From Felixounavirus LF82P2, in sequence record OZ035741.1: DNA of 64,000 bases; one strand, 5' to 3'. The notes below the pieces were generated by a model that was not told where the DNA came from, did not search any database, and saw only the letters and a list, made by a program, of their open reading frames with translations. A program made the position numbers and the translations under genes. Shown here one piece after another: positions 1 through 64,000 of this stretch (the first letter of the stretch is position 1; each line of letters opens with the position of its first letter).

Positions 1-1343
1 ACATTGACTCTAGGTACATCCCAGCAGCTACTTTGAGTAATCTTGCCAAGCTGAGTGATGCAAACACTTTCAGGTCTGCACAGGTTATCAATCTGAATGG
101 CTCATTGTTACAGCTAAAGAACACTACACAAGACAGAGAGCTTTACTTTGCTGGTCATAATGCTGATGGTGTTAGAAGGTGGTACATCGGTAATGGGGAA
201 CCATCCAACCCAACAAGATTTACTATCCGCAACGACAGAACTGCAACTACGCTTTATATGCAAGACGATTTCTTGTTGGATAAAACTGTCAGAATTACTG
301 GTCAAGTTCAACCTTCAGATTTCTCTAACTTAGATGCTAGATATTTCTTAAAAACAAAACTGTTAAACCAATCTTTAATGACAAGGACAGCTAATAGACT
401 GGATGACCCATCATCATTCAACAAAGATTGTTCAGGGTTTGTAAGAAACAACGCTATTGAGCAGGGTCTGAAAGATTTAGCCATCCATGTAGCACATTCT
501 GCTGGTATTGCTCATGCCAGAGGTATTGCTTTTACATATGGGTCTAAAGGTCTTGATGTCTTCACATACGCTTATGGGTCAGATGGAGCATATGTTGGAG
601 AGGCACAGTTGTATTCAACGGCATTTAAACCAGCCCCTTCAGATATTGGTGCATACACTAAAGCTGAAACTGACCAGAAGATTGCACAGGCAGTAAGTGA
701 CTCTACAGACCTTAACAAAATCTATCCAGTAGGTATTGTAACATGGTTTAACAGTAATGTTGACCCTAATACGGCACTTCCTGGTCTAACTTGGACGTAC
801 CTGAACAATGGTGTTGGTAGAACTATCAGAATTGCAGCAGCAAATGGTTCAGATGTTGCTACAACTGGCGGTTCAGATTCTGTAACGTTAGCTGTTGGTA
901 ACTTACCATCACACACCCACAGCTTCTCTGCTACCACTTCATCTTTTGATTATGGTACGAAGAGCACTAATAGCACTGGTGGTCATACTCACTCTGTAAG
1001 TGGTACAACAAGTGCTGCTGGTAACCACGCTCACCACTTAGGTCTGCTATTGGTTAATGGTGGTGATGCTCAGTACGGTTATACAACTGTTAGCAATAAC
1101 AAGACGAGAACTCTTGACTGGCTTGACAGAACTGATAACAAGTTCCCTAACACTAACACAACTGGTAACCATACACACACATGGTCTGGTACTACAAGTA
1201 ACACTGGTGCTCACACCCACTCTGTAGGTATTGGTGCTCACACCCATACAGTTAGTGGTAACACTGGTGGTACAGGTTCTGGTTCAGCATTTAGTGTCAC
1301 TAACCAGTTCTACAAGTTAATGGCTTGGGTGAGAACTGCTTAA
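1..1343 (+). CDS. tail fibre protein, distal/receptor-binding part (5' end truncated by window edge)
   Basis: Frame is open to window start; Gly/Ser/Thr-rich C-terminal region with repeated HTHS/HAHH/HTHT (HxH) motifs typical of phage fibre tips. Confidence 0.55.
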
Positions 1344-1349
1344 TCCCTT

Positions 1350-1378
1350 GTTGACTGATTGTTAAGATGGTGTTAATA
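1350..1378 (+). promoter_or_regulatory. sigma70-like promoter (TTGACT-17-TAATAT)
   Basis: Consensus-like -35/-10 hexamers with 17 nt spacer upstream of small ORFs at 1423. Confidence 0.35.
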
Positions 1379-1422
1379 TTCTTTATGGGTATTCTCACCA
1401 TCTTGGCTGATGAGGTGATTAA

Positions 1423-1617
1423 ATGCCTACAATCCTAGCAATTCTTCTAAAAAATCTAGGTAGCTTCTTCTGGAAACTCATTTTATCCCTTCTAAGTGAA
1501 TACATGATTGAGAAAGTGTTCTTTAAGCTTGCAAGATACCTTGCGAGTAAAACAGACACACCTATTGATGATGAGTTCGTAGATAACTTAGAAAAAGCTT
1601 TTAAGGGGGAGAAATAA
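1423..1617 (+). CDS. hypothetical small protein
   Basis: ORF with hydrophobic N-terminus; no recognisable motif. Confidence 0.3.
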   Translation: MPTILAILLKNLGSFFWKLILSLLSEYMIEKVFFKLARYLASKTDTPIDDEFVDNLEKAFKGEK

Positions 1618-1989
1618 ATGAAGTGGCTAGAGGAAGCTTTTAAAAATAATATTGGTGCAATTGTAGTTGGTATTTTTAGTGTTATTGGGATGTATACCAC
1701 TATGCAAGTTTCAAGTGGTAAGCAAGAAGTGTCTGTCACAACAAAGTTACAGCAGCTAGATAATTATTCCAAAAGTAACTATTCAGCTATTCGTGATTTA
1801 CAGTCTGACATGAGACTGATTCAGCTAGGGATGGAGAACCAGAAAGTTCAGTTAGAGAATGTTAAGGGTGAAAACGCAAAACTTACCAAAACTCTTGATA
1901 AATTCTCTGACAGTGTGAATAATCTGGCTCAATCAGTATCAGCCCTCCAAGCTATTACTGAAAAGAACACAAAGAATACTGAAAAATAA
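1618..1989 (+). CDS. hypothetical membrane-anchored coiled-coil protein
   Basis: N-terminal hydrophobic helix followed by heptad-like Q/L/E-rich sequence; GGGG-AGAAATAA-ATG RBS. Confidence 0.4.
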   Translation: MKWLEEAFKNNIGAIVVGIFSVIGMYTTMQVSSGKQEVSVTTKLQQLDNYSKSNYSAIRDLQSDMRLIQLGMENQKVQLENVKGENAKLTKTLDKFSDSVNNLAQSVSALQAITEKNTKNTEK

Positions 1990-1995
1990 AGTTTA

Positions 1996-2024
1996 AGGCT
2001 CCTTTTTACGGGAGCCTTTTTTGT
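1996..2024. terminator. rho-independent terminator (bidirectional hairpin)
   Basis: AGGCTCC-loop-GGAGCCT hairpin followed by T-run, between convergent genes. Confidence 0.5.
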
Positions 2025-2025
2025 T

Positions 2026-2925
2026 TTACTTACCTACTGACAGAGGTGCTTCAATCTTCCCTGCATGTTGGTAGTTGTTAATGCCACCAATAAAATCACT
2101 TGCAGTAAGATGTTTTAAGTCACTTAAAGTGTTAAGTGGTACACCAATCTCAAAAGTAGGTGCATGGAACTCTTCGTTGTTCATCAGTTCATAAACCTGC
2201 TTCATATGATTCTGATAAATCTGAGTATCCCCAAAGACACCTATCAAGTATCGTGGAGTGTACCCAGTCATCTTACAAAGAACTTCCAGAATAAAACCAT
2301 AAGACGCAATATTAAACGGAAGTCCTAAAAAGGTGTCTACAGAACGTTGATACCATTGTAAGTCAACTTCACCTTCGTTAGTGATATAAATCTGAAACAG
2401 AACATGACAAGGTGCTAAAGCCATCGAGTTGGCTGCAATATCTGCTGCATTCCAAGCATTAACAAGCATGTAACGGTCTGTGATATCACCTTTCATCTTC
2501 GTTACTAAGGTCTCTAACTGGTCTACAACACAACCATTATGACCTTCAAAGTTTCTCCACTGAACCCCGTAGATTCTCCCACCTGCATCCTCTAACCAGT
2601 CTTGCTCAGAAGAATAGTTAGAGCTTAACCAGCGTTTAAAGTCATCTGACCAGATAGTCCAGCGTTCTCCATCATTTTCACCCCAAGTACGGTAACGGAG
2701 TTCGCCAAGTTTATTCTCACCATTCAGGAACCATAAAGCTTCCCCAATAACTTGCCGTGTAAACACCTGTTTAGATGTTAAGAGTGGAAAACCAGTACGC
2801 ATATCAAAGCGAAACTGTGGTGGAGCAAATGCAGAGATAACATCTCCAGTTCTTGTAGTACGCAGTTCACCAACGGATAAAACATGGTTCAGTATATTTT
2901 TGTAACTTGAATCTGCTTGTGACAT
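2026..2925 (-). CDS. thyA: thymidylate synthase
   Basis: 299 aa; ThyA motifs including active-site PCH (ALAPCHVLFQ) and conserved N-terminal FPLLTSK region; ORF appears uninterrupted. Confidence 0.85.
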   Translation of the reverse strand: MSQADSSYKNILNHVLSVGELRTTRTGDVISAFAPPQFRFDMRTGFPLLTSKQVFTRQVIGEALWFLNGENKLGELRYRTWGENDGERWTIWSDDFKRWLSSNYSSEQDWLEDAGGRIYGVQWRNFEGHNGCVVDQLETLVTKMKGDITDRYMLVNAWNAADIAANSMALAPCHVLFQIYITNEGEVDLQWYQRSVDTFLGLPFNIASYGFILEVLCKMTGYTPRYLIGVFGDTQIYQNHMKQVYELMNNEEFHAPTFEIGVPLNTLSDLKHLTASDFIGGINNYQHAGKIEAPLSVGK

Positions 2926-2926
2926 A

Positions 2927-3472
2927 TCAAAAGTGTCCTTTTACTTGTGGAACATAGATTTCAAAGGTTGCTTTACCATCTACTGATGGTTTTGACTGAA
3001 TCTTAGCGAAAATTTGACGGTCATGCAACTTATCAAAGAAATTCTCAAAAGGTAGATGCACAGTTGCCTCTTCAGTAACTTCATGGAAAACTGTATGGAA
3101 CACTACATCAGCATACGGTAAAGCACTGACAAGAATACCTACACCACCAATTACGAAGACGTCTTCTTCAATATTACTATCAAGATACTTTAAAAATGCT
3201 CCAAAAGAATCTTGATGAGCCTTAGCAAACATAACATCATCTTTGGTGAAGTCCATACCATAATAAGGCACAGAATTTGTTAAGATGAGGTTTGTACGTT
3301 CTGGTAAAGGTTTATTGCCCAGAGTCTTAAAAGTCTCGTTACCCATAACTACTAAGTTGTCTTTAGTAAGTCTCTTAAACTCTTGCATATCCTGTTTATG
3401 TCTAGGCCACGGCATACCAGTCGGTGTACCAAATTCACCGTTTTCACCACTTGCAAATATTAGCTTAATCAT
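2927..3472 (-). CDS. frd: dihydrofolate reductase
   Basis: 181 aa; DHFR-like N-terminus (IKLIFA..GxxGxxxxMPW) and VVMGxxTF motif; adjacent to thyA. Confidence 0.8.
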   Translation of the reverse strand: MIKLIFASGENGEFGTPTGMPWPRHKQDMQEFKRLTKDNLVVMGNETFKTLGNKPLPERTNLILTNSVPYYGMDFTKDDVMFAKAHQDSFGAFLKYLDSNIEEDVFVIGGVGILVSALPYADVVFHTVFHEVTEEATVHLPFENFFDKLHDRQIFAKIQSKPSVDGKATFEIYVPQVKGHF

Positions 3473-3729
3473 TTTGTAAACCCTTTCTTAATGAACCAGT
3501 TGATGACACTCTTCACAGCTTTATTGCTATGGTAGATTAAGTGTGGTGTAGGTTGGTATGAACCATAAGCCCAGAAAGCAATGATTTCATTACACCCTGT
3601 ACACCTTGTACTCTCTTCAGCGATATGACCATTGACTATTTCACTTACCTCACCTTGCAAGTCTGTACATCCACAATGTGGACATCGGATAGGTGTTCCA
3701 TCAGACTCATAGCAGTGTTCAATTTTCAT
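3469..3729 (-). CDS. hypothetical zinc-ribbon protein
   Basis: CPHCGC ... CTGCN cysteine pairs. Confidence 0.35.
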   Translation of the reverse strand: MKIEHCYESDGTPIRCPHCGCTDLQGEVSEIVNGHIAEESTRCTGCNEIIAFWAYGSYQPTPHLIYHSNKAVKSVINWFIKKGFTK

Positions 3730-4245
3730 CTATTTAACCTCAAAAACTGGCTCAAGAACCAATATAAAGTCTACACAGTCATCTTCTTCATCCAGAATAC
3801 CATCAAAGTTCTTAGGAACGAAGTCGAAGAGGCTCATAACAAAACAGTCAGAAGTGACCCTGATAGTTCCTCCAATGTTCTCTACAGTTAACACTGTACG
3901 ACTTTCTTTTACCTCCCTCAGAAGATTACCCACAAAGTCATCTAAGAAGTACTTCATCAGTGACTTAAACCCTTTAGGATAATCTGTACCAGAGTATGTT
4001 TCAATCTGAGGCACAAGCTTAACATTTATACTAGTCTTTGTTAAGAACGTGTTAGAGAACATACTATCAGGTAACTTACAAACAGTCTTCCCAGTACCTT
4101 CATGTTCAATCTCAACAAAACCAGCTTCGTCGCCACATGTAACTATTTTAAAAGATGCTTCATTCTCATACTGTGAAGCCATAAACTTTTTAAGCATCTC
4201 TTTAAGGAAATCTGCATGAGCATCTTGTAAGTAGATATCAATCAT
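3730..4245 (-). CDS. hypothetical protein
   Basis: 171 aa ORF in minus-strand operon. Confidence 0.4.
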   Translation of the reverse strand: MIDIYLQDAHADFLKEMLKKFMASQYENEASFKIVTCGDEAGFVEIEHEGTGKTVCKLPDSMFSNTFLTKTSINVKLVPQIETYSGTDYPKGFKSLMKYFLDDFVGNLLREVKESRTVLTVENIGGTIRVTSDCFVMSLFDFVPKNFDGILDEEDDCVDFILVLEPVFEVK

Positions 4246-4258
4246 AGTTAATCACCTA

Positions 4259-4618
4259 TTATGGGAACAAACACTTAATGTCATCGTTTTTGAAAACGAA
4301 ACTTGTGTAGTTATGACCATCAACATCCAACCAAACAGCCTGAACATCTACACCATCAAGATTCTGGTAAAGCTCTTTGATGAAGTGGTCTTTCACAAGC
4401 TGACTGCTAGTTGTTTCCAGCTTAATGTTCGAGATTGCTGAACCTACAGCCATATAGCCCATGACACGTTTCTTCTCAGTATGCTTAATCTTACCATCTT
4501 TGTAAGCCATAATGAGATTGGAGAGAATCTTCACACCATAATACTTTTCAAGGTGAGTGGGTACGCCATAAAAGCCTAATGCGAAGTTTTCAGAGTGGAT
4601 AATGTTTTCACGTTTCAT
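4259..4618 (-). CDS. hypothetical protein
   Basis: 119 aa ORF in minus-strand operon. Confidence 0.4.
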   Translation of the reverse strand: MKRENIIHSENFALGFYGVPTHLEKYYGVKILSNLIMAYKDGKIKHTEKKRVMGYMAVGSAISNIKLETTSSQLVKDHFIKELYQNLDGVDVQAVWLDVDGHNYTSFVFKNDDIKCLFP

Positions 4619-4619
4619 A

Positions 4620-4949
4620 TTAATCTGCCAACCTTAAATTAAAATTAACACCAAATTTTTCACATACTTCCAACATATACTCAAGGGAGACGTTACCAGT
4701 GAGATGGATTATGTTGGATACACGAGCCTGAGAGATACCACAAATTTTAGCAACTTGCTCTTGAGAAAGACCTCTGGATTTAATCTCTCTCTTAAAACGA
4801 TGTGCAACGAAATCTCTCATTTCATCTACATCCATTGGACAAATATAACTCTCCATTTCAGCCTCTCTATCAGCCTCCCAATCATCTTGTGGAGCATAAG
4901 GGTCAAAAATCTCATTCATCTTTCTTCTTCCGTTTGCGTGAAGTGTCAA
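4620..4949 (-). CDS. helix-turn-helix DNA-binding protein (XRE-like)
   Basis: LSQEQVAKICGISQARVSNI helix-turn-helix-like segment. Confidence 0.45.
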   Translation of the reverse strand: MTLHANGRRKMNEIFDPYAPQDDWEADREAEMESYICPMDVDEMRDFVAHRFKREIKSRGLSQEQVAKICGISQARVSNIIHLTGNVSLEYMLEVCEKFGVNFNLRLAD

Positions 4950-5124
4950 TCAATGAATCTATGTTTGTAGCCCTAACCTTTTCACGTTCATCGTTAAGAT
5001 AATCGTCAAGAGCCTTTTCAATCTGTGAATCATCTTGACAGATGACTGTAAAGACTGTAAATCCGTCTGTATCGTCAATTATCTTACCATAACCGCTTCT
5101 GGGATGTAACTTTTTAAGAGCCAT
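4912..5124 (-). CDS. hypothetical protein
   Basis: 70 aa ORF; basic C-terminus. Confidence 0.3.
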   Translation of the reverse strand: MALKKLHPRSGYGKIIDDTDGFTVFTVICQDDSQIEKALDDYLNDEREKVRATNIDSLIDTSRKRKKKDE

Positions 5125-5125
5125 A

Positions 5126-5509
5126 TCAAATACCTGTGCAGCTTCTGTTTTCTAAGAAATACTCAACACCATACATAGCTTTTTGCATCAAATCTTCTTT
5201 AAACTGGATACGGTGGTTGAGCATAGTTTGTACATCAATATCGTCATGGTGTTTATCTTTAATATTTGCAGATTGCAGGAAATACTCTGCAAGAACACGA
5301 TATTGATAGTCAGTTACCTTATCAGTCATCTCTGTCAAAGACTCTTCAGAGATTGGTTTAAGTAGCTCACCTTTAGATAGAGCAACACCTTTAACAATCT
5401 GGCAAGTGTCTTCTGGGACACCTGATAAGTCCACATTGGGAAGTTCTGTTGCATTGACTGGTAAATTCATTGCCATAACCATTGCAGCAGCTAATAAAAT
5501 CTTTTTCAT
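5126..5509 (-). CDS. hypothetical secreted protein
   Basis: N-terminal signal-peptide-like MKKILLAAAMVMAMNLPVNA. Confidence 0.45.
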   Translation of the reverse strand: MKKILLAAAMVMAMNLPVNATELPNVDLSGVPEDTCQIVKGVALSKGELLKPISEESLTEMTDKVTDYQYRVLAEYFLQSANIKDKHHDDIDVQTMLNHRIQFKEDLMQKAMYGVEYFLENRSCTGI

Positions 5510-5599
5510 AATGACCTCAAAGTTATATTAAATTTTGTATTACGTTGAGTATAAAAATAAGCTATAACACCTGACTTGTCAACAGATTTTATAGCTTAT

Positions 5600-5900
5600 T
5601 TGGCAGATTTTTTATAAGGCTACTGCCATCCTTCCATACCTTACCTTACCACACCTAACCATACCTAACCAAACTACACCATACAATACCTTGTTAAAAG
5701 ACCCTTTTAAAGACATTTTAAAAAGGTAAGTCTCATTTTAATGTAGCTGAGACTAACTACCCTTACCTAACCTTACATCACCTTACAAAGCCAAACCTCA
5801 CAATACCGAACCATACCTAGCATCACTTAAAAACCCTCTTAAAAGACTCTTAAATGATGCTGGTGAGTACCCGTTGGTTTATGCTGCTCAGTATACTCAC
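5600..5900. repeat. two tandem ~140 bp units: C/A-rich ACCTAACC-type short repeats, then TTAAAAG-rich AT segment, then a hairpin
   Basis: Unit 1 about 5600-5760 (hairpin AGTCTCA..TGAGACT); unit 2 about 5760-5900 (hairpin GGTGAGTA..TACTCACC); no ORF. Confidence 0.5.
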
Positions 5901-5913
5901 CAAATTTTCTATG

Positions 5914-6102
5914 TCAACAACTTTCTAATAAAGTTTTATGAAGATTTTGCTTAACGACCCGCCTCACATGCCTGTGTTCTTTCTTAATAAAGAGTGACCT
6001 CTTCTTGTCAGAGCGCCTATTCTTGTAAGTATTACTAGGATACTTATCATGAACCGGACAACAGCTACCCGGATTTGTAAACTTGATAATCTCTCTTTTC
6101 AC
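5914..6102 (-). CDS. hypothetical small basic protein
   Basis: 62 aa ORF, Arg/Lys-rich; weak. Confidence 0.25.
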   Translation of the reverse strand: MKREIIKFTNPGSCCPVHDKYPSNTYKNRRSDKKRSLFIKKEHRHVRRVVKQNLHKTLLESC

Positions 6103-7202
6103 TATTCATAATCCCTAATAACTAGCCCAACAGGGAACTGTAAAGAACCCTTACGAGTCATCTTCTGGAACTGAACCGTTAAAGGCTTCCCGATAAACTC
6201 TTCAGGATGCTCAGCAAGATACTGTTTCTTCTCGTGTGTAGTTTTCCATGAAACATCTACAAAGACGTTAGGAAGAGTCTCTACAACGAACTTACCATGA
6301 CCACGCTTATCGGTCTTTACACCAGTCACTTTAAACTCTTCAGTGTGCATCTTCTTGTGCTTAATCAAGAAGTATGAACGGTGACAACACTCATAGAAGG
6401 AGTCTTCAGAGATTGAACGGTACATTGCACCTTCAAACTTAGCTTCAACCCACTTATCATGAGCTTCATCAAACTCTTCCCAAGAATTTACACGGATAGT
6501 CTGTACAGGAACAACTCTACAGGTATCCCCAAGCTCAACAATAGGTGAGTTATCAATAACTTCACGACGCTCAGGCCAAGATTTTGAATTGTCACAGATA
6601 TCATACCAGTAGAATTTAAGAAGGTGACGGTCTGGATTGTCAGCATTCTTAATCATAGATACAATATCTTCTAAGTCCCAACCATGAGCATAAATCTCTC
6701 CGTCAAAGTCTTCAACTTGCGGATGTAATTTAAGCAACAAAAGCAAATCTGGGATTAGTTCTGTTGGAACGTTGTAAACAGTATTCTCACGAGAATAAGC
6801 TGTGAAACTGACTGCATCAGCATCTCTTGAAATTCTACAACGGACACCATCAAGTTTTGGTTGAGCATCAGCAGGGAACTTCAGATACTTTGCATGACTA
6901 ACCTTTGCAGCATCATGAGCAAGCTGTACACCTACCTTCTCAGTATTCTGTGCAGACTCTTTTGTGTAAGCATAACCTTTGCGGTCAACTTGCTTTTTAT
7001 ACTTAGCAGCAACTTCAAAGAGGGCTTGCTGTTCAGCGTTACGCTCATTCTTTTTACCGATGTTTTTAGGCTCTGCTGTATACTCTTCAAACATCATCTT
7101 GCCATTTTCTTTACCGTAGGTTGTAATAACTTTGTCACCTACAGCAACGCATGACCAGACGTTGAAGGAACCGTCTTTATTTTGTTTGTACAGAATTGTC
7201 AT
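6102..7202 (-). CDS. ATP-dependent DNA ligase
   Basis: 366 aa; KxDG adenylation motif (PKLDGVRC) and nucleotidyltransferase-like layout. Confidence 0.7.
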   Translation of the reverse strand: MTILYKQNKDGSFNVWSCVAVGDKVITTYGKENGKMMFEEYTAEPKNIGKKNERNAEQQALFEVAAKYKKQVDRKGYAYTKESAQNTEKVGVQLAHDAAKVSHAKYLKFPADAQPKLDGVRCRISRDADAVSFTAYSRENTVYNVPTELIPDLLLLLKLHPQVEDFDGEIYAHGWDLEDIVSMIKNADNPDRHLLKFYWYDICDNSKSWPERREVIDNSPIVELGDTCRVVPVQTIRVNSWEEFDEAHDKWVEAKFEGAMYRSISEDSFYECCHRSYFLIKHKKMHTEEFKVTGVKTDKRGHGKFVVETLPNVFVDVSWKTTHEKKQYLAEHPEEFIGKPLTVQFQKMTRKGSLQFPVGLVIRDYE

Positions 7203-7504
7203 TTTCTCTTACCACCAATCTCTACGTCGATAACTTGAACATCGCCAGCAACATCAAACTTATGTATGATGCTTTCCACAGTATAAGTCCAACCATCAAT
7301 GCGAACCATCTCACCTTCTCGTGGAACTATTGGATTACGTTGAGCTACAGTTGTAGTGGAGTGAACAACATCATAACGATAGATATAGTTTACTAGGACT
7401 TCCATCGTGAAAACCTCACTCAATAACCGTAGTATGTGATTGTCCATTTTTGCCATAGCTGTAAGATGTTGTTGTTTGAGAGTTTGGACATCTGACAACA
7501 ACAA
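7199..7504 (-). CDS. hypothetical protein
   Basis: 101 aa ORF abutting ligase gene. Confidence 0.35.
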   Translation of the reverse strand: MLLSDVQTLKQQHLTAMAKMDNHILRLLSEVFTMEVLVNYIYRYDVVHSTTTVAQRNPIVPREGEMVRIDGWTYTVESIIHKFDVAGDVQVIDVEIGGKRK

Positions 7505-7676
7505 TATCTCTGCTTATAGCATCACCATGTAACTTGTATACTCTGCAATCTTGCATCTCTGGTGGGAGGCTATAAGAAGCATTTTTATCTTCATAAGAAG
7601 GGTTGCAGCCAGATAGAAAAATAACACCAAGCGCAATTACCACTTTCCACATAACACTACTCCTATTACTGTTCAC
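7416..7676 (-). CDS. hypothetical lipoprotein
   Basis: Signal peptide ending in lipobox-like LSGC. Confidence 0.4.
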   Translation of the reverse strand: MNSNRSSVMWKVVIALGVIFLSGCNPSYEDKNASYSLPPEMQDCRVYKLHGDAISRDIVVVRCPNSQTTTSYSYGKNGQSHTTVIE

Positions 7677-7908
7677 GATGTTCTACTTCTCTGTACGTTC
7701 GTCGATAGTATATAATAAGCTGTGCTAACTCGTTGCTTTTAACATCTGAACGTAGCAGTTGCCAATCAAAACCTTTACCGACTCTTCCATATAAACTAAA
7801 CAGTTTTACTTTGCGTTTCATTTTGGTATACCAATACTCAGAAGTCAATATTAATACGTTCGCCCTTAAGGACTCCAGTACGGTCTCTTGCAATCTTGCC
7901 GTCAACAA
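7666..7908 (-). CDS. hypothetical protein
   Basis: 80 aa ORF. Confidence 0.3.
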   Translation of the reverse strand: MLTARLQETVLESLRANVLILTSEYWYTKMKRKVKLFSLYGRVGKGFDWQLLRSDVKSNELAQLIIYYRRTYREVEHREQ

Positions 7909-8065
7909 TAAGGATATGTGCAGCCCTTAAAGAGTCACTATTAAAAGCTTTTACGAACTTACTAGGCATCACTACAATGGGCATCTCCTGAATCAACTCT
8001 GGAGTATAGCAATTGTCGTGAAGTTGCTGAATAACGTCTGCAAGTGTCATTTTTGATGTCTCCAA
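7838..8065 (-). CDS. hypothetical protein
   Basis: 75 aa ORF. Confidence 0.3.
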   Translation of the reverse strand: METSKMTLADVIQQLHDNCYTPELIQEMPIVVMPSKFVKAFNSDSLRAAHILIVDGKIARDRTGVLKGERINIDF

Positions 8066-8256
8066 TACTCAATGTCAATAAGTTCTTGTGCAATGCTTTT
8101 AAGGTTACCTTTCAAGAAAACCTTCTCAGAACCTGAAAGAGATGAATTGTCAATTAACCTGTTCATTCTCTCAAACAACTTCTGCTTACGATTTTTGATA
8201 GTCTCCTTTGAAGCACCTTTCATCATTGCTGCATGGGTTCTTCCACGATGGCTCAT
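8047..8256 (-). CDS. hypothetical protein
   Basis: 69 aa ORF. Confidence 0.3.
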   Translation of the reverse strand: MSHRGRTHAAMMKGASKETIKNRKQKLFERMNRLIDNSSLSGSEKVFLKGNLKSIAQELIDIEYWRHQK

Positions 8257-8307
8257 AAGCCCTCCTATATAAGATACAGTATAAGGTACTCTTCCATGAG
8301 CACCTTG

Positions 8308-8871
8308 TCAACTTAGTTTTGCAAACTCTCCGTGGAGTTTAATAGCAGCTTCACAGTAAGCTTTATGGGCTTCTTCTGGTGTGTCAAACATACCAAGATG
8401 ATAGTTTTTACCTTGTAAACGTATCATTGCTCGAAACCTTTTACTTATCTTCTGTACACCTTTTGGCAACCCAGATGGGGACTTTCTTGACCGATTGCAA
8501 GAGTTTTGTGAAGCTGTACAAACCCTTAAATTCAAGTACCTATTGTCCCAACCGTCCCCATTCTTATGGTCAACCTGTAAGTTTTTATCAGGCAGGTATC
8601 CATCCACATATAGTATTGCTAGACGGTTAGCTTGGTAGCCTTTACCATCAAGCAATAACTGAACAGACTTGTGACCATCTGTGTTTATCCTATAATTTCC
8701 TGCCTTTTTACCTCCAAAACGAGAGTTGAAGTTCTTATTGCCTCGTGATACCGGCTCTCTAAACTTCCAAGTAAAGACCCCTGTTTCGGGGTCGTAGTCC
8801 AATAGCTCCTTAAGACGAATTTCTGTAATCATTTCAACACCATCAATGTACTTCCAACCAGCTCTTACCAA
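8308..8871 (-). CDS. HNH homing endonuclease (AP2-like DNA-binding domain)
   Basis: GVFTW motif, HKNGDGWDNRYLNLRVCTASQN HNH core; paralogous to ORF 18423-18947. Confidence 0.65.
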   Translation of the reverse strand: MVRAGWKYIDGVEMITEIRLKELLDYDPETGVFTWKFREPVSRGNKNFNSRFGGKKAGNYRINTDGHKSVQLLLDGKGYQANRLAILYVDGYLPDKNLQVDHKNGDGWDNRYLNLRVCTASQNSCNRSRKSPSGLPKGVQKISKRFRAMIRLQGKNYHLGMFDTPEEAHKAYCEAAIKLHGEFAKLS

Positions 8872-11572
8872 CCTTACCTGTGCCAGTTACAAGCGTCTCA
8901 CTCTTCAAACCTAAATTCTTAGATGCCTGACCATACATCCAGTCAGTTATGGCTTTCACTTCTTGAGTCATACTTTCTGGACATTCCCAACTGTTTTCAT
9001 CGTGGTATGCCAGCAAAAGCCTAGCACCAATTGCTGGTTTTCGTCCATTTAATTTTGTCAACCCTTCTTCACATGCTCTTCTACAAGCAAGGTTAATTGC
9101 CTCATTTTGAATCTGAGCCTCCGAACCCATGAGCAAATAATTCAATAACTTATGTGGAGATTTACACCACAACCAAGCTCCAGCAACCTTTACGAAGCCA
9201 CCTTTAGAGATTGCAGCAGTCTTACCAAACACCTCTTCAAGTGCCTTTTTAGTTGCTTTGTAGTCAGCTTCCAAGTCATCTAGCAGCTTCTTAATTTTAG
9301 GCAAACGAATAAAGTAAGTCTGTTTAGTCAGTGCACCTTCCTGAGTAGTTGCAGCTTTAATCGTCTTAGCAAACTTCTCATCACCTGCACCGAACAGCAG
9401 TGCATAGATACCATTCTTAGCTTTCTTACGGCCTTTGCTAATCTCATGGAGGAGGTTCTCATCCTGAGTAGCTCGACAAGTCAAGATGTCCTGCTCATCA
9501 TTCAAGCTAAAGTAAATACTGTTCAGTGTATGTGCATCAGTCCCTGAATAGACAACGTACAGGTCATTTTCAGAGTCATAGCGAAGGTACTTATCAATCT
9601 CTGGGTTGAGGTACTCATCAAAATGTTTGCAGTAATAGCGTCCATCTTCTTGACGAATGAACTCAATTTCTTCTTTACCTTGCGTTACCGCTTTGGTGAA
9701 GTCCTTATCACCCATAAAGTTACAAAGCAGAACTAGCTGGGCTGAGTTCATGTCTACAGAGACAACGTTAGTACCTTCCTCACAAATCCACACTGCCCTC
9801 ATTGGTTCCCCATAGACAGCAGCACCAGACGGTACGTTTACAATACCATATTGTGTCATACGTCCAGTTGAAGTACCGAACACCATTGCACCAGCACTAA
9901 GGCGACCATCAGGACGAATCTGGTTCAACCAACCTTTTTCATCATCCTTTGAGTTCTCAATAGTTCTGCGTCGGTGCATCAAAGTATAGTACTTAGCAAT
10001 CTTCTGTCCAAGTTCACCTTCAATCGTATCATAAGATGATTCAGTAAGTTTTGGTGAAGTACGGATTAAGCAAGGCTCAAGCAAATCTGTGTATTTCTTC
10101 ACAGACCAGTTATGCTCGATGTACTGGACGCCTTCATGCTCGACATAACTCAATCCACACCGTTCTACCATCTCCTGCCACTTAGGATGTTTTGTAATCA
10201 TCTTTTTATTGTCTTTGAAACGACAAACTTTGACAGGGCGACCGTCTGAGTCTTTCTTGTAGTTCCAGTCATCTGGAATCCAACCAACTGATTTCAAGTA
10301 GTCTTTTACAACTGCTACCTGAGTCATACGAGAAACTTCAAACTCAATTGGTGTATATGGTGCATCAATCAATCCTGTGTAGCGACTTGACTCAAGTTCA
10401 AAGTGGTTAACAACGTGGCTGTTATAGTACTTCACAGTTTTGACTGTTTTTACTGGCTTCCAGTCTTTGCATTTCTTACCAATCTTTGCGTTCAACTCAT
10501 TGCAAATTGCACGAGCATCCTTCATTGCTACAAAGCCTTCCTTGTACTCTTCACCAGTTACAGAGTTGGTTGGTGTATAGCAATTTCTCTTTTCAATGTT
10601 AAAAATCTTTGTAGTTGGCTTACCAAATGGTTTGATTTCGTATGTCTGCATCTCACCGTTACGCACCTGTTGACGGTACTTCGTCTTAGGATACTTGGTG
10701 ATTCTCTTCAACCCATCTGCATGACCAAATGTTTCAACATACTCATTCCAAGCCTTTGCAAACTCTTCACCAGTTACTTTACCTTTGGTCTTAATAGTTG
10801 GAGGTAGATGTGGTTCAACCTCTGAAGCAAGCTCATTAGTCAACTTGTCAAGTTCCTTTACATGGAACTCCATAAGCTCTTTATCAGCTTTCCAACCATT
10901 GATAGCTTGCTGGCTCATCCAGAAAGATGTTTCTTTAGCTCGCATGTAGGTTTCATAAGTATCTATGCCACACTTCTTAAGCTTGAGATACTCATTATCA
11001 AGTGCCCGTTTAGTTTTGGCGTTAATACGGATATCTTCTACAACACGAGTGAAGATTTCTGCATTCCACACACCCCAATGTTCAATCTCTGGTTTACGAA
11101 CACCAACACGAGCACCCCATGCAGCCAAACCATGAGCACCTTTATAACCCTTTGGAGTTGGTCTATCCATCCACTGAACACGAGACTGGATAAGAGAATC
11201 CTGAAAGAAATTACTCCACGGTTTACACTTTGGGTTATCAAAGTTCCATAAATCAGGTGCAATGTGATTGAAAACCCACCAGTCATAACCGAGACCGTTA
11301 TGGATGCAAAGACGTTTTGCCTTTAACGCAAACTCAATACCTTCACGTAAGCCACCCTTGATGTACTTGGTGTACTTGTGACCGAGAATAGGTTCATCTG
11401 TAAAGACCCATACAGGTGGCTCTTCATCGTCAGATTTATAGTCTGCGAAAGCCATTACGTGCACTTTAGTGAACTCAAGGAGTAAACCATCAGTTTCTGT
11501 ATCACCAACTAAATGTAAGTTTTTAAAATCTACGTTTTCCATTTTTACTCCCTCTAAAATCATTAACCTCAT
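8843..11572 (-). CDS. DNA polymerase, family A, with 3'-5' exonuclease domain
   Basis: 909 aa; Exo I DTETDGL; Pol A motif B-like RKKAKNGIYALLFG and motif C YHDE. Confidence 0.8.
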   Translation of the reverse strand: MRLMILEGVKMENVDFKNLHLVGDTETDGLLLEFTKVHVMAFADYKSDDEEPPVWVFTDEPILGHKYTKYIKGGLREGIEFALKAKRLCIHNGLGYDWWVFNHIAPDLWNFDNPKCKPWSNFFQDSLIQSRVQWMDRPTPKGYKGAHGLAAWGARVGVRKPEIEHWGVWNAEIFTRVVEDIRINAKTKRALDNEYLKLKKCGIDTYETYMRAKETSFWMSQQAINGWKADKELMEFHVKELDKLTNELASEVEPHLPPTIKTKGKVTGEEFAKAWNEYVETFGHADGLKRITKYPKTKYRQQVRNGEMQTYEIKPFGKPTTKIFNIEKRNCYTPTNSVTGEEYKEGFVAMKDARAICNELNAKIGKKCKDWKPVKTVKTVKYYNSHVVNHFELESSRYTGLIDAPYTPIEFEVSRMTQVAVVKDYLKSVGWIPDDWNYKKDSDGRPVKVCRFKDNKKMITKHPKWQEMVERCGLSYVEHEGVQYIEHNWSVKKYTDLLEPCLIRTSPKLTESSYDTIEGELGQKIAKYYTLMHRRRTIENSKDDEKGWLNQIRPDGRLSAGAMVFGTSTGRMTQYGIVNVPSGAAVYGEPMRAVWICEEGTNVVSVDMNSAQLVLLCNFMGDKDFTKAVTQGKEEIEFIRQEDGRYYCKHFDEYLNPEIDKYLRYDSENDLYVVYSGTDAHTLNSIYFSLNDEQDILTCRATQDENLLHEISKGRKKAKNGIYALLFGAGDEKFAKTIKAATTQEGALTKQTYFIRLPKIKKLLDDLEADYKATKKALEEVFGKTAAISKGGFVKVAGAWLWCKSPHKLLNYLLMGSEAQIQNEAINLACRRACEEGLTKLNGRKPAIGARLLLAYHDENSWECPESMTQEVKAITDWMYGQASKNLGLKSETLVTGTGKVGKSWLEVH

Positions 11573-11612
11573 ACATTACTGCAAAAAATTATAAAAAGCA
11601 AGTTGACAATGC

Positions 11613-11642
11613 ACTTGACAAGGTGTTAATCTTTGCGAAGTG
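11613..11642 (+). promoter_or_regulatory. candidate promoter with conserved ACTTGACAAGGTG box
   Basis: 13-mer ACTTGACAAGGTG (contains TTGACA) in divergent intergenic region; same 13-mer at 27958 and 56007. Confidence 0.4.
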
Positions 11643-11799
11643 GGTTTTTACTTAAAAGGTTACTTAACAGTTTAACTATACAGATACTTTAAAACTCTTA
11701 AAAGATTATTTAATAGCTTTTAAAAAGCTTTAAAGTATAACGTATAGAATACGTTAAGATAAAAGATTAAAACTTAATAGTTACTTAAAAGAGGCTTAC

Positions 11800-12222
11800 A
11801 TGCAGAAAATGTTTGTTCACCCAGACATAGCTGACTTTGTTAGAGCTTTGCAGAAGTTGGAAGAACTTGACATTGCTGCTCAGCGGGAATATGCTCACCA
11901 TCACAGGAGAATGGTTGATATACAACATGAAATAGAGTTGTCTGAAAACTATGAAGACGACTTAAAATGCTCTGTATTTGAGCATATGAAAGATGTTGCT
12001 ACAGCGAGACGTAAAGCTAAAGACACAGTTGCTTTACTAGATTCTCTTAAAAAGAGGTTGCAAAGTGGTACAGACCTGTGTAATCTAGCGTCACTGATTA
12101 ACGATGTTGAAACTTCTTGGGATAGGCACTATTATCCACGTTCTGAAAAGACACTTGACTTTTCTTCATCCGAAAACTTAAAATGTTCTAGAAAGAAACT
12201 TAACCAACTGAGAGAGAAATAA
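11800..12222 (+). CDS. hypothetical protein
   Basis: 140 aa ORF; first gene of plus-strand block. Confidence 0.4.
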   Translation: MQKMFVHPDIADFVRALQKLEELDIAAQREYAHHHRRMVDIQHEIELSENYEDDLKCSVFEHMKDVATARRKAKDTVALLDSLKKRLQSGTDLCNLASLINDVETSWDRHYYPRSEKTLDFSSSENLKCSRKKLNQLREK

Positions 12223-12223
12223 T

Positions 12224-13036
12224 ATGAATATCGATGTAGAAAAGATGCTTGAAGAGAAAGGTGTTGATGAAGCATTCTTAATCAATGCCGTAGAAATCAT
12301 GGCTATGATTCTTCGTGGTAATAACTACACAGAACAGTTTATGCCTGCAAGCTATAACTTGCCTGAAGACAAGTCTGATAACGGTGCTTTTGCAGAACAG
12401 GTCAACATGATGTTAACAGACACTACACTTGCTCTGGCATCTATTGCGGTTGGTGTTGATGCACTTGCTGAGTTCATTTTTTATGAAATGCAAAAGAATG
12501 ACTATATCAGGATGTCAGACGAAGATAAGGAACTGTTGCTGACTAAGGACACTGATTTCATTATTGATACGCTTATCTCATCAACGAGTGCTGTTATGGC
12601 TGTTCTTGAGAAGCGTATGGAAGAGAAACTTTCACGATATGAAAAACTTGATTGGGGCGTAGAAGAATTAAACCCACGAATCAAAGAGATTATCCAGCAA
12701 ACTAAAGAGTCTTTGGAAGAAGCTGTTGAAAATGACTCTGTAGCTGACATTGAACCACTTCAGGTGAAAGTTGCACTGATGATTCCAGCTATCTCTACGA
12801 TGATGAATATCGTTGCACTAATCCAACTGTCACAGATGATGGGTGTGAGTATTGAGTTCATTGAGGAAATGACTGGTGGCGTTAGTATGCAAGCAATCAA
12901 TGATGTTCTGGTGAGCATTGGTGCTTCAATCATTGAAGAGAAGCTGCGCATTAACTTTGGTGATGATTTTGTGAAGCAAATCTCAGCTATGGCTGAAAAA
13001 GAGTATTCACAGGCTAATACTGACCAACTGCACTAA
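12224..13036 (+). CDS. hypothetical protein
   Basis: 270 aa ORF. Confidence 0.45.
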   Translation: MNIDVEKMLEEKGVDEAFLINAVEIMAMILRGNNYTEQFMPASYNLPEDKSDNGAFAEQVNMMLTDTTLALASIAVGVDALAEFIFYEMQKNDYIRMSDEDKELLLTKDTDFIIDTLISSTSAVMAVLEKRMEEKLSRYEKLDWGVEELNPRIKEIIQQTKESLEEAVENDSVADIEPLQVKVALMIPAISTMMNIVALIQLSQMMGVSIEFIEEMTGGVSMQAINDVLVSIGASIIEEKLRINFGDDFVKQISAMAEKEYSQANTDQLH

Positions 13037-13054
13037 GTCTTTATAAATCTTACA

Positions 13055-13078
13055 AGCCTCCTTAGTTGGGGGCTTTTT
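13055..13078 (+). terminator. rho-independent terminator
   Basis: AGCCTCC..GGGGGCT hairpin followed by TTTTT. Confidence 0.4.
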
Positions 13079-13097
13079 AGTAATTAATGGAGATAAG

Positions 13098-13841
13098 ATG
13101 AGTAATATTATAGCATTTACTGGAAAGGCGCGTTCTGGAAAAGACACCTCATGTTCTATTGTGAAGAACATCTTAGAGGATGAGCACGGCTACAATGTTG
13201 CAGTAATGGCCTTTGCAGACAACCTTAAACTATCTGCATCAAAGATATTTGACTTGACTTGGAATGACCTGTACGGTGAAACTAAAGAGACTCCGCAGGT
13301 ATTTGACTTATCATATCATGAACTGATGTTTAAAGTTACGGAAGCTATGGAGTTCACCTTCAGGGATGAACGTTACCATATGGACTTCAAGCTTATGTCA
13401 GAGTTAACCGGACGATTAATCATGGAGCTTAAGAAGGTTGCTAAACCGACTCTATTGACACGTCTGGGGTTTAGTAAAAAGTATAAATTCTCATCAAGAC
13501 AAATTCAACAGATTTGGGGTACTGAAGTTGTCCGTAAAGTAATGGGCGACAAGTTCTGGTCTAAAGACCTTGAAAAAAGAATGGTTAGATTCCATGAAAT
13601 GTGCTCACTTAGAAATCAATATGGTTTTGTCTTAATCAGTGATTTAAGATTTGACTCTGAAGCTGAATGGCTGAGTAGATTTGCACACCAAACTATTGAA
13701 GTAAAAAGAGACAATGTGGACAAAGTTTCATCACATGTTTCAGAAAATGGGATTTCTACAAAATATGAGCGTGACATTATTCATAATAATGGTACTCTTG
13801 CAGACCTTGAGAACAAGCTAAGAGCCATCATTAAAGTTTGA
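13098..13841 (+). CDS. deoxynucleoside monophosphate kinase-like P-loop protein
   Basis: N-terminal IAFTGKARSGKDT Walker A resembling phage dNMP kinases. Confidence 0.5.
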   Translation: MSNIIAFTGKARSGKDTSCSIVKNILEDEHGYNVAVMAFADNLKLSASKIFDLTWNDLYGETKETPQVFDLSYHELMFKVTEAMEFTFRDERYHMDFKLMSELTGRLIMELKKVAKPTLLTRLGFSKKYKFSSRQIQQIWGTEVVRKVMGDKFWSKDLEKRMVRFHEMCSLRNQYGFVLISDLRFDSEAEWLSRFAHQTIEVKRDNVDKVSSHVSENGISTKYERDIIHNNGTLADLENKLRAIIKV

Positions 13842-14050
13842 AAGAGATAATGAAGATGAGAGTAAAAGACAATTTTAAAGTTATTGACCACCGTTTAGTG
13901 GAACTCTCATCTCTTTCCAATGAGGTAATGATTGAACGTCTTAAGAGAGTTGAATCACGAAGGAAAGAGATTGCAGATGAAATTCATGAACTGGACAAGA
14001 TTGAAAATGGATTGAAGGCAGAACTACAACGAAGAGGTGCTAATGTCTAA
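13838..14050 (+). CDS. hypothetical coiled-coil protein
   Basis: 70 aa ORF, charged helical sequence. Confidence 0.35.
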   Translation: MKEIMKMRVKDNFKVIDHRLVELSSLSNEVMIERLKRVESRRKEIADEIHELDKIENGLKAELQRRGANV

Positions 14051-16028
14051 AGGTCGTAAATTGAAAGAGGCTGGTCAGTTTGTTGGTCATTGCGCATGTC
14101 CACGTTGTGGTTCATCAGATGCTGGTTCAATCTATCACCATGACGATGATTCTTATTCAATGACTTGCTTTAGTTGTAACAAAGGTTTCCCAGAGTGGGA
14201 TTTTGATAAAGGACAAATCGTGAGCACTTATTCTACTGGTTCAGACAATAAAAACCGTACTTTCCGTGGAATGGATTTAGACGATGTGAGAGAAAACCTT
14301 GAAGCAATGGACTTAAAGGACAGGAAGATTCCTGCAAAAGTTCTTGAGCGTTTGGGTATCAAGGTTGACATTGACAGTGACGGTGAAATTGATGCGCATT
14401 TCTATCCAACTTACAAACGTAATGAAGATGGTAAGCTAGAGCACGTCGGTTACCGTGTACGTCATCGTTATCCAGAAGACCATCCAAAAGAACACCTACG
14501 AGGTAAGCTAAAAGACTTCTCAGGTGGTGTTGGAGACATTAAAGGTGAACTGGCAATGTTCGGTTCATGGATTGCTCCAGAAGGTGGTAACCGTCTATTC
14601 ATCTGGGAAGGTGAGATGGAATGTGCGACAGCAATCTATATGACTTCTCTTGCGATTAAGGACAAGTCTCGTCGTAAGAATTACTGTCACGTATCTGTTC
14701 CATCAGGTGCAAACATCAAGTCTATCAAAGATAACTATCAGTACATTACATCCTTTGATGAAATTTACTTGTGCTTTGATAACGATGAAGCAGGTGCTAA
14801 AGCTACTAAAGAGGCTGCTGGTATCCTACCTATTGAGAAGGTTCGTTTATTCCAGTACCCAGAGGGTGTAAAAGACCTTAACGAATGGTGGACAAAGTTC
14901 TATAAAGAAAAAGATACAGTTCTGGAAGGATTTAAGCAGCGTATCTACAATGCACCTCGTTACTGCCCTGCTGGTATCAAGAACTTCGCAGATGGTTTTG
15001 AGGCAATGAAGAATCGTGGTCAGATTCCATTGATTCCTTTCCCAGAATCATTCGGAGATTTGAACAGACTGACTTATGGTGGTTATGGTTTAGGTGAGAT
15101 TACAACTCTGGCAGCACCCTCTTCAGTGGGTAAATCTGCATACACTCGTGAAATGATTTATACTGCTTGGAAAGATACCGATTACAATATTGGTGTAATT
15201 CCTGTAGAAGATACCTATGAAGAGTTGATGGAGATGCTCTGTGCAATCCACCTGAGCAAGCAGATTTCTGAGATTCCTTATGACGAACGTGATTGGGATG
15301 AATTGAAGAAGGCACACGCAGAACTGTCTAAAGGTCGTCGTATCCACATCGTTGACCATCAAGGGGCAATTGACCAAGATAACTTGCTGGAGTTTGTTGA
15401 CTATCTTGTTAACAGCTTAGACTGTAAGATTATTATTCTTGACCCTATTACGTTGGCTCTGTCACGTTCAGATACGGACGAAGAGGAAGTTTTATCTGAG
15501 CTATTGCGTCGTTGCAAACGCTACCAGTATGCACAGGTGAACGTCTGTCACGTTCGTAAGAGTGCAGGTGGTCAGAAGGCTAACTCCGAAGGTGGAGATA
15601 TCTCTGAAGAGGATATTAAAGGTTCTGGTGCGTATTTCCAGATTTCTATGAACAACATTCTGTTAATGCGTAACAAGGTTGACCCAGACCCTGTTAAGAA
15701 AAACTTGACAAAAATCAAGTTAACTAAATGCCGTCGTCACGGTAAGTCAACAGGTATTGCTGGTCATACTTGGTACAATCCAGATACAGGACGTCTCATT
15801 AAAGCCTCTGGTTGTGGAGTTGACATTGATGGTGCAGCAGAAAATATTCGCCAACAGTTTGGTATTGGTGAAGCTGAAGACCATTACGATGACTCTTTGC
15901 CACATTATGAGGATGAAGTGTTTGACCGTGAGACTGGTGAAGTCTATACTGAAGAGCAGCGTCAAAGCTCAACGATTCCACCTGTATTAAGTGAGGATGC
16001 AGATGACTGCCCGTTCGAAACTGAGTGA
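14037..16028 (+). CDS. bifunctional DNA primase/helicase (T7 gp4-like)
   Basis: N-terminal Cys4 zinc ribbon (CPRCG..CFSCN), central primase-like region, C-terminal Walker A (APSSVGKSAYT) helicase. Confidence 0.7.
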   Translation: MLMSKGRKLKEAGQFVGHCACPRCGSSDAGSIYHHDDDSYSMTCFSCNKGFPEWDFDKGQIVSTYSTGSDNKNRTFRGMDLDDVRENLEAMDLKDRKIPAKVLERLGIKVDIDSDGEIDAHFYPTYKRNEDGKLEHVGYRVRHRYPEDHPKEHLRGKLKDFSGGVGDIKGELAMFGSWIAPEGGNRLFIWEGEMECATAIYMTSLAIKDKSRRKNYCHVSVPSGANIKSIKDNYQYITSFDEIYLCFDNDEAGAKATKEAAGILPIEKVRLFQYPEGVKDLNEWWTKFYKEKDTVLEGFKQRIYNAPRYCPAGIKNFADGFEAMKNRGQIPLIPFPESFGDLNRLTYGGYGLGEITTLAAPSSVGKSAYTREMIYTAWKDTDYNIGVIPVEDTYEELMEMLCAIHLSKQISEIPYDERDWDELKKAHAELSKGRRIHIVDHQGAIDQDNLLEFVDYLVNSLDCKIIILDPITLALSRSDTDEEEVLSELLRRCKRYQYAQVNVCHVRKSAGGQKANSEGGDISEEDIKGSGAYFQISMNNILLMRNKVDPDPVKKNLTKIKLTKCRRHGKSTGIAGHTWYNPDTGRLIKASGCGVDIDGAAENIRQQFGIGEAEDHYDDSLPHYEDEVFDRETGEVYTEEQRQSSTIPPVLSEDADDCPFETE

Positions 16029-16280
16029 TAGCTATAAAAGAGAGGGGTTCACACCCTTATTTGAAGAAAAAAGCTTAAATAAATTTCATGAAGAGTGTTT
16101 GACAAAGATTGATAGGTTCTATAGAATGCTCCACATGAAATGCGATGGAGAAGTTGAAATAGAACAGCAGTTCCATCAAAGTATGATTACAGTCATCATT
16201 ACACTGCCTCAGCATAATATTGGTTGGCTGTTTATAATGAAAGAAAATGTGTTTGAATATCAAGTATATCGGAGAATATC

Positions 16281-16430
16281 ATGAAACACTCTAAAGCATT
16301 TGAAAAAGTTTTTGGGGATTCCTTAAAAGCCACTGCTGGAAAACCAGCAAAATACTATGAAGAAAAACGTGTAAGAACTGGAAAAACTGCACGTAAAGCA
16401 GCTTCTAAAGATAAGCACAACTTCCAGTAA
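16281..16430 (+). CDS. hypothetical small basic protein (49 aa, not in ORF track)
   Basis: GGAGAA RBS 5 nt before ATG; Lys-rich ORF. Confidence 0.3.
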   Translation: MKHSKAFEKVFGDSLKATAGKPAKYYEEKRVRTGKTARKAASKDKHNFQ

Positions 16431-16460
16431 TTAGTATTTGACAATAGAGTATCAACAAAT
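16431..16460 (+). promoter_or_regulatory. sigma70-like promoter (TTGACA-17-TAGAAT)
   Basis: Good -35/-10 match upstream of 16503 gene. Confidence 0.4.
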
Positions 16461-16502
16461 TAGAATTGATACTCTTCATAAATTGAGATAGAGGTTTAAA
16501 TA

Positions 16503-17360
16503 ATGTCTAAAGTTGTTAAAATGAAAGCTCCGGTAGAGAAGTACAACGGTACTGAACGTCAAACTCTGCGTTACCTGCTGAAAGATGTCTGGTTTTATTA
16601 CCTGAACACTTCACCACGTCCGGGTAAAGGTAAATCTATTGACAAGAAATTCCCAGGAAAAGATTGTAACTACAGCGTATCAATTCTGGCAGAAGACGGT
16701 AACAAACTCTTTAAAGAGTTTACTAAGTCTAAGAAGAACCCAGAGGGTTGGGATAAAGTTACTACTGAAGCAGTTGATGCAGATGACTTCGAAGAGAAGT
16801 TTGGCTGCAAACCACCATTTGAAGCAGACACTTACTACATCTTGAAAGTAAGTCGTGCAGCAGCTTATAAAGATGGTGCTGTATGGACAGCTAAACAGTC
16901 ATTCCCTGTAATGCTGATTGAAGAAGTGAATGGTAAGCGTGTAGCTGTTAAGCAGCCGATGAAGAAAATCAAAGCTCAAGCATCTGATAAACATGAAGAT
17001 GACAAGAACTATGATGTAATTCATCCAGATATCGCAGTTGGTAACGGTTCTTTTGGTAGTGTGATTCTTTCTACTCACTTCTACACTTTTGAGAACAATG
17101 TTCTGACAAAACCTATTCAGGAACAGTTTATCATCGATACCCTTGTACCTTACACTGGTGGTAACGGTGCTAATGGTGAACCTGAACTGGATGAAGATGA
17201 ACTGGCTATGCTTGGTCTTGATGGTGTCGAAGATAACGGTGAAATCACTGAAGAAGACGCAACAGACCATAAATCTTCGAATGATTCTGATGATGGTGAT
17301 GATGAAGATTTGCCAGACCCAGATGACGAAGAAGATGAAGACTTCGATACAGAAGACTAA
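16503..17360 (+). CDS. single-stranded DNA-binding protein (putative)
   Basis: Strongly acidic C-terminal tail (DDGDDEDLPDPDDEEDEDFDTED); sits between helicase and 5'-3' exonuclease. Confidence 0.4.
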   Translation: MSKVVKMKAPVEKYNGTERQTLRYLLKDVWFYYLNTSPRPGKGKSIDKKFPGKDCNYSVSILAEDGNKLFKEFTKSKKNPEGWDKVTTEAVDADDFEEKFGCKPPFEADTYYILKVSRAAAYKDGAVWTAKQSFPVMLIEEVNGKRVAVKQPMKKIKAQASDKHEDDKNYDVIHPDIAVGNGSFGSVILSTHFYTFENNVLTKPIQEQFIIDTLVPYTGGNGANGEPELDEDELAMLGLDGVEDNGEITEEDATDHKSSNDSDDGDDEDLPDPDDEEDEDFDTED

Positions 17361-17378
17361 TCTCTAAAAGTTACTTTA

Positions 17379-17407
17379 AAGCCCTGTACTTAGTATGGGG
17401 CTTTTTC
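17379..17407 (+). terminator. rho-independent terminator
   Basis: AGCCC..GGGGCT hairpin followed by TTTTT. Confidence 0.45.
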
Positions 17408-17422
17408 ATATGGAGAGCCATA

Positions 17423-18469
17423 ATGGAGAAGTACACATTAACAAAACTTCCCGATTCAGTTACACATGTTTTTATTGACTCTGACAGCATTGCCTATAAA
17501 GGTGCTTGTGTAGTTGAGAAAGCAAAATATAAATACGTCAATAAACTCACAGCAGAAGAATCTGAACCATTTGACAATGCGAAAGATGCTGCAAGATGGT
17601 TAGCAGACCAGAGAATCCTTGTGGAAGAACTTGGCCTGACATTTGATGAAGATGAATGGGAAAGACAGACTTGGAAAGAAGCTAAGAGTGAAAAAGAAGC
17701 TATCATGGCTACTCAACAGGTGCTTCAGGAATGGCTTAAGATTGTTGGTAAAGAAAGAACTTGGGTAGGCTATTTAACAGAGAAAGGTGTGCATAAACAT
17801 AAAGACATTAAAGGTCTTGAGCACCAATATCAAGGGAACCGTAAAGATGCTGTCACACCAACACACTTAGTCGCTTGTCGTGAATACCTTCTGTCAAGAC
17901 CAGAGTTCAAACTCTTAAAGGGAGGATTCGAAGCCGATTCAATCGTAATTGCTAAAGCTGAAAAGATGGGTAAGAAAGCTGCTCTTATGAGTATTGACAA
18001 AGACCTTCGACAAGCTGAAGGAACTTATTGTATTGATATGACTTATGAAAAGTCACCACTAATTTTTATCGCTGATAATAATGTTGGTGATATCTGGGAT
18101 TGTCCTATCAAATCAAAACCAAAAGCTGCAAAAACAGTTGGTGTAGGTTTTAAATTCTTGTGTTATCAGGCTGTTGCTGGAGATAATGCAGACAACTACT
18201 TCGGCCTAAAAGGTGCTGGTAAAGTAGCTGTGATGAATGCTTTAGATGGTAAAGAGACCTACAAAGAGTGTCTTGACGCTATCTATGAACTCTATGCTAA
18301 AAAAGACTCTTATACCTATGTGTCATGGGATGGACAGACTGTTACAAAGACACCGTTAGAGTTAATGGAACAGCATTTCTTCCTAGCTTATCAAGAGCGA
18401 AATAAATCAGATATTTTTTCATTTGAAAAGTATGGTTGGACTCCAAATGTTGACTCAGCAGATACTTAA
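17423..18469 (+). CDS. 5'-3' exonuclease / flap endonuclease
   Basis: H3TH-like GDNADNYFGLKGAGKVA motif and acidic residues near N-terminus. Confidence 0.55.
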   Translation: MEKYTLTKLPDSVTHVFIDSDSIAYKGACVVEKAKYKYVNKLTAEESEPFDNAKDAARWLADQRILVEELGLTFDEDEWERQTWKEAKSEKEAIMATQQVLQEWLKIVGKERTWVGYLTEKGVHKHKDIKGLEHQYQGNRKDAVTPTHLVACREYLLSRPEFKLLKGGFEADSIVIAKAEKMGKKAALMSIDKDLRQAEGTYCIDMTYEKSPLIFIADNNVGDIWDCPIKSKPKAAKTVGVGFKFLCYQAVAGDNADNYFGLKGAGKVAVMNALDGKETYKECLDAIYELYAKKDSYTYVSWDGQTVTKTPLELMEQHFFLAYQERNKSDIFSFEKYGWTPNVDSADT

Positions 18470-18947
18470 AGAATATCTACACTATGACCCCGAAACAGGG
18501 GTCTTTACGTGGATAAAGAAATCAGCTAACAGAACAGTTATAGGTTCCATTGCAGGTACACCACATAAGCGAGGTTATATTAGGATAAAAATTAAAAGAA
18601 AACCCTATATGGCTCATGATTTAGCAATCCTGTACACAGACGGTTTCCTACCTAACAGAGTAGACCATCGCAACGGTATTACTAATGATAATCGGAGATT
18701 AAATCTAAGGGTTTGCACACAAGCTGAAAACTCTTGGAATAGAAGAACACACTCCAACAACACATCTGGAGTTAAGGGTGTATCTTTCTATAAGGCTAAC
18801 CAAAAATGGAAGGCCAGAGTTATGACACACGGAGTATCTCACTTTCTGGGGTATTTTGACAGTATTGAAGATGCCAAAGATGCAGTCACAAAGAAAAGAG
18901 AAGAACTACATAAAGAGTTTTCAAATCACGGAGAAGCTTATGAATGA
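18423..18947 (+). CDS. HNH homing endonuclease (AP2-like)
   Basis: GVFTW motif; DHRNGITNDNRRLNLRVCTQAEN core; paralog of 8308-8871. Confidence 0.6.
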   Translation: MKSMVGLQMLTQQILKEYLHYDPETGVFTWIKKSANRTVIGSIAGTPHKRGYIRIKIKRKPYMAHDLAILYTDGFLPNRVDHRNGITNDNRRLNLRVCTQAENSWNRRTHSNNTSGVKGVSFYKANQKWKARVMTHGVSHFLGYFDSIEDAKDAVTKKREELHKEFSNHGEAYE

Positions 18948-19441
18948 AGATTAAAGGATTTGGCAATTGCCCCACCTATGGTCATTGGGTATCTTTATGT
19001 GGGGAAGTTGACCCCACTAAACATTTTGGCTTTGTCTATTTAGTACACTGTAAGAAGACTGGACAATATTATATCGGAAAGAAACAGCTTAATAGTGTGA
19101 CTAAAAGAAAAGTTGCTGGCAAGACTCGGAAGAAGGTAGTCACTAAGGAGAGTGATTGGATGACTTATGAGACTTCTTCTGAGTATATCAAAAAAGATAT
19201 TGAAAGCTTTGGAAAAGAATCTTTTGACTTTTATATTATTCAAACCTACTACACGAAAGGTGGTCTAGTTTATGGTGAAGCAAACCTCCAACATAAATTC
19301 GATGTAATGACAAAAAGGATTGACTCTAAGCTCAGACTCTTCTACAATGCCAATATTGCAGCAATTAAGTTTATTACTAAAGAAACTTATGAAGATGCTG
19401 AAAAAAGAATCCATAAGGTAATGAAAGCAAATTGTGCTTGA
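18944..19441 (+). CDS. hypothetical protein
   Basis: 165 aa ORF. Confidence 0.4.
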   Translation: MKIKGFGNCPTYGHWVSLCGEVDPTKHFGFVYLVHCKKTGQYYIGKKQLNSVTKRKVAGKTRKKVVTKESDWMTYETSSEYIKKDIESFGKESFDFYIIQTYYTKGGLVYGEANLQHKFDVMTKRIDSKLRLFYNANIAAIKFITKETYEDAEKRIHKVMKANCA

Positions 19442-19447
19442 TAACTA

Positions 19448-19711
19448 TTGAGAGAGAATAAAATGTTTAACAAAAGTAAAGCTGTGAGTCATGTAGCAAA
19501 GGTTGACAGCAAGATTGAAGAACTTGAGCGCATTCTTGCAAATGCCAGAGAGTCAATAATTAAAGAAGTTGAAGCTGTTGAATCCCAAATGCAGCACCTA
19601 ATGCTTAAACGTCAAGAGTTACGTGAGCATCTGGAATATATTGAAACACGAGAGCTAAAAGTTAACAGATATTTTAAGGAGTCCGAATGTTTAACTCAAG
19701 AGAATCAGTAA
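19448..19711 (+). CDS. hypothetical coiled-coil protein
   Basis: 87 aa ORF. Confidence 0.35.
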   Translation: MRENKMFNKSKAVSHVAKVDSKIEELERILANARESIIKEVEAVESQMQHLMLKRQELREHLEYIETRELKVNRYFKESECLTQENQ

Positions 19712-20442
19712 AAAACTGGAACCTTCGTTGTGGAAACACTCAAAAGCAACCTTACAGTAATGAGTATTGGGAATCTTTAAAATCTCAATCTCTGTGTATG
19801 CTTGAAGAAGCAAAAGAGCTTGTAAAAGCAATTGAAGAGAAAGACCCCATTGAGACACTGGATGCTCAGGCGGATTTACAATATGTTCTTGACGGTTTGA
19901 TTTACCTGTCACAACATGACCACAATGGTGCTATGAAAGCTGTTTGCCATAATAATGACCTGAAGTACACAGATGACTATGAAGAAGCTTTAAAACGTCT
20001 TGCAGACATTGAAAAGCGTACTGGTCAAGAGTGTATTATCAGAATGTCAGTAGTTGATGGTAAAGAGTGGTATGCGATTGTTCGTGCAGCCGATGGGAAG
20101 ATTATGAAGCAATCAAATCTCCCTAAAGTACAGCTTGGTGAATACATTGTAGAACTTGAAAGCCAAGAACTTTTTGTGGTAGTATCTGAGACATGCGTTA
20201 TCTGCAAAGGTATTGTAGGTAGCTTAAAGGATTTGGGTGTAGATGGTTTTGTAGAAGTTAATCCAATTACCTCTAAAGCAGATAAAGACTTCTGTAAAGA
20301 GAATGGACTATGGATTGCAGATATTGTCTACTATGATGGTGAGCAGTTCCATGTAACCTCATACCCGAAACTGAATTATGATGCTAATAACCTGAAGTGC
20401 TGGTTAAAAGGGGTTGGTTATAATGGATTCACAGAACATTAA
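19687..20442 (+). CDS. hypothetical protein
   Basis: AAGGAG RBS before ATG; 251 aa. Confidence 0.4.
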   Translation: MFNSRESVKNWNLRCGNTQKQPYSNEYWESLKSQSLCMLEEAKELVKAIEEKDPIETLDAQADLQYVLDGLIYLSQHDHNGAMKAVCHNNDLKYTDDYEEALKRLADIEKRTGQECIIRMSVVDGKEWYAIVRAADGKIMKQSNLPKVQLGEYIVELESQELFVVVSETCVICKGIVGSLKDLGVDGFVEVNPITSKADKDFCKENGLWIADIVYYDGEQFHVTSYPKLNYDANNLKCWLKGVGYNGFTEH

Positions 20443-20746
20443 TAAAGAGGGTGTGGCTCAGAAGAGCCACTTCTCAAACTACAACATTTCTATGACGGTG
20501 TTTATGAATGACCCGTTACTAGAAAAGTATGGTGAGACTCCAGATACACTTCTGGACAATGAACAAGTTTTAAAAGCAGTCCTGTACAAATACGGGATTG
20601 ACATTGAGAAAGAGTATTCTTTTGAAATCTGCCAACACAGGAATACTTTTGGGAAAGTTGTGATGGCCCCGCTCTTTATGGGTGTAGAAAGGACTGACTA
20701 TGGTTGGTTATATCTAAAAAGAAACTTGGAGAAATACCGTGTCTAA
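20423..20746 (+). CDS. hypothetical protein
   Basis: ORF; start moved to first ATG after purine-rich RBS. Confidence 0.35.
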   Translation: MDSQNINKEGVAQKSHFSNYNISMTVFMNDPLLEKYGETPDTLLDNEQVLKAVLYKYGIDIEKEYSFEICQHRNTFGKVVMAPLFMGVERTDYGWLYLKRNLEKYRV

Positions 20747-21077
20747 AGCAAAAAAGCTATCTTATGATGATATTGTCTCAGGTGCTAAGTTAGGCGTTGA
20801 CAGCCTCGGACAAGATGTTAAGCACGGGGACACAGTTATGTACTGTGATGACCGAAGAGGCAGAAGTGCAATCTTGTTTGGAAGAATTGTTTGCAAGATG
20901 CGAGGCAATTACGTTGTTGCAGACATGGATGTGAACGTTACACAAAAACTTGAAACACTTATGAATGATAATACACCATCATGGTTCTCCCTGAATTGTA
21001 TGCACACTTCTTCAGTCACAAAAGTAAGTGATAAGTTTTACGATATGTGGCAGAATGAGCAAATTTTCAAGATTTAA
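20739..21077 (+). CDS. hypothetical protein
   Basis: 112 aa ORF. Confidence 0.35.
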   Translation: MSKAKKLSYDDIVSGAKLGVDSLGQDVKHGDTVMYCDDRRGRSAILFGRIVCKMRGNYVVADMDVNVTQKLETLMNDNTPSWFSLNCMHTSSVTKVSDKFYDMWQNEQIFKI

Positions 21078-21081
21078 ACTA

Positions 21082-21105
21082 GGGAGCCTCTTCGGAGGCT
21101 CTTTT
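21082..21105 (+). terminator. rho-independent terminator
   Basis: GGGAGCCTC-TTCG-GAGGCTC hairpin followed by TTTT. Confidence 0.45.
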
Positions 21106-21123
21106 CATCTGTAGGATTCGAAA

Positions 21124-23358
21124 ATGATTAAGACAATTAAAAAATCAAATGGTACAGTAGTAAGCTTTGACCCAGAAAGACTGAATAAGTGGGCATCATG
21201 GGCAGATAAACGTGGAATTATCTGGTCAGAAGTCACTATGGAAGCTATGAAACGTGTCTATGAGGGTTGCACTACAAAAGAGATGCACCAAGCCATGATT
21301 GATGTTTGTGTTGATAAACAAACTCAAGAGTACTCAGATATGGCTGGGCGGCTACTTCTAGGGATTATCTACAAAGAAGCCTTTGGAGGCTTTACTAAGG
21401 TTCCTACGCTGATTACCTTCGTTAAAAATATGGAGAGAGCAGGACTTTGGGAGAAGATGGACTATTCACAGGAAGAGCTTGAATACCTGCAAGGTTACAT
21501 CGTACACTCAAAAGATATCTCTTACGGCTATGCGGTCTTGAAACAGTTCAGAGACAAGTACGGTATCCGTGATATTAAAACGGGAAGACTGTTTGAGTCA
21601 CCACAATTTATGTTTATGGGTATGGCTATGAAAGCCTTTGAGAAGCAACCAAAGCACCGTAGACTGCAAGATGTTATCAAGCTGTACACTTACCTATCTG
21701 ACCTGAAGATTAACGCTCCTACACCTTATTTAAACGGTTTAAGAGCAACTAAATCAGGCTATGCGTCATGCTGTTTGATTAAGGCAAATGATACTGCTGA
21801 GTCACTTGGTATTGCTGCAAAGGTTGCTTATGATATGACCACAAAGCAAGCTGGTATTGGTATGCTGATGGAGACTCGAACTATTGGTGATGGTATCCGT
21901 CAAAATACTATTGAGCACATGGGTAAGCTACCTTATTACAAGCTTGTACGTTCATCTGTAGAGGCAAACAAACAGAAGAGTCGTGGTGGTTCAGCTAATA
22001 ACTTCTACACTGCTCTAGACCCGCAGATTGAAGATTTACTGCGTTTGAAGCACCCTACAACGGTTCCTTCTAAACGTATTAATGAGATGGACTACTCATT
22101 CGGCACAAACGATTATTTCTGGCAGTGTGTCCAGTATGATACAGATTGGTTGCTATTCTCTTACAAAGATGCACCAAAACTCTATGACATGTTCTACACA
22201 GCATCTGCTGATGAGTTTGCTATGGCAGTTGGTCACGCAGTACATTCAGGTGTTAAACACAGACGGGTAAAGGCTCGTGAAATTGCTAAACTGTTTATTC
22301 AGCAGCGTTATGCTACAGGTCGTGTGTATCCATTCTTCACTAACAATGCAAACACACATACACCATTCAAAGAACCATTGAAGATGTCAAATCTTTGTAT
22401 GGAAATTGTATTGCCAGTGTATGGTTTTGAGAAAGAGACAGACCTTTACAGAGACGATGCTGTGAAAGAGGATGGTGAGGTGGCTCTTTGCTTCCTAGCT
22501 AGTTTGGTTGCAGGGAGAATTTCAGAAGATGAATACGCTGACGTTGCTTATTATGCTCTTGCAATGGTTGACTCCGTTATTGACCTTATGGATTATCCGT
22601 ATCCGTCGATGCGTAACCATGTTCAGAAGCGTCGTTCTGTTGGGATTGGCCTTACAAATGTGGCTCATTACCTTGCGAAGAACTACGTGAACTACTCTTC
22701 ACGAGCAGGTAAAACGAAGCTTCATGAACTTGCAGAGATGCACTCTTACTATCTACATGAAGCCTCTCTGAGACTTGCTAAAGAGCGTGGAGTTCCAGAG
22801 TACATGAAGTTCACTAAGTATCCTGAAGGCTGGGTTCCTCCAAAGACAGCCAACAAGAAGATTGATGAGAAGCATGATGCAAAACTAAGATATGATTGGG
22901 ATGACTTAGCACAACGTATCAAAGAAAATGGTGGAATCCGAAACTCTGTATTAGAAGCTTACATGCCTAATGAGAGTTCTTCACTAGCAACTAATACGAC
23001 AAACGGCTTGTACCCAATTCGTGACTTTATTTTAACTAAAAAGTCTGCAACTGGTAACGTACTGTTTATTGTTCCAGATTATGAAGAGTTGAAGTATGTA
23101 TATGAAATTGCTTGGGGTATTGACACCTTTGACCTGATTGATTGTTATGCAATTGTTCAAAAGTTCACTGGTCAAGCTATCTCTTCAGACTTCTATGTTG
23201 ACTATGCAAAGTCTAAGAAGGTATCATTGGCTCAAGCTTTGAAGTACATGATTTATGCCAACTCTGTAGGTATGAAAACCATGTACTACCTTAACAGTCG
23301 CATTGGTGTAGGTAAATCTGCACTGCAAGATGCTTATTGCGAGGGATGTGGTGTTTAG
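21124..23358 (+). CDS. nrdA: ribonucleotide reductase class I large subunit
   Basis: 744 aa; ATP-cone-like N-terminus, C-terminal CxxC tail (YCEGCGV). Confidence 0.8.
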   Translation: MIKTIKKSNGTVVSFDPERLNKWASWADKRGIIWSEVTMEAMKRVYEGCTTKEMHQAMIDVCVDKQTQEYSDMAGRLLLGIIYKEAFGGFTKVPTLITFVKNMERAGLWEKMDYSQEELEYLQGYIVHSKDISYGYAVLKQFRDKYGIRDIKTGRLFESPQFMFMGMAMKAFEKQPKHRRLQDVIKLYTYLSDLKINAPTPYLNGLRATKSGYASCCLIKANDTAESLGIAAKVAYDMTTKQAGIGMLMETRTIGDGIRQNTIEHMGKLPYYKLVRSSVEANKQKSRGGSANNFYTALDPQIEDLLRLKHPTTVPSKRINEMDYSFGTNDYFWQCVQYDTDWLLFSYKDAPKLYDMFYTASADEFAMAVGHAVHSGVKHRRVKAREIAKLFIQQRYATGRVYPFFTNNANTHTPFKEPLKMSNLCMEIVLPVYGFEKETDLYRDDAVKEDGEVALCFLASLVAGRISEDEYADVAYYALAMVDSVIDLMDYPYPSMRNHVQKRRSVGIGLTNVAHYLAKNYVNYSSRAGKTKLHELAEMHSYYLHEASLRLAKERGVPEYMKFTKYPEGWVPPKTANKKIDEKHDAKLRYDWDDLAQRIKENGGIRNSVLEAYMPNESSSLATNTTNGLYPIRDFILTKKSATGNVLFIVPDYEELKYVYEIAWGIDTFDLIDCYAIVQKFTGQAISSDFYVDYAKSKKVSLAQALKYMIYANSVGMKTMYYLNSRIGVGKSALQDAYCEGCGV

Positions 23359-23413
23359 TTTTAACAACTATGAGGGTCGTAAAAGACCCTCTAAAAATAA
23401 CTTTGGAGAGACC

Positions 23414-23671
23414 ATGAAAGATTTAATAGAAAAACATGAGCGACCAATATACTTGCTCTACAAACCCCGCAAAGCATTGTACTATGTGAGCAGCACAGGT
23501 ATCATGATAAAGCAGAATAATGACTTATGGGTCACTGGAGCCTCTTACATCTCTACAGCAGATGGTAAAATCTATGCAAGACCTTATGAGATGTTTAACA
23601 AAGAAAATTGGGAAGTTTTAGACAGAAAACAAGCCTTAGAAATGATAAAGAAAGGAGAAATCACGCTATGA
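23414..23671 (+). CDS. hypothetical protein
   Basis: GGAGAG RBS before internal ATG; lies between nrdA and nrdB. Confidence 0.3.
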   Translation: MKDLIEKHERPIYLLYKPRKALYYVSSTGIMIKQNNDLWVTGASYISTADGKIYARPYEMFNKENWEVLDRKQALEMIKKGEITL

Positions 23672-24741
23672 TTAACCAGCACCCAATCTTTTTAGGTGGT
23701 GAGAGAAAAACTTTTGACTCACTTAATAAGCACTACCCAAAAATCTTTGAGCTTTATAAACAACAAAAAGCACAAGATTGGTCAGAAGATGAGTTCCCTT
23801 TTGAACAATCACGTCTTGATTTTGAGAGTGTTCCAGCATCTATGTCAGGTGTAATGCTTGAGATTCTTAAGTGGCAGTGGGAAGCAGATACTCAAGTTGC
23901 TAAGAGCTTGGCATTTGCCTTTGCACCATTTATCTCTGATGACATCTATGCAACTGCAATTATGAAGCAGTCTGAGATTGAGAACCTTCATGCTTTGACT
24001 TACTCAGAGATTGTGAGGCAATGTATTAAAAACCCTGAAACAATCTTAGATGAGATTAACCAGAATGTTGCTGTGCAAGACCGATTAAAAACTGTGAATC
24101 GTGTTCTTGAAGAATTACTGGATGAAGGGATAAACTACCGACTGAGTTATGTCCGTGATTCACTTCTGGACAAAGACCCTTTACACTTCCATAAAGTGAT
24201 TCTGAAAGGTCTATTTGCAGTGACTGCACTGGAAGGTATATCTTTTATGGCATCCTTTGCATGTACTTTTGCACTTGATGCTCAAGATAAATTTCAGGGT
24301 ATTGCTCAAGCGGTACAGAAAATTATGCTTGACGAAATCCTTCACACTAAAATTGATATTGAAGTTTTAAAAGAAACTTTAAGAGATGATGAGTGGCAGA
24401 AAGCTTTTCAACAAGTTCTTCCAGAGATTAAAGTAATCTTAGATGAAGTAGTTGAAAGTGAAGAGAAATGGTCGTATTATATCTTCTCCGAAGGACGTGC
24501 TGTAGTTGGCTTAAATACAAAGCTTCTTCATGAGTGGGTTTACTATAATGCTGCACCACTGTATGATATGTTTGGCATTCCCAGAGATTTTGTAGCTCCT
24601 AAAGAACCACCTTTGAAGTACATGATTAAGAAGATGGAAATTGATAAAGAGCAGAATGCTAATCAGGAGCAACAGAACGGTGCGTACCTATTGAATACTG
24701 TTGTAGATGATTTGAATAGTGGATTTTTAGAGGTTCCTTAA
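23668..24741 (+). CDS. nrdB: ribonucleotide reductase class I small subunit
   Basis: AAAGGAG RBS before ATG at 23668; ferritin-like helices with conserved E/H spacing typical of R2. Confidence 0.65.
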   Translation: MINQHPIFLGGERKTFDSLNKHYPKIFELYKQQKAQDWSEDEFPFEQSRLDFESVPASMSGVMLEILKWQWEADTQVAKSLAFAFAPFISDDIYATAIMKQSEIENLHALTYSEIVRQCIKNPETILDEINQNVAVQDRLKTVNRVLEELLDEGINYRLSYVRDSLLDKDPLHFHKVILKGLFAVTALEGISFMASFACTFALDAQDKFQGIAQAVQKIMLDEILHTKIDIEVLKETLRDDEWQKAFQQVLPEIKVILDEVVESEEKWSYYIFSEGRAVVGLNTKLLHEWVYYNAAPLYDMFGIPRDFVAPKEPPLKYMIKKMEIDKEQNANQEQQNGAYLLNTVVDDLNSGFLEVP

Positions 24742-24983
24742 TGACTTATGTAATTTACTCCAAAACTGGATGCCCTCAGTGTGAGACTGCAAAGAATTTT
24801 GCAAAAGCTCGTGGTATTGACCATGTTGTGAGAATGTTAGGGCAGGATTATGAACTGTCAGACCTGATGGATATTGCACAGATGCCAGTTCGTCAGATGC
24901 CATTCATCATGAAGACTGATGGTCAAAATCTAAAACCTGTTGGGACGCTACAGAATTTTATGGCAGAGGTGAATAATGCTTAA
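24741..24983 (+). CDS. glutaredoxin/NrdH-like redoxin
   Basis: 80 aa with N-terminal CPQC active site; directly follows nrdB. Confidence 0.5.
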   Translation: MTYVIYSKTGCPQCETAKNFAKARGIDHVVRMLGQDYELSDLMDIAQMPVRQMPFIMKTDGQNLKPVGTLQNFMAEVNNA

Positions 24984-25182
24984 ACGCCTTTGGGAAGGTT
25001 TGGTTGTTGATGCACCAGCCATTGTGATTGGTATGCTTGTTGTTAACCTATTTACTGATTTTGAACAAGGTTCATTGTTTGGAGCCATGCTATTATGGGT
25101 TATCTTTGAAATATTAGAGATACAGCTAGGCATCACTGAAAAACTAAGAGAAATCTTTGCGAAGTTTTCTAAAAAGATTTAA
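24976..25182 (+). CDS. hypothetical small membrane protein
   Basis: Hydrophobic 68 aa ORF. Confidence 0.3.
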   Translation: MLKRLWEGLVVDAPAIVIGMLVVNLFTDFEQGSLFGAMLLWVIFEILEIQLGITEKLREIFAKFSKKI

Positions 25183-25188
25183 AATGAA

Positions 25189-25213
25189 AGGGTCTCTTCG
25201 GAGACCTTTTTAG
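25189..25213 (+). terminator. rho-independent terminator
   Basis: GGGTCTC-TTCG-GAGACC hairpin followed by TTTTT. Confidence 0.45.
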
Positions 25214-25230
25214 CATGTAAAGGGGCAATA

Positions 25231-27375
25231 ATGAACAAAGTACAGATTATTAAAAAGAATGGCTCACTTGAAGAACCTGATATCAAAAAAGTTTTAGCAG
25301 CAGTCACAAAGTCAGCTAACAGAGTTGGTTATAAAGAGCTTCCACCAGATGTTACTCAAGCTCTTGAGTCAGCATTTATGAGGATTCTGGTAAAGTCCAC
25401 TAAACAGAATAATTTGCTAATTTCGGTAAATGATATTCACAGTATTGTTGAGGGTGCTTTGGCAGAAGTCAATCACGAGATTTATGAGTCTTACTCAACA
25501 TATAGAAATTACCGTAAAGAGGTTGCTCAAAATTGGGATGAACTCTACCAGAAGACCAAAGATACACTCTTCTTAGGCGACCGAGAAAACGCTAATTTTG
25601 ACAGCAGTTTAATTTCTACAAAAGGCTCAATTATTCGTGGTTACCTGACTAAAGAAATCTTTAAACAGTACCATTTAACACCAGAGGAACTTGAAGCCAT
25701 TGAAAAAGGATTTATCTATATCCATGATTTAAGAGACCTAATTTTTGGTGGTATCAACTGTTGCCTGTTTGACATTGGTAAAGTCCTGAAAGGTGGCTTT
25801 GAAATGTCTGGCATCGAATATTGTGAACCGAAGTCTGTGCTGTCAGCCTTACAGGTTATTGGTGATGTAGTTCTTTCAGCAACTGCACAGCAATTTGGTG
25901 GCTTTACTTTAGCAGAGATTGATAAGGTACTTGTACCGTATGCTAAGAAGTCTCTACGCTATCATGCTGAGAAAGCAGCATCTTATGGTATTCCTAAAGA
26001 ACATTACCATAATTATGTCATGGAGCAGCTACAGATTGAATTAACTCAAGGTTTTCAGTCACTTGAAATGAAACTGAACACTGTACCTTGCAGCCGTGGT
26101 GATTTCGCATTCACAACTTTAACATTTGGGTTGCTCGACTCAGATATGTCTAATGAAGACAACCGACTACAATACATGATTGCAAGTACTCTCCTAGATG
26201 TTCGTATGAATGGACAAGGTAAGAGCAAGAAGCCTGTTGTATTTCCTAAACTGGTTTATATTTATGACCAGAAGAGACATGATGAAAATATCTGTCAAGG
26301 TCACCTGTACAGTAAAGCTATTGAGTGTTGCTCTAAAGCAATGTATCCAGATTTCTTAAGTGTATCTGGTCATGGTGCTGTAGCAGAGGCTTTTGAGCGT
26401 TCTGGCAAGGTTATTTCGCCGATGGGTTGCCGAGCGTTCTTATCTCCGTATCTTAACGAGAATGGGGAAGAGTTCTACGTTGGTCGTGCTAACATTGGTG
26501 CTGTATCTTTGAACTTACCAATGATTTACCAGTATTCTAAAGAGAATGGTTTAGATTTCTGGAAAGAGCTTGATAAGTACCTAGAAATGATTCGCAGCTT
26601 CCACAAGAAACGCTACGAAATGATTGCTAATATGCCAGCAAGTTCTAACCCTCTTGCATTCACGCAAGGTGGTCTGTACAAAGGGACTAAGAAGCCTACT
26701 GATAAGGTTGGTTGGGATATCGTGAAATCTTTCACAGCCTCTTTTGGGGTTACTGCTCTTGATGAGTTGTCTGTTCTTGCTGAGGGTAAACGACTCCATG
26801 AAGTTGGAAGCTGTAGTTTTGCATATGATGTTCTGGCATACATTAACATGAAAACTGAAGAGTTTAAGAACGAAGATGGCTTCTTGTATGCGGTATATGG
26901 CACTCCAGCAGAGTCATTGTGTGGAACTCAGCTAAAACAGTTCAGAGATATGTTTGGTGTTATTAAAGGCGTTTCTGACAAGGAATACTTTACAAACAGT
27001 TTCCATATGAATGTTGCAGCAAACATCTCACCATTTGAGAAGCAGGACTTAGAAGAGCCATTCTTCCATATCTGTAGAGGTGGCAGAATCCAGTATGTAA
27101 GGGTAGCTAACCCAGAAAACTTACCAGCACTTAAAAGTTGTATTACCAGAGGGATGTTGAAGGGTTTTTATCAGGGACTTAACTTTGACTTAGCAATCTG
27201 TGAACATTGTGGTAACAGACCAAAGGCTGATGTTGAAGAATGTGAGGTTTGTCATTCACACGATATCTCTGTGATTAACAGGGTGTGCGGGTACTTGTCA
27301 TTCACAAAAATTAAAGGTCAGTCTCGAATGAATGACGCTAAGATGGCAGAAATTAAGGATAGGGTTTCTATGTAG
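25231..27375 (+). CDS. nrdD: anaerobic ribonucleoside-triphosphate reductase
   Basis: 714 aa; C-terminal glycyl-radical motif RVCGYL and Cys-rich zinc site (CEHCG..CEVCH). Confidence 0.8.
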   Translation: MNKVQIIKKNGSLEEPDIKKVLAAVTKSANRVGYKELPPDVTQALESAFMRILVKSTKQNNLLISVNDIHSIVEGALAEVNHEIYESYSTYRNYRKEVAQNWDELYQKTKDTLFLGDRENANFDSSLISTKGSIIRGYLTKEIFKQYHLTPEELEAIEKGFIYIHDLRDLIFGGINCCLFDIGKVLKGGFEMSGIEYCEPKSVLSALQVIGDVVLSATAQQFGGFTLAEIDKVLVPYAKKSLRYHAEKAASYGIPKEHYHNYVMEQLQIELTQGFQSLEMKLNTVPCSRGDFAFTTLTFGLLDSDMSNEDNRLQYMIASTLLDVRMNGQGKSKKPVVFPKLVYIYDQKRHDENICQGHLYSKAIECCSKAMYPDFLSVSGHGAVAEAFERSGKVISPMGCRAFLSPYLNENGEEFYVGRANIGAVSLNLPMIYQYSKENGLDFWKELDKYLEMIRSFHKKRYEMIANMPASSNPLAFTQGGLYKGTKKPTDKVGWDIVKSFTASFGVTALDELSVLAEGKRLHEVGSCSFAYDVLAYINMKTEEFKNEDGFLYAVYGTPAESLCGTQLKQFRDMFGVIKGVSDKEYFTNSFHMNVAANISPFEKQDLEEPFFHICRGGRIQYVRVANPENLPALKSCITRGMLKGFYQGLNFDLAICEHCGNRPKADVEECEVCHSHDISVINRVCGYLSFTKIKGQSRMNDAKMAEIKDRVSM

Positions 27376-27382
27376 AATACAA

Positions 27383-27946
27383 ATGAATTACGAACTAATA
27401 TATAATGCAATTATTAAAAAGGCACATTCTGAAAGGGGTGTGCCTCTCACATACTACAAATGTCAAGGTAAGGGTTATGAAAGACACCATATCATACCAG
27501 TATGTCTAGGTGGCGATAAAATTAGTGGAGATAACATTGCTTTACTTACACCTAGAGAGCATTATATAGCTCATAAATTACTGGTTAAGATGTATCCAAA
27601 CAATCATAAGTTATGGTTTGCATGGAGCAGGTTAGCTCATGATGGCCTAGATAGGAAAATATCATCCAGAGACTATGAAAAGGTAAGGGCTTTAAACTCG
27701 AAAGCTCTATCGATTGTGAATAAAGGTAGGGTTTTCACTGAAGAGCATCGAAGACGATTAGGAGAAGTTCAAATAGGTAATACAAAGTCAAAAGGTTGTA
27801 AAAGGTCTATGGAAACAAGGAAGAAGATGTCAGAAGCCGGAAAAAAGCCAAAGAAAAAGAAAACTTGCCCGCATTGTGGCATGACTGGTGGTGCTGGTAA
27901 CATGACTCGATATCATTTTGACAATTGTAAGAAAAAAAAAAAATAA
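27383..27946 (+). CDS. HNH endonuclease
   Basis: ERHHIIPVCLGGDKISGDNIALLTPREHYIAH HNH core; start placed at ATG 27383 just after nrdD stop. Confidence 0.6.
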   Translation: MNYELIYNAIIKKAHSERGVPLTYYKCQGKGYERHHIIPVCLGGDKISGDNIALLTPREHYIAHKLLVKMYPNNHKLWFAWSRLAHDGLDRKISSRDYEKVRALNSKALSIVNKGRVFTEEHRRRLGEVQIGNTKSKGCKRSMETRKKMSEAGKKPKKKKTCPHCGMTGGAGNMTRYHFDNCKKKKK

Positions 27947-27957
27947 CCTTATGTAAA

Positions 27958-27990
27958 ACTTGACAAGGTGGTGTGGGTCTTGATAGGCTT
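27958..27990 (+). promoter_or_regulatory. candidate promoter with conserved ACTTGACAAGGTG box
   Basis: Same 13-mer as at 11613 and 56007. Confidence 0.4.
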
Positions 27991-28018
27991 ACATCACCTT
28001 TTTATTTGGAGTTACATT

Positions 28019-28354
28019 ATGGACTTGTGGCTTTATGTAGCAGTTTGTGGGATTGTATGTCTGATAATCTTATTTATTCTTGGAATAATGCGATTTAGAG
28101 ACATCATACAGTCAGATTTTTTACCTGAGTTTGCCATGATGGTTGGAGTTATTGCACTTTGTGTCTTGGCGGTGTTCTATTCATACAAAACTGTGATATG
28201 GATGAAGTCAAACAATTGTGTAAAAACTCATCAACATCGTGAGGTTACTTATTTTGTGAGTGTACTTAGTGGGAACACCACTGTACTTGTCCCACAAACT
28301 TCTGTAGAGTATCTTTACACATGTGATAATGGTAAAACTATATGGTGGAATTAA
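28019..28354 (+). CDS. hypothetical membrane protein
   Basis: Two predicted hydrophobic helices; start moved to ATG after GGAG RBS. Confidence 0.35.
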   Translation: MDLWLYVAVCGIVCLIILFILGIMRFRDIIQSDFLPEFAMMVGVIALCVLAVFYSYKTVIWMKSNNCVKTHQHREVTYFVSVLSGNTTVLVPQTSVEYLYTCDNGKTIWWN

Positions 28355-28557
28355 CAATGGCAACACTCTTAAAGGTATTGACACCCACACTACACATAGT
28401 AATCTTCTTCTTTGGTGTTAGTGTTATGGTATGGGGTTTTTCAGACCCACAATGGAATTTCTCATATCATGGTCAGATGGATTTATGGTCATGCTTCAAA
28501 CCATTTTTAGGGTTAGCTATAGCATTCAGTGCATTACCAACTAAGGTGAGATTATGA
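28342..28557 (+). CDS. hypothetical membrane protein
   Basis: 71 aa hydrophobic ORF. Confidence 0.3.
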   Translation: MVELTMATLLKVLTPTLHIVIFFFGVSVMVWGFSDPQWNFSYHGQMDLWSCFKPFLGLAIAFSALPTKVRL

Positions 28558-28949
28558 TTAAGTTGAACCAAAAACAATTAGAGTGGATTAAAGATTACGC
28601 CTCAGAGTGTGGCTCTTGCGAAAAGAATCATGTAAGATACTCAACATTCCACACAGTATTCACATTGTATATCGGCGACAATGTTCTAAGTGATTCTGTA
28701 GAAGATGGCGTAGCATTGCCTAACGAATTGCTTGACAAATTAGCTGTAGTCACTGGAACTTGGTCTGAAGAAGACGGTCATGAACTATCTAATGATATTG
28801 TCTTCTACAGTCTTGAAAACATTATGAATCCAGAGTACATTATGCTAATGACTTGTGCACAAGACTGTGTGCCATTACAAAGCTTCATTAAAGAGCACTG
28901 CGAAGAGTTTATTACTAAACAGGTTCCCTGTCAGGTGGTGTTTGAATGA
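28554..28949 (+). CDS. hypothetical protein
   Basis: 131 aa ORF. Confidence 0.35.
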   Translation: MIKLNQKQLEWIKDYASECGSCEKNHVRYSTFHTVFTLYIGDNVLSDSVEDGVALPNELLDKLAVVTGTWSEEDGHELSNDIVFYSLENIMNPEYIMLMTCAQDCVPLQSFIKEHCEEFITKQVPCQVVFE

Positions 28950-29245
28950 GTAAAACAATTCGAAGAAAAGGTTTAAAGAACGTTCATGGACTCTATGAGT
29001 GGAGAAATGAGGTACGTAACAGAGAAAATGCTTCAGATGTCTACTTCCATTCTGATATGATGTCCAGAAAAGGTGGCTCTTATGACTTTACAAGTCAGCC
29101 TTGTAGAGAGATTAAGCAGGCTACTAAACGTCTTACAAGAACACAAATCAGGCAGCTTTCTAAGACATCCTTCTTAGATGAAGACTTTGACATTGATAGC
29201 AAGTCTCCAAAGAAAGCCGCTAAGAACACTTATATGTATTGGTGA
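28946..29245 (+). CDS. hypothetical protein
   Basis: 99 aa ORF. Confidence 0.35.
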   Translation: MSKTIRRKGLKNVHGLYEWRNEVRNRENASDVYFHSDMMSRKGGSYDFTSQPCREIKQATKRLTRTQIRQLSKTSFLDEDFDIDSKSPKKAAKNTYMYW

Positions 29246-29254
29246 GGTAACTAG

Positions 29255-29740
29255 ATGAATTACATGGAGATTCGACCATTTGACACAGCTAATGGTGAAG
29301 GGGTTCGTGTAAGCCTCTTCGTAGCTGGTTGTAAGCATCACTGTGAAGGCTGCTTTAACAGGGAGTCTTGGAAGTTTAATGCTGGTAAAGTATTTACTTA
29401 TGCAAACCTCTACGTCATCATTAAGCTAATGGATGATGAGGCCATCAGTGGGTTGTCAATACTTGGTGGGGAGCCTCTGGATGATAGAAACATTCAAGAG
29501 GTCACCAACATATGCAAGCGTATTAAAACTGTTTATCCAGAAAAGTCTATATGGCTTTGGACAGGTTTTCAACTGCACGAAAAAATCCACTTAGATGTGA
29601 TGAAATATGTTGACGTGGTGATTGATGGTAAGTATGATTCATCTAAACCAACAGTTAAACCATATCGTGGTTCTGATAACCAAAACCTCTGGAGAAAAGA
29701 GTATGGGTGGCAAGGTGATTGCCAATGGCGAGCAGAATGA
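29255..29740 (+). CDS. nrdG: anaerobic ribonucleotide reductase activating protein (radical SAM)
   Basis: N-terminal CKHHCEGC (CxxxCxxC) radical-SAM cluster motif. Confidence 0.65.
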   Translation: MNYMEIRPFDTANGEGVRVSLFVAGCKHHCEGCFNRESWKFNAGKVFTYANLYVIIKLMDDEAISGLSILGGEPLDDRNIQEVTNICKRIKTVYPEKSIWLWTGFQLHEKIHLDVMKYVDVVIDGKYDSSKPTVKPYRGSDNQNLWRKEYGWQGDCQWRAE

Positions 29741-29978
29741 TTATTCTGGTAAGTGGACTTATGACATCAACAAGTTAGATGCCTGGATGATTTATACGAG
29801 AGAAAAATTTGGTGCACGTTCATTATGTGCTCTTGCAACGATGGTGAAGAACGTTACCTTTGAAATTCATGAATCAGATAAGTTTGGAGACTTCTACAGG
29901 ATTCAAAACATCAGAGAAGGTATAACTCCAATCGGTATCACTGAAGAAGAACTTCATAAGTTCTGTATTAAACTTTAA
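29703..29978 (+). CDS. hypothetical protein
   Basis: GGAG RBS before internal ATG; overlaps nrdG 3' end. Confidence 0.3.
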   Translation: MGGKVIANGEQNDYSGKWTYDINKLDAWMIYTREKFGARSLCALATMVKNVTFEIHESDKFGDFYRIQNIREGITPIGITEEELHKFCIKL

Positions 29979-30259
29979 TGAGAGAGACTAAAATGGGAAT
30001 TTTAGGCAATATTAAAGCTGGCTTTTTGAAGGTACTGGCAAAAGCAGCAGCAATCATTTCTATGACTGGGAAGCAGGTTGGTGTAGATGCTTCAGCAATT
30101 GCACAGGTTCTTGCAAGCCAAATTGAACAGCAGCCTTACATCCACGTTGGACGTGGTAAAGGTGGTAAAAAACAAGCACATCGACCAACTGGTGCAGCAG
30201 CAATTAAACGTGCAGCTAAGAAAGCTCGTAACCGTAAACGTAATAAGAAGGCTAAATAA
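29978..30259 (+). CDS. hypothetical basic protein
   Basis: Lys/Arg-rich C-terminus (KRAAKKARNRKRNKKAK). Confidence 0.35.
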   Translation: MRETKMGILGNIKAGFLKVLAKAAAIISMTGKQVGVDASAIAQVLASQIEQQPYIHVGRGKGGKKQAHRPTGAAAIKRAAKKARNRKRNKKAK

Positions 30260-30261
30260 TC

Positions 30262-30573
30262 ATGAGCAAAGTTTATAACACTCGTAAGATTCAGATTGCA
30301 GTTCTGTGTCAGTTTATGGTTGAGCAACATAACGCACATTATTGTGGTACGGGATTTCTAACCTTTGGTGGCGAACACATCCCATTTAAGAAAGCTGTGA
30401 AGATGTACAACGAATCTCTTGATGGTAGTAAAGAGCTAGAACAGCTTAAACTAACTTACAATAAGAAAGACAAGAAGATTGTATGTCTAAACCACTCTAT
30501 TAAACCTACAAATTACATTATAAGCAACATTGGCGAAGAAGGCTTCCTCAAAGTGTTGAAAATCTCACAGTAA
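30262..30573 (+). CDS. hypothetical protein
   Basis: 103 aa ORF. Confidence 0.35.
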   Translation: MSKVYNTRKIQIAVLCQFMVEQHNAHYCGTGFLTFGGEHIPFKKAVKMYNESLDGSKELEQLKLTYNKKDKKIVCLNHSIKPTNYIISNIGEEGFLKVLKISQ

Positions 30574-30586
30574 TATTATATGATTA

Positions 30587-30615
30587 GGGAACTGTAAAGG
30601 TTCCCTTTTTATTTT
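30587..30615 (+). terminator. rho-independent terminator
   Basis: GGGAAC..GTTCCC hairpin followed by TTTTTATTTT. Confidence 0.5.
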
Positions 30616-30624
30616 GGAGATAAC

Positions 30625-31140
30625 ATGTATCTGTCAAACCTGAAACGTTCGGCTGCAATGTCAGTTCTAAGACTCAGCTTTGAGGAACGTCAAGAATTTA
30701 TAGACTCCCACAAATATGACCCTTCAAATTCTAATCACATGGTTCTTTGGAATCGTGATAACTTCCGTGAAAGAGCACTTGTCCGTTATTACCCACACTA
30801 CACAATAGATAACCTGTATGAATGGTGTGTTGTGAAGAACACCATTGCAACACTGAACAATCTTTGCAGGTATACGGGTAAGCAAACATTTACACTAGGC
30901 CACCACAAACCTGTTACAAAAGGTGGTGAACATCACTGTGCGAACTGGTTTATCCAAACTAAAGCTGATAACCAGAAGCAAGGAGATAGCCTCCTAAGTA
31001 TCCCTAAGATGACCTATGAAGAGCAAGAGAAATATATCAAAAATAATATGCCAGATGTGCTTGACAACAACTATACAGATTTGGCAATATCTCTCCTGTT
31101 GAAGTTCGAGACAGTTTATAGGGCAACTTATAATGGCTAA
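30625..31140 (+). CDS. HNH endonuclease-like protein
   Basis: GHHKPVTKGGEHHCANWFIQTKADN resembles HNH core. Confidence 0.45.
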   Translation: MYLSNLKRSAAMSVLRLSFEERQEFIDSHKYDPSNSNHMVLWNRDNFRERALVRYYPHYTIDNLYEWCVVKNTIATLNNLCRYTGKQTFTLGHHKPVTKGGEHHCANWFIQTKADNQKQGDSLLSIPKMTYEEQEKYIKNNMPDVLDNNYTDLAISLLLKFETVYRATYNG

Positions 31141-31411
31141 AGAAAAGTGGGAGATTTTACCATTAGTCAGTGAAGGAGGTAATGGTTGTGAAATGTACAT
31201 GATACGTGGTCATGTTCCAGAGCCAATTGCACTTGAGATGGTAAACAACTTTACAGATGGTTCTTACAAAGACTTAGGCGAACCAACTGTCAAGCAACAA
31301 TGGGTTAAACCTGTACCAGACAGCACAGGTAACTGTAGTGTACTTTATCACGTTGTAGACCCTGCAAAATGCAAATCTGCAATGGCAGTAACAAACGTAA
31401 CTTTTGATTGA
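31133..31411 (+). CDS. hypothetical protein
   Basis: 92 aa ORF. Confidence 0.35.
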   Translation: MAKEKWEILPLVSEGGNGCEMYMIRGHVPEPIALEMVNNFTDGSYKDLGEPTVKQQWVKPVPDSTGNCSVLYHVVDPAKCKSAMAVTNVTFD

Positions 31412-31422
31412 GAGAGAAAACT

Positions 31423-32304
31423 ATGAAAACATCTATCCGTGTTACAGTTCATTCACCAACTAAAGGGACTCATGAAGAAGAGTTTAACATCGTCCAATTC
31501 CCTTCTGGTGAGATTGGTGGACACTTTTCGCCAGAGTTTGTTGATTTTACTGCTTATGCAGCATCATCCATCAACAATGTGATTATGATTGTAAAAGGTT
31601 ATGACAAGGACACATTGTTTGCTGTGGCACTTGCTAAAGAAGCAATTGATGATTTAATTCCTCATGATTATGCTTTAAAGACTGTCATCTTTTACTACTT
31701 ACCAAATGCACGATATGACCGTCACATGTTTAAAGGTGACGCAGCAGCTTTAAAGGTTTTTGCTAAACAGATTAATGCAATGGGATTTGGCGCAGTCTGT
31801 GCAGTTGACCCTCACAGTTATGTACCAGATAACCTGTTTAACTGCTTCCAAAGTATTCCTCAAAAGGAGATTGCAGTCCACTATGCAAATGACCCTCTAA
31901 TTGATTACTTAGTAGCCCCAGATGCAGGTGCTGCTAAGAAGATTGCAGAGACTGCTAAAGAGGTGGATAAACCATACATCACAATGTCTAAAGTGCGTAA
32001 CCTTAAGACTGGTGAAATTACTGGTATGCGAATCCTTGATGATGTTGATTTGACAGATAAAACCGTCATGATTCTGGATGATATCTGTGATGGTGGTCGA
32101 ACCTTCATAGAAGCAGCGAAGCATCTTCGTGAAGCAGGTGCAAAACGTGTGGAACTTTATGTAACACATGGTATCTTCTCTAAAGATGTTGAAAACCTTC
32201 TTGACAATGGTATCGACCATATTTACACTACAAACTCTTTAGGCGAAGCTAAAGACCGTGGCTTAACACATTACAGTCAAGTTACTGTAGCAAACCTTGA
32301 TTGA
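31423..32304 (+). CDS. phosphoribosyltransferase-fold protein, probable ribose-phosphate pyrophosphokinase
   Basis: PRPP-binding loop VMILDDICDGGRTF; adjacent to nadV. Confidence 0.5.
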   Translation: MKTSIRVTVHSPTKGTHEEEFNIVQFPSGEIGGHFSPEFVDFTAYAASSINNVIMIVKGYDKDTLFAVALAKEAIDDLIPHDYALKTVIFYYLPNARYDRHMFKGDAAALKVFAKQINAMGFGAVCAVDPHSYVPDNLFNCFQSIPQKEIAVHYANDPLIDYLVAPDAGAAKKIAETAKEVDKPYITMSKVRNLKTGEITGMRILDDVDLTDKTVMILDDICDGGRTFIEAAKHLREAGAKRVELYVTHGIFSKDVENLLDNGIDHIYTTNSLGEAKDRGLTHYSQVTVANLD

Positions 32305-32312
32305 AAGTTTAT

Positions 32313-32333
32313 AGGGGCTTAAAAGCCCCATTT
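32313..32333 (+). terminator. rho-independent terminator
   Basis: GGGGCTTAAAAGCCCC followed by ATTTT. Confidence 0.4.
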
Positions 32334-32349
32334 TGAGAGAGATTAAAAG

Positions 32350-34131
32350 ATGACTAAATCACTTTATGCAGTACCAGCAGGTTTAAACGCAGATGCTTAC
32401 AAATCTGGTCATGTTTACCAGTACCCTAGTGCAACAGAGTACTTGATGTTCAACCTGACACCACGTAGTGACAAATGGTTTAACAGCCCCTTAGCAATTG
32501 ATGGTGTAGTAGCTTTTGGTATTCAACGTTTCGTTAAAGATTACTTGATAGACCACTGGAACGCCACTTTCTTTGAACGTGATAAAAAAGAAGCCATTGA
32601 TGAAATCTTAGAAGTCATGAATGGTGTTCTGGGTAAAGATGCTATCAGTCGAGAGCATTGGGAAGCACTTCACGACTTAGGTTATCTACCAGTTGAAGTA
32701 TACGCTGTAGAAGAAGGTACAGTTGTCCCTATGCGTGTCCCAATGATTGTTTTCCAGAACACTGTTTCAGGTTTCCATTGGGTAGCAGGTTATCTGGAAG
32801 ATGCTTTCTCTGCTGAGATTTGGAAGGCTTGTACCATTGCAACTATTGCATTGCACTACAAACGTATCTGTAAGAAGTGGGCTGACCTTACTTGTGACAA
32901 CGACTTACATTTGCCTTATCAGTGCCATGACTTTGCTATGCGTGGTATGTCCGGCTTTACTGATGACGCATTTAACGCTGTAGGCCACTTAACCAGCTTT
33001 AAAGGAACTGATAGCTTCCCTGCTGTGTATACGGCTAAACGAATCTATGGACAGTCCTACCCAATCTCTGATATTGGTAGCTCTGTACCAGCCACTGAGC
33101 ACTCTGTAATGTGTGCAAACATTGCTTGGGAAGGTGGTAATGAGTTGATTGAAGAAGAAAGACGCTTTAAAGGTGAGTTACAAACCTTCCGTCGTTTCTT
33201 AACAGAAACTTACCCAACTGGTATTGCAAGTATTGTTTCAGATACTTATAACTTCTGGAGAACTGTGTCAGAAATCTTACCAGCACTCCGTAAAGAAATT
33301 ATGGAACGTGATGGTAAACTGGTAATTCGCCCTGACTCTGGAGACCCTGTACATATTGTCACAGGTTATAAAGCAATCCACTTAGAGTGTGCTAAAAAGG
33401 CTTATTACGAGCACCTAAGCAAGCTTGAAGCCAGCGACACAATGTTGAATGCTGTTCTGAACATGAAGCTTGAAAACATCAATTATGGTATTGCTGGATG
33501 GCTACTGTCAGAAGGCTACGAAATGGTTGTTGACAGAGAAGACTTTGAAGTTGCTGATACAGTGCTGTTGAAAAATGCTTATATGGTTGGTTCTGCAAAC
33601 GTTGTAACACGTCCTGTAGCGGAGATTGATGGAGCTATCAAGACACTGTATAACATCTTTGGAGGAACTATCAACTCTAAAGGTTTTAAAGTACTGGATG
33701 AGCATATCGGGCTTATTTATGGCGACTCTATCACGCTGGAACGTGCAAACGAAATACTGAAGCGTTTGTATGAAATGGGTTTTGCAAGCTCTAACGTAGT
33801 GTTTGGTGTAGGTTCTTACACTTACCAGTACATGACTCGTGACACCTTTGCATTTGCTGTCAAAGCAACTCTTGCAAGCATTGGTGGTAAAGAGATTATG
33901 CTTGCAAAAGACCCTAAAACAGATAGTGGTGTTAAGAAATCTGCCTTTGGTGGTGTAGCACCTATGTGGGATGGTGATAAGCTGAAAGCTGTAGATGGCT
34001 ATGGATTCCAGAGTTTTGCAGATGTACTTGACCACCCAGCTTGTGCTTTACGTTTAGTCTTTAGCGACTCTGAGCAGTTTGGTTACACAACTCTTGGGGA
34101 TATTCGAAATAATATTGACAAGCAGCTTTAA
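32350..34131 (+). CDS. nadV: nicotinamide phosphoribosyltransferase
   Basis: 593 aa; N-terminal DAYKSGH..YP signature of NAMPT family. Confidence 0.7.
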   Translation: MTKSLYAVPAGLNADAYKSGHVYQYPSATEYLMFNLTPRSDKWFNSPLAIDGVVAFGIQRFVKDYLIDHWNATFFERDKKEAIDEILEVMNGVLGKDAISREHWEALHDLGYLPVEVYAVEEGTVVPMRVPMIVFQNTVSGFHWVAGYLEDAFSAEIWKACTIATIALHYKRICKKWADLTCDNDLHLPYQCHDFAMRGMSGFTDDAFNAVGHLTSFKGTDSFPAVYTAKRIYGQSYPISDIGSSVPATEHSVMCANIAWEGGNELIEEERRFKGELQTFRRFLTETYPTGIASIVSDTYNFWRTVSEILPALRKEIMERDGKLVIRPDSGDPVHIVTGYKAIHLECAKKAYYEHLSKLEASDTMLNAVLNMKLENINYGIAGWLLSEGYEMVVDREDFEVADTVLLKNAYMVGSANVVTRPVAEIDGAIKTLYNIFGGTINSKGFKVLDEHIGLIYGDSITLERANEILKRLYEMGFASSNVVFGVGSYTYQYMTRDTFAFAVKATLASIGGKEIMLAKDPKTDSGVKKSAFGGVAPMWDGDKLKAVDGYGFQSFADVLDHPACALRLVFSDSEQFGYTTLGDIRNNIDKQL

Positions 34132-34145
34132 AAGTATATGATAAG

Positions 34146-34170
34146 AGGCTCCTACGGGAGCCTTTTTAAT
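34146..34170 (+). terminator. rho-independent terminator
   Basis: GAGGCTCC-TACG-GGAGCCT followed by TTTTT. Confidence 0.45.
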
Positions 34171-34181
34171 TTCTGGAGAAG

Positions 34182-34529
34182 ATGATGGATAGCCTTTCTA
34201 TATGGTTTAACAAGAAACCTGTGCAACCAAAATACTTACAAGTTGCCTATACAGACATCCTTGAAGTTCTCGGTAAAGAAAAGTTTGAAAAGTTTTGTGA
34301 AGGTATCTACAATCACCACTGCCAATTTGCTACAAAAGAAGGTATGTTTGTCATAGAACAATTCTTTGGCAGAGACCCAGATGACTATGAAGAGATTAGC
34401 TTTGTAATGAAATACATGATAGATTATATTGAAAATCGTGGATTCGAAGTTAATCCTGAGTTTTATGAACATGAGGGTGTACCTTTAGCAAAAGGTTTTG
34501 ATGGTATACTCGTTAACTGGACTTGGTGA
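34182..34529 (+). CDS. hypothetical protein
   Basis: 115 aa ORF. Confidence 0.35.
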   Translation: MMDSLSIWFNKKPVQPKYLQVAYTDILEVLGKEKFEKFCEGIYNHHCQFATKEGMFVIEQFFGRDPDDYEEISFVMKYMIDYIENRGFEVNPEFYEHEGVPLAKGFDGILVNWTW

Positions 34530-34870
34530 AAACTATGAAAATCAAAGAGATGAATATCAACATTGTCTTAGAAGAACGTTGGGAGAATATTAAGAAACCT
34601 GAAAATGGTCATAAGTTCCTTAACAAAATTTTAGTAGCAGCTAAAGAAGAACTGACTGGTAAGATTGCAGCAGCAATCACAATAAAGGTCTGCGTAAAAG
34701 GTCTTCCAGACAATCACCAATTTGCACTTGACGAGTTTAAAGGAAGCTTCTACAATCCAAACAAACAGATGCTTGAAAGTAACTTTGCAGTGTCTACAAG
34801 TATCGTTCATGACAGAAGCTTTATCCTTTACAAGAATATGAGAGGTGAGTCATGCAAGCATATTGGATAG
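34523..34870 (+). CDS. hypothetical protein
   Basis: 115 aa ORF. Confidence 0.35.
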   Translation: MVKTMKIKEMNINIVLEERWENIKKPENGHKFLNKILVAAKEELTGKIAAAITIKVCVKGLPDNHQFALDEFKGSFYNPNKQMLESNFAVSTSIVHDRSFILYKNMRGESCKHIG

Positions 34871-35028
34871 AAATTTTGCTGTCACTTGGTAGTGTAGCAG
34901 TATTTGTTTACCTCCTTTGTAAGTACTTTGCAGAGCACAAAAAATGTGACTACTGTAATGGAGAGGGGTACATAAGGGCAGGATGTTGCCCTATGTGTGG
35001 TGGTTCTGGTAAAATGTTTAATAAGTAA
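34852..35028 (+). CDS. small membrane-anchored protein with DnaJ-type zinc finger (58 aa, not in ORF track)
   Basis: GAGGTG RBS; N-terminal hydrophobic helix then CDYCNGEG and CPMCGGSG (CxxCxGxG x2). Confidence 0.35.
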   Translation: MQAYWIEILLSLGSVAVFVYLLCKYFAEHKKCDYCNGEGYIRAGCCPMCGGSGKMFNK

Positions 35029-35056
35029 TTTAACAGTAAACTGAGAGGAAAGTATT

Positions 35057-37423
35057 ATGCGCATGGTAAATGACCACGCAGAAGTGATTAAGAGTTCAAC
35101 TTCTTTAGAGACGTCTCAAGCACAGATTACAATGACACCTGAGATGTTCAGCCTTTTGAGTTCTGGTGTATATACCTTTAAAGAAAGGGCAGTGATTCGT
35201 GAACTGTCATGTAACGCAGTAGATGCTCAGAAAGAAGCTGGAAAAGAGAACATCCCATTCCATGTGCATTTACCTACTCGTTTTGAGCCTTACTTCGAAG
35301 TTCGTGATTTTGGAACTGGATTGACTCATGATAAAGTTATGAGTTTGTACCTAAACTATGGAGCTTCTACGAAGAATGACTCTAATGACTACATTGGTGC
35401 AATGGGTATCGGCTCAAAGTCACCATTTGCAATTGCTCAGTCATTCACAGTATCTAGTTATGTTGACGGTGTTGTTAATAAGTACTCTGTTTATCTTGAG
35501 AATGGTATCCCTCAAGTAACTAAGCTGACAACTAACCAAACAAAAGAACCTAATGGTTTAGCTGTACGTGTGGCAGTTGCTGACCACCGTATCTCAAAGT
35601 TCTTTGAAGAAGCTGGGAATGTGTACTCATACTTCACTGTAAAACCAGAAAGTAATATTGAGTACGACGATGTATTAGCAGATATGAACGTAATTGCCCG
35701 TGAAGAAGGTGTTTATGATGCCATGATTCATAAGCACAGCTGGCGTTCTAGTGATAACAGGACAGAGTTTAATGTGGTGATGGGTAACATTGCCTATCCA
35801 GTGAACATGGAAGCGTTACTTGGTGATGATTTCTTCAAAGTCTTGCCAGAGTTTTTCCGTAGGAGCGTAGACCTTGTAAACATCTACATGCCTATTGGTT
35901 CAGTTGCTATTGCAGCTTCTCGTGAAGCATTGCAGATGAATGACACGACAAAAAATGTTATCATTGAGGCTACTAAAAAGATAACTGAAGCAATTACAAA
36001 GGATGTTATCAAAAAGATTAACAATCAGCCCACACTCATGGATGCTGCACAGGCTTATGCTGAGTTGCGTTTGAACTCACGAGAAATGTTTAATGCTGTG
36101 TGTCCAAAGCTAGAGTGGGGAGGCGTTAAGCTTGATTCTCTGGAAGAAGAGTTGCTAAACATTCGTCGCGGGATTATCTACGCAGAAGACGGCTCAGTCA
36201 TTTATGAACGTGACGGTAAAGGTAACATTAAGGTTGATAGGAACGGAAACAACATCCCTAAAGTAGATTACCTTTATGACCCAGTTGCTTATGTCAAGTT
36301 CAACTCTTTAGAGAGTAAGATTCGTGCAACAGCACTTTCCTACACTCAAGAGGCAAGTATGTTCAATATCTTTGGTGCAATGCGTAAAAGCCAAATTGAA
36401 CAGTTTTTGTTTGTTATAAATGACCGTCGCAATAAAAATGGTACTGAGAAGACTGTAGGACGCAATCAAATCTTGCGTGGTGCATGTCGAGACTATGCCA
36501 GTGAGTCTAGTCTGTTTCACAGATACAATGGTATTGTCTTTGTATTCTCAACTGAAAAAGAGTTAGATGACCTAATCAATCTACACAAACTTGATAAAAG
36601 CTTGTTAAAGATTGTGAAGATGTCTGATAAGGAACACCATTATCAGCGTAAAGAAGCTGTAAGAGGTGTTGTAAAACTCTGGAAAGCTGTTCCAGCAGAA
36701 GGTGTAGCTTCCTATAAAGAGGTTTCAGAGGACTTTGATACAATTGAAGAACCCCAGCTTTACATTAAGGCAATTGGTGACACAGTTGATGGTGAATGTT
36801 TTTGCTCATCCCCAGAAGATGTAGCTAAGTCAGTTGCTAATGTTATTGGAAAGACAGTCTATGTTTTCCGAAAAGCAAATTGGAAAAAGATACCAGAAGA
36901 CTGGATTGAAGTAGATGAGAAACTCTTGAACGATAGCTTAACTGATGTTCATTGGATTAATCATAACAGGTATATGACACGTATCTATATGAATGGTGTC
37001 CTTGACCTTACAAGCAGTTGGATTATTGCCAGAAACTTTACGTTCAATAACAGGAAGATTTCTCGTGGCTATTGCTATTCACGGGATACAAACAAAACTA
37101 TCTTCCTAGAAGGTAATGAAGAGGCTGTAGAGGCAATGTTTGGTAAAATCCAGTATGTTGCTGCACCATTTGCATACACTTACACTATTAGTGTGTTGAA
37201 AACTTTGAAAGATTGTCTTGACAACGATACAAAGCTTTACAAGAAAATTAAGAAAGCTGGTGACCGTATGGTTATTAAGGTGACAAACTACCTTTCAAAA
37301 AGAAAACAAGAAAACTTCTTGCTTTCCCATTTAGATTGGAATAAAGTGTCACCCATCGAAGTGAGTAAGTTCTTAGGTTTTGATGTGAAGTGTGTTCCAG
37401 AAGGAACTACAGTTTACGATTAA
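35057..37423 (+). CDS. rIIA-like protein (GHKL-type ATPase fold at N-terminus)
   Basis: 788 aa; N-box-like RELSCNAVDA and G1-like VRDFGTGL; followed by rIIB-like gene. Confidence 0.5.
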   Translation: MRMVNDHAEVIKSSTSLETSQAQITMTPEMFSLLSSGVYTFKERAVIRELSCNAVDAQKEAGKENIPFHVHLPTRFEPYFEVRDFGTGLTHDKVMSLYLNYGASTKNDSNDYIGAMGIGSKSPFAIAQSFTVSSYVDGVVNKYSVYLENGIPQVTKLTTNQTKEPNGLAVRVAVADHRISKFFEEAGNVYSYFTVKPESNIEYDDVLADMNVIAREEGVYDAMIHKHSWRSSDNRTEFNVVMGNIAYPVNMEALLGDDFFKVLPEFFRRSVDLVNIYMPIGSVAIAASREALQMNDTTKNVIIEATKKITEAITKDVIKKINNQPTLMDAAQAYAELRLNSREMFNAVCPKLEWGGVKLDSLEEELLNIRRGIIYAEDGSVIYERDGKGNIKVDRNGNNIPKVDYLYDPVAYVKFNSLESKIRATALSYTQEASMFNIFGAMRKSQIEQFLFVINDRRNKNGTEKTVGRNQILRGACRDYASESSLFHRYNGIVFVFSTEKELDDLINLHKLDKSLLKIVKMSDKEHHYQRKEAVRGVVKLWKAVPAEGVASYKEVSEDFDTIEEPQLYIKAIGDTVDGECFCSSPEDVAKSVANVIGKTVYVFRKANWKKIPEDWIEVDEKLLNDSLTDVHWINHNRYMTRIYMNGVLDLTSSWIIARNFTFNNRKISRGYCYSRDTNKTIFLEGNEEAVEAMFGKIQYVAAPFAYTYTISVLKTLKDCLDNDTKLYKKIKKAGDRMVIKVTNYLSKRKQENFLLSHLDWNKVSPIEVSKFLGFDVKCVPEGTTVYD

Positions 37424-37502
37424 AGTGTTTGACAAGGGGCTTCAAAGCCCCTTAGAATAACCTCACAAAATGATTTATTAACTAACAAGAGAGAGTAATA
37501 AG

Positions 37503-38612
37503 ATGACTACTAAAACTAAAGCACAGATTGACGCAGAAATTTACAAACTGGTTAAAGAAGGTAAGCTGACTAAAACAGCTATTGCACAGAGATTTAATAC
37601 TTCAACCCGTTCAGTTGGTCGTGCTGTAGAGCGTCATGAAGCAACTTTAAAAGGGGATAAGAAGGCAACTTCTACACCAGCTACGAAGACTTTGAAGCAA
37701 GTTGCTAAGACATTTAAAAAGAAAGCTGACAAACCAGTTGAAAAGGTCGTTAAAGATGCTGTACAGAAAGCTCCAGTAAATAAACTGCATGAAGCTATGC
37801 AGAAAGATGACAAAATTGAGTACATGATTACTGGCGACTCTGTAATTATGACTTATGGTTCAGAATCTGAAATTGTTGAGTCTACTCATCCGAACTATCA
37901 AGAGATTGTAGTTCATGTTGTGAAAGGTGAGTTCAAGAAAGCCTTTGAACTGATGAATATTCGTAAGTCTATCGAAAACTTCACTCAGGGTGCTATCACA
38001 ATCAAAGGTGACAAGCTATTCTACGGTGCTGTTGAGATGCGTTCTACTCTGGTTGACCGTATTCTTCACATGATGAAGACTGGAGATAAAGGCTTTGAAC
38101 GCCTTGTGATGTTCTTCGAAAAACTGATGGAAAACCCATCTAAAGACTCTGTAGAACAACTTTGGGGCTTTGTATCTCACCTTGATGTTGAAATTGATGA
38201 AGAAGGCTACATCATTGGTTGGAAGAAAGTATCTACTCGTGAAGGTAAGCTGGTTGACTCCCACACCTACAAAGTTCCTAACGATTTGGGTAACATTGTA
38301 GAGATGCCACGTTGGATGGTTGATAATAACCGTAACGTGACTTGCTCTCAAGGTCTTCATGTTGGTGCTTGGGATTATGTTCGTAGCTTCTCAGGTGATA
38401 CAATCCTGAAAGTTCGTGTCCACCCACGAGATGTTGTATCTGTTCCAACTGATTACAATGATATGAAAATGCGTTCATCACGTTATGAAGTTGCAGCTAT
38501 CGTTGATAGCCAGCGTAATGTTCTGAAAGCATGGGATGGCAAGACTGAAGCTCTACATGTTATCGTTGGTACTGCTGGCGAACTTATTTCTCAGCGTAAA
38601 CGTGAAATCTAA
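37503..38612 (+). CDS. rIIB-like protein (putative)
   Basis: 369 aa immediately downstream of rIIA-like gene; assignment by synteny only. Confidence 0.3.
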   Translation: MTTKTKAQIDAEIYKLVKEGKLTKTAIAQRFNTSTRSVGRAVERHEATLKGDKKATSTPATKTLKQVAKTFKKKADKPVEKVVKDAVQKAPVNKLHEAMQKDDKIEYMITGDSVIMTYGSESEIVESTHPNYQEIVVHVVKGEFKKAFELMNIRKSIENFTQGAITIKGDKLFYGAVEMRSTLVDRILHMMKTGDKGFERLVMFFEKLMENPSKDSVEQLWGFVSHLDVEIDEEGYIIGWKKVSTREGKLVDSHTYKVPNDLGNIVEMPRWMVDNNRNVTCSQGLHVGAWDYVRSFSGDTILKVRVHPRDVVSVPTDYNDMKMRSSRYEVAAIVDSQRNVLKAWDGKTEALHVIVGTAGELISQRKREI

Positions 38613-38628
38613 TAAGTAATTCTCTTAA

Positions 38629-38657
38629 AAGGCTGCTTCGGCGGCCTTTTTTATTTG
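38629..38657 (+). terminator. rho-independent terminator
   Basis: AAGGCTGC-TTCG-GCGGCCTT followed by TTTTTATTT. Confidence 0.5.
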
Positions 38658-38713
38658 TATTTTGTGCAGAGTGCTGTATAATTGTTGTCACGATAAACTA
38701 AACAGGAGAACCA

Positions 38714-39262
38714 ATGAAGAAATTGATTCTAGGTTTGTGCTTAATGTTTACAGCACACTTATCTTATGCAGTTGACTGCCCAGAGCTATCAATTAGCCAA
38801 AAAGTGAACATGTTAAAAGCTTACCAGTATGGCGAGAATAACATGGGTAAAGGTTGGGGTATCACTCTAGCAGCTATAGCCTTACAAGAGTCAGAGTTAG
38901 GTCTGAAGGTAGAAAATAAAAAGACACATGATTATGGTATTTTCCAGAATCACTTGAAGACTGTTGTAAAGCGTAACAAAATTAGCCCTAATGTGGCTAA
39001 AAAGAAACTCTTAAGAGACTTTGATTATGCTGCGAAGGAAACTCACAAAGAGCTTGAGTTTTGGACAAAGGTGCATGGTCAGCCAAAGTCAAAGAAGACT
39101 TTACAAAAAGTTTTAGCATCATATAATGCTGGGTATTCGTACAGAATCCCTAAAGCTAAGAAGTATTCTCAAGATGTCTATAACAACATGAAAGTAATTG
39201 CTCAATGTGAATTTGCAACAAACATTTCTAAGGTAAATCATGAAAAAATTAAGAAAGTCTGA
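38714..39262 (+). CDS. hypothetical secreted protein (possible lytic transglycosylase-like)
   Basis: Signal peptide; ALQESELGL..GIFQ weakly resembles SLT catalytic region. Confidence 0.35.
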   Translation: MKKLILGLCLMFTAHLSYAVDCPELSISQKVNMLKAYQYGENNMGKGWGITLAAIALQESELGLKVENKKTHDYGIFQNHLKTVVKRNKISPNVAKKKLLRDFDYAAKETHKELEFWTKVHGQPKSKKTLQKVLASYNAGYSYRIPKAKKYSQDVYNNMKVIAQCEFATNISKVNHEKIKKV

Positions 39263-39935
39263 TGAAGTACTGTGTCATGCTTATGACTTACATCCTCATG
39301 AGTTAGGTCTTGATTCCTGTGTATGGTCTCCAGAACAGTGTAGGGATTTTGAAGACACTGCAAGAGAAGTTGTATGTTCACTTGAAGAGTTCCACACATC
39401 AGAACCAATTGTGAACGTTGTGGACAAAGAGACTGGACAATCTATAGGAGTAAGTCGTGATAGCTTAGTCATAGTCAATAAAGACCTTGTAGAAAAAGGG
39501 AATCTCATCTTAGCAGATATTGATGGTGTTCTTACAAATTTTAATCACGAAGATTGTTCAACGGAATTGACTGATGGGTCATTCTCACAGTACACTAATC
39601 TTCTTGATTCTGTAAGAGCAAAACCAACGTATGTTTTTAGTATTATTGATGCAATTGCTAATCATGCTGCCATTGGACTCTTGACAGCGAGAGGTGAATC
39701 TCAGAGAATACCTACTGAGATGTTTTTAAGGCATAACATAGAGCATGACTACATGCTTTTTATGCGTGGTTTTGGAACTAACTCTATAAGTGCAGAAAGT
39801 TTGAAAGTGAGGATGATTCAGTCTTGCATCCTGCCTTACTTTAATATAGTATGTTTTATAGAAGACACAGAGAAGAATGTGCAGAAGGTGAACAGAATCC
39901 TTCCACACATTAAAACCATGTTAGTTAAACATTGA
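39240..39935 (+). CDS. hypothetical protein
   Basis: 231 aa ORF. Confidence 0.4.
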   Translation: MKKLRKSDEVLCHAYDLHPHELGLDSCVWSPEQCRDFEDTAREVVCSLEEFHTSEPIVNVVDKETGQSIGVSRDSLVIVNKDLVEKGNLILADIDGVLTNFNHEDCSTELTDGSFSQYTNLLDSVRAKPTYVFSIIDAIANHAAIGLLTARGESQRIPTEMFLRHNIEHDYMLFMRGFGTNSISAESLKVRMIQSCILPYFNIVCFIEDTEKNVQKVNRILPHIKTMLVKH

Positions 39936-39945
39936 GAGAAAACTT

Positions 39946-40410
39946 ATGAACAATATCATTACGGTAGCACTGGACGATACGGTAAACAAATCTGCAATAG
40001 TTCGTAAAATGATTCAAGGTAACTTTGAAGGTAAAATTTTTCGTGCTGTTAATGTAAAAGCTGATGGCAGCATTCGTGAATATCGTGCATTATTGAATGT
40101 TAAAAAACACGTAAAAGGTGCTGGTTCAACTACTGCACACAAAGAAAACCTGATGACTATCTATGATATGGGCAAGGCTTCAGAGTTAGGTGCTGAAGGT
40201 ATCGTTAAAGAAGGTGCTCCGTATCGCTCTTTCAATCTGGAAACTACTCTTATGCTTTCCTTTACAAGTGGTTCTAAAACAATCACTTATCTCTTTACTG
40301 ATGCTGCAACGGTATCTGCTATTAAGGATAGCACTGTCAAAGCTGGCGTAGTTGCTGCTGCAAAAGCTTCTTCGATGGCTGCGAATATCCTTGCTAAAGT
40401 CCTCGGTTAA
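39946..40410 (+). CDS. hypothetical protein
   Basis: 154 aa ORF, Ala/Gly-rich C-terminus. Confidence 0.4.
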   Translation: MNNIITVALDDTVNKSAIVRKMIQGNFEGKIFRAVNVKADGSIREYRALLNVKKHVKGAGSTTAHKENLMTIYDMGKASELGAEGIVKEGAPYRSFNLETTLMLSFTSGSKTITYLFTDAATVSAIKDSTVKAGVVAAAKASSMAANILAKVLG

Positions 40411-40420
40411 GGTTAAGATA

Positions 40421-40450
40421 CAGGCTCCTTCGGGAGCCTTTTTCATTTTA
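40421..40450 (+). terminator. rho-independent terminator
   Basis: CAGGCTCC-TTCG-GGAGCCT followed by TTTTCATTTT. Confidence 0.45.
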
Positions 40451-40462
40451 GGAGATTGTTAA

Positions 40463-40810
40463 ATGACATTTAAAGAGTTCTGTCAAGCTACTTTCATAAT
40501 TGTTTTCTTAGTTGGTGCAGGTGTCTGGGGAGGATACTCTTACAGAGACTATCAAGTTGCTGAAACTGAGCTAAATAATGAGAAACTAATAAGTGTTGCT
40601 AAAGATGCTTATCAGGAAGGTTTAGCCACACTCAGCACCAATTACAAAAATGATTTGAAAGATGTGCTTGCTAAGAATAAGCATACAAAAGAGGTACTAA
40701 CATATGAAAAAACTAAGCCAGAGTTTTATAATGTTTGTGTTACTGATAACTATGTCAGGGTGTTCAACGAACAAAGTGAGCAGTACATTCAAAAACTCCC
40801 AAGTAAGTGA
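40463..40810 (+). CDS. i-spanin-like protein (putative)
   Basis: N-terminal TM helix then helical periplasmic-type domain; 3' end overlaps lipoprotein ORF in another frame. Confidence 0.35.
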   Translation: MTFKEFCQATFIIVFLVGAGVWGGYSYRDYQVAETELNNEKLISVAKDAYQEGLATLSTNYKNDLKDVLAKNKHTKEVLTYEKTKPEFYNVCVTDNYVRVFNEQSEQYIQKLPSK

Positions 40811-40973
40811 GGGTGATAAGTACACCCAAGAAGAATCACGGTATATCATCAAAGGCAACACAGGCAGCGATGTAGCAGCAGCCCTTGAGTTCTATCGTGA
40901 CGGCTTTTACCAGTGCACAATCAAAGCTAACAACCTTATTGACATGATTTTATTAGGGAATAAGCAGCAATGA
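40704..40973 (+). CDS. o-spanin-like lipoprotein (putative)
   Basis: Signal peptide with lipobox LITMSGC; embedded/overlapping with preceding TM protein gene. Confidence 0.35.
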   Translation: MKKLSQSFIMFVLLITMSGCSTNKVSSTFKNSQVSEGDKYTQEESRYIIKGNTGSDVAAALEFYRDGFYQCTIKANNLIDMILLGNKQQ

Positions 40974-41239
40974 CAGAGAATCAAGATACTTTTTACGTAG
41001 AAGGGTACTTACTGTTACCACGACCAAAAGAGACTTATATGCGAATTGATTTCTCACCAACCATTATGGATAATGTGATGTGCCATATCTTTATGCAAGG
41101 TGTCACAGCACAGCTTAAACATGTTGGTAAAGAGTGCAAAATAAAGGTTGACACTCATCCAGAAATCAAAGAGAATCACTACACATGGTTCTTACCAGAT
41201 TCTAAAGAAATCTTAGCAGTTCTTAAAACGAGGAAGTAA
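40970..41239 (+). CDS. hypothetical protein
   Basis: 89 aa ORF. Confidence 0.35.
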   Translation: MTENQDTFYVEGYLLLPRPKETYMRIDFSPTIMDNVMCHIFMQGVTAQLKHVGKECKIKVDTHPEIKENHYTWFLPDSKEILAVLKTRK

Positions 41240-41241
41240 CT

Positions 41242-41568
41242 ATGCAGATTAATGGAAGAGACTTTGTAGCCGTTTACTATGAGAAAGGTAAAGAAGTTGG
41301 CGTAGCACAAGTATCTTATGGCAATGGTAAGTGGCTATATGGAACAATCGCAGTAGTAGGAACAAGAAGTGATACAAAAACCTTTAAAGATTGTGTTGAC
41401 CTTCTTGAAGAATCCATCCAGAATCATTGGTGTCTGATATGGATGACTGATAACGAAGTGATGGAGCGTTTCAAAAAGATTGATATCAACATTGACAGTA
41501 TTGAGCATGTTGATTTATATGAACTAACTGAGAAGGTAAACTATGAAAGTAATACTAGCCAGAGATAA
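41242..41568 (+). CDS. hypothetical protein
   Basis: 108 aa ORF. Confidence 0.35.
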   Translation: MQINGRDFVAVYYEKGKEVGVAQVSYGNGKWLYGTIAVVGTRSDTKTFKDCVDLLEESIQNHWCLIWMTDNEVMERFKKIDINIDSIEHVDLYELTEKVNYESNTSQR

Positions 41569-41770
41569 AAAGACACGAAAACTTATAAGGTCAGCAGTAT
41601 TCATTGGACGAAATGAGGTCATCCCATTTACAGCAAATGATGTGATAGCTTACAGGAAGAACTTAGTATTCACTGACTGCTTACGTGGCTTCATCTCTGA
41701 ACCATTGGAAGACTTTAAAAGTCGTTGTGGTAAAGGTATCATCATTCAAGAGGCAATTATTCATGGCTGA
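41543..41770 (+). CDS. hypothetical protein
   Basis: 75 aa ORF. Confidence 0.3.
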   Translation: MKVILARDKKTRKLIRSAVFIGRNEVIPFTANDVIAYRKNLVFTDCLRGFISEPLEDFKSRCGKGIIIQEAIIHG

Positions 41771-41963
41771 CTTCTGTAAAGACTGTTCTATCGAAATGTT
41801 CGGACGTGATACAGGTGACTTAAAAGGTCTTATCACTGAAGATGATTTTAAAGCTGGTTATGCAATGCCAGTAATCTGTGAAGGTTGTGGGTGCATCTGG
41901 GTAGACCATGAGGGGCAACGTGTAAAACCTTCAGAAGATAAAGAATCTTGGGAGAGATGCTAA
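41763..41963 (+). CDS. hypothetical Cys-rich small protein
   Basis: CKDCS ... CEGCGC cysteine pairs; start moved to internal ATG. Confidence 0.3.
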   Translation: MADFCKDCSIEMFGRDTGDLKGLITEDDFKAGYAMPVICEGCGCIWVDHEGQRVKPSEDKESWERC

Positions 41964-42749
41964 ATGGGTATTGTAAAAATCATCAATGGTGATATCTTTG
42001 CTGCATTTGATAAAGGTAAGTTTGACATCATTGGTCATGGTTGTAACTGCATGAACCTAATGGGCGCAGGTATCGCTGACAAGATTTCTAAACTTTACCC
42101 AAAAGCATATGAGACCGATACAGAAGTTTATCTCTATGCAGGTGGTATAGGTCACAAACCCTGTGAGAATTTACTAGGTAATTTCTCTGTAGCACGCTTA
42201 AAACAAGGTCGTATAGCTAACCTTTACACTCAGCTTAAGACTGGTAAAGATGCCCGATACAGTGCTTTAGAGTCATCTTTGAAACAGCTTAACAGATACT
42301 GTGAAGTTAATCAGTTGAAGAAAGTTGGTTTACCTATGATTGGTGCAGGTATCGGTGGACTTGACCCTCAAGCCATCACAGTTATCATCAATCAGGTGAT
42401 GAAGAGTGTAGATGTTTATCTGTATGTCTATGAAGGCGAGATGTACCACAAGTTACGCTCAGGTTGGAAGAACTACTGTGAACCAGAATACTTTGCAGGT
42501 GTAGCAGTGTTCACAGATAACGCAGTTACCCTCTTCAGACGAAGAAAAGGTAAGATACATCAAAGTAACCCTCCGGTTGAAAAGATGTCTCTAAGTAACG
42601 CTCTAGTTACCCACCTGTCAAAGAGCAATCACAGAATTGCTGTAACATTTGGTAGTGATGCAGAAGCTTATATCTATGCAAGAACTGATGAGGATATCGA
42701 GGCAATCTTCTCTTCACCAGAAGTTACCTTCTTAGACGCAAAGAACTAA
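41964..42749 (+). CDS. macro-domain protein (ADP-ribose binding/processing)
   Basis: N-terminal IINGDIF..GHGCNCMNLMGAGIA resembles macro-domain core. Confidence 0.45.
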   Translation: MGIVKIINGDIFAAFDKGKFDIIGHGCNCMNLMGAGIADKISKLYPKAYETDTEVYLYAGGIGHKPCENLLGNFSVARLKQGRIANLYTQLKTGKDARYSALESSLKQLNRYCEVNQLKKVGLPMIGAGIGGLDPQAITVIINQVMKSVDVYLYVYEGEMYHKLRSGWKNYCEPEYFAGVAVFTDNAVTLFRRRKGKIHQSNPPVEKMSLSNALVTHLSKSNHRIAVTFGSDAEAYIYARTDEDIEAIFSSPEVTFLDAKN

Positions 42750-42817
42750 GAAACTCTGTAGGATATTCACAATAGCCTAAGCCTTTCTTATCTGGTAAAT
42801 TTTTCAGGTAAGGAGGG

Positions 42818-43000
42818 CTTTTTCATTTTAGAATTGTGCAGGTAGAGTTCTGTAGAGAAATCTGTAGAGAGAATTTTGAACTCCAAAGAGAAAATTCATT
42901 TTCAAACTGTGCAGGTAATCTCCAAAGAGCTTTTTCATTTTCAAAACGTGCAGACCCCGCTCAGGTCGGGCAAGAAAAATCATTTTAGAATTGTGCAGGT
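42818..43000. repeat. four direct repeats of ~25 bp (TTTTCATTTTAGAATTGTGCAGGTA consensus)
   Basis: Copies at about 42818, 42893, 42931, 42975, irregular spacing; followed by C-rich tract 43021-43056. Confidence 0.6.
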
Positions 43001-43179
43001 AGGTTTTTATAGACAGCCAGCCCAACCCCTCTCCCCCTCTTACTCCCCCTCTCCCCAAAAGTCAAGAGAAAAATTTGTAGCGGATTGAAAAATAATTCTT
43101 GATTTGCGTTCTGTTTTGTGGTAGTCGTGCGCACCCGTTTCATTACAGTTTTGCCAAAAATATTTTTAAAATTTTTATT

Positions 43180-43208
43180 GACTCTTTGAACGTGGTTATC
43201 TAATATTT
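43180..43208 (+). promoter_or_regulatory. sigma70-like promoter (TTGACT-17-TAATAT)
   Basis: Immediately upstream of conserved leader hairpin. Confidence 0.45.
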
Positions 43209-43210
43209 AC

Positions 43211-43269
43211 ATCAACGGGGAGGGAATGACCTTCCCCACTAAATAAAATCCTAAACTGGAGATTCAAAA
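43211..43269 (+). promoter_or_regulatory. conserved leader module type A (hairpin + RBS)
   Basis: CATCAACGGGGAGGGAATGACCTTCCCCACTAAATAAA..CCTAAACTGGAGATTCAAAAATG; near-identical copies end at 44259, 45525, 45855. Confidence 0.6.
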
Positions 43270-43458
43270 ATGGCATCAAGAAAAATTAAAGTTGGCGATG
43301 AGGTTAACATTAAGCACGAATACTCTTACAAAATGCTAACTATACGCTCTTATAAGGTTTATCAGGTGGAAGCTATCCACAAAGATAATACTTTTTCCTT
43401 AAAAGGGTATAGCGAACGTTTCCCTGCTGAACTCTTTGAGAAATGGAGCGCGAAATAA
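43270..43458 (+). CDS. hypothetical small protein (cassette ORF)
   Basis: Starts right after type A leader. Confidence 0.45.
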   Translation: MASRKIKVGDEVNIKHEYSYKMLTIRSYKVYQVEAIHKDNTFSLKGYSERFPAELFEKWSAK

Positions 43459-43664
43459 TGCTTTACAGTCGCGAATTGATGGTTACAACTAACGTTAACA
43501 CAAAGGCAAAACGTTTTTACATGCAAATCTGTGGCGTATGGTCCAGAATATCAGAAGCTGACTATTGCAACTATGTAGAAACAGCTATAAACTCTAATTG
43601 CTACCTTACAAGAAATACTAAAAAATTTACGAGACAGACAGCAATTTACTACTACGATAAATAA
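43443..43664 (+). CDS. hypothetical small protein
   Basis: 73 aa ORF overlapping previous stop. Confidence 0.35.
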   Translation: MEREIMLYSRELMVTTNVNTKAKRFYMQICGVWSRISEADYCNYVETAINSNCYLTRNTKKFTRQTAIYYYDK

Positions 43665-43666
43665 AA

Positions 43667-43753
43667 AGTACTTTACAAGGGGCTTATAGTTCGATAAAGT
43701 AAGCCCCAGATAAAGAGCTTTACCACTCAATCCTAAATTGGAGAACTTAAAAA
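43667..43753 (+). promoter_or_regulatory. conserved leader module type B (terminator-like hairpin + RBS)
   Basis: AGTACTTTACAAGGGGCTT..AAGCCCCAGATAAAGAGCTTTACCACTCAATCCTAAATTGGAGA..ATG; second copy 44508-44593. Confidence 0.55.
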
Positions 43754-44158
43754 ATGGCTATTAATAACCGTGAATTATCAACCTTAAAAGCACGTTTGAC
43801 CGTTAATCGAATCAACATTATGACATCATCAGCGCCTGATGAGACATTGCACAACATTATCGGAAAGATTCAAAGCGTTATTTTAGACGTTGAAAACGTA
43901 AAAAATTCATTGGCTGACGTTGCAGCAGGTATCACGCTAGACGGTGCGCAATATGAAATGTCCGACATGTTAGGCAAATCTAAGGTAATGAATAAAGAGT
44001 TAGATTTGAAAATGTTCCGATTTGCTGTTAAAGTGTGGCTATCTGTCGAGTATGATGCTAACTTTGCAATCGCTGACTTTTTCGCCACTTGGTTGCAGCG
44101 TAATTTGACTAATCATGACTTCCGTAATATCTGTGATGCAATTTATGCAGAACTTTAA
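43754..44158 (+). CDS. hypothetical protein (cassette ORF)
   Basis: Preceded by type B leader. Confidence 0.45.
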   Translation: MAINNRELSTLKARLTVNRINIMTSSAPDETLHNIIGKIQSVILDVENVKNSLADVAAGITLDGAQYEMSDMLGKSKVMNKELDLKMFRFAVKVWLSVEYDANFAIADFFATWLQRNLTNHDFRNICDAIYAEL

Positions 44159-44166
44159 AAAATTTT

Positions 44167-44259
44167 GTTGACACTGATTTTTAGATAGGTTAAATTACAC
44201 ATCAACGGGGAGGGAATGACCTTCCCCACTAAATAAAGTCCTAAACTGGAGATTCTAAA
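44167..44259 (+). promoter_or_regulatory. promoter (TTGACA-17-TAAATT) plus leader module type A
   Basis: Hairpin GGGGAGGGAATGACCTTCCCC at 44207-44227; GGAG RBS. Confidence 0.55.
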
Positions 44260-44508
44260 ATGATGAATTTTTTAAATATCCCTGATACTTGCCGACTGTT
44301 GACGCAACCAGAAAATTTAGGCAAACCTTTCCTGTACCATATGCCAGACAATACACCAAAAACATATAGCTACACGGTTAACCGCTTTACGGGTTACGCT
44401 GCAAAAAACGGTTACAAGGTTACTACTCAAAAAGTAACACTATTTACAAATATCGAAGAGCTTCCAACAATCGCTGTAAAACTAATATTTACGAAGAAGA
44501 CGCAATAA
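44260..44508 (+). CDS. hypothetical small protein (cassette ORF)
   Basis: Preceded by type A leader. Confidence 0.45.
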   Translation: MMNFLNIPDTCRLLTQPENLGKPFLYHMPDNTPKTYSYTVNRFTGYAAKNGYKVTTQKVTLFTNIEELPTIAVKLIFTKKTQ

Positions 44509-44593
44509 AGTACTTTACAGGGGGCTTGGAAGTTGATATCTTAAGCCCCAGATAAAGAGCTTTACCACTAAATCCTAAACTGGAGATTCAAAA
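44508..44593 (+). promoter_or_regulatory. conserved leader module type B
   Basis: Hairpin GGGGCTTGGAAGTTGATATCTTAAGCCCC then AGATAAAGAGCTTTACCACTAAATCCTAAACTGGAGATTCAAAAATG. Confidence 0.55.
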
Positions 44594-45136
44594 ATGAAAT
44601 GTTTTCACGGTACTACTCAAGAAAATTTCCTCAACCTGATTAATAACGGTGATAAACCATCAGGCGCATGGAATTGTTCGGATATGGACGGCAATTTTTA
44701 CGTGTATCCAGAAAATAAAATCTATGGCGACGATGAGGAAGAAATAATCTCTGAAGGTATCCAGCAAGCTCTTGGCAATGCCACTATAACGGCAGCTTTT
44801 CAGATGAAAACTCAAAATATTGTTATCTTGGAACTTGATATTCCAGAGGATGAGTTGAATGATGATTATTCTTGTGATAATATGTCGAGCGTGGCAAGTT
44901 TTACAGAGTATTTTGATATAAGCTGGATTAAAAAGGTTTACATCACTGAATTTAATGCCATGTTTTCACCTTTTTGTCTTCCTTCATTGGATAACCCAAA
45001 TTTAAATTATCTTGATGAGTCTCTGGAGCTTCTTGCTAAAAGTGTTCAACAGTCGGACAGTATTCAGGTTTTTTGTGACATCATGGATACACTAACAGGA
45101 AACATCACAGAAGAAGATTTAAAGAGCTTTTTCTAA
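44594..45136 (+). CDS. hypothetical protein (cassette ORF)
   Basis: Preceded by type B leader; 180 aa. Confidence 0.45.
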   Translation: MKCFHGTTQENFLNLINNGDKPSGAWNCSDMDGNFYVYPENKIYGDDEEEIISEGIQQALGNATITAAFQMKTQNIVILELDIPEDELNDDYSCDNMSSVASFTEYFDISWIKKVYITEFNAMFSPFCLPSLDNPNLNYLDESLELLAKSVQQSDSIQVFCDIMDTLTGNITEEDLKSFF

Positions 45137-45167
45137 AAACCTATGCAATCACCTTATAAACACTAAT

Positions 45168-45189
45168 CAGCCCCTCACAGGGGCTTTTA
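45168..45189 (+). terminator. rho-independent terminator
   Basis: AGCCCCTCACAGGGGCT followed by TTT; identical hairpin recurs at 46144. Confidence 0.45.
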
Positions 45190-45202
45190 GGGGGCTTAAA
45201 TC

Positions 45203-45436
45203 ATGCTAACAACCATTTATCTCATCCTCTCAATTTGTAATGGCCATTCATGTGATTTTAAAGGGCTTGAGGAGTTCACAGGAAGTAAAGAAAATGCTAT
45301 TCAAGTTTGCCAGATAGCAAGGCAAGACTACCCCGCAAGTGATGATATTCAGTGTTACTTTAAGACAGAAGATGACGACGGAATCTATTTCGATAGTGTT
45401 GATGGTCAGTATGAAATTATCATTGAAAAAGACTAG
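45203..45436 (+). CDS. hypothetical small protein
   Basis: 77 aa ORF. Confidence 0.4.
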   Translation: MLTTIYLILSICNGHSCDFKGLEEFTGSKENAIQVCQIARQDYPASDDIQCYFKTEDDDGIYFDSVDGQYEIIIEKD

Positions 45437-45460
45437 ACAAGCCTGATAAAAGTCTGTAAA

Positions 45461-45525
45461 TTGTCAATCAACGGGGAGGGAATGACCTTCCCCACTAAAT
45501 AAAGTCCTAAACTGGAGTTATCAAG
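45461..45525 (+). promoter_or_regulatory. leader module type A
   Basis: Hairpin GGGGAGGGAATGACCTTCCCC 45473-45493; GGAG RBS. Confidence 0.55.
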
Positions 45526-45789
45526 ATGGAAAACGTAGAATTAACCACACTTTTACAAATTGCAACCGACAAAGAAAACGTAGCTTTATTTCACCGCATC
45601 GAAAGTGATTTGTTCAATGGTGAAATCATCAAAGAGTCTTACGAGGTTGTTGGATTCAAAGATGGTAAAACATTTGGATTCTTTGACCTCGAAAAAGGCA
45701 ACGCTGTTACAAAATATGATGTTTTATCTTGTGAGATTCTTACAAAATACAACGAAAAAAGGCTTGCAACATACGCCAATATGCAGTAA
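45526..45789 (+). CDS. hypothetical small protein (cassette ORF)
   Basis: Preceded by type A leader. Confidence 0.45.
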   Translation: MENVELTTLLQIATDKENVALFHRIESDLFNGEIIKESYEVVGFKDGKTFGFFDLEKGNAVTKYDVLSCEILTKYNEKRLATYANMQ

Positions 45790-45796
45790 ATTACTA

Positions 45797-45855
45797 ATCA
45801 ACGGGAGGCGATAACCTCCCCACTAAATAAAACCCTTAAACTAGGAGATTCAAAA
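45797..45855 (+). promoter_or_regulatory. leader module type A (variant hairpin)
   Basis: Hairpin GGGAGGCGATAACCTCCC with compensatory changes; same downstream ACTAAATAAA..GGAGATTCAAAAATG. Confidence 0.5.
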
Positions 45856-46104
45856 ATGGCAACTATCCGCGCTACTGTTAACGAGTTCGGTTTTTCCTCT
45901 CTGGATGTTAAATTTGACATTGCAGGCACTGATAACGCCTTTGAAATGGTGAAAGGTCTTATCAGTCAGACCATCAAAGACTATAATCCTTCTGATGAGT
46001 TCTGGAAAGAAACAAAACAGGAAGTTCTCAAAGAGGGTTATTCTTATCACTATTGGGGTGAAAAAATTGTCTCTCTGTACTACGACAAAGAAGGCACTAA
46101 CTAA
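45856..46104 (+). CDS. hypothetical small protein (cassette ORF)
   Basis: Preceded by type A leader variant. Confidence 0.45.
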   Translation: MATIRATVNEFGFSSLDVKFDIAGTDNAFEMVKGLISQTIKDYNPSDEFWKETKQEVLKEGYSYHYWGEKIVSLYYDKEGTN

Positions 46105-46143
46105 ACGCCGCAGCGGGGCTAAATAGCCCCAGATACCTTTATA

Positions 46144-46167
46144 CAGCCCCTCACAGGGGCTTTTTTA
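46144..46167 (+). terminator. rho-independent terminator
   Basis: AGCCCCTCACAGGGGCT followed by TTTTTT. Confidence 0.5.
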
Positions 46168-47713
46168 CGTCTATCCAATCCTTATACAATCCCTTTCCTC
46201 ACCTTTTCAGAATCTTATCAGACCTTAAAAGCAATAACTCTATAGTCTACTCTATAGCCTTTTATCAAATCAACTTAAATATAAGCCAATAACCCCAGAA
46301 AGGGGATGGCCCACTTAAACGCTCTATAAAGCGCTATAACAACCTTATCAATCTAACTTAAGGGATTGCATTAACTCACCCTTAAAAGCTCTTTACAGGG
46401 CTTTATAGAGGCTTAAAAGAATCTTATAAGGTTATGAGCTTTATTGTCTCGTTAGTATCTTGTGAATAGTTAAACAATCCCCTTGATAGTCACTAAAAAG
46501 TATGTTATAGGGGCTATAAAGTTACTTCAAAGTTACGTAAAAGGGGCTATAAAGTTACGTAAATGCTAGCCCCCTTAACATTTTCTTAACAATTTCTTAA
46601 CAATCCCTACATAGTTATGCTTTTAAGGCACTTGTTAGCAACTTGTTAGTCCCTTGTTAAATCTCTGTTAAGACCACGTAAAAGCCTTGTAAGAGTCTTT
46701 GACATAGCCTTAAAAGCTCCTGTAAAGCCCTATAAAGAGCTATCTGTACAGTTGGGGGGATAGATACTAGGAAGAGGCTTAAAAGGGCTTATAAAGAGCT
46801 ATAGAGAGCTTTTAAGAGGTATGTTTAAGGAATCACTAAGAAAGGGAAGGGAACGATAAGAAAAGAGATAGTGACCGTGTTAATAGCTTGTTAAAAAGAT
46901 TAGACACTTGTTAGAAACTTGTTAATTATCTTAACAAAATAACTCTTAAAAATTAACTTGTTAGCTCTTGTTAGTCATCTGTTAAGAGACTATAAAGACC
47001 ATGTATCGACTGTTAAGAACTTGTTACAGCTTTGTTAGTTCTGTTAAGAGTCTGTTAAGACCTCTGAAGAGATGTTAAGAGGATGTAATAGTTGTTAAGA
47101 GATTGTTAATGATATTTTAAAATTCTGAAAAGGGGGGTGTTACAGGGATGTTAAGGGCTACCAAGCAGATATACATCTTCTACAGATATTTTTCAGTTCC
47201 TTCAGAGACCCTAAAAAATGACTTGATAGTCCTATTTTATAAAAATTTTAAGATTCTGAATAATTACCTATACAGCCTTTTAAAAATACAGGTAATAACA
47301 GGCTTATAAGATACCTTGTTAGTACCGTGTTAGACCTTGTGAGATAAGGTCTGTAAAGATATTCCTGTTAAGTTTGTTAAAACAGTCTATATAGAGGCTT
47401 AGTAGCACCTAGTGAACACCTATAGAGAGTATCATAGCTTACCTAGAGATTAAGAGGTGTATAGGAGCTTCTAAGAGGGTATAGAGAGAGGGTTAAGGTG
47501 ATTGTATAGGTTGTTAAGAAGGCTTGTTAGAGGGCTAGTTAGAAGGGTTATACAGAGGTCTATTAAGACCACTAGATAGATACTAAGATACTATATAGTA
47601 CTATATAACTATATAGAGAGTAAGATTAAGAAGGTTGTTAAGAAGGGTAGATATTTTGTTCACATATGATGGTGACCCAGAGGTTGGGACAACCGATAAA
47701 ATTTTATAAAAGT

Positions 47714-47738
47714 AAAAAGCCCCCAATTAAGGAGGCTC
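47714..47738 (-). terminator. rho-independent terminator (minus strand)
   Basis: Reverse complement GAGCCTCC..GGGGGCTTTTT downstream of minus-strand gene ending at 47749. Confidence 0.4.
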
Positions 47739-47748
47739 TTAAGATATT

Positions 47749-48372
47749 TTAAATCAGTGTTTCCAGAACTGTTTTTAGGGATGACTTAGTTGTCTGATAA
47801 AAATGAGTGAATCCGTTGTTATTATCGAATATCTGCATCATGATATCATCTCCCTTGATTGGATACACTCGGATATCATAGTGAAACCCATTAAAGACAG
47901 CAGAACCATTACAGAACACACTAAAATCATCCACTGAGATGTACTCTTCATGACCTGTGATTTTTATACAAACGCCTTTACTCGGTCTCTTAGGGTTGAT
48001 ATCTTCCATCACAGAAATACTCTGTCCACCAAGAGATACCATAGTGACCACTTTACGGTTCTTCTGTTTAAAGTACATCTTAACTTTCTGCAAAGTGTCT
48101 TCATAGAATGGATAAGACCTTTCTACAAAGATTCCTTCAAGTGGCTCTTTACCATTTTCAACTTCTCGGTTATGCCGTACTGCAAAGATAATTTGTTCGA
48201 ACCAGTCAAGATTTTCTTCGGAGAGTGCTTCTCGAACATCACTCCAGTCAAGTACTAGGTAGTTACCTTCAACTTCTTTTAAGTTATCTTTTTCCATAGA
48301 TATCACACCATTATCGTAAAACTTGATATTCTGGTACTGCGAATTTATTACTATTGTTCTTGATGAGGTCAT
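47749..48372 (-). CDS. hypothetical protein
   Basis: 207 aa ORF. Confidence 0.45.
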   Translation of the reverse strand: MTSSRTIVINSQYQNIKFYDNGVISMEKDNLKEVEGNYLVLDWSDVREALSEENLDWFEQIIFAVRHNREVENGKEPLEGIFVERSYPFYEDTLQKVKMYFKQKNRKVVTMVSLGGQSISVMEDINPKRPSKGVCIKITGHEEYISVDDFSVFCNGSAVFNGFHYDIRVYPIKGDDIMMQIFDNNNGFTHFYQTTKSSLKTVLETLI

Positions 48373-48775
48373 CCTCTGAAACTAAAAATGTAATACCACA
48401 TAAGTGTCTGTAACGACTATCATACTCGAATATCTTAAACAGATATTTACCATCATGATAAACCTGTTGCACTTCACCTTCTGCAACAATCTCGCCTGTA
48501 ATAAAATTTTTTAGTTTATACACATTACCAACCTTAGGTACTGTTTTCATCTCAGGCTCTTTTAGTGCTACGCCTATTTTTACATCACCGAGTAAATGAG
48601 AACTCTCAAAAGCTACGTGTTTCATATAGGCTTCTGAGCATTCCCAAATAAAACAATGTACAAGAACCTTAGCAGCATGTCTTGAGCAGTTCAACTTATC
48701 ACAAATTTCTGTGTACATCTCATCTTTAGTAGAATTGTCAAGCATTGCTCTTTGCACTACTTCTTTAATTTTCAT
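48311..48775 (-). CDS. hypothetical protein
   Basis: 154 aa ORF. Confidence 0.4.
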   Translation of the reverse strand: MKIKEVVQRAMLDNSTKDEMYTEICDKLNCSRHAAKVLVHCFIWECSEAYMKHVAFESSHLLGDVKIGVALKEPEMKTVPKVGNVYKLKNFITGEIVAEGEVQQVYHDGKYLFKIFEYDSRYRHLCGITFLVSEDDLIKNNSNKFAVPEYQVLR

Positions 48776-49193
48776 AAGCTCTCCGAATAACCCTATTAAG
48801 CATCTCTAAAGTCAGCTTTCCAGATTCTAAATGTGGCATGATGAGTTTTAAAGCTTTTTCAACATCATTCACAACATCTATTATACCTTCTGCATAGGCT
48901 TCTACAAGGATATCTTTTACGTTTTGTTGGTTACCTTTTTGTGGTATCACTAGACGCATATCAAAATCATTTGCTTGAGGATGGTCACTGCCACGCCAAT
49001 AACCCTCTTTGTTAAAGCTGATGTAGTTACCGTGGTAAAAGTGTATACCATTAACTTTAAACTTTTCCAGTACAAGGCATTGAATGGGGTATTCAGTATA
49101 CCAATCCCTGACTCCTAGAGCCTTCACTGTTGCGATATACTTCTGTGTTTTTGCATCTATGATGTCAAGTTCTCGACCAGCAATGATTTGCAT
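48765..49193 (-). CDS. hypothetical protein
   Basis: 142 aa ORF. Confidence 0.4.
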   Translation of the reverse strand: MQIIAGRELDIIDAKTQKYIATVKALGVRDWYTEYPIQCLVLEKFKVNGIHFYHGNYISFNKEGYWRGSDHPQANDFDMRLVIPQKGNQQNVKDILVEAYAEGIIDVVNDVEKALKLIMPHLESGKLTLEMLNRVIRRAYEN

Positions 49194-49247
49194 ATTCGCT
49201 ACCTTCTAAGTTCTATAAAGGGGCTATCAAGTAACCCCCTCAAGTTA

Positions 49248-49472
49248 CTACTCAGACTTTTCAGTCTTCTTATCGGATTTCTTGCTAGTCTTCTTCTCAG
49301 CTTTCTGCTCAGGTTCCTTCTCAGAAGTTGCCTTGATAACCATATCAAGAAGTTCTGATAAGTCACTCTTCAGAAGCGTTACAGGCTGCTCATTATAGAA
49401 GTTTTTGTCAAGATAAACTTTAAACTCTTCTATAGAAGGAAATCCAAAAATTGGTACAGGTGTCTTAATCAT
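49248..49472 (-). CDS. hypothetical protein
   Basis: 74 aa, Lys/Glu-rich C-terminus. Confidence 0.35.
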   Translation of the reverse strand: MIKTPVPIFGFPSIEEFKVYLDKNFYNEQPVTLLKSDLSELLDMVIKATSEKEPEQKAEKKTSKKSDKKTEKSE

Positions 49473-49548
49473 TACTTAGTCTCTCCATAGGCATCTTTTA
49501 AGATTGCCTTGTTAATCATTTCAGCGATTGCAAAACGAATACATACAG

Positions 49549-50082
49549 CTATAATTGTAGGTTGCATTCTTTACTTACCTCTTCAAGTTTAACCTCAGAG
49601 TCCTTAAGTCGTTTCTTATGAACTCTGAATCTCATTAGTGAGATGATGATACCAACTAAAGGAGCAGTATACAAGTACCAGATATCATGTAGCTTTGCAG
49701 TAATCTGTGTAATGGTCAAGTCTTGAGCTATGTAGCTGATTGCTGATACGGCTAGTAATGTTGCTAAGAAGAAAACCAGTATCATAACAATATTCAGACA
49801 ACCTCTGGCGTGGTATTCATGCTTAATGCACTTATTCTTCTCTTCAACAACCCTGTTGTAGTCATTTGTAAAGTCTCTGTAGAAAGCTTTCAAGTATTCT
49901 TGAGTGTAGCCTTCAAAGCAACCTGTACCGTACCAATAATCACCACCAAAATGTGCTATGATACCAGTATCCCCATTTGGTTTGGTTACTCTTAAAGAAG
50001 TATGGTGGCGAGTATCCTGATAGTCTATCTTATATCTTTCTTCGTAAATCATTTCCCAACCCCTCTCAATCGTTTGTTCCAT
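49549..50082 (-). CDS. hypothetical membrane protein
   Basis: Two hydrophobic helices in C-terminal half. Confidence 0.4.
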   Translation of the reverse strand: MEQTIERGWEMIYEERYKIDYQDTRHHTSLRVTKPNGDTGIIAHFGGDYWYGTGCFEGYTQEYLKAFYRDFTNDYNRVVEEKNKCIKHEYHARGCLNIVMILVFFLATLLAVSAISYIAQDLTITQITAKLHDIWYLYTAPLVGIIISLMRFRVHKKRLKDSEVKLEEVSKECNLQL

Positions 50083-50267
50083 TCAAGGTCAACAAATCTT
50101 TGCAGAACTTTTCCTCTAGGTGTTACACCTTTTAAATCTGCATCGTAACAATGGTAAAAGTCACCTTCAGCGTGCTTACCATAGCATTTTCTTATATTCT
50201 GGCTTCTGCGATACTGTTCTAACAAGGACAGTTTGTAGTAATCTTCAACTGTAGTTAGTTTTTTCAT
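50049..50267 (-). CDS. hypothetical protein
   Basis: 72 aa ORF. Confidence 0.3.
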   Translation of the reverse strand: MKKLTTVEDYYKLSLLEQYRRSQNIRKCYGKHAEGDFYHCYDADLKGVTPRGKVLQRFVDLEWNKRLRGVGK

Positions 50268-50809
50268 TCTTTCACCATAGCATTTCTGAACTGGCGTTGT
50301 GTTTCTCTTGTAATTTCGTTTGGGGTAAACCCTGCTTTTAGCATATCTCTGAAAAGAACTTCTAAGTGGTCCCTCTCAATGATGTAAATAGCATTCTGAA
50401 TAGCTGTTTTACGCTCCTTCAGGTCACTACTAATTTCTTCGCACTTACTGGTAAGTTCTGTATCAACTTTCTTATAGACTGGCATAACATGTGCGTAGCA
50501 ACCTTTATTAGTCTCCATGAAAAATTTAAAAGATTCTTCAGAATCCTTTAGAGCAATCCCTATAAAGTTTTTGTAAGCACCTGTGAAAGATAAGGAATCA
50601 ATCTCAGCAGTTGAGTATACAGTCCCTGCACACAGTCTTGCAGAAGTACTGAATGTGTGGTTTGGTGTTGTGTCAAAGTCTAAGTTCTTCAGTGGTCGGA
50701 AATAAACTGTACCATTGTGTGAGATGTGTGTTACAACAGCCTCAACACTCTTTGAAGGATTCTGTTTAACATACAAAATAATTTTATCGTGTTCTTTCAC
50801 TTTAGCCAT
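50264..50809 (-). CDS. hypothetical protein
   Basis: 181 aa ORF. Confidence 0.4.
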   Translation of the reverse strand: MAKVKEHDKIILYVKQNPSKSVEAVVTHISHNGTVYFRPLKNLDFDTTPNHTFSTSARLCAGTVYSTAEIDSLSFTGAYKNFIGIALKDSEESFKFFMETNKGCYAHVMPVYKKVDTELTSKCEEISSDLKERKTAIQNAIYIIERDHLEVLFRDMLKAGFTPNEITRETQRQFRNAMVKE

Positions 50810-50881
50810 ATCTACTCTCCAGAAACTAAAAAGGGAACTACCTCTCGATAGCTCCCATCATAGTCAATATTGTATACTCGG

Positions 50882-51463
50882 TCAAGAGTATTTTTTAGGC
50901 AGCAATGCACTGCGCTTGTTACTCTCTTCACTCAATAGTGCAATGAAATCATCACTTTTACCTTTCCACGGGCTGAATGAAGGGATATGTTCGCGGATAG
51001 CCTCAATCACTGTTTTAAGTGCTGTGTTCTTCATCCACCAATCAGAATCTGCTGATGCTACCACGTAGTATCCACCGTCATCAGTTAAAATTGGCTCTGA
51101 AATACATGGCGAAATCAAAGTGGTGATGATTGAACCATTGTTCATGTAGTATGTACGCTTAATAACCTTTTCAAGAAGCTTGTGTAGGTCACCAAACAGT
51201 GTGACAAGCTCTTTATGGTCAATGTCTTTTTCGAGGCTTGCTCGATACTTCAATAGTGCAGCATCAACTTCTCTGTCATTGAATTTGAAGTATTGTACTT
51301 CATCAACAAGGCAAACACTGATATTGTTGACATTCATAGTCAACTTACAGACTTTTGCAGGAGAATTGATACTTGGTTGAAAAAGTGCAACACAACCTTC
51401 AATGTTCCCAAAATGTTGGACTAGTGTTACTTGTGGGGTAATATTCTGTTGCTCTTCGGACAT
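50882..51463 (-). CDS. hypothetical protein
   Basis: 193 aa ORF. Confidence 0.4.
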   Translation of the reverse strand: MSEEQQNITPQVTLVQHFGNIEGCVALFQPSINSPAKVCKLTMNVNNISVCLVDEVQYFKFNDREVDAALLKYRASLEKDIDHKELVTLFGDLHKLLEKVIKRTYYMNNGSIITTLISPCISEPILTDDGGYYVVASADSDWWMKNTALKTVIEAIREHIPSFSPWKGKSDDFIALLSEESNKRSALLPKKYS

Positions 51464-51807
51464 TACAGTTTCCTCATTAAATACTTTTTAAGTTGTGTGT
51501 TAGGTTTCTCAAAAACTTCTATAGAAGATATCTTGACAGATTCACCACGCATACCTGTATGTTTGAATATATAGTACTCTAGCATTCCTATATACTTTGC
51601 TGGTAAGTCATGTTTGACATACACCGTTACAGAATCTTCAAATTCAACAACCTTTGTACCATCTTTGTAGTTAAACTCTTTAGGATGATTGTAGTTATCT
51701 ATGTCATACATTAAAAAGAGTCTTTTACGTTGTAAGTCAAGCTTATTTGTTAAAGACTCTTTGATATCTGAGAAGTTTTTGTACACTGTGACATGGAGCT
51801 TACTCAT
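51463..51807 (-). CDS. hypothetical protein
   Basis: 114 aa ORF. Confidence 0.4.
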   Translation of the reverse strand: MSKLHVTVYKNFSDIKESLTNKLDLQRKRLFLMYDIDNYNHPKEFNYKDGTKVVEFEDSVTVYVKHDLPAKYIGMLEYYIFKHTGMRGESVKISSIEVFEKPNTQLKKYLMRKL

Positions 51808-52093
51808 CGTTAAACTCTCTGACGAAGAAATAGTTGACTTTGTTATTACCTACCATAAGGTCAAAGCAGGTATTCTCAAAAGGTTTGTTGTAGGCATCAT
51901 AGGTAGTGTATGTATCAGCTACTTGTTTAGTATTGAGCTTTTTACTTGATGGGTTTAAGAGGCCACCATACAGTTTCTTGATAGCCTCTTCTACAACAGA
52001 CCAGATAATTTCGTCAGTAATTTCTTCGTACAGGTCAAGTTCACGCTCTAGTGAGAAGTCACAAATAGGGAAAACAACCTGTACTTTACTCAT
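51800..52093 (-). CDS. hypothetical protein
   Basis: 97 aa ORF. Confidence 0.35.
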   Translation of the reverse strand: MSKVQVVFPICDFSLERELDLYEEITDEIIWSVVEEAIKKLYGGLLNPSSKKLNTKQVADTYTTYDAYNKPFENTCFDLMVGNNKVNYFFVREFNDE

Positions 52094-52482
52094 TAACGAA
52101 TAACCTGTGAGACTTGAATTGCTTCGGTTACTGACAAGTCACCTACTTTCTCTTCTTTGATAAAAGTGAAGGTAAGTTCAACGGGTTCTTGCTCTTCTTG
52201 CTCAACTGGAATACCGTTAAGCTCATCGCGGATTGATTGAGTTGTCCAGTCTTCTCCACCATCTGGATAATGGATGGCATAAAGAGGAAACTCCATATCA
52301 TACCAGCCAAATACAGGGCAACCATCTTCATCATCTCGCACTCTGCGAAGGGTGCTACCTGAGTCTGTAAAACGAAGACTAATATTACCGTTACACTCAA
52401 AAATTATTGCATCAGCGAGACCAATATCTTCTCGACCATCATGAGCAAAAGTGTCAACTTTTACTTGAATCTCTTTATTCAT
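52093..52482 (-). CDS. hypothetical protein
   Basis: 129 aa ORF. Confidence 0.4.
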   Translation of the reverse strand: MNKEIQVKVDTFAHDGREDIGLADAIIFECNGNISLRFTDSGSTLRRVRDDEDGCPVFGWYDMEFPLYAIHYPDGGEDWTTQSIRDELNGIPVEQEEQEPVELTFTFIKEEKVGDLSVTEAIQVSQVIR

Positions 52483-52873
52483 AAAAACCTCTCTCTGCTT
52501 GTTCGATTTTTGCTCTTAAAGTTTCGCAATGCTGTAAATGGTAGTTAGCTTCTTGTTCATGTGTTGCTAACTGCCTTTCCAGAACAGATTTATAGTAACC
52601 TGCAAGTTGCTCTTTTGTCAATGGGTGCTCTGAAATAATATCAAGTCCACTTTCACCAAGAGGGTTGAATTGTCCATGTTCGTTGACATTGTAAGTCTCA
52701 AACTTGAACAGGCCATTGTTCACAGACTCAATAGGCGACAGTTCAACAAGTTCTACAGTAAACCGTGTATACACCTTGTCGCCTCTTGAAACAACATTGT
52801 TTCCTACAATGCGTACAAGAGAACCATTACGAGTGTATTTAAAAGTTCCAAAGTCACTAGCCCAAAGTTTCAT
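52475..52873 (-). CDS. hypothetical protein
   Basis: 132 aa ORF. Confidence 0.4.
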   Translation of the reverse strand: MKLWASDFGTFKYTRNGSLVRIVGNNVVSRGDKVYTRFTVELVELSPIESVNNGLFKFETYNVNEHGQFNPLGESGLDIISEHPLTKEQLAGYYKSVLERQLATHEQEANYHLQHCETLRAKIEQAERGFYE

Positions 52874-52888
52874 AGTTTTCTCCTTAGA

Positions 52889-52916
52889 AAATAAAAAAGG
52901 CTCCCGAAGGAGCCTA
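52889..52916 (-). terminator. rho-independent terminator (minus strand)
   Basis: Reverse complement AGGCTCC-TTCG-GGAGCCTTTTTTATTTT downstream of lysozyme gene. Confidence 0.5.
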
Positions 52917-52924
52917 TGAAGATA

Positions 52925-53389
52925 TTACTTTGGATATACACTGTCAAGATAAATGTCAGCTTCCATTCTACGTCTGTTTTTCAGGCCGTTTGAAGTGACT
53001 TTCTGACCTTTGACTGTAACCTTGTTCCACCACTGCATAGCCTCTGCACAACCTACCTTATTACCAGCGTTGTGGCGCTTGATAAATGTGGAATCCTGCA
53101 TAGCTGTGATACCAATGTTGTATGTTTCACTTACAAGTGCGTCAAACTCATTCTGAGAAGTTGGAACCTTGATGGCTTTGTTCACTGCTGCAACGAACTT
53201 TTCAACATCTGCGAGAAGATACTGTTCAGCTTGTTCAGCGGTAATCTTCATACCCATCTTAACAGGTTTACCAGCAATACGGATAGTCCCGTACCCAATT
53301 GTTGGGATTCCAGCAGAATCTTCGTAAGCCTCTAGCTTAAGACCTTCAAAGAACTTAATAGCTTCTAAACCTTTTCTTGAGAGTTGCAT
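52925..53389 (-). CDS. lysozyme (T4 e-like, GH24 endolysin)
   Basis: N-terminal LEAIKFFEGLKLEAYEDSAGIPTIGYGT matches catalytic Glu/Asp/Thr region of T4-type lysozymes. Confidence 0.75.
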   Translation of the reverse strand: MQLSRKGLEAIKFFEGLKLEAYEDSAGIPTIGYGTIRIAGKPVKMGMKITAEQAEQYLLADVEKFVAAVNKAIKVPTSQNEFDALVSETYNIGITAMQDSTFIKRHNAGNKVGCAEAMQWWNKVTVKGQKVTSNGLKNRRRMEADIYLDSVYPK

Positions 53390-54522
53390 TATGCCTCCCC
53401 TGCTGGGTTAACAGTAACTGTTGCTGCATTAGATGTTACAGAACCACCTGCACCAGTAACTACACAGGTGTAGCTTCCTGCATCAGCAGCGGTTGCACCT
53501 TCTTTGGTGTAAGTTGCAGTAGTTGCATCGAGGATGTCTTCCTCACCTTTCTTCCACTGGTAACCTGTCGCACCTGTTGCCACAACATTCAGCGTTAAGG
53601 TATCACCTTCAGTGATTTCTTGATTGGTTGGCTGTTGAGTGATTACTGGAAGTGCATTCACAGTTACTACAGCAGCATTAGATTCCACTACACCACCTGC
53701 ACCTGTTACAACGCAAGTGTATGAACCAGCATCTGCTGGCAGCGCACCAGACTTGCTATAGGTAGCATCTGTAGCCGAAGGAATGTCAGAGCCATCTTTC
53801 TTCCACTGGTAGCCTGTTGCACCTGTTGCAGTCACTTCCAAGTTAATGCTTTCACCCTCATTGATGGTCTGGCTAGAAGGTTGCTGTGTAATCACAGGCA
53901 GTGCGTTGACAGTAACTGTTGCCGCATCTGAGGTAACACTTGTCCCAGCCTCTCCAGACACAACACAAGTATAGGAACCAGCATCAGAAGGTGCTACAGA
54001 CTGTTTTGTGTAGGTTGCAGATGTGGCGCTAGTGATATCCTCACCATTCTTTTTCCATTGATATCCAGTGGCATTAGTTGCAATAACGCTTAGGGTAAGT
54101 GTGCCACCTTCATTTACTGTTTGGTTGGTTGGTTGCTGAGTGATTGATGGTGGCTTGATAGCATCCTTCAGCTTAGCATTCAACATTGAGAATGGCTTAA
54201 CTCTTGCCAACCATTCACAATAAACTGTATCAACGTCTTTACCATTGATAATTGCATATTGTAAGTCCATGAAGAAGTCAGAAGTTCTCATTTGAGCGCC
54301 GATGCTGTAAAGCAACTCATCACTAAATGGGACTTTATAGTCGGGTTTGTAGTCAAACTTCTCAACTTCTGCAATATCAGCTTCAGGCCAATATGAACTA
54401 TAGGTAAGTGGTAAAATAGCCTCTTGATATGTTCTAAAATCATATCTCTTACCAGCCTTTACATTTGCAATGAAACCCTTCACAAACTCTTTGAAGTCTG
54501 GGTAAGTCTTTGCTTTAATCAT
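53389..54522 (-). CDS. virion-associated protein with three Ig-like repeats (putative)
   Basis: Three tandem ~90 aa repeats each containing GATGYQWKK..DAGSYTCVV (Ig-like); N-terminal domain paralogous to 54519-54890. Confidence 0.5.
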   Translation of the reverse strand: MIKAKTYPDFKEFVKGFIANVKAGKRYDFRTYQEAILPLTYSSYWPEADIAEVEKFDYKPDYKVPFSDELLYSIGAQMRTSDFFMDLQYAIINGKDVDTVYCEWLARVKPFSMLNAKLKDAIKPPSITQQPTNQTVNEGGTLTLSVIATNATGYQWKKNGEDITSATSATYTKQSVAPSDAGSYTCVVSGEAGTSVTSDAATVTVNALPVITQQPSSQTINEGESINLEVTATGATGYQWKKDGSDIPSATDATYSKSGALPADAGSYTCVVTGAGGVVESNAAVVTVNALPVITQQPTNQEITEGDTLTLNVVATGATGYQWKKGEEDILDATTATYTKEGATAADAGSYTCVVTGAGGSVTSNAATVTVNPAGEA

Positions 54523-54890
54523 TTCTTTTTAGCCTCTAAATGTGCGTTTAGTCTAAAATAACCTTTGTGATGCGGAGATACATCACCAACAACAATACCT
54601 TTAACCTTATAGCCTTTACCAATTACATACTGGATATCCATAAGGAATCTTCCAAGACCAACAATATGGAACATTGGATATAATAGATTCTCAGAATCTG
54701 GAATATTGATTTCAGGTTTGTAGGTGCGTTGTTCGCTTGTTGGTGTAATATCTTCTTCAGGCCATTTACTGAGTCTCCATGTCAAAGGTGTTGGGATAAC
54801 ATCATTAAGGTTGTACCTTTCACCATTTTGCACGGAATTGATATAGGATTGTAGGAAGCAATAAAAGTCTTTTGCACTCTTAGCTTTCAT
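54519..54890 (-). CDS. hypothetical protein, paralog of N-terminal domain of Ig-repeat protein
   Basis: Shares FxxFxxxYIxxVxxGxRY and MDxQYxI motifs with 53389-54522 N-terminus. Confidence 0.4.
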   Translation of the reverse strand: MKAKSAKDFYCFLQSYINSVQNGERYNLNDVIPTPLTWRLSKWPEEDITPTSEQRTYKPEINIPDSENLLYPMFHIVGLGRFLMDIQYVIGKGYKVKGIVVGDVSPHHKGYFRLNAHLEAKKK

Positions 54891-54937
54891 TAAATATCCT
54901 TATAAATAGTTAAAGGGGCATCAGCCCCTATTCACAC

Positions 54938-55528
54938 TTAAGCTTTGGTCTTAAGTAGGTTCTTAAGTTTTTTAAGATTCATACTCTCATCAAACTTAAA
55001 ACCAAATCCATTGACATAATCAATGAACTCGGATTTCTTACTGAGTGACAATGCGTAACTCATATCAAAGTTCTTACTTGTTTCTGCGTCTGGACTAGAG
55101 TTCACATCAAATGAAATTTCTGTAGGCTCTTGCTTACTTTTCCTCATATTATCAACCAACAAACATGTATAGTTTGCTGGATAGAAGTTTACACTACCAT
55201 CAACGTAGCTGTACTTATTATTATGGATAAGGTTGGAAAATACCTTAAGGAATGTTTCTGAGTCGTGGCAAACAAGTTTGAATTGGCTGCTCTCTCCAAG
55301 CGCAACTAATGAGTACGGACTTTCACTATCAAAGTCATAATTTGGATTCGATGCCGTCACTGTTACACGCATCAAGTTATTAGCAATAGTCTTCTGTTTA
55401 AAAGAATTTTGAACATAGTGAAGACCTCTATCACACTGATTGACTAGCTCTTTAAGTAGGTCATTTGCATATGGTGAATTAATTGATACAGAGCCATCAC
55501 TATTGTAATTAAAACTTACTGTTAACAT
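54938..55528 (-). CDS. hypothetical protein
   Basis: 196 aa ORF. Confidence 0.4.
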   Translation of the reverse strand: MLTVSFNYNSDGSVSINSPYANDLLKELVNQCDRGLHYVQNSFKQKTIANNLMRVTVTASNPNYDFDSESPYSLVALGESSQFKLVCHDSETFLKVFSNLIHNNKYSYVDGSVNFYPANYTCLLVDNMRKSKQEPTEISFDVNSSPDAETSKNFDMSYALSLSKKSEFIDYVNGFGFKFDESMNLKKLKNLLKTKA

Positions 55529-55755
55529 TTTTCAGTTCTCCTGCGATTTATGATTTTGCTGCAATAGAGAAACGAAGTAAACTCACTGGAAGAAACCATT
55601 AAGTGTTGTTCACTAGATTGAGCCATTGCCCTGAAATACATTCCAGTCAAAGCATCATAGTGACTATTCTTTCCAATTGAGGTTATATAGCCATGACTCT
55701 TTGCAGTTTGATATAAATCTATAATATCTGCGATTTCTAATTGGGAACTACACAT
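55522..55755 (-). CDS. hypothetical protein
   Basis: 77 aa ORF. Confidence 0.3.
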   Translation of the reverse strand: MCSSQLEIADIIDLYQTAKSHGYITSIGKNSHYDALTGMYFRAMAQSSEQHLMVSSSEFTSFLYCSKIINRRRTEKC

Positions 55756-55919
55756 AGATAATCCTCTTGTCTTCTGTAATTTTGAAAGAACAGGTACAGA
55801 CCAATTTCAGAGGATGAATAGTAGATTGACTCTACCCTTTTTGATTCCTTACAGTGATTGGTATTCTTACCTTTCTTCGGTTTATTTGATTTTCTCATTA
55901 AGTCTCCTTTGTAGAACAA
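55737..55919 (-). CDS. hypothetical protein
   Basis: 60 aa basic ORF. Confidence 0.3.
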   Translation of the reverse strand: MFYKGDLMRKSNKPKKGKNTNHCKESKRVESIYYSSSEIGLYLFFQNYRRQEDYLCVVPN

Positions 55920-56006
55920 GGCAGACCTACAGCTTTAAGTAAGATGGTACAGTAATCCATACAACAAGTCAAGAACTATTGCAAGTTAAAAAAGTTGTTG
56001 ACAAAG

Positions 56007-56040
56007 TACTTGACAAGGTGTAGGCTTATAAATACTTAGA
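56007..56040 (+). promoter_or_regulatory. candidate promoter with conserved ACTTGACAAGGTG box
   Basis: Third copy of 13-mer; in divergent intergenic region before 56148 gene. Confidence 0.4.
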
Positions 56041-56147
56041 AGATTACTTAAAAGGTTCCTCTAAAAAGGCTATTTAAACAGATATCTTTCTGGATATCTA
56101 TCTTTTATCTTAAAAGCCTTTTAAGAGGTCTTATAAGAGGCATACCA

Positions 56148-56519
56148 ATGAAAAACAGAACAAACAAAGGCCAGTTTAAAAAAGGCCAATCTGGAAACCC
56201 ATCTGGAAGACCAAAAGGCTCTCGCAACAAAAGCTCACTTGTAAAAGCTCAACTGACCATTGACAATTCTGCTGAGTTTGCTGCAAAGTTATTTGAAGCG
56301 ATTGTTACAAGGGATGCTGCTAAGCTTGCAGAGTTCGGGTTAAACACAGATGACGTAACCATCAAGAGTATGATTGAGGTCGGTAAAACTATCTTTACTC
56401 ACTCAGCAGGTGAGATGAAAGCACTTGCAGCAGACACTAAGAAGACTCCTGATAATGGTGGTCAACAACAGACAGATAACAAACCAACGTTCTCTGCTGT
56501 AGCGACTCTTAAAAAATAA
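56148..56519 (+). CDS. hypothetical protein with N-terminal GNPSGRPKG motif
   Basis: 123 aa ORF; basic Gly/Pro-rich N-terminus. Confidence 0.4.
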   Translation: MKNRTNKGQFKKGQSGNPSGRPKGSRNKSSLVKAQLTIDNSAEFAAKLFEAIVTRDAAKLAEFGLNTDDVTIKSMIEVGKTIFTHSAGEMKALAADTKKTPDNGGQQQTDNKPTFSAVATLKK

Positions 56520-56600
56520 TTTTAAAAGGTGTTGACAGACTCTATAAAGTTGCTCTAAAGTCTGTCACATCAAACAACAAATGAGAGAAGAGAGTAAAAT

Positions 56601-58016
56601 ATGAGCGAATTATTTAAACATGCGCACCTTCATGCAGGTCGAACTGAAAATGGTGCTGTAAACCATACTTCATCAATGTCTGCTCTTGTAGACTTTTACA
56701 AAGCTGCTGGTTCAAGCCGTAGCAATGTAGAAATCTTACCAGACCTGTTCTACAAAGCTTTGCGTGAGGATGTTGATGTTGCAGTTCGTATTTTACTGCA
56801 TATGCGAGATGTACGAGAAGGTATGGGTGAGCGTAAAGCCTTCAGAACTGTTTTGCTTCAAGCAATTGAAGATAAAGTTTTAGAGCCTACACAGGTTCTT
56901 CGCATTATGGATAAGATTGCAGAACTTGGTCGTTTTGATGACTTCAAAATCTTCGTAGGTACTCGTTTCGAGACAGATGCCTTCAAACATTTAGAAGCAG
57001 CATTACTAGACCCTGCAACAGCAGGTTTGGCAGCTAAGTGGTTACCACGAGTAAAACCACGTCACAAACAGTTTGTAAAACGTTTCTGCAAGTTTGCAAA
57101 CTTGAGTGAGAAGGAGTATCGCACACTGTTATCTGCACTGTCTGATACGGTTGAGCAAAAAATCTCTGCTAATGAGTTTGGTAAGATTGACTACAGTAAG
57201 ATTCCTTCACTTGCTGCTGCACGTTACCAAAAACTCTTTAACCGTAAAGATGGAGAACGCTACAAAGCTTACATTGAGTCCTTATCAAAGGGCGAGACTA
57301 AGATTAATGCTGGTGCTGTTTATCCATACGATGTGATTAAATCTGTTAAGTATGGTAATGCAGATGTTGCTAATGAGCAGTGGAAAGCACTACCAAACTG
57401 GATGGCAGAGGGTGAAAACATTCTATGTATGTCTGATGTTTCAAGTTCAATGTCTTGGGTGAATTTTGGTTCAATTACTGCTCTTGATATTGGTGTTTCA
57501 CTTGCATTGTATGTAGCAGAACGTAATACAGGTTGCTTTAAGAATGAGTTGATGGTTTATTCAACAAACCCTCACTTCATTGAACTGAGTGGTGATTTAC
57601 GAAACCGTCATCGTCAGGTGATGCGACACGTTGAATATGGCTCAACTAACTTACAAGCAGCTTTTGACCGTATTCTTGAGACAGGTAAAAGAAACAACTT
57701 GACTCAGAAAGATATGCCAAGTAAGCTTATCATCTTCTCCGATATGGAGTTCAATCAGGTTGATGGAGCTAACGGTCGTACAAACTTTGAAGCAATTCAG
57801 AGTAAGTACAAAAAAGCTGGATATGAGATGCCACAACTGGTATTCTGGTACTTAGCAAACCGTAATGGTACTTGCGAAGTATCTGTTAAGGATAACGGTG
57901 TAGCAATGGTATCAGGGTTCTCTCCAGCCACTTTAAAAGCTCTGCTTGGTGGTGAGAAGTTTGACCCAATCAGTGTAATGCTCAAAGCAGTAATGATTGA
58001 CCGTTATATCTGGTAA
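56601..58016 (+). CDS. von Willebrand factor A (vWA) domain protein
   Basis: 471 aa; MIDAS-like DVSSSMS (DxSxS) near residue 280 followed by Rossmann-like pattern; helical N-terminal domain. Confidence 0.4.
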   Translation: MSELFKHAHLHAGRTENGAVNHTSSMSALVDFYKAAGSSRSNVEILPDLFYKALREDVDVAVRILLHMRDVREGMGERKAFRTVLLQAIEDKVLEPTQVLRIMDKIAELGRFDDFKIFVGTRFETDAFKHLEAALLDPATAGLAAKWLPRVKPRHKQFVKRFCKFANLSEKEYRTLLSALSDTVEQKISANEFGKIDYSKIPSLAAARYQKLFNRKDGERYKAYIESLSKGETKINAGAVYPYDVIKSVKYGNADVANEQWKALPNWMAEGENILCMSDVSSSMSWVNFGSITALDIGVSLALYVAERNTGCFKNELMVYSTNPHFIELSGDLRNRHRQVMRHVEYGSTNLQAAFDRILETGKRNNLTQKDMPSKLIIFSDMEFNQVDGANGRTNFEAIQSKYKKAGYEMPQLVFWYLANRNGTCEVSVKDNGVAMVSGFSPATLKALLGGEKFDPISVMLKAVMIDRYIW

Positions 58017-58035
58017 AAAGTTTTAAAAAGGGTAT

Positions 58036-58064
58036 TGACAATGTGTTTAATACCCTTTAATATG
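58036..58064 (+). promoter_or_regulatory. sigma70-like promoter (TTGACA-17-TAATAT) upstream of tRNA cluster
   Basis: Consensus -35 and near-consensus -10. Confidence 0.45.
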
Positions 58065-58171
58065 TTCTACATAGAAGCGAAATGAGAGCTTTTCTAAGAT
58101 ACTGAAAAATATTTTAAAAAAGCTCTTGACAACCACTAAAAAATAATGTTAAAGTGGTTACATAGAGTTTG

Positions 58172-58248
58172 AAAAGTTTATCTCTGTTTAGCTCAGCTTG
58201 GTAGAGCGTTCCGTTTGGGGCGGTAAGGCCGGAGGTTCAAGTCCTCCA
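58172..58248 (+). tRNA. tRNA-Pro (anticodon TGG)
   Basis: 7 bp acceptor stem, T-loop GGTTCAAGTCC, anticodon loop TTTGGGG, encoded CCA. Confidence 0.7.
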
Positions 58249-58265
58249 ACAGAGACCAAATTAAT

Positions 58266-58343
58266 GTTCCAGTAGACAAAATGGTATAGTCACCACTCTT
58301 TCAAAGTGGACATCTGAGGGTTCAAATCCCTTCTGGAACGCCA
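58266..58343 (+). tRNA. tRNA-Glu (anticodon TTC)
   Basis: Acceptor GTTCCAG/CTGGAAC, anticodon stem CCACT/AGTGG, loop CTTTCAA. Confidence 0.65.
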
Positions 58344-58434
58344 GTTTTGACAGAAGACCAAATACAGCAAACTTAATCTTATTCATCTGAAGGTAAATCG
58401 GACAAAGAAGAGATTTGGTCTGGTCATTAAGAAT

Positions 58435-58511
58435 TGCGGGTATAGAGAAAGGGCGTCTCACATGTCTCATTAGCATGGTATCGGCAGGTTCGACTCCTGC
58501 ACCCGCCTCCA
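58435..58511 (+). tRNA. tRNA-Met (anticodon CAT), atypical (T at position 37, mismatch at pair 1-72)
   Basis: Anticodon stem CATGT/GCATG, loop CTCATTA, T-loop GGTTCGACTCC. Confidence 0.5.
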
Positions 58512-58594
58512 AATTTACAGAAGACCGTTTACAGCAACATTTATTAAATTTTTAGCGGAAAAATTGAAAGATACGGTCTGGTAATACTAAACAT

Positions 58595-58671
58595 GGTTAG
58601 GAAGCACATAAGGTATGTGCGGTCGCCTGTTAAGCGAATGGCACAGGGTTCGAATCCCTGACTAACCGCCA
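58595..58671 (+). tRNA. tRNA-Asn (anticodon GTT)
   Basis: Anticodon loop CTGTTAA; T-loop GGGTTCGAATCCC; CCA encoded. Confidence 0.65.
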
Positions 58672-58740
58672 AATTTAGGAGAGAAGCGATTGCTCACCGA
58701 TTTGTAAGGTGCAAGTCCTTAGCCTGAATAGAAATTAAAT

Positions 58741-58828
58741 GTGTCGTTATCCCGTAGATGGTAGCGGTGGGGACTGTAAATCCCTTGTCATTGAGACTCG
58801 GTAGGTTCGACTCCTACACGGCACACCA
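58741..58828 (+). tRNA. tRNA-Tyr (anticodon GTA), long variable arm
   Basis: Acceptor GTGTCGT/ACGGCAC, anticodon stem GGGGA/TCCCT loop CTGTAAA, 88 nt. Confidence 0.7.
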
Positions 58829-58833
58829 ATAAA

Positions 58834-58911
58834 GGTTATGTAGTTTAATTTGGTTAAAATACTCCCCTGTCACGGGAGATGATGAGGGTTCAAATCCCTT
58901 CGTAACCGCCA
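58834..58911 (+). tRNA. tRNA-Asp (anticodon GTC)
   Basis: Acceptor GGTTATG/CGTAACC, anticodon stem CTCCC/GGGAG loop CTGTCAC. Confidence 0.7.
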
Positions 58912-59081
58912 ATTTTGAGAGGGCTATTTAGCCCCTCCCTTAAAGGGTTCTTACGAGTATCCTTTAAAGGAGCAGAAGACCAAATACAGCAAGTTACTTA
59001 AAATTTCAAGCCAATTTAATTTTGAAAAATTTAAAACTTGGTCTGGCTCAACAAATTTACAGAAGACCGTTTACAGCAAAA

Positions 59082-59178
59082 CTTAAACAATCTATTTCTC
59101 GGTAAAGAAAAGGCGAAGGTTCGATTCCTTCACTCGGCAGATGTCGAGTTGGTGTAATGGTAGCACTTAAGATGATAA
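59082..59178 (+). pseudogene. tRNA halves in permuted order (3' half upstream of 5' half); possible circularly permuted tRNA or rearranged pseudogene
   Basis: 3' part 59082-59139 (CTTAA, variable-arm hairpin, T-arm GAAGG-TTCGATT-CCTTC, acceptor ACTCGGC) then 5' part 59143-59178 (acceptor GTCGAGT, D-arm, TTAAG, loop ATGATAA). Confidence 0.35.
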
Positions 59179-59339
59179 ACAACGGTCTGGTAATTATCTT
59201 TGTAGATAAGTTATTAAGCTTACCTGTGAGTATGCGACCACAAAGGGTGAAAGGGTAAATTCTAGATTTAAACCCAAAAAGGCACATCGCTACAGACCTT
59301 AAGCAAGTCTGGGTAGCTTATCTACAAAGATAATTTAAT

Positions 59340-59415
59340 GGAAGTGTAGCAGAATGGTGATGCGGCAGACTTTTAATCTGACAGGCGATGGGTTCGAATC
59401 CCTCCACTTCTACCA
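59340..59415 (+). tRNA. tRNA-Lys (anticodon TTT)
   Basis: Acceptor GGAAGTG/CACTTCT, anticodon loop CTTTTAA, T-loop GGGTTCGAATCCC. Confidence 0.65.
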
Positions 59416-59419
59416 ATAT

Positions 59420-59496
59420 GGTTCAGTCGCAGATAAGGTAATGCAAGGGTCTCATAAGCCCTATGAATGTGGGTTCGAATCCCATCTGAACCTCCA
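59420..59496 (+). tRNA. tRNA-Met (anticodon CAT), GGG/CCC anticodon stem (initiator-like feature)
   Basis: Anticodon arm AGGGT-CTCATAA-GCCCT; acceptor GGTTCAG/CTGAACC fully paired. Confidence 0.65.
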
Positions 59497-59498
59497 AT

Positions 59499-59573
59499 TG
59501 TGGGTTAGCATAAATGGTAATGCAAACGGCTGATAACCGTTAGAAGAGGGTTCGATACCCTCACCTACAACCA
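59499..59573 (+). tRNA. tRNA-Ile (anticodon GAT)
   Basis: Anticodon arm AACGG-CTGATAA-CCGTT; T-loop GGGTTCGATACCC. Confidence 0.7.
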
Positions 59574-59591
59574 AGTTCAATAAAGTTGTTG

Positions 59592-59620
59592 ACATTGAGA
59601 TGTGACTACTTTATAGTAAC
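59592..59620 (+). promoter_or_regulatory. sigma70-like promoter inside tRNA cluster (TTGACA-17-TATAGT)
   Basis: Consensus -35 and good -10 in spacer after tRNA-Ile. Confidence 0.45.
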
Positions 59621-59821
59621 CTTAGTTTTCGTTGCGTAGCGTCTATTTTGCAAATTTAAAATAAATGCAAACGACAATGTTTTTCTGGCAGTAGCTTGAT
59701 AGGCTAAACACCAGTGAGGTCTTCCAATCCCTCATCAAAGAATTTGGCGTACTCGCCCACGGTATGATTAATAAGGTGGGCATCTTTAAGGGCTTTCTAA
59801 GAGAGTCTTTAAAGATAATTA

Positions 59822-59903
59822 CGGGGCGTATCTCAGCGGTCTTCTAAACCGCCGTTAACCGAGTAAGTGGAGTATGCGGGTTCGAGTCCTGCCGCCTCGA
59901 CCA
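59822..59903 (+). tRNA. atypical tRNA-like gene (possible Arg, anticodon TCT), non-canonical arm arrangement
   Basis: Acceptor CGGGGCG/CGCCTCG plus T-arm GCGGG-TTCGAGT-CCTGC and CCA; perfect hairpin GCGGT-CTTCTAA-ACCGC sits where the D-arm should be. Confidence 0.4.
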
Positions 59904-60046
59904 ATTTAGTTAGCAGATTACTTAGACGACCTAAGCGGGTCTTCCTGTAGGGAGGTGGTCTGTATCTCATGTTTTCCAGAACATGTAAATAATCTGAGAA
60001 GGGGCTTTACAGTGTTGAGATAATACGGTAAGCTTCGAATTATAGT

Positions 60047-60129
60047 ATGGGACGATGTTAAGACTCTAAGGCATGAGCAACGGCCTCCAAAACCGTTTCA
60101 AAGGGGTTCAACTCCTCCGTCCCATGCCA
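60047..60129 (+). tRNA. tRNA-Trp (anticodon CCA), enlarged D region (83 nt)
   Basis: Perfect acceptor ATGGGAC/GTCCCAT, anticodon arm ACGGC-CTCCAAA-ACCGT, T-loop GGGGTTCAACTCC. Confidence 0.5.
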
Positions 60130-60142
60130 AAGTCTTATTAGG

Positions 60143-60230
60143 GGTAGGTAGCGGCTAATGGCAGCCAAACAGTCTTGAAAACTGTTGCCACTGTAGAGAT
60201 ACGGTGAGGGTTCGACTCCTTTACTTACCG
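60143..60230 (+). tRNA. tRNA-Ser (anticodon TGA), long variable arm, CCA not encoded
   Basis: Anticodon arm ACAGT-CTTGAAA-ACTGT; long variable arm; T-loop GGGTTCGACTCC. Confidence 0.65.
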
Positions 60231-60488
60231 CCTAATAAGATTTTTAAAGCCAAGCTTCATTCGGATGTTGCTTTGGTATCCCTCGTGTATTGTCGTACAC
60301 ACTGATAAAACACCTAGTAGGTGTCACGGAGAAGAGATAATATCAAGCTCTCCAAAGGTTCTAGTCACCGGATTAAACAAGACTATGCAAAGACCTTTTA
60401 GGTCTTTTTAGAGGGCTTCTAAGGTTATTACAGCTTGTTGTGGAACCTTGTTGCTTAGGTTCTTAGAAGTTCTCTAAAAAGATTTAAT

Positions 60489-60566
60489 GGGAGATTGACG
60501 GTAATTGGTAAACCTATCTCGCTTAGAACGAGATGTTTGAGGGTTCGAATCCCTTGTCTCCTACCA
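60489..60566 (+). tRNA. tRNA-Leu (anticodon TAG) with short variable loop
   Basis: Anticodon arm TCTCG-CTTAGAA-CGAGA perfect; discriminator A; T-loop GGGTTCGAATCCC. Confidence 0.55.
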
Positions 60567-60573
60567 AATTAAT

Positions 60574-60649
60574 GCAGGTGTAGCAAAATGGTTATGCGGC
60601 TGACTCTTAATCAGTAAGACGATGGGTTCAATTCCCTCCACCTGTACCA
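60574..60649 (+). tRNA. tRNA-Lys (anticodon CTT)
   Basis: Scaffold similar to tRNA-Lys(TTT); anticodon arm GCTGA-CTCTTAA-TCAGT. Confidence 0.55.
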
Positions 60650-60655
60650 AACAAT

Positions 60656-60731
60656 GGGGTCATAGTTTATATGGTTAAAATTCGAGTTTTGCAAACTTGG
60701 GAACTGAGTTCAATTCTCAGTGACTCCACCA
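60656..60731 (+). tRNA. tRNA-Ala (anticodon TGC)
   Basis: Acceptor GGGGTCA/TGACTCC with G3-T70 wobble; anticodon loop TTTGCAA. Confidence 0.65.
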
Positions 60732-60737
60732 ATTAGT

Positions 60738-60812
60738 GCATCCATAGTTTAAACGGGAAAATTACAGTCTTCCAAACTGAGGTTGAGGGTTCGATTCCCT
60801 CTGGATGCTCCA
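60738..60812 (+). tRNA. tRNA-Gly (anticodon TCC)
   Basis: Acceptor GCATCCA/TGGATGC; anticodon arm ACAGT-CTTCCAA-ACTGA. Confidence 0.65.
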
Positions 60813-60826
60813 AATTAAGGTGTGAT

Positions 60827-61240
60827 ATGAAAATATGCAGTACTTGCAGAATACCAAAAGATGAAAGCTTATTCCATAAGAATAAGAACAAGAAAGACGG
60901 TCTTCAAAGTCAATGCAAAGATTGTGCAAGACTCCGTGATGCAAAGAGTTATCAAGCAAATGATAAAAGGAAAGAGGCTATTAAAAGCACTCGTAACTTC
61001 AAGAGAGAGCATAACAAGACTCTAGCTAGAAGGTACAAAGCTTTATGCAAATGTCATATATGTGGTGAGAAAGAACCAGTTGCACTGGATTTACACCATA
61101 CAGACCCTTCCCAGAAAGATTTGAATCCTGCATCACTTTATTCATACTCCACAAAAAGATTAAAAGATGAAATCAGAAAGTGCATTGTCTTGTGCGCTAA
61201 CTGTCACAGAAAAGTACATGCTGGTATCATAAAAGTTTAA
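60827..61240 (+). CDS. HNH endonuclease embedded in tRNA cluster
   Basis: Cys-rich N-terminus and C-terminal DLHHTD..CANCHRKVH HNH motif. Confidence 0.6.
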   Translation: MKICSTCRIPKDESLFHKNKNKKDGLQSQCKDCARLRDAKSYQANDKRKEAIKSTRNFKREHNKTLARRYKALCKCHICGEKEPVALDLHHTDPSQKDLNPASLYSYSTKRLKDEIRKCIVLCANCHRKVHAGIIKV

Positions 61241-61241
61241 T

Positions 61242-61318
61242 GCTGCTTTCGTATAATTGGCTATTACACATCCCTTGTAAGGATGGAAATGCAGGTTCGA
61301 GTCCTGTGAGCAGCACCA
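61242..61318 (+). tRNA. tRNA-Thr (anticodon TGT)
   Basis: Anticodon arm CATCC-CTTGTAA-GGATG; T-loop GGTTCGAGTCC. Confidence 0.7.
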
Positions 61319-61413
61319 ATTCAGAGGTCAAGTGAAAGACCGCTGGTGTCAACTGAAGACCGTAACAAATTCCACGGAGTTGAGTTAGCGGCACAACTTC
61401 AGACCTCTTTCAT

Positions 61414-61488
61414 ACTCGCTTAGTTTATATGGTAAAACATCACCCTTACAAGATGAAGAAAAAGGTTCAAGTCCTTTAGTGAGTACCA
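61414..61488 (+). tRNA. tRNA-Val (anticodon TAC), one mismatch in anticodon stem
   Basis: Acceptor ACTCGCT/AGTGAGT; anticodon arm TCACC-CTTACAA-GATGA (C-A mismatch). Confidence 0.5.
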
Positions 61489-61489
61489 T

Positions 61490-61567
61490 GTTCCAGTATC
61501 CCAATTGGCAGAGGATGCAAGCTCAAACCTTGTACTAGTGACGGTTCGAATCCGTCTTGGAACACCA
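61490..61567 (+). tRNA. tRNA-Leu (anticodon CAA) with short variable loop
   Basis: Anticodon arm GCAAG-CTCAAAC-CTTGT; discriminator A; T-loop GGTTCGAATCC. Confidence 0.55.
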
Positions 61568-61572
61568 ATTTT

Positions 61573-61648
61573 GCAGGATTAGTTCAAATGGATAGAGCAA
61601 CAGTCTACGAAGCTGTTAATAGGGGTTCGAATCCCTTATCCTGCGCCA
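61573..61648 (+). tRNA. tRNA-Arg (anticodon ACG)
   Basis: Acceptor GCAGGAT/ATCCTGC; anticodon arm ACAGT-CTACGAA-GCTGT. Confidence 0.7.
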
Positions 61649-61667
61649 ATTTAAAGAGGCTATTTAG

Positions 61668-62225
61668 ATGAGATATTTGAAGTATGCTTCATGGATTTTC
61701 TTAGCTTTGTTAGAACCATTTGCAGCAATCTTAGCAGTTATCTTAGCACCTTTTGTAGTTCCATTTTACAGTGAGAAGAAAGGACACTTACCTTTCGGAT
61801 TTAGATGGATGGAAACTTATGACAACCCAATTGATGGTGATGAAGGTCACGTTAAAAGATGGGCTAATATTAGATGGATTGGTAAGCTTGGTGTCTATAT
61901 GCAGAGAGTCGGTTGGCTCTGGAGAAACAAAGCTTATAACTTCTCTTACCATGTGTTAGGAAGAGATGTAAAAGATGTTACTAAGTGGAAAGGTAATATC
62001 AACGTAAGTTCTAACCCTGAAGATAATCAGACAGGTTATCTCCTAATGTGGAACAGCAATGCTTGGGGATTATTCGCTTTTATACCATCAATTAAAATCT
62101 TTGGTAAACAGTTCTACTGGAGAATTTATATTGGGTGGAAGCTAAAAAGTGTTGTCCCAGAAGAAAGAGCATTCTCAAGGGAAAGAGTTATGTTGGCATT
62201 CTTTATTCATCCACTAAGAAATTAA
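61668..62225 (+). CDS. hypothetical membrane protein embedded in tRNA cluster
   Basis: 185 aa; hydrophobic N-terminal segment, Trp-rich. Confidence 0.4.
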   Translation: MRYLKYASWIFLALLEPFAAILAVILAPFVVPFYSEKKGHLPFGFRWMETYDNPIDGDEGHVKRWANIRWIGKLGVYMQRVGWLWRNKAYNFSYHVLGRDVKDVTKWKGNINVSSNPEDNQTGYLLMWNSNAWGLFAFIPSIKIFGKQFYWRIYIGWKLKSVVPEERAFSRERVMLAFFIHPLRN

Positions 62226-62233
62226 AGATTTAA

Positions 62234-62309
62234 AGGGGATTAGTTTACAAGGTTAAAACCTCGGTCTTTGAAATCGAAGAAGTTGGTTCAATTCCAACAT
62301 CCCCCGCCA
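62234..62309 (+). tRNA. tRNA-Gln (anticodon TTG)
   Basis: Anticodon arm TCGGT-CTTTGAA-ATCGA; T-loop GGTTCAATTCC; pair 1-72 mismatched. Confidence 0.6.
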
Positions 62310-62311
62310 AT

Positions 62312-62390
62312 GCTCCATTACTCCAATTGGCAGAGAGGCCAGACTTAAAATCTGTGTTATGTATCGGTTCGAATCCGATATGGAGTACCA
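62312..62390 (+). tRNA. tRNA-Leu (anticodon TAA) with intermediate-length variable region
   Basis: Anticodon loop CTTAAAA; discriminator A; D region similar to tRNA at 61490. Confidence 0.5.
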
Positions 62391-62395
62391 AATTT

Positions 62396-62471
62396 AGCGG
62401 TATAGCATAACTGGCAATGCAACAGTCTCTGAAGCTGTCTTATTAAGGTTCAAATCCTTATGCCGCTGCCA
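62396..62471 (+). tRNA. tRNA-Gln (anticodon CTG)
   Basis: Anticodon arm ACAGT-CTCTGAA-GCTGT; T-loop GGTTCAAATCC. Confidence 0.55.
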
Positions 62472-62502
62472 CTTCTAAGGGTTCTTACGAGAGTCCTTAA
62501 AT

Positions 62503-62578
62503 GTGGCCTTATCATAAATGGTAATGACCCATGCTGTGAACATGGTCTATACGGGTTCAAATCCCGTAGGTCACCCCA
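62503..62578 (+). tRNA. tRNA-His (anticodon GTG)
   Basis: Anticodon arm CCATG-CTGTGAA-CATGG; discriminator C. Confidence 0.7.
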
Positions 62579-62583
62579 ATTTA

Positions 62584-62660
62584 TAGTCCAAGTAGCTTAT
62601 ATGGTTAAAGCGCGTGTCTGAAAAACATGAGAAGAGGGTTCAAATCCCACTGGACTACCA
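62584..62660 (+). tRNA. tRNA-Phe (anticodon GAA)
   Basis: Acceptor TAGTCCA/TGGACTA; anticodon loop CTGAAAA. Confidence 0.6.
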
Positions 62661-62676
62661 ATTTCAAAGGTGCTTA

Positions 62677-63411
62677 ATGAAAGAGATGACAGAACAAGGT
62701 AAGGAGATTTTTAATCTCTTAAAAACCGGTAAAGGGTTTTCTAACCCACTTATTACTGGTGCAGCAGTTCTCGGTGGAACCGTAGCTGCTTCTACATCAC
62801 TTGTAAGCTCTATTAGTTCTGTAACAGACCCTACAATGCAGGAGAAACTTGTTGCTGCTGGACTTACAACAGTCCTTCTAAACAGCTTTACAACAAGCCT
62901 TACAAGCACTACAGCAACTACTAAGACCCTGACAGACTACGGTCAAAAATCTATTGATGAGTTTTCATCACGTATGCAGGTAGCAAAGGGATATTCCAAT
63001 GTTATGGGTGCAGCAGGAGAACAAGTTGGTTGTACACCGTTCAGTGGTATTATGGGTGTTGCTACAGAATATGGTCAAAAAGCTATTGATACGATTAACA
63101 GTACACTAGAGAGTGTTAACAATGTATTAAGTGACTTACAAGACGCTATTGACAAGGGTCTTGATACTGTTTCTGATTTAGCTAACCAAGCTGTCAGTAA
63201 GATTAATGAAGGTATCTCAAAGATTACAGCTTATGCAGATGAAGTTGTGCAGATGATTGAAGAAGAATCTGCCCTTATTGCAGAGTACCTTAAAACGAAT
63301 ATCAATGGGTTCTTAGCAGGTATCTTACCAGACTGGTTTGATGATGCCTGTAAAACTGGTGTAATTGACACTATTGCAACACCAGAAATGAAGAACGCAT
63401 TACAGAAATAA
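62677..63411 (+). CDS. hypothetical protein embedded in tRNA cluster
   Basis: Track ORF 62614-63411 overlaps tRNA-Phe; start moved to ATG 62677 after AAAGG RBS; Thr/Ser-rich then helical. Confidence 0.45.
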   Translation: MKEMTEQGKEIFNLLKTGKGFSNPLITGAAVLGGTVAASTSLVSSISSVTDPTMQEKLVAAGLTTVLLNSFTTSLTSTTATTKTLTDYGQKSIDEFSSRMQVAKGYSNVMGAAGEQVGCTPFSGIMGVATEYGQKAIDTINSTLESVNNVLSDLQDAIDKGLDTVSDLANQAVSKINEGISKITAYADEVVQMIEEESALIAEYLKTNINGFLAGILPDWFDDACKTGVIDTIATPEMKNALQK

Positions 63412-63412
63412 T

Positions 63413-63505
63413 GGAAGATTAACCCTAAAAGGTAAGGGAGCAGTTTGCTAAACTGACAGTAGCTGAGAAATCGGTGTACCAGTTCAAGTCTGGTATCTTC
63501 CTCCA
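63413..63505 (+). tRNA. tRNA-Ser (anticodon GCT), long variable arm
   Basis: Perfect acceptor GGAAGAT/ATCTTCC; anticodon loop TTGCTAA; 93 nt. Confidence 0.65.
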
Positions 63506-63509
63506 ATTT

Positions 63510-63585
63510 GAATCCGTGACAGAAATGGCTATGTGCCTGTCTGCAAAACAGGTTTATAAGGGTTCGAGTCCCTTCGGATTCTCCA
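63510..63585 (+). tRNA. tRNA-Cys (anticodon GCA)
   Basis: Acceptor GAATCCG/CGGATTC; anticodon arm CCTGT-CTGCAAA-ACAGG. Confidence 0.7.
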
Positions 63586-63622
63586 AGTTATTTTACTCTC
63601 TCTCAATTAAAATAATAATAAT

Positions 63623-63682
63623 GCCCTGCTATAAGTATTCTTCCTTTCGCTACCGAAGAGTATTTTTAGACAGGGCTTTTTT
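63623..63682 (+). terminator. rho-independent terminator closing tRNA cluster
   Basis: Long hairpin GCCCTG..CAGGGC followed by TTTTTT. Confidence 0.5.
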
Positions 63683-63807
63683 ACAGAGTTATACTTTATA
63701 GGAAGACTTATACAGTATGTCTCTGACGTACATTGTGGTTTCTCCTTGACGGTCTCTGTGCCGTCTTTTTTAAGGGGAAACATGGTTAATTATTTGGAGA
63801 AAACATA

Positions 63808-64000
63808 ATGAGTGAGACCGTTTACAAAGAACTTTATGAAGCTAATAAAAAGCTAGAATTTATGCAGAACACTATCATGGCAATTGCAGATAGATTATCT
63901 GTAGCAACAGGTATTGATATTAAAGAAGCATCTATGGATGCACTTCTTGATGCTGTTGATGAAAAGTTCGAAGTTAAAAAAGAAGAGACTGCTACAGACT
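63808..64000 (+). CDS. hypothetical protein (3' end truncated by window edge)
   Basis: GGAGAAAACATA-ATG RBS; ORF runs to window end. Confidence 0.4.
   Translation, partial: MSETVYKELYEANKKLEFMQNTIMAIADRLSVATGIDIKEASMDALLDAVDEKFEVKKEETATD

What the first reader, a model, noticed from the sequence alone, without database searches (positions are those of the whole stretch)
59057..59190. tRNA halves in permuted order inside an inverted-repeat element
A tRNA 3' half lies directly upstream of a matching 5' half. The 3' part (59082-59139) has CTTAA, a variable-arm hairpin TTTCT/AGAAA, the T-arm GAAGG-TTCGATT-CCTTC and acceptor strand ACTCGGC. The 5' part (59143-59178) has acceptor strand GTCGAGT, a D-arm-like GTGTAATGGTAGCAC, then TTAAG and loop ATGATAA. 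The two acceptor strands pair at 7 of 7 positions (one G-U), and TTAAG pairs with CTTAA to form an anticodon stem with a GAT anticodon. The unit is flanked by AGACCGTT and AACGGTCT, which can pair to close it. This is the layout of a circularly permuted tRNA gene; a tandem-duplication or deletion remnant is the main alternative.
Basis: partly seen in the sequence, partly recalled or inferred. Interest (0 to 1): 0.7.

Follow-up and report, generated by a model that had tools for sequence, protein, structure and literature searches.

The report
Phage tRNA-mimic Y-like RNA, not tRNA
The "back-to-front tRNA" is real and conserved, but it is most likely a small tRNA-mimicking RNA of the Y-RNA kind, one of four such RNAs placed beside a phage gene for a Ro60-like RNA-binding protein, and the same RNA-plus-protein pairing turns up unannotated in phages of very different bacteria.

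Summary
In a Felix O1-like phage tRNA array, 59064-59188 holds a T arm, a closed acceptor hairpin and a D arm in permuted order, closed by an 8-bp stem.

It is not a permuted tRNA gene:
- Across nine Ounavirinae phages the closing stem, T arm, D arm and acceptor hairpin are kept. The acceptor hairpin shows compensatory changes.
- The proposed anticodon stem breaks, and the "GAU" triplet is deleted.
- No CCA is encoded, whereas 24 of 25 real tRNAs here encode it.
- There is no bulge-helix-bulge motif, and no RNA ligase is annotated in the Felix O1 stretch read (16.4-82 kb of 86 kb).

The same frame, stem + UACAGCAA ... stem + G, encloses three plain hairpin units nearby (E1-E3). All four lie 0.3-1 kb downstream, on the same strand, of a gene whose predicted fold is Ro60.

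This is the topology of bacterial YrlA Y RNAs, but the YrlA Ro60-binding motif is absent and Rfam's YrlA model does not match.

Units with this frame flank homologous Ro60-like (DUF2828) genes in every phage group opened. A covariance model gave 73 hits on the gene strand and none on the other.

Best reading: a new variant of Y-like RNA, with binding and expression untested. The frame also resembles Dictyostelium Class I RNAs.

The parts
56601..58016 (+). Gene for a 471-aa Ro60-fold protein (Felix O1 ORF42, Bas63 gp130 family; Pfam DUF2828 + DUF7788; PHROG 850 'RNA-binding protein'). Proposed protein partner of the units below.
   Evidence: Pfam. PHROG. AlphaFold model with pLDDT 89.5. The top 12 Foldseek PDB hits are all Ro60/Rsr, E 8e-9 to 2e-6, TM up to 0.66. 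Full-length 31-34% identity to mycobacteriophage 'Ro-like RNA binding protein'.
58035..58155 (+). Two sigma-70-like promoter matches (58035-58063 and 58126-58155) ahead of the tRNA array. The next one is at 59589-59617, and no + strand terminator-like site lies between.
   Evidence: Consensus scan. These are pattern matches only.
58351..58423 (+). Unit E1, between tRNA-Glu and tRNA-Met: CAGA-AGACCAAA-UACAGCAA ... UUUGGUCU-GG. A plain hairpin interior.
   Evidence: Exact motif. Stem found by script. R2 38.4 bits. Present in all Ounavirinae loci read.
58518..58581 (+). Unit E2, between tRNA-Met and tRNA-Asn: CAGA-AGACCGU-UUACAGCAA ... ACGGUCU-GG.
   Evidence: R2 44.5 bits. R1 45.9 bits on the frame alone.
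58973..59046 (+). Unit E3: CAGA-AGACCAA-AUACAGCAA ... UUGGUCU-GG, with an AU-rich hairpin interior.
   Evidence: R2 38.4 bits. Weak Rfam Dicty_Class_I_RNA hit, 15.3 bits.
59060..59190 (+). Unit E4, the finding: the same frame enclosing a tRNA-like body in the order V hairpin, T arm, acceptor hairpin, D arm.
   Evidence: R1 143.8 bits. Comparative counts.
59064..59071 (+). E4 closing stem, 5' strand AGACCGUU. It pairs with 59181-59188.
   Evidence: 100% paired in 9 relatives, with one C-G to U-G change. AAA/UUU versus GUU/AAC covary among E1-E4.
59072..59079 (+). UACAGCAA motif, single-stranded, directly after the 5' strand of the stem. ACAGCAA was required in selecting the 39 aligned units, so its invariance there is by construction.
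59091..59113 (+). V (variable-arm-like) hairpin UCUAUUUCU-cgguaa-AGAAAAGG. It is preceded by CUAU, which fits the YUAY said to begin the V loop of YrlA.
   Evidence: 86% paired, replaced by another hairpin in HP1 and Moogle. A near-identical V hairpin occurs in Bacillus phage FADO. YUAY is from PMC4201824.
59115..59131 (+). T arm GAAGG-UUCGAUU-CCUUC.
   Evidence: Rfam tRNA positions 43-63, 14.9 bits. 100% paired.
59132..59149 (+). Acceptor hairpin ACUCGGC-agau-GUCGAGU. It is closed by a 4-nt loop and has no CCA.
   Evidence: 100% paired, with 3 of 7 pairs changed on both sides. Other genera have ACACGU-uacg-GCGUGU or ACCCUUC-gccaaaca-GAAGGGU. No CCA.
59152..59166 (+). D arm GUGU-AAUGGUA-GCAC, preceded by U8 and G9.
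   Evidence: Invariant stem in 9 relatives. The same GGUGUAAUGGGAGCA occurs in Bacillus phage FADO.
59167..59180 (+). In fact it is the 3' side of an internal loop. It is not conserved.
   Evidence: 71% paired and no compensatory change. 2-3 nt deleted in Susp and Moogle types.
59181..59190 (+). E4 closing stem, 3' strand AACGGUCU, plus the conserved GG. The G directly after the stem is invariant in all 39 aligned units.
59189..59339 (+). A separate conserved structured element: a 23-bp closing stem around a variable interior, directly between E4 and tRNA-Lys. Its function is unknown, and it is not part of the Y-like frame.
   Evidence: RNAalifold on 7 Ounavirinae: 39 pairs, 6 with compensatory change. 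No Rfam match.

Best explanation
E4 (59060-59190) is a small non-coding RNA of the Y-RNA kind with a tRNA-mimicking domain. It has the architecture described for bacterial YrlA.

Proposed mechanism, all steps inferred:
- It is transcribed with the tRNA array from the promoters at about 58035-58155. It is released when RNase P and the 3' processing enzymes excise the neighbouring tRNAs.
- Its two ends pair into a 7-8 bp stem that is immediately followed by single-stranded UACAGCAA and ends in UCUGG. This module, shared with the plain hairpin units E1-E3, is proposed to be the binding site for the Ro60-fold protein encoded just upstream (56601-58016).
- The interior of E4 folds as the 'elbow' half of a tRNA: T arm and D arm with the invariant loop bases, and a 7-bp acceptor helix closed by a loop. 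This would let the RNP engage proteins that recognise tRNA shape, or protect the RNA from nucleases, as proposed for YrlA.
- It does not decode.

Shown here:
- the sequence anatomy;
- conservation and compensatory changes;
- the Ro60 fold of the neighbouring gene's product;
- the recurrent physical linkage of such units with homologous genes in unrelated phages.

Not shown: expression, processing, protein binding and biological role.
For: 1. Topology matches YrlA. The order 5' strand, V, T, acceptor stem-loop, D, 3' strand is the order described in PMC4201824.

2. The neighbouring gene encodes a Ro60 fold. The model has pLDDT 89.5, and all top 12 PDB matches are Ro60/Rsr/phage Ro60 over the full length. 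The gene is on the same strand, 334 nt before E1 and 1,043 nt before E4.

3. Selection acts on the elbow and the frame, not on an anticodon.

4. Four units share the frame. Exact matches to AGACCNNNTACAGCAA occur only in the array (4 sites), and 0 of 100 shuffles reach the observed count.

5. Units with stem + (U)(U/A)ACAGCAA ... stem + G sit next to homologous DUF2828 genes in every group opened: Klebsiella, Mycobacterium, Campylobacter, Listeria, Staphylococcus, Bacillus, Aeromonas, Cronobacter and Vibrio phages.

6. In 75 environmental viral loci a strict script finds 53 units on the gene strand and 5 on the other.

7. Covariance model R2 gives 73 hits at E<=0.05 in 782 kb, all on the gene strand and none inside the gene. 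Of the 75 environmental loci, 40 have hits, and 22 of those contributed nothing to the training set. Most hits lie within 700 nt of the gene.

8. Homologous tRNA-like units exist in far-apart phages. R1 scores 55.8, 48.6 and 48.1 bits, and Rfam YrlA scores two of them at 39.6 and 21.7 bits.

9. G-U pairs in the stems (AGGCC/GGUCU, AGACU/GGUCU, U13-G22) and the strict strand bias point to an RNA-level rather than a DNA-level structure.

10. A preprint on the Felixounavirus Bas63 independently notes the Ro60-like fold of gp130. It guesses that 'some tRNA genes are possibly Y RNAs' without identifying any.
Against: - There are no expression, end-mapping or binding data.
- The YrlA hallmark motif GNCGAAN0-1G is absent from the 5' end of all four units.
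- Rfam's YrlA model does not hit E4 even at E<=10.
- The protein does not match Pfam TROVE; it matches only DUF2828/DUF7788.
- Bas63 gp130 alone, from a plasmid or inserted in T7, counters the Ppl defence. That activity therefore does not need the phage's own units.
- Two natural isolates have lost E4 (FG1m, also E3) or most of it (ESCO45), so it is dispensable for plaque growth.
- 29 of 75 environmental loci show no unit within the 4 kb read on each side.
- The near-perfect stem pairing in alignment A3 is by construction, because the script demanded a stem.
Confidence: 0.75

Rival explanations
1. A genuine circularly permuted tRNA gene. The transcript would be cut at the closing stem, circularised by an RNA ligase and opened at the acceptor loop by RNase P and 3' processing. 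This would give a decoding tRNA, with anticodon GAU or another.
For: - The order 3' half then 5' half, the 7/7 acceptor pairing, the canonical T and D arms and the closing stem are all real.
- ARAGORN accepts two of 16 artificial joins, as tRNA-Phe(aaa) and tRNA-Leu(taa).
- M. smegmatis YrlA shows that RNase P can open such an acceptor loop (PMC4201824).
- Hosts carry RtcB (own knowledge).
Against: - The anticodon stem is not conserved and shows no compensatory change. The 'anticodon' triplet is deleted in sister genera while the rest is kept.
- There is no bulge-helix-bulge motif.
- No CCA is encoded, unlike 24 of 25 real tRNAs here.
- No RNA ligase is annotated in Felix O1 between 16.4 and 82 kb.
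- A colinear tRNA-Ile(GAU) already exists at 59499-59573.
- Three sister units share the frame without any tRNA parts.
Confidence: 0.03
2. A non-functional scar: the remnant of a tandem duplication or deletion between two tRNA genes (T arm of one, D arm of the next), carried along passively.
For: - Recombination between tRNA T arms does happen in this array. Phage FG1m carries an Asn/Lys hybrid tRNA.
- In Cronobacter phage S13 the E4 model aligns across the junction of two tandem tRNAs. Chen et al. warn that dimeric tRNAs mimic YrlA.
- E4 is lost in two isolates.
Against: - Acceptor pairing is kept through changes on both sides at three pairs, and through three different loop solutions.
- The acceptor helix joins T to D directly by a 4-8 nt loop, with no CCA or spacer.
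- The same architecture, with the same frame, recurs in Bacillus, Klebsiella and Mycobacterium phages.
- It is flanked by its own conserved stem and motif.
Confidence: 0.05
3. A structured RNA family that works without the Ro60-like protein. Possibilities are processing or spacer modules of the polycistronic tRNA precursor, decoys for host tRNA-targeting nucleases, or base-pairing sRNAs that use UACAGCAA as a seed.
For: - The units sit between tRNAs in Ounavirinae, Klebsiella and Bacillus phages.
- The tRNA-like body could act as a decoy.
- The single-stranded 8-mer is seed-like.
- gp130 works against Ppl without the units.
Against: - In Staphylococcus, Campylobacter, Listeria, Aeromonas and mycobacteriophage loci the units hug the DUF2828 gene rather than tRNAs. 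Some of these loci have few or no tRNAs nearby.
- Linkage to the gene is the one constant: 73 hits to 0 by strand, and mostly within 700 nt.
- An invariant motif shared across hosts from Actinobacteria to Enterobacteria fits a conserved protein partner better than host mRNA targets.
Confidence: 0.12
4. A DNA-level repeat: a miniature mobile element with terminal inverted repeats, a homing-endonuclease or recombinase site, or a replication or packaging signal.
For: - There are four copies with near-identical ends in 850 bp.
- HNH endonuclease genes are scattered in the array.
- Array content varies among isolates.
Against: - The strand bias is strict relative to the gene.
- G-U pairs would be mismatches in DNA and A-C on the other strand.
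- Stems covary rather than being conserved in sequence across phages.
- The copies are at fixed orthologous positions in all Ounavirinae.
Confidence: 0.03

Closest known systems
YrlA, the bacterial and phage Y RNA-like tRNA mimic (Rfam RF02553; Chen et al. 2014, PMC4201824; also Yrl1/Yrl2 of Thermus phage phiLo, PMC12135203)
   Same: - The ends pair into a stem that carries the presumed protein site.
- The interior has the order V, T arm, acceptor stem-loop, D arm, with tRNA-invariant loop bases.
- It is encoded within 4 kb and on the strand of a Ro60-fold protein gene.
- It is often accompanied by shorter sister RNAs that lack the tRNA body (YrlB-like).
   Different: - The 5' motif GNCGAAN0-1G (CGAA) is absent, and an invariant (U)ACAGCAA follows the stem instead.
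- The Rfam model scores nothing for E4, and 39.6 and 21.7 bits (gathering score 69) for two relatives.
- The protein belongs to DUF2828/DUF7788, not Pfam TROVE. Such genomes were therefore outside the search set of Chen et al., which used TROVE-annotated genomes only.
- The units are embedded in a tRNA array.
Circularly permuted tRNA genes (Cyanidioschyzon merolae nucleus, Thermofilum pendens; from own knowledge)
   Same: The 3' half precedes the 5' half. The acceptor strands are joined by a short intervening loop, and the termini pair.
   Different: - There is no bulge-helix-bulge motif at the termini.
- There is no conserved anticodon arm.
- There is no CCA or evidence of CCA addition.
- The bacterial or phage setting lacks the splicing endonuclease.
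- The same termini enclose non-tRNA units.
Dictyostelid Class I RNAs (Rfam RF01414; Kjellin et al. 2021, PMC7919456)
   Same: - A 6-8 bp stem joins the 5' and 3' ends.
- A conserved single-stranded motif follows the 5' strand directly: CCUUACAGCAA versus phage (U)UACAGCAA. The near-invariant C6, C9, A10 and A11 are kept.
- There is a conserved 5' purine and a 3' ...CUG after the stem.
- The interior is variable, the length is about 60 nt, and several different copies are clustered.
- The Rfam model repeatedly hits phage units at 14-30 bits.
   Different: - All hits are below the gathering score of 41.5.
- Class I RNAs are eukaryotic, have their own DUSE promoter and are reported as unique to Dictyostelia.
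- The known direct binder is an RRM protein (CIBP).
- No link to a Ro60-like protein has been reported.
- Homology versus convergence could not be tested here.
Two-piece (permuted) tmRNA genes (from own knowledge)
   Same: A T arm and acceptor 3' strand lie upstream of the acceptor 5' strand.
   Different: ARAGORN finds no tmRNA. There is no tag reading frame and no pseudoknots. A true D arm is present, and the acceptor is closed by a 4-nt loop rather than separated by a processed spacer.

Membership tests
Circularly permuted tRNA gene | 3' half of a tRNA encoded upstream of the matching 5' half | tested here: met
   T arm and acceptor 3' strand at 59115-59138. Acceptor 5' strand and D arm at 59143-59166.
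Circularly permuted tRNA gene | Termini form a bulge-helix-bulge motif (3-nt bulge, 4-bp helix, 3-nt bulge) for the splicing endonuclease | tested here: not met
   Between the closing stem and the body lies a 10 x 9 nt internal loop with no central helix (fold, sequence).
Circularly permuted tRNA gene | Joining the halves gives a cloverleaf with a conserved anticodon arm | tested here: not met
   ARAGORN rejects the natural joins. The stem is 71% paired with no compensatory change. The loop loses 2-3 nt in sister genera.
Circularly permuted tRNA gene | A circular intermediate and a mature tRNA with a permuted junction | not testable with these tools
   Needs RNA data.
YrlA (Y RNA-like tRNA mimic) | Order 5' strand, V, T arm, acceptor stem-loop, D arm, 3' strand, with tRNA-like T and D loops | tested here: met
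   The definition is from PMC4201824.
YrlA (Y RNA-like tRNA mimic) | GNCGAAN0-1G motif near the 5' end (presumed Ro60 site) | tested here: not met
   The regex is absent from E1-E3. In E4 it matches only GGCGAAGG at 59112, inside the T stem.
YrlA (Y RNA-like tRNA mimic) | Encoded within 4 kb of a Ro60 ortholog, on the same strand | tested here: met
   The gene at 56601-58016 has a Ro60 fold. E4 starts 1,043 nt after its stop. Caveat: there is no Pfam TROVE match.
YrlA (Y RNA-like tRNA mimic) | Reaches the Rfam RF02553 gathering score (69 bits) | tested here: not met
   No hit for E4 at E<=10. Relatives score 39.6 bits and 21.7 bits.
YrlA (Y RNA-like tRNA mimic) | Bound by the Ro60 protein; modified by TruB and DusA | not testable with these tools
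   Needs biochemistry.
Dictyostelid Class I RNA | Short stem joining the ends, with the 11-nt motif CCUUACAGCAA next to the 5' strand | tested here: inconclusive
   The stem is present and 8 of 11 motif bases are identical in the window units. Positions C6, C9, A10 and A11 are kept in the 39 aligned units, which were selected for ACAGCAA (definition).
Dictyostelid Class I RNA | Reaches the Rfam RF01414 gathering score (41.5 bits) | tested here: not met
   The best phage unit scores 29.6 bits and window E3 scores 15.3 bits.
Ro60 / TROVE protein (for the neighbouring gene) | HEAT-repeat ring plus vWA domain with a MIDAS motif | tested here: met
   Foldseek gives full-length matches to 9kop, 2nvo, 1yvp and 2i91. 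The profile aligns the DxSxS region to Xenopus Ro60, weakly at E = 0.59.
Ro60 / TROVE protein (for the neighbouring gene) | Significant sequence match to Pfam TROVE | tested here: not met
   Only DUF2828 and DUF7788 match at E<=0.01.
Two-piece tmRNA | Tag reading frame and pseudoknots; detected by ARAGORN | tested here: not met
   ARAGORN finds no tmRNA in the window.

The most novel reading that the evidence does not exclude
The stem + UACAGCAA + ...UG module is the recognition element of a second, unrecognised branch of Ro60-type ribonucleoproteins, built on DUF2828 proteins.

This branch would span phages of Actinobacteria, Firmicutes, Campylobacterota and Proteobacteria. It fuses the module to tRNA bodies in both circular permutations.

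It would also exist in eukaryotes. On this reading the abundant Class I RNAs of Dictyostelia, so far orphan and thought to be unique to that group, are the Y-like RNAs of a DUF2828-type protein. A candidate is DDB_G0281243, the protein of unknown function that was pulled down with Class I RNA DdR-21.
Probability: 0.3. Interest if true: 0.85.

Novelty: new variant of a known kind. Interest (0 to 1): 0.62.

Why it matters
1. It corrects an attractive but wrong reading. There is no evidence for permuted tRNA genes in phages here.

2. It supplies concrete candidates, with coordinates and two covariance models, for the RNA partners of a very common phage protein family (DUF2828, 'RNA-binding protein', 'Ro-like'). 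More than 700 phage records hold a homologue. One member, Bas63 gp130, has been reported to counter the Ppl defence system, and its authors could only guess that Y RNAs might be hidden among the tRNAs.

3. These RNAs are absent from Rfam 15. They are routinely left unannotated, or mis-annotated as small hypothetical ORFs, pseudo-tRNAs or over-long tRNAs.

4. The recognition motif differs from that of known Y RNAs. This gives a natural experiment on how Ro60-fold rings read RNA.

5. tRNA bodies carry the module in both permutations. This makes testable the idea that the RNP is aimed at tRNA-recognising factors.

6. The resemblance to Dictyostelium Class I RNAs, if it reflects a shared protein partner, would give a function to a long-orphan eukaryotic RNA class.

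Tried and rejected
- ARAGORN on 16 artificial 5'+3' joins.
- Permuted tmRNA. ARAGORN finds none.
- Rfam at relaxed thresholds on the locus. Only the T arm and chance-level hits appeared.
- Recent copy of a neighbouring tRNA. The best local similarity of E4's halves to any window tRNA is low.
- The minus-strand ORF 59057-59287 (76 aa), annotated as a hypothetical protein in some records. It lies antisense to the array, and 1-nt and 9-nt indels among relatives would break it. Rejected as a gene.
- Sequence search of the protein against PDB chains. Nothing for the single sequence, and only E = 0.59 to Ro60 with a profile. The fold search was needed.
- The afdb50 fold library, which could have shown eukaryotic (Dictyostelium) DUF2828 proteins, was not available.
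- Literature searches for DUF2828, UCP015417, DDB_G0281243, UACAGCAA and Ro-like + Y RNA found no description of this RNA family, and no annotation of the Dictyostelium protein.
- A 7-mer enrichment analysis on loci without units was swamped by coding-strand bias.
- RNA ligase or RtcB in Felix O1. None is annotated between 16.4 and 82 kb. The first 16 kb and last 4 kb were not read.
Full report
CONTEXT

The window is a Felixounavirus. The region is 100% identical to Escherichia phages VpaE1_ev035 and adrianh, and about 99% identical to Salmonella phage Felix O1. From 58182 to the end of the window runs a + strand array of 25 tRNA genes. The finding lies in a 428-nt gap between tRNA-Asp (58834-58911) and tRNA-Lys (59340-59415).

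THE OBSERVATION

It has a closing stem AGACCGUU/AACGGUCU, a short CUUA/UAAG helix, a V hairpin, the T arm GAAGG-UUCGAUU-CCUUC, the acceptor hairpin ACUCGGC-agau-GUCGAGU and the D arm. The folding energy is only modestly better than shuffles (z = -2.1). ARAGORN and Rfam tRNA do not call the locus, and only the T arm aligns to the tRNA model, at 14.9 bits. The case for reality therefore rests on comparison, described next.

COMPARATIVE TEST OF THE PERMUTED-tRNA READING

The unit occurs in about 250 Ounavirinae records, always in the same permuted order. I aligned nine representatives: Felixounavirus, Suspvirus and Mooglevirus, including the Citrobacter phages HP1 and Moogle.

- The closing stem, T arm, acceptor hairpin and D arm are 100% paired.
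- The acceptor hairpin has three pairs changed on both sides and three different solutions: ACUCGGC-agau-GUCGAGU, ACACGU-uacg-GCGUGU and ACCCUUC-gccaaaca-GAAGGGU.
- The proposed anticodon stem is only 71% paired. Three of its five pairs are broken and none shows a compensatory change.
- Its 5' strand reads CAAUA in the Shigella phages and UAUAA in SUSP1/2, and is deleted in HP1 and Moogle.
- The proposed anticodon loop AUGAUAA has lost three bases, the 'GAU', in Mooglevirus and SUSP1, and two in SUSP2.

Selection therefore keeps the elbow half of a tRNA and the frame, but not an anticodon arm.

Further points against a maturing tRNA:
- 24 of the 25 real tRNAs in the window encode 3' CCA, while the acceptor 3' strand of the unit is followed by AGAU.
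- The segment between the closing stem and the body is a 10 x 9 nt internal loop without a bulge-helix-bulge.
- ARAGORN rejects the natural joins.
- No RNA ligase is annotated in Felix O1 between 16.4 and 82 kb.
- A normal tRNA-Ile(GAU) sits 310 nt downstream.

THE UNIT IS ONE OF FOUR

The 16-mer AGACC-NNN-TACAGCAA occurs exactly four times in 64 kb. All four are on the + strand inside the array, at 58355, 58522, 58977 and 59064. Each is the start of a unit of the form CAGA-AGACC(AAA|GUU)-UACAGCAA ... (UUU|AAC)GGUCU-GG. These are E1 58351-58423, E2 58518-58581, E3 58973-59046 and E4 59060-59190. The inner stem bases covary between units (AAA/UUU versus GUU/AAC).

E1-E3 have plain hairpin interiors. 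Only E4 carries the tRNA-like body. All Ounavirinae loci read have E1, E2 and E4, and most have E3. A permuted-tRNA model has no place for E1-E3.

THE NEIGHBOURING GENE

Directly upstream of the array, on the same strand, is a 471-codon gene (56601-58016). It is Felix O1 ORF42, named 'RNA-binding protein' in RefSeq. It matches Pfam DUF2828 and DUF7788 but not TROVE, and PHROG 850.

An AlphaFold model built from 39 homologues has mean pLDDT 89.5. Its 12 best Foldseek matches in the PDB are all Ro60 proteins over their full length: Thermus phage phiLo Ro60, Deinococcus Rsr and Xenopus Ro60. E-values run from 8e-9 to 2e-6 and TM-scores reach 0.66. After them come isolated vWA domains.

tblastn finds full-length homologues in 709 phage records. 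These include mycobacteriophage genes annotated 'Ro-like RNA binding protein', at 31-34% identity.

[quoted passage not shown] It shows that gp130 counters the Ppl defence, and speculates that some of the tRNA genes might be Y RNAs. It identifies none.

WHAT E4 WORKS LIKE

Chen et al. 2014 (PMC4201824) described bacterial and phage YrlA RNAs. Their ends pair into a stem carrying the presumed Ro60 site. Their interior runs V, T arm, acceptor stem-loop, D arm, mimicking tRNA. They are encoded within 4 kb and on the strand of the Ro60 gene, often with a shorter sister RNA. E4 has exactly this topology and context, including a YUAY (CUAU) at the start of V. E1-E3 would be the YrlB-like sisters.

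Membership, however, fails on two tested features:
- The GNCGAAN0-1G motif is absent from the 5' end of all four units.
- Rfam's YrlA model gives no hit for E4 even at E<=10.

Chen et al. searched only genomes with an annotated TROVE protein, so DUF2828-type loci were outside their survey.

GENERALITY

I opened the DUF2828 locus in nine other phage groups. In each, units of the form stem (6-9 bp) + (U)(U/A)ACAGCAA ... stem + G lie in the intergenic DNA beside the gene, on its strand.

- Klebsiella FBKp34 has three or four units between the gene and its tRNA array.
- Mycobacteriophage BigCheese has three just downstream.
- Campylobacter CP81 has two.
- Listeria List-36 has three.
- Staphylococcus 6ec has three.
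- Bacillus FADO has five, among about 20 tRNAs.
- Aeromonas LAh_6 has at least three.
- Cronobacter S13 has one.
- Vibrio XZ1 has one.

Some of these units carry a tRNA-like body in the E4 order. Model R1, built only from the nine Ounavirinae E4 sequences, finds them full-length:
- Bacillus FADO, 55.8 bits (E 6e-10);
- Klebsiella, 48.6 bits;
- mycobacteriophage, 48.1 bits.

The FADO unit even shares E4's D arm (GGUGUAAUGGGAGCA) and V hairpin. Rfam's YrlA model scores the Klebsiella unit at 39.6 bits and the mycobacteriophage unit at 21.7 bits, against a gathering score of 69.

For an unbiased survey I fetched 75 environmental viral loci encoding 38-47% identical proteins.

- A strict script required exact ACAGCAA plus a perfect stem of at least 7 bp. 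It found 53 units on the gene strand and 5 on the opposite strand. Of the 53, 45 lie within 1.5 kb of the gene and none inside it.
- An alignment of 39 short units gives the consensus nnnnAGGnUnC-UUACAGCAA-...-GnAnCCUG. ACAGCAA is invariant because the script required it; the G after the stem is invariant without having been required.
- The stem pairing in that alignment is by construction, since the script demanded it.
- Model R2, built from that alignment and run over 782 kb on both strands, gave 73 hits at E<=0.05. All are on the gene strand.
- In the window it hits only E1, E2 and E3.
- Of the 75 environmental loci, 40 have hits, and 22 of those contributed nothing to the model. The hits lie 7-380 nt upstream or mostly within 700 nt downstream of the gene.
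- 29 loci show nothing within the DNA read.
- No Rfam 15 family reaches its gathering score on any unit.

BOTH PERMUTATIONS EXIST

In Klebsiella FBKp34 a 114-nt 'tRNA-Asp' (L003 7003-7116) is a normal-order tRNA with encoded CCA and an intact GUC anticodon arm. It carries, between the D arm and the anticodon arm, the insert AACUUCU-uag-AGAAGUU-UUACAGCAUU. That insert is the Y-type module with its two ends joined by a loop.

Cronobacter S13 has two tandem over-long tRNAs (121 and 113 nt), each with the insert [CAAACUG-aya-AGUUUG]-UAUUCAGCA. R1 aligns across their junction.

So E4 is a circular permutation, but of a 'tRNA + module' chimera, not of a plain tRNA. Tandem duplication of such a chimera followed by loss of the outer halves is a plausible origin (inference).

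MECHANISM PROPOSED

The inferred steps are these:
- transcription from the promoter-like sites at 58035-58063 and 58126-58155, with no terminator-like site before 59589;
- release by the tRNA-processing enzymes;
- the terminal stem and UACAGCAA bound by the Ro60-fold protein;
- the tRNA-like elbow of E4 acting as an effector or stabilising module, as proposed for YrlA.

Limits to this proposal:
- gp130 alone protects T7 from Ppl.
- Two natural isolates lack E4.

The units are therefore not needed for that activity or for plaque growth. RNA-level rather than DNA-level function is supported by G-U pairs and by the strand bias.

SIDE OBSERVATION WITH THE MOST UPSIDE

At relaxed thresholds the only Rfam family that repeatedly hits the short units is Dicty_Class_I_RNA. 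The scores are:
- 15.3 bits for window E3;
- 18.9 and 14.3 for the mycobacteriophage;
- 25.2, 23.6 and 15.5 for Klebsiella;
- 29.6, 28.0 and 25.7 for Aeromonas.

All are below the gathering score of 41.5.

Class I RNAs are defined by four features. A short stem joins the ends, and the motif CCUUACAGCAA sits directly after its 5' strand. There is a conserved 5' G and a 3' CUGU, and the interior is variable. They are reported as unique to Dictyostelia. One of four proteins pulled down with a Class I RNA is DDB_G0281243, of unknown function.

DUF2828 proteins occur in plants. Whether Dictyostelium has one, and whether it is DDB_G0281243, could not be tested, because the afdb50 library was unavailable. 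This is a lead, not a finding.

VERDICT

The permuted-tRNA-gene interpretation is not supported.

The best explanation is a tRNA-mimicking Y-like RNA belonging to an unannotated, widely distributed family linked to DUF2828-type Ro60 homologues. That makes it a new variant of a known kind. Confidence is about 0.75 that it is a functional RNA of this kind tied to the neighbouring gene. Expression and binding remain to be shown.

Noticed in passing
window 58351-58423, 58518-58581, 58973-59046: Three further units (E1-E3) share the E4 frame CAGA-AGACCnnn-UACAGCAA ... nnnGGUCU-GG but have plain hairpin interiors. They sit between tRNA genes. None is annotated in the records read.
   Followed up: yes
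window 59189-59339: A separate conserved structured element of about 150 nt lies between E4 and tRNA-Lys. It has a 23-bp closing stem with compensatory changes between Felixounavirus and the Moogle and Susp types, and a variable interior. There is no Rfam match and no UACAGCAA frame. Its function is unknown.
   Followed up: partly
L003 7003-7116 (Klebsiella phage FBKp34); L012 4896-5016 and 5026-5138 (Cronobacter phage S13): These over-long 'tRNAs' (113-121 nt) are normal-order tRNAs with encoded CCA. They carry a looped-out stem + UACAGCA/UAUUCAGCA module between the D arm and the anticodon arm. This is the opposite circular permutation of the E4 design.
   Followed up: partly
phage units in L003, L005, L017 and window E3: Rfam's Dictyostelium Class I RNA model repeatedly hits the short units below threshold, at 14-30 bits. 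The shared features are the terminal stem, the UUACAGCAA motif and the 3' CUG. A protein of unknown function (DDB_G0281243) was pulled down with a Class I RNA.
   Followed up: partly
L014 1426-1977 and 5810-7021 (Listeria phage List-36): A ROOL RNA match (91.5 bits, just under the gathering score of 99.1) and an RtcB-type 'tRNA splicing ligase' gene lie in the same locus as the DUF2828 gene and its three units. This recalls the Salmonella rsr-yrlBA-rtcBA operon.
   Followed up: no
L099 about 1291-1362 (Salmonella phage FG1m); L100 1175-1240 (Escherichia phage ESCO45): These are natural deletion variants. FG1m has a hybrid tRNA (Asn 5' part joined to Lys 3' part within the T arm). It has lost tRNA-Tyr, tRNA-Asp, E3, E4 and the 150-nt element. 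ESCO45 keeps only the last 34 nt or so of E4 and has an internal deletion in tRNA-Glu.
   Followed up: partly
window 59822-59900: Rfam calls a tRNA here (31.7 bits) that ARAGORN misses. By position it corresponds to the tRNA-Arg(TCT) annotated in Shigella phage Sf14.
   Followed up: no
window 59057-59287 (- strand): A 76-codon ORF lies antisense to E4 and is annotated as a 'hypothetical protein' in several related records. It is very likely spurious, because indels of 1 and 9 nt among relatives break it.
   Followed up: partly
window 58027-58058: A 12-bp inverted repeat AAAGGGTATTGACA...TAATACCCTTT lies right after the Ro60-like gene and contains the -35 box of the first array promoter. It may act as both terminator and promoter.
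   Followed up: no
related records, e.g. KM657822 (VpaE1) 25811-26589: Some Felixounavirus records have about 330 extra bases within the Asp-to-Lys gap, so the match comes in two pieces. The content of the insert was not examined.
   Followed up: no

What the first reader, a model, noticed from the sequence alone, without database searches (positions are those of the whole stretch)
59191..59337. Perfect 19 bp inverted repeat enclosing ~105 nt between the permuted-tRNA unit and tRNA-Lys
AATTATCTTTGTAGATAAG (59191-59209) is exactly complementary to CTTATCTACAAAGATAATT (59317-59335), giving a long stem around a ~105 nt insert with no coding potential. Such a long perfect stem inside a tRNA operon suggests an RNase III processing site, a structured small RNA, or a recombination or insertion scar.
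Basis: seen in the sequence. Interest (0 to 1): 0.5.

Follow-up and report, generated by a model that had tools for sequence, protein, structure and literature searches.

The report
Structured small RNA beside phage tRNA-Lys
The inverted repeat is the two-turn closing stem of a conserved, pseudoknotted ~145-nt non-coding RNA, not in Rfam 15 or the papers searched, that sits just before tRNA-Lys in the tRNA array of Felix O1-like phages, downstream of a Ro60-like gene; its function is unknown.

Summary
The repeat is real. The arms are 59192-59210 and 59317-59335 (the 5' arm was reported one base off), and with G·U pairs the stem extends to 24 bp. It is the longest perfect inverted repeat in the window.

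It is not a scar, and it is more than a cleavage hairpin. It is helix P1 of a ~145-nt + strand RNA with a three-way junction (P1, P2-P3-P4, P5) and a pseudoknot between J1/2 and the P5 loop.

The RNA lies 0-8 nt upstream of tRNA-Lys(UUU) in about 250 Felixounavirus, Mooglevirus and Suspvirus genomes and in nine more distant metagenomic relatives.
- P1 keeps 22-24 bp in most lineages although its sequence is almost entirely replaced.
- Changes in the stem are compensatory or give G·U.

Rfam 15 has no match, no ORF is conserved, and no U-tract terminator follows. Inside Felixounavirus two alleles (73% identical) sit between 99-100% identical flanks.

The neighbourhood is unusual: a structurally Ro60-like gene (DUF2828/DUF7788), then σ70-type promoters, tRNAs, four Y-RNA-like modules (one being the "permuted tRNA", which resembles YrlA) and this RNA.

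Most likely it is a stable small RNA excised from the tRNA precursor. RNase P would make its 3' end. P1 would serve as an RNase III stalk or as a clamp against exonucleases. Processing and function are inferred, not shown.

The parts
59192..59215 (+). P1 5' strand. The 19-nt perfect arm is 59192-59210; the helix extends to 24 bp with G·U pairs.
   Evidence: covariation
59312..59335 (+). P1 3' strand. The 19-nt perfect arm is 59317-59335. It ends 4 nt before tRNA-Lys(UUU).
59218..59222 (+). J1/2 segment GCUUA, the 5' half of the proposed pseudoknot with the P5 loop
   Evidence: The partner covaries across lineages (GCUAA/UUAGC, UUACUA/UAGUAA, UUGUUCA/UGAACAA).
59234..59290 (+). Long arm P2-P3-P4. 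P2 is GCGA 59234-59237 / UCGC 59287-59290. P3 is GUG 59247-59249 / CAC 59283-59285. P4 is GGGU 59253-59256 / ACCC 59272-59275. The P4 loop carries the palindrome UCUAGA at 59261-59266. The family motif RGUAKGC (GAGUAUGC here) is at 59229-59236.
   Evidence: Hand-derived helices, checked by script in 12 lineages and on the alignments. These helices are short, so they are less certain than P1 and P5.
59293..59311 (+). P5 hairpin CAGAC-CUUAAGCAA-GUCUG, directly abutting the P1 3' strand. Loop nucleotides 59300-59304 (UAAGC) are the 3' half of the pseudoknot.
59340..59415 (+). tRNA-Lys(UUU). It is the invariable downstream neighbour, and its RNase P site would define the 3' end of the small RNA.
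59059..59194 (+). Upstream neighbour: a Y-RNA-like module with a tRNA-like domain (T arm, closed acceptor-like stem, D arm). It has YrlA-like architecture.
   Evidence: YrlA description in PMC4201824
56601..58016 (+). Ro60-like protein gene (Pfam DUF2828 + DUF7788; PHROG 850 'RNA-binding protein') at the head of the RNA array
58035..58155 (+). Two σ70-type promoter-like sites upstream of the first tRNA. They are the likely start of the precursor that contains the element. The next promoter-like site is at 59589.
   Evidence: (family D7)

Best explanation
The inverted repeat is the closing helix (P1) of an independent ~145-nt structured non-coding RNA on the + strand. The fold, shown by comparative analysis, has these parts:
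- P1, 22-24 bp.
- A three-way junction that carries a long arm (P2-P3-P4) and a short hairpin (P5) directly abutting P1.
- A pseudoknot between the strand just after P1 and the 9-nt P5 loop (C-Y-U-N-N-G-C-A-A).

The biogenesis is inferred. The RNA is transcribed from the σ70-type promoters at about 58035 and 58126 as part of the tRNA-Pro...tRNA-Ile precursor. It is then cut out by the enzymes that mature the tRNAs.
- RNase P cleavage at the 5' end of tRNA-Lys, 0-8 nt after P1, makes its 3' end.
- The 5' end comes from RNase III cutting within the two-turn P1, or from RNase E cutting in the AU-rich linker.

P1 therefore works as a processing stalk and as a clamp that shields both ends from exonucleases, giving a stable small RNA. 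It also frees the leader of tRNA-Lys.

The function is speculative. The folded core may be a protein-binding scaffold that works with the phage's Ro60-like protein and the neighbouring Y-RNA-like modules, in handling tRNAs or other RNAs during infection.
For: Distribution:
- The same element is found at the same place in 249 phage records, as two sequence types.
- It is also present in nine more distant contigs whose Ro60-like protein is 53-63% identical.

P1 and P5:
- P1 is 22-24 bp in 7 of 10 lineages, with almost no shared sequence. In the other three it is interrupted by small internal loops.
- On alignment A2, 99.4% of P1+P5 cells are paired and 10 pairs change on both sides. None of 500 shuffles reaches this, and slid controls give 28-44% paired.
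- There are 54 G·U cells against 3 non-pairs. The covariance model scores 149 bits on the + strand and 29 bits on the - strand. The constraint is therefore on + strand RNA.

Interior and pseudoknot:
- The interior helices occur in the same order in 12 lineages with different sequences.
- The pseudoknot partners covary. The mean Watson-Crick run is 5.2 for a lineage's own loop against 3.6 for other lineages' loops.

Processing context:
- In L104 the element exactly fills the gap between two tRNAs (tRNA coordinates).
- There are promoter-like sites upstream and no terminator at the element.
- No ORF is conserved across the element.

Protein context:
- The upstream protein model (pLDDT 87) has Ro60/TROVE structures as its 11 best PDB matches over its full length, with TM-scores up to 0.65.

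Precedent:
- The T4 tRNA-cluster transcript is also the precursor of the stable species I and II RNAs (PMC2330249; annotation).
Against: - No transcript ends, abundance or cleavage data were available, so every processing step is inference.
- P2-P4 are short, hand-picked helices.
- Two lineages (L021, L106) do not show a convincing pseudoknot.
- P1 has no conserved sequence or bulge that could serve as a specific protein site.
- The canonical Ro-binding motifs (GGUCCGA, GNCGAAN0-1G/CGAA) are absent, so the link to the Ro60-like protein rests on gene neighbourhood only.
- A fully paired 23-bp helix might be destroyed by RNase III rather than matured.
- The family was not found next to the 75 more distant DUF2828 genes examined. 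It is therefore not an obligate partner of that protein family.
Confidence: 0.55

Rival explanations
1. Pure processing signal. The hairpin exists only as an RNase III site that separates the upstream Y-RNA-like RNA from tRNA-Lys-Met-Ile, and the interior is a spacer with no function.
For: - The helix is two turns long, AU-rich and conserved in length.
- It ends 0-8 nt before a tRNA.
- Two other long hairpins in the window end with the same AAAGAU(A)AUUUAAU just before a tRNA or tRNA-like gene.
- In three lineages P1 carries small internal loops. This resembles T7 RNase III sites (own knowledge).
Against: - The interior is not free to drift. P5, the pseudoknot, P2-P4 and the RGUAKGC motif are retained with compensatory changes across lineages that share little sequence.
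- A cleavage site would not need about 100 nt of conserved architecture.
Confidence: 0.15
2. A true Y RNA. The long 5'/3' stem is the binding site of the phage Ro60-like protein, and the core is the effector module, for example a tether to PNPase as in RYPER complexes.
For: - A Ro60-like gene lies 1.2 kb upstream in the same orientation.
- Y RNAs are defined by a long stem formed by the two ends plus a variable module, and they are encoded next to Ro60. Phage examples are known (PMC4201824; PMC12135203).
- A YrlA-like tRNA-mimic module sits immediately upstream.
Against: - There is no conserved Ro-binding motif or bulge in P1, and the P1 sequence is not conserved at all.
- The four neighbouring modules do carry conserved flanking motifs (ACAGAAGAC...GUCUGGYAAU). 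They are the better candidates for binding the protein.
- The element is absent from 75 other phage loci that have the same protein family.
Confidence: 0.15
3. A cis-acting leader of tRNA-Lys(UUU). The fold controls maturation, folding or yield of the adjacent tRNA. Anticodon nucleases target tRNA-Lys(UUU), which would make control of this tRNA valuable.
For: - In every lineage the element is 0-8 nt from tRNA-Lys(UUU), even where the rest of the array is rearranged.
- The P1 3' strand occupies the tRNA leader.
Against: - No base-pairing between the element and the tRNA was seen.
- Paralogous long-stem RNAs precede other tRNAs in L021 and L104.
- The fold is closed on itself by P1, as expected for an autonomous RNA.
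Confidence: 0.1
4. A DNA-level feature: the terminal inverted repeats of a miniature mobile element, a recombination site, or an insertion scar.
For: - The repeat is a perfect inverted repeat.
- There are two alleles of the core between 99-100% identical flanks.
- A homing-endonuclease-like gene lies in the same array.
Against: - The element is present in all relatives at one position and is single-copy.
- No duplicated target site is seen.
- Stem changes are compensatory or G·U on the + strand only. That pattern is meaningless for DNA.
Confidence: 0.03
5. A self-cleaving ribozyme or a riboswitch-like aptamer, given the three-way junction plus pseudoknot.
For: The topology resembles that of several ribozymes and aptamers (own knowledge).
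Against: - No Rfam 15 family matches at E <= 1 in the window, or at E <= 0.1 in seven relatives.
- No conserved catalytic-core sequence is shared by all lineages.
- A 23-bp P1 is not a switching helix.
Confidence: 0.02

Closest known systems
Phage T4 species I and II RNAs (rnaC, rnaD)
   Same: They are stable small RNAs of 139 and 119 nt and of unknown function. They are encoded inside a phage tRNA gene cluster and made from the same precursor as the tRNAs (PMC2330249; annotation). From memory, unverified here: species I RNA is cleaved by RNase III in vitro (Paddock et al. 1976).
   Different: There is no detectable homology: model R1 gives no hit on rnaC or rnaD. rnaC folds like a tRNA with a T arm and a giant extra hairpin. 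It is not a three-way junction with a pseudoknot closed by a two-turn helix.
Y RNAs, including bacterial and phage YrlA
   Same: They are encoded next to a Ro60-type protein, and the 5' and 3' ends pair in a long stem that closes a variable module. Phage examples are known (PMC4201824; PMC12135203).
   Different: The element lacks the conserved Ro-binding helix or motif and has no tRNA-like domain. The partner protein here is a very divergent Ro60 relative (DUF2828/DUF7788) that shows no sequence hit to solved Ro60 structures. The neighbouring modules fit the Y and YrlA description better.
rRNA and T7 RNase III processing stalks
   Same: Flanking sequences pair into a helix of about two turns that encloses the RNA to be released from a polycistronic precursor.
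   Different: Cleavage is untested here. The enclosed RNA is small.
GOLLD and ROOL ornate RNAs
   Same: They are structured RNAs of unknown function. Association with phages and tRNA arrays is from own knowledge; the Nature paper (PMC12286853) was seen only in a search listing and its text was not read.
   Different: They are four to six times larger and occur in different hosts. Rfam models for them do not match.

Membership tests
Y RNA / YrlA | Encoded close to a Ro60 (TROVE) gene | tested here: met
   ORF 56601-58016 is DUF2828+DUF7788. Its model has Ro60/TROVE structures as its top 11 PDB matches. The element lies 1.2 kb downstream on the same strand.
Y RNA / YrlA | 5' and 3' ends pair in a long terminal stem | tested here: met
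   P1 is 22-24 bp. The true RNA ends are not known.
Y RNA / YrlA | Conserved Ro-binding helix or motif (GGUCCGA; GNCGAAN0-1G / CGAA in a bulged stem) | tested here: not met
   There is no such motif in P1 or at a fixed place in the core. The P1 sequence differs completely between lineages. Motif definitions come from PMC4201824 and PMC12135203.
Y RNA / YrlA | tRNA-like domain (YrlA subfamily) | tested here: not met
   The element has no T or D arm. The neighbour at 59059-59194 does.
Y RNA / YrlA | Binds the Ro60 protein | not testable with these tools
   Needs RIP/CLIP or gel-shift assays.
RNase III substrate / processing stalk | Regular dsRNA helix of about 20 bp or more | tested here: met
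   24 bp in the window, and 22-24 bp in 7 of 10 lineages.
RNase III substrate / processing stalk | Cleaved by RNase III in vivo or in vitro | not testable with these tools
   Needs end mapping in rnc+ and Δrnc hosts, or an in vitro assay.
T4 species I/II-type stable RNA of a phage tRNA cluster | Non-tRNA structured RNA inside a phage tRNA cluster, within the same transcription unit | tested here: met
   The element lies between tRNA-Asp and tRNA-Lys, with promoter-like sites only upstream of the array and after tRNA-Ile, and no terminator. Co-transcription is inferred.
T4 species I/II-type stable RNA of a phage tRNA cluster | Sequence or structure homology to rnaC or rnaD | tested here: not met
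   Model R1 with filters off gives no hit on rnaC or rnaD. The folds differ.
Any Rfam 15 family (ribozymes, riboswitches, sRNAs) | Covariance-model match | tested here: not met
   Nothing at the element at E <= 1 in the window, nor at E <= 0.1 in seven relatives.
Miniature mobile element / insertion scar | Variable presence, multiple copies, target-site duplication | tested here: not met
   The element is present in all relatives examined at one site. It is single-copy in the window. There is no flanking direct repeat.
Intrinsic terminator | GC-rich stem followed by a U tract | tested here: not met
   The stem is AU-rich and about 145 nt across, and is followed by UAAUGG. The terminator scan lists nothing here.

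The most novel reading that the evidence does not exclude
The element is a new class of phage non-coding RNA. In this reading it works with the phage's divergent Ro60-like protein and the YrlA-like tRNA mimics as one phage-encoded RNP system embedded in the tRNA array. The system would survey or repair tRNA, or act as a decoy, to keep the phage's tRNA-Lys(UUU) supply working against host anticodon nucleases such as PrrC or PARIS. The two alleles of the core would then reflect an arms race.
Probability: 0.15. Interest if true: 0.85.

Novelty: new variant of a known kind. Interest (0 to 1): 0.58.

Why it matters
Felix O1 and its relatives are classical phages that are widely used for typing and therapy, yet this part of their tRNA region is annotated at most with short 'hypothetical proteins'. 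The analysis shows that the region holds a dense array of structured RNAs behind a Ro60-like gene. One of these RNAs is a pseudoknotted fold of about 145 nt that matched no Rfam 15 family and none of the papers found in the searches run here.

- It adds a candidate RNA class, with clear covariation, that is small enough for structure determination.
- It gives a genetically tractable E. coli and Salmonella phage system for asking what Ro60/Y-RNA-type RNPs do in viruses.
- It suggests that phage tRNA arrays also serve as processing 'punctuation' that releases other functional RNAs.

If the RNA proves to be tied to protecting tRNA-Lys from host nucleases, it would bear on phage-host conflict and on phage therapy design.

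Tried and rejected
- **Rfam.** Searches of the window and of seven relatives found nothing at the element.
- **Pattern scans of IMG/VR.** GTGTAACGTTCACT and a P5-loop pattern returned 86 and 19 loci. All were chance matches, with no hit to model R1.
- **Model R1 against distant loci.** A search of 75 distant phage loci that carry a DUF2828 gene gave no hits, so the RNA is confined to the Felix O1-like clade. A regular-expression search for the neighbouring Y-like modules in the same loci returned only noise.
- **Sequence searches of the upstream protein against the PDB.** Searches with the single sequence and with a profile found nothing. Only the fold comparison showed the Ro60 relationship.
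- **Literature searches.** Searches for Felix O1 transcriptomics, Y RNAs in these phages, DUF2828, or structured RNAs in tRNA arrays found nothing on this element. The supplement of Chen et al. 2014 is not held.
- **Hammerhead reading.** A reading based on 'CCGAUGA' in one allele was dropped because the motif is absent from the other lineages.
- **P5 loop as a tRNA-Lys anticodon-loop mimic.** This idea (CUUxxGCAA against CUUUUAA) was set aside because the loop appears to be engaged in the pseudoknot.
- **MAFFT alignment A2.** It misaligns P2 and the pseudoknot between the two alleles. Those helices were therefore checked by script rather than with the pair-counting tool.
- **Alignment A3.** It was contaminated with minus-strand matches and was not used.

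Full report
**1. The observation**

The window is a Felix O1-like phage (Felixounavirus). The region 58900-59420 is 100% identical to Escherichia phages VpaE1_ev035 and adrianh, and 99% identical to Felix O1.

The sequence AATTATCTTTGTAGATAAG lies at 59192-59210, one base to the right of the reported position. Its exact complement lies at 59317-59335, with 106 nt between them. The repeat finder extends it to 22 nt at 95%. As RNA, with U·G pairs, the helix is 24 bp: 59192-59215 with 59312-59335.

In the whole 64-kb window only six inverted repeats of at least 16 nt have arms within 300 nt of each other. This is the only long perfect one, and another of the six lies in the same tRNA array. The + strand folds at -48.3 kcal/mol, z = -5.0.

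**2. Conservation and the level of selection**

A search with 59150-59345 finds the region in 249 phage records from Felixounavirus, Mooglevirus and Suspvirus. It always lies between a tRNA-like unit and tRNA-Lys(UUU).

There are two sequence types. The window type is found in about 190 records. A second type is about 70-74% identical over the 196-nt query. Compared with the Felixounavirus Seyj1-1, the 150 nt upstream are 100% identical, the 150 nt downstream are 98.7% identical, and the element itself is only 72.6% identical. The core therefore exists as two alleles between near-identical flanks.

Within the window type, substitutions in the stem are A-to-G changes opposite U. Phage DE17 has four of them. 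These keep a G·U pair in + strand RNA but would be mismatches on the other strand or in DNA.

On an 18-sequence alignment the outer stem and the 3' hairpin give these results:
- 99.4% of cells are paired.
- 10 pairs change on both sides.
- None of 500 shuffles reaches the observed score.
- Slid controls give 28-44% paired.
- There are 54 G·U cells and only 3 non-pairs.

A covariance model built from this alignment scores 149 bits on the + strand and 29 bits on the - strand. No ORF is conserved across the element: the 76-codon minus-strand ORF of the window is cut to 41 codons in the other allele and is absent from L019.

**3. More distant relatives and the fold**

The gene upstream of the array was used as a handle. 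This gave nine contigs from related phages whose protein is 53-63% identical. One of them is Yersinia phage vB_YenM_P778. All share the same gene order.

In each contig a 143-174-nt structured segment lies 0-8 nt upstream of tRNA-Lys(UUU). The outer helix is 22-24 bp in the window, the second allele, L019/L102, L021, L106, L104 and L105. In L020, L103 and L107 it is broken by small internal loops. The sequences of the helix have almost nothing in common between lineages.

A short hairpin, P5, directly abuts the 3' strand of the outer helix in those lineages. It has 5-6 bp and a 9-nt loop, C-Y-U-N-N-G-C-A-A. Its stem covaries: CAGAC/GUCUG, CAGUC/GACUG, CAAACC/GGUUUG, UGUUC/GAACG, AAAGUC/GACUUU.

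The loop of P5 can pair with the strand that immediately follows the 5' half of P1, and the two partners change together:
- GCUUA/UAAGC in the window.
- UUGCUUA/UAAGCAA in L019.
- GCUAA/UUAGC in the second allele and in L105.
- UUACUA/UAGUAA in L104.
- UUGUUCA/UGAACAA in L107.

The mean Watson-Crick run is 5.2 for a lineage's own loop, against 3.6 for loops of other lineages. L021 and L106 are exceptions.

Between these elements a long arm of three short helices (P2-P3-P4) can be drawn in the same order in all 12 lineages, with different sequences. P2 starts in a shared motif, RGUAKGC. These short helices were picked by hand and are less secure than P1 and P5.

The fold is thus a three-way junction closed by a two-turn helix and locked by a pseudoknot. 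The window coordinates are listed under 'parts'.

**4. What it is not**

- **Known RNA family.** Rfam 15 has no match at the element, in the window at E <= 1 or in seven relatives at E <= 0.1.
- **Terminator.** The stem is AU-rich, no U tract follows, and the terminator scan lists nothing here.
- **Mobile element or scar.** It is single-copy, always present, and evolves under RNA-pairing rules.
- **Partner of all DUF2828 proteins.** Model R1 finds it only in the Felix O1-like clade. It is absent from 75 loci of other phages that carry the same protein family and from the loci returned by two pattern scans of IMG/VR.

**5. The neighbourhood**

The 471-residue ORF at 56601-58016 matches Pfam DUF2828 and DUF7788 and PHROG 850 'RNA-binding protein'. 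It has no sequence match in the PDB. Its AlphaFold model has pLDDT 87 and pTM 0.87. The 11 best PDB matches of the model are all Ro60/TROVE proteins matched over the full length. They include Thermus phage phiLo Ro60, Xenopus Ro60 (TM 0.65) and Deinococcus Rsr.

After this gene come two σ70-type promoter-like sites (58035, 58126) and then the array. The next promoter-like site is at 59589, after tRNA-Ile.

Between the tRNAs lie four paralogous modules, each with ACAGAAGACC-N4-ACAGCAA at the 5' side and NNGGUCUGG at the 3' side. The fourth module (59059-59194) encloses a T arm, a closed acceptor-like stem and a D arm. It has the architecture described for bacterial and phage YrlA Y RNAs (PMC4201824).

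Phage Ro60 and Y-like RNA pairs have been described for mycobacteriophages, CcrColossus, phage G and Thermus phiLo (PMC12135203). I found nothing on Felix O1-like phages.

**6. How it most likely works**

*Shown.* The element is a conserved, autonomous + strand RNA fold whose two ends are brought together by P1. P1 keeps a length of about two helical turns. The 3' end of P1 is always within 8 nt of the 5' end of a tRNA. In L104 the element exactly fills the space between two tRNAs.

*Inferred.* The RNA is released from the tRNA precursor by the tRNA-processing machinery. RNase P makes its 3' end. The 5' end comes from RNase III cutting in P1 or from RNase E cutting in the AU-rich linker. P1 acts as a processing stalk and as protection for both ends.

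The T4 tRNA cluster, whose transcript also yields the stable species I and II RNAs (PMC2330249), is the closest precedent. T4 rnaC and rnaD are not homologous to this RNA.

*Speculative.* The core may be a scaffold acting with the Ro60-like protein and the Y-like modules, perhaps in connection with tRNA-Lys(UUU), which is a known target of host anticodon nucleases (own knowledge).

The rival readings are a pure RNase III site, a true Y RNA, a leader of tRNA-Lys, a DNA-level repeat, and a ribozyme or aptamer. They are weighed in their own section.

**7. Verdict**

The element is a structured RNA family with good covariation support that matched no Rfam 15 family and none of the papers found here. 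It is of the known general kind 'stable RNA embedded in a phage tRNA operon', in a context (Ro60-like gene plus Y-like and tRNA-mimic modules) for which I found no description in these phages. Its function remains unknown.

Noticed in passing
window 56601-58016 (+): The 471-aa ORF matches DUF2828+DUF7788 and PHROG 850 'RNA-binding protein'. By predicted structure it is a full-length Ro60/TROVE relative (HEAT-repeat ring plus vWA domain with DxSxS), although it has no sequence hit to solved Ro60 structures. It has more than 2500 homologues, and those listed that carry a source name or were traced to a contig are from phages.
   Followed up: yes
window 58350-58425, 58517-58585, 58972-59050, 59059-59194 (+): Four paralogous spacer modules (ACAGAAGACC-N4-ACAGCAA ... 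NNGGUCUGG, with a covarying 7-bp stem) lie between tRNAs. The last one encloses a T arm, a closed acceptor-like stem and a D arm (YrlA-like, the 'permuted tRNA'). Some GenBank records annotate a tRNA-Met, tRNA-Thr or pseudo-tRNA feature somewhere in this tRNA-Asp to tRNA-Lys interval. A similar 5' motif (CTGAAGACCGTAAC) occurs at 61353 between tRNA-Thr and tRNA-Val.
   Followed up: partly
window 59788-59820 and 60394-60487 (+): Two more long hairpins (about 15 bp, and 26 bp at 85%) have 3' arms that end in AAAGAU(A)AUUUAAU-like sequence, as the studied stem does. They end 1-2 nt before a tRNA-like gene (59822) and before tRNA-Leu (60489). This may be a shared processing signal.
   Followed up: partly
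window 59822-59900 and 60049-60123 (+): These are tRNA-like sequences that ARAGORN does not call. The first scores 31.7 bits with the Rfam tRNA model, just above its gathering score. The second is a weak tRNA-Sec-like match (23 bits).
   Followed up: no
window 59516-59820 (+): There are weak matches, below the gathering score, to permuted tmRNA (31.4 bits) and tmRNA (16 bits). They lie just downstream of the best σ70-type promoter-like site of the region (59589-59617, 11 of 12 matches). Equivalent weak hits occur in relatives L003 and L001.
   Followed up: no
window 60827-61240 (+): A 137-aa ORF with a weak HNH endonuclease match (E = 0.005, below the Pfam cut-off) lies inside the tRNA array. 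A relative (SPJ41) has an annotated HNH homing endonuclease near the same region.
   Followed up: no
window 59192-59335 versus L001 (Seyj1-1): There are two alleles of the RNA core within one genus. Flanks are 100% and 98.7% identical over 150 nt, while the element is 72.6% identical. The window allele resembles L019/L102, and the other allele has a P5 hairpin like that of L104. This suggests exchange of the core between phages.
   Followed up: partly
window 59261-59266; L019 about 8344-8353: The P4 loop carries a CUAG-centred palindrome that changes symmetrically between lineages: UCUAGA in both Felixounavirus alleles, and AUACUAGUAU in L019/L102. It could be a kissing-loop dimerisation site. 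The more distant lineages have a different hairpin here (GYG-UAACGUU-CRC).
   Followed up: partly
L021 7800-7999; L104 6779-6977; L213 (T4) 1909-2047 (-): In two distant relatives a second RNA of about 190 nt, with a closing stem of about 30 bp and two GAGUAG motifs, precedes the first tRNA. T4 species I RNA (rnaC) also contains two GAGUAGCG motifs and an AACGUUC. This is reminiscent of the RGUAKGC and UAACGUU motifs of the family studied here, and may be a shared tertiary or protein-binding motif.
   Followed up: no
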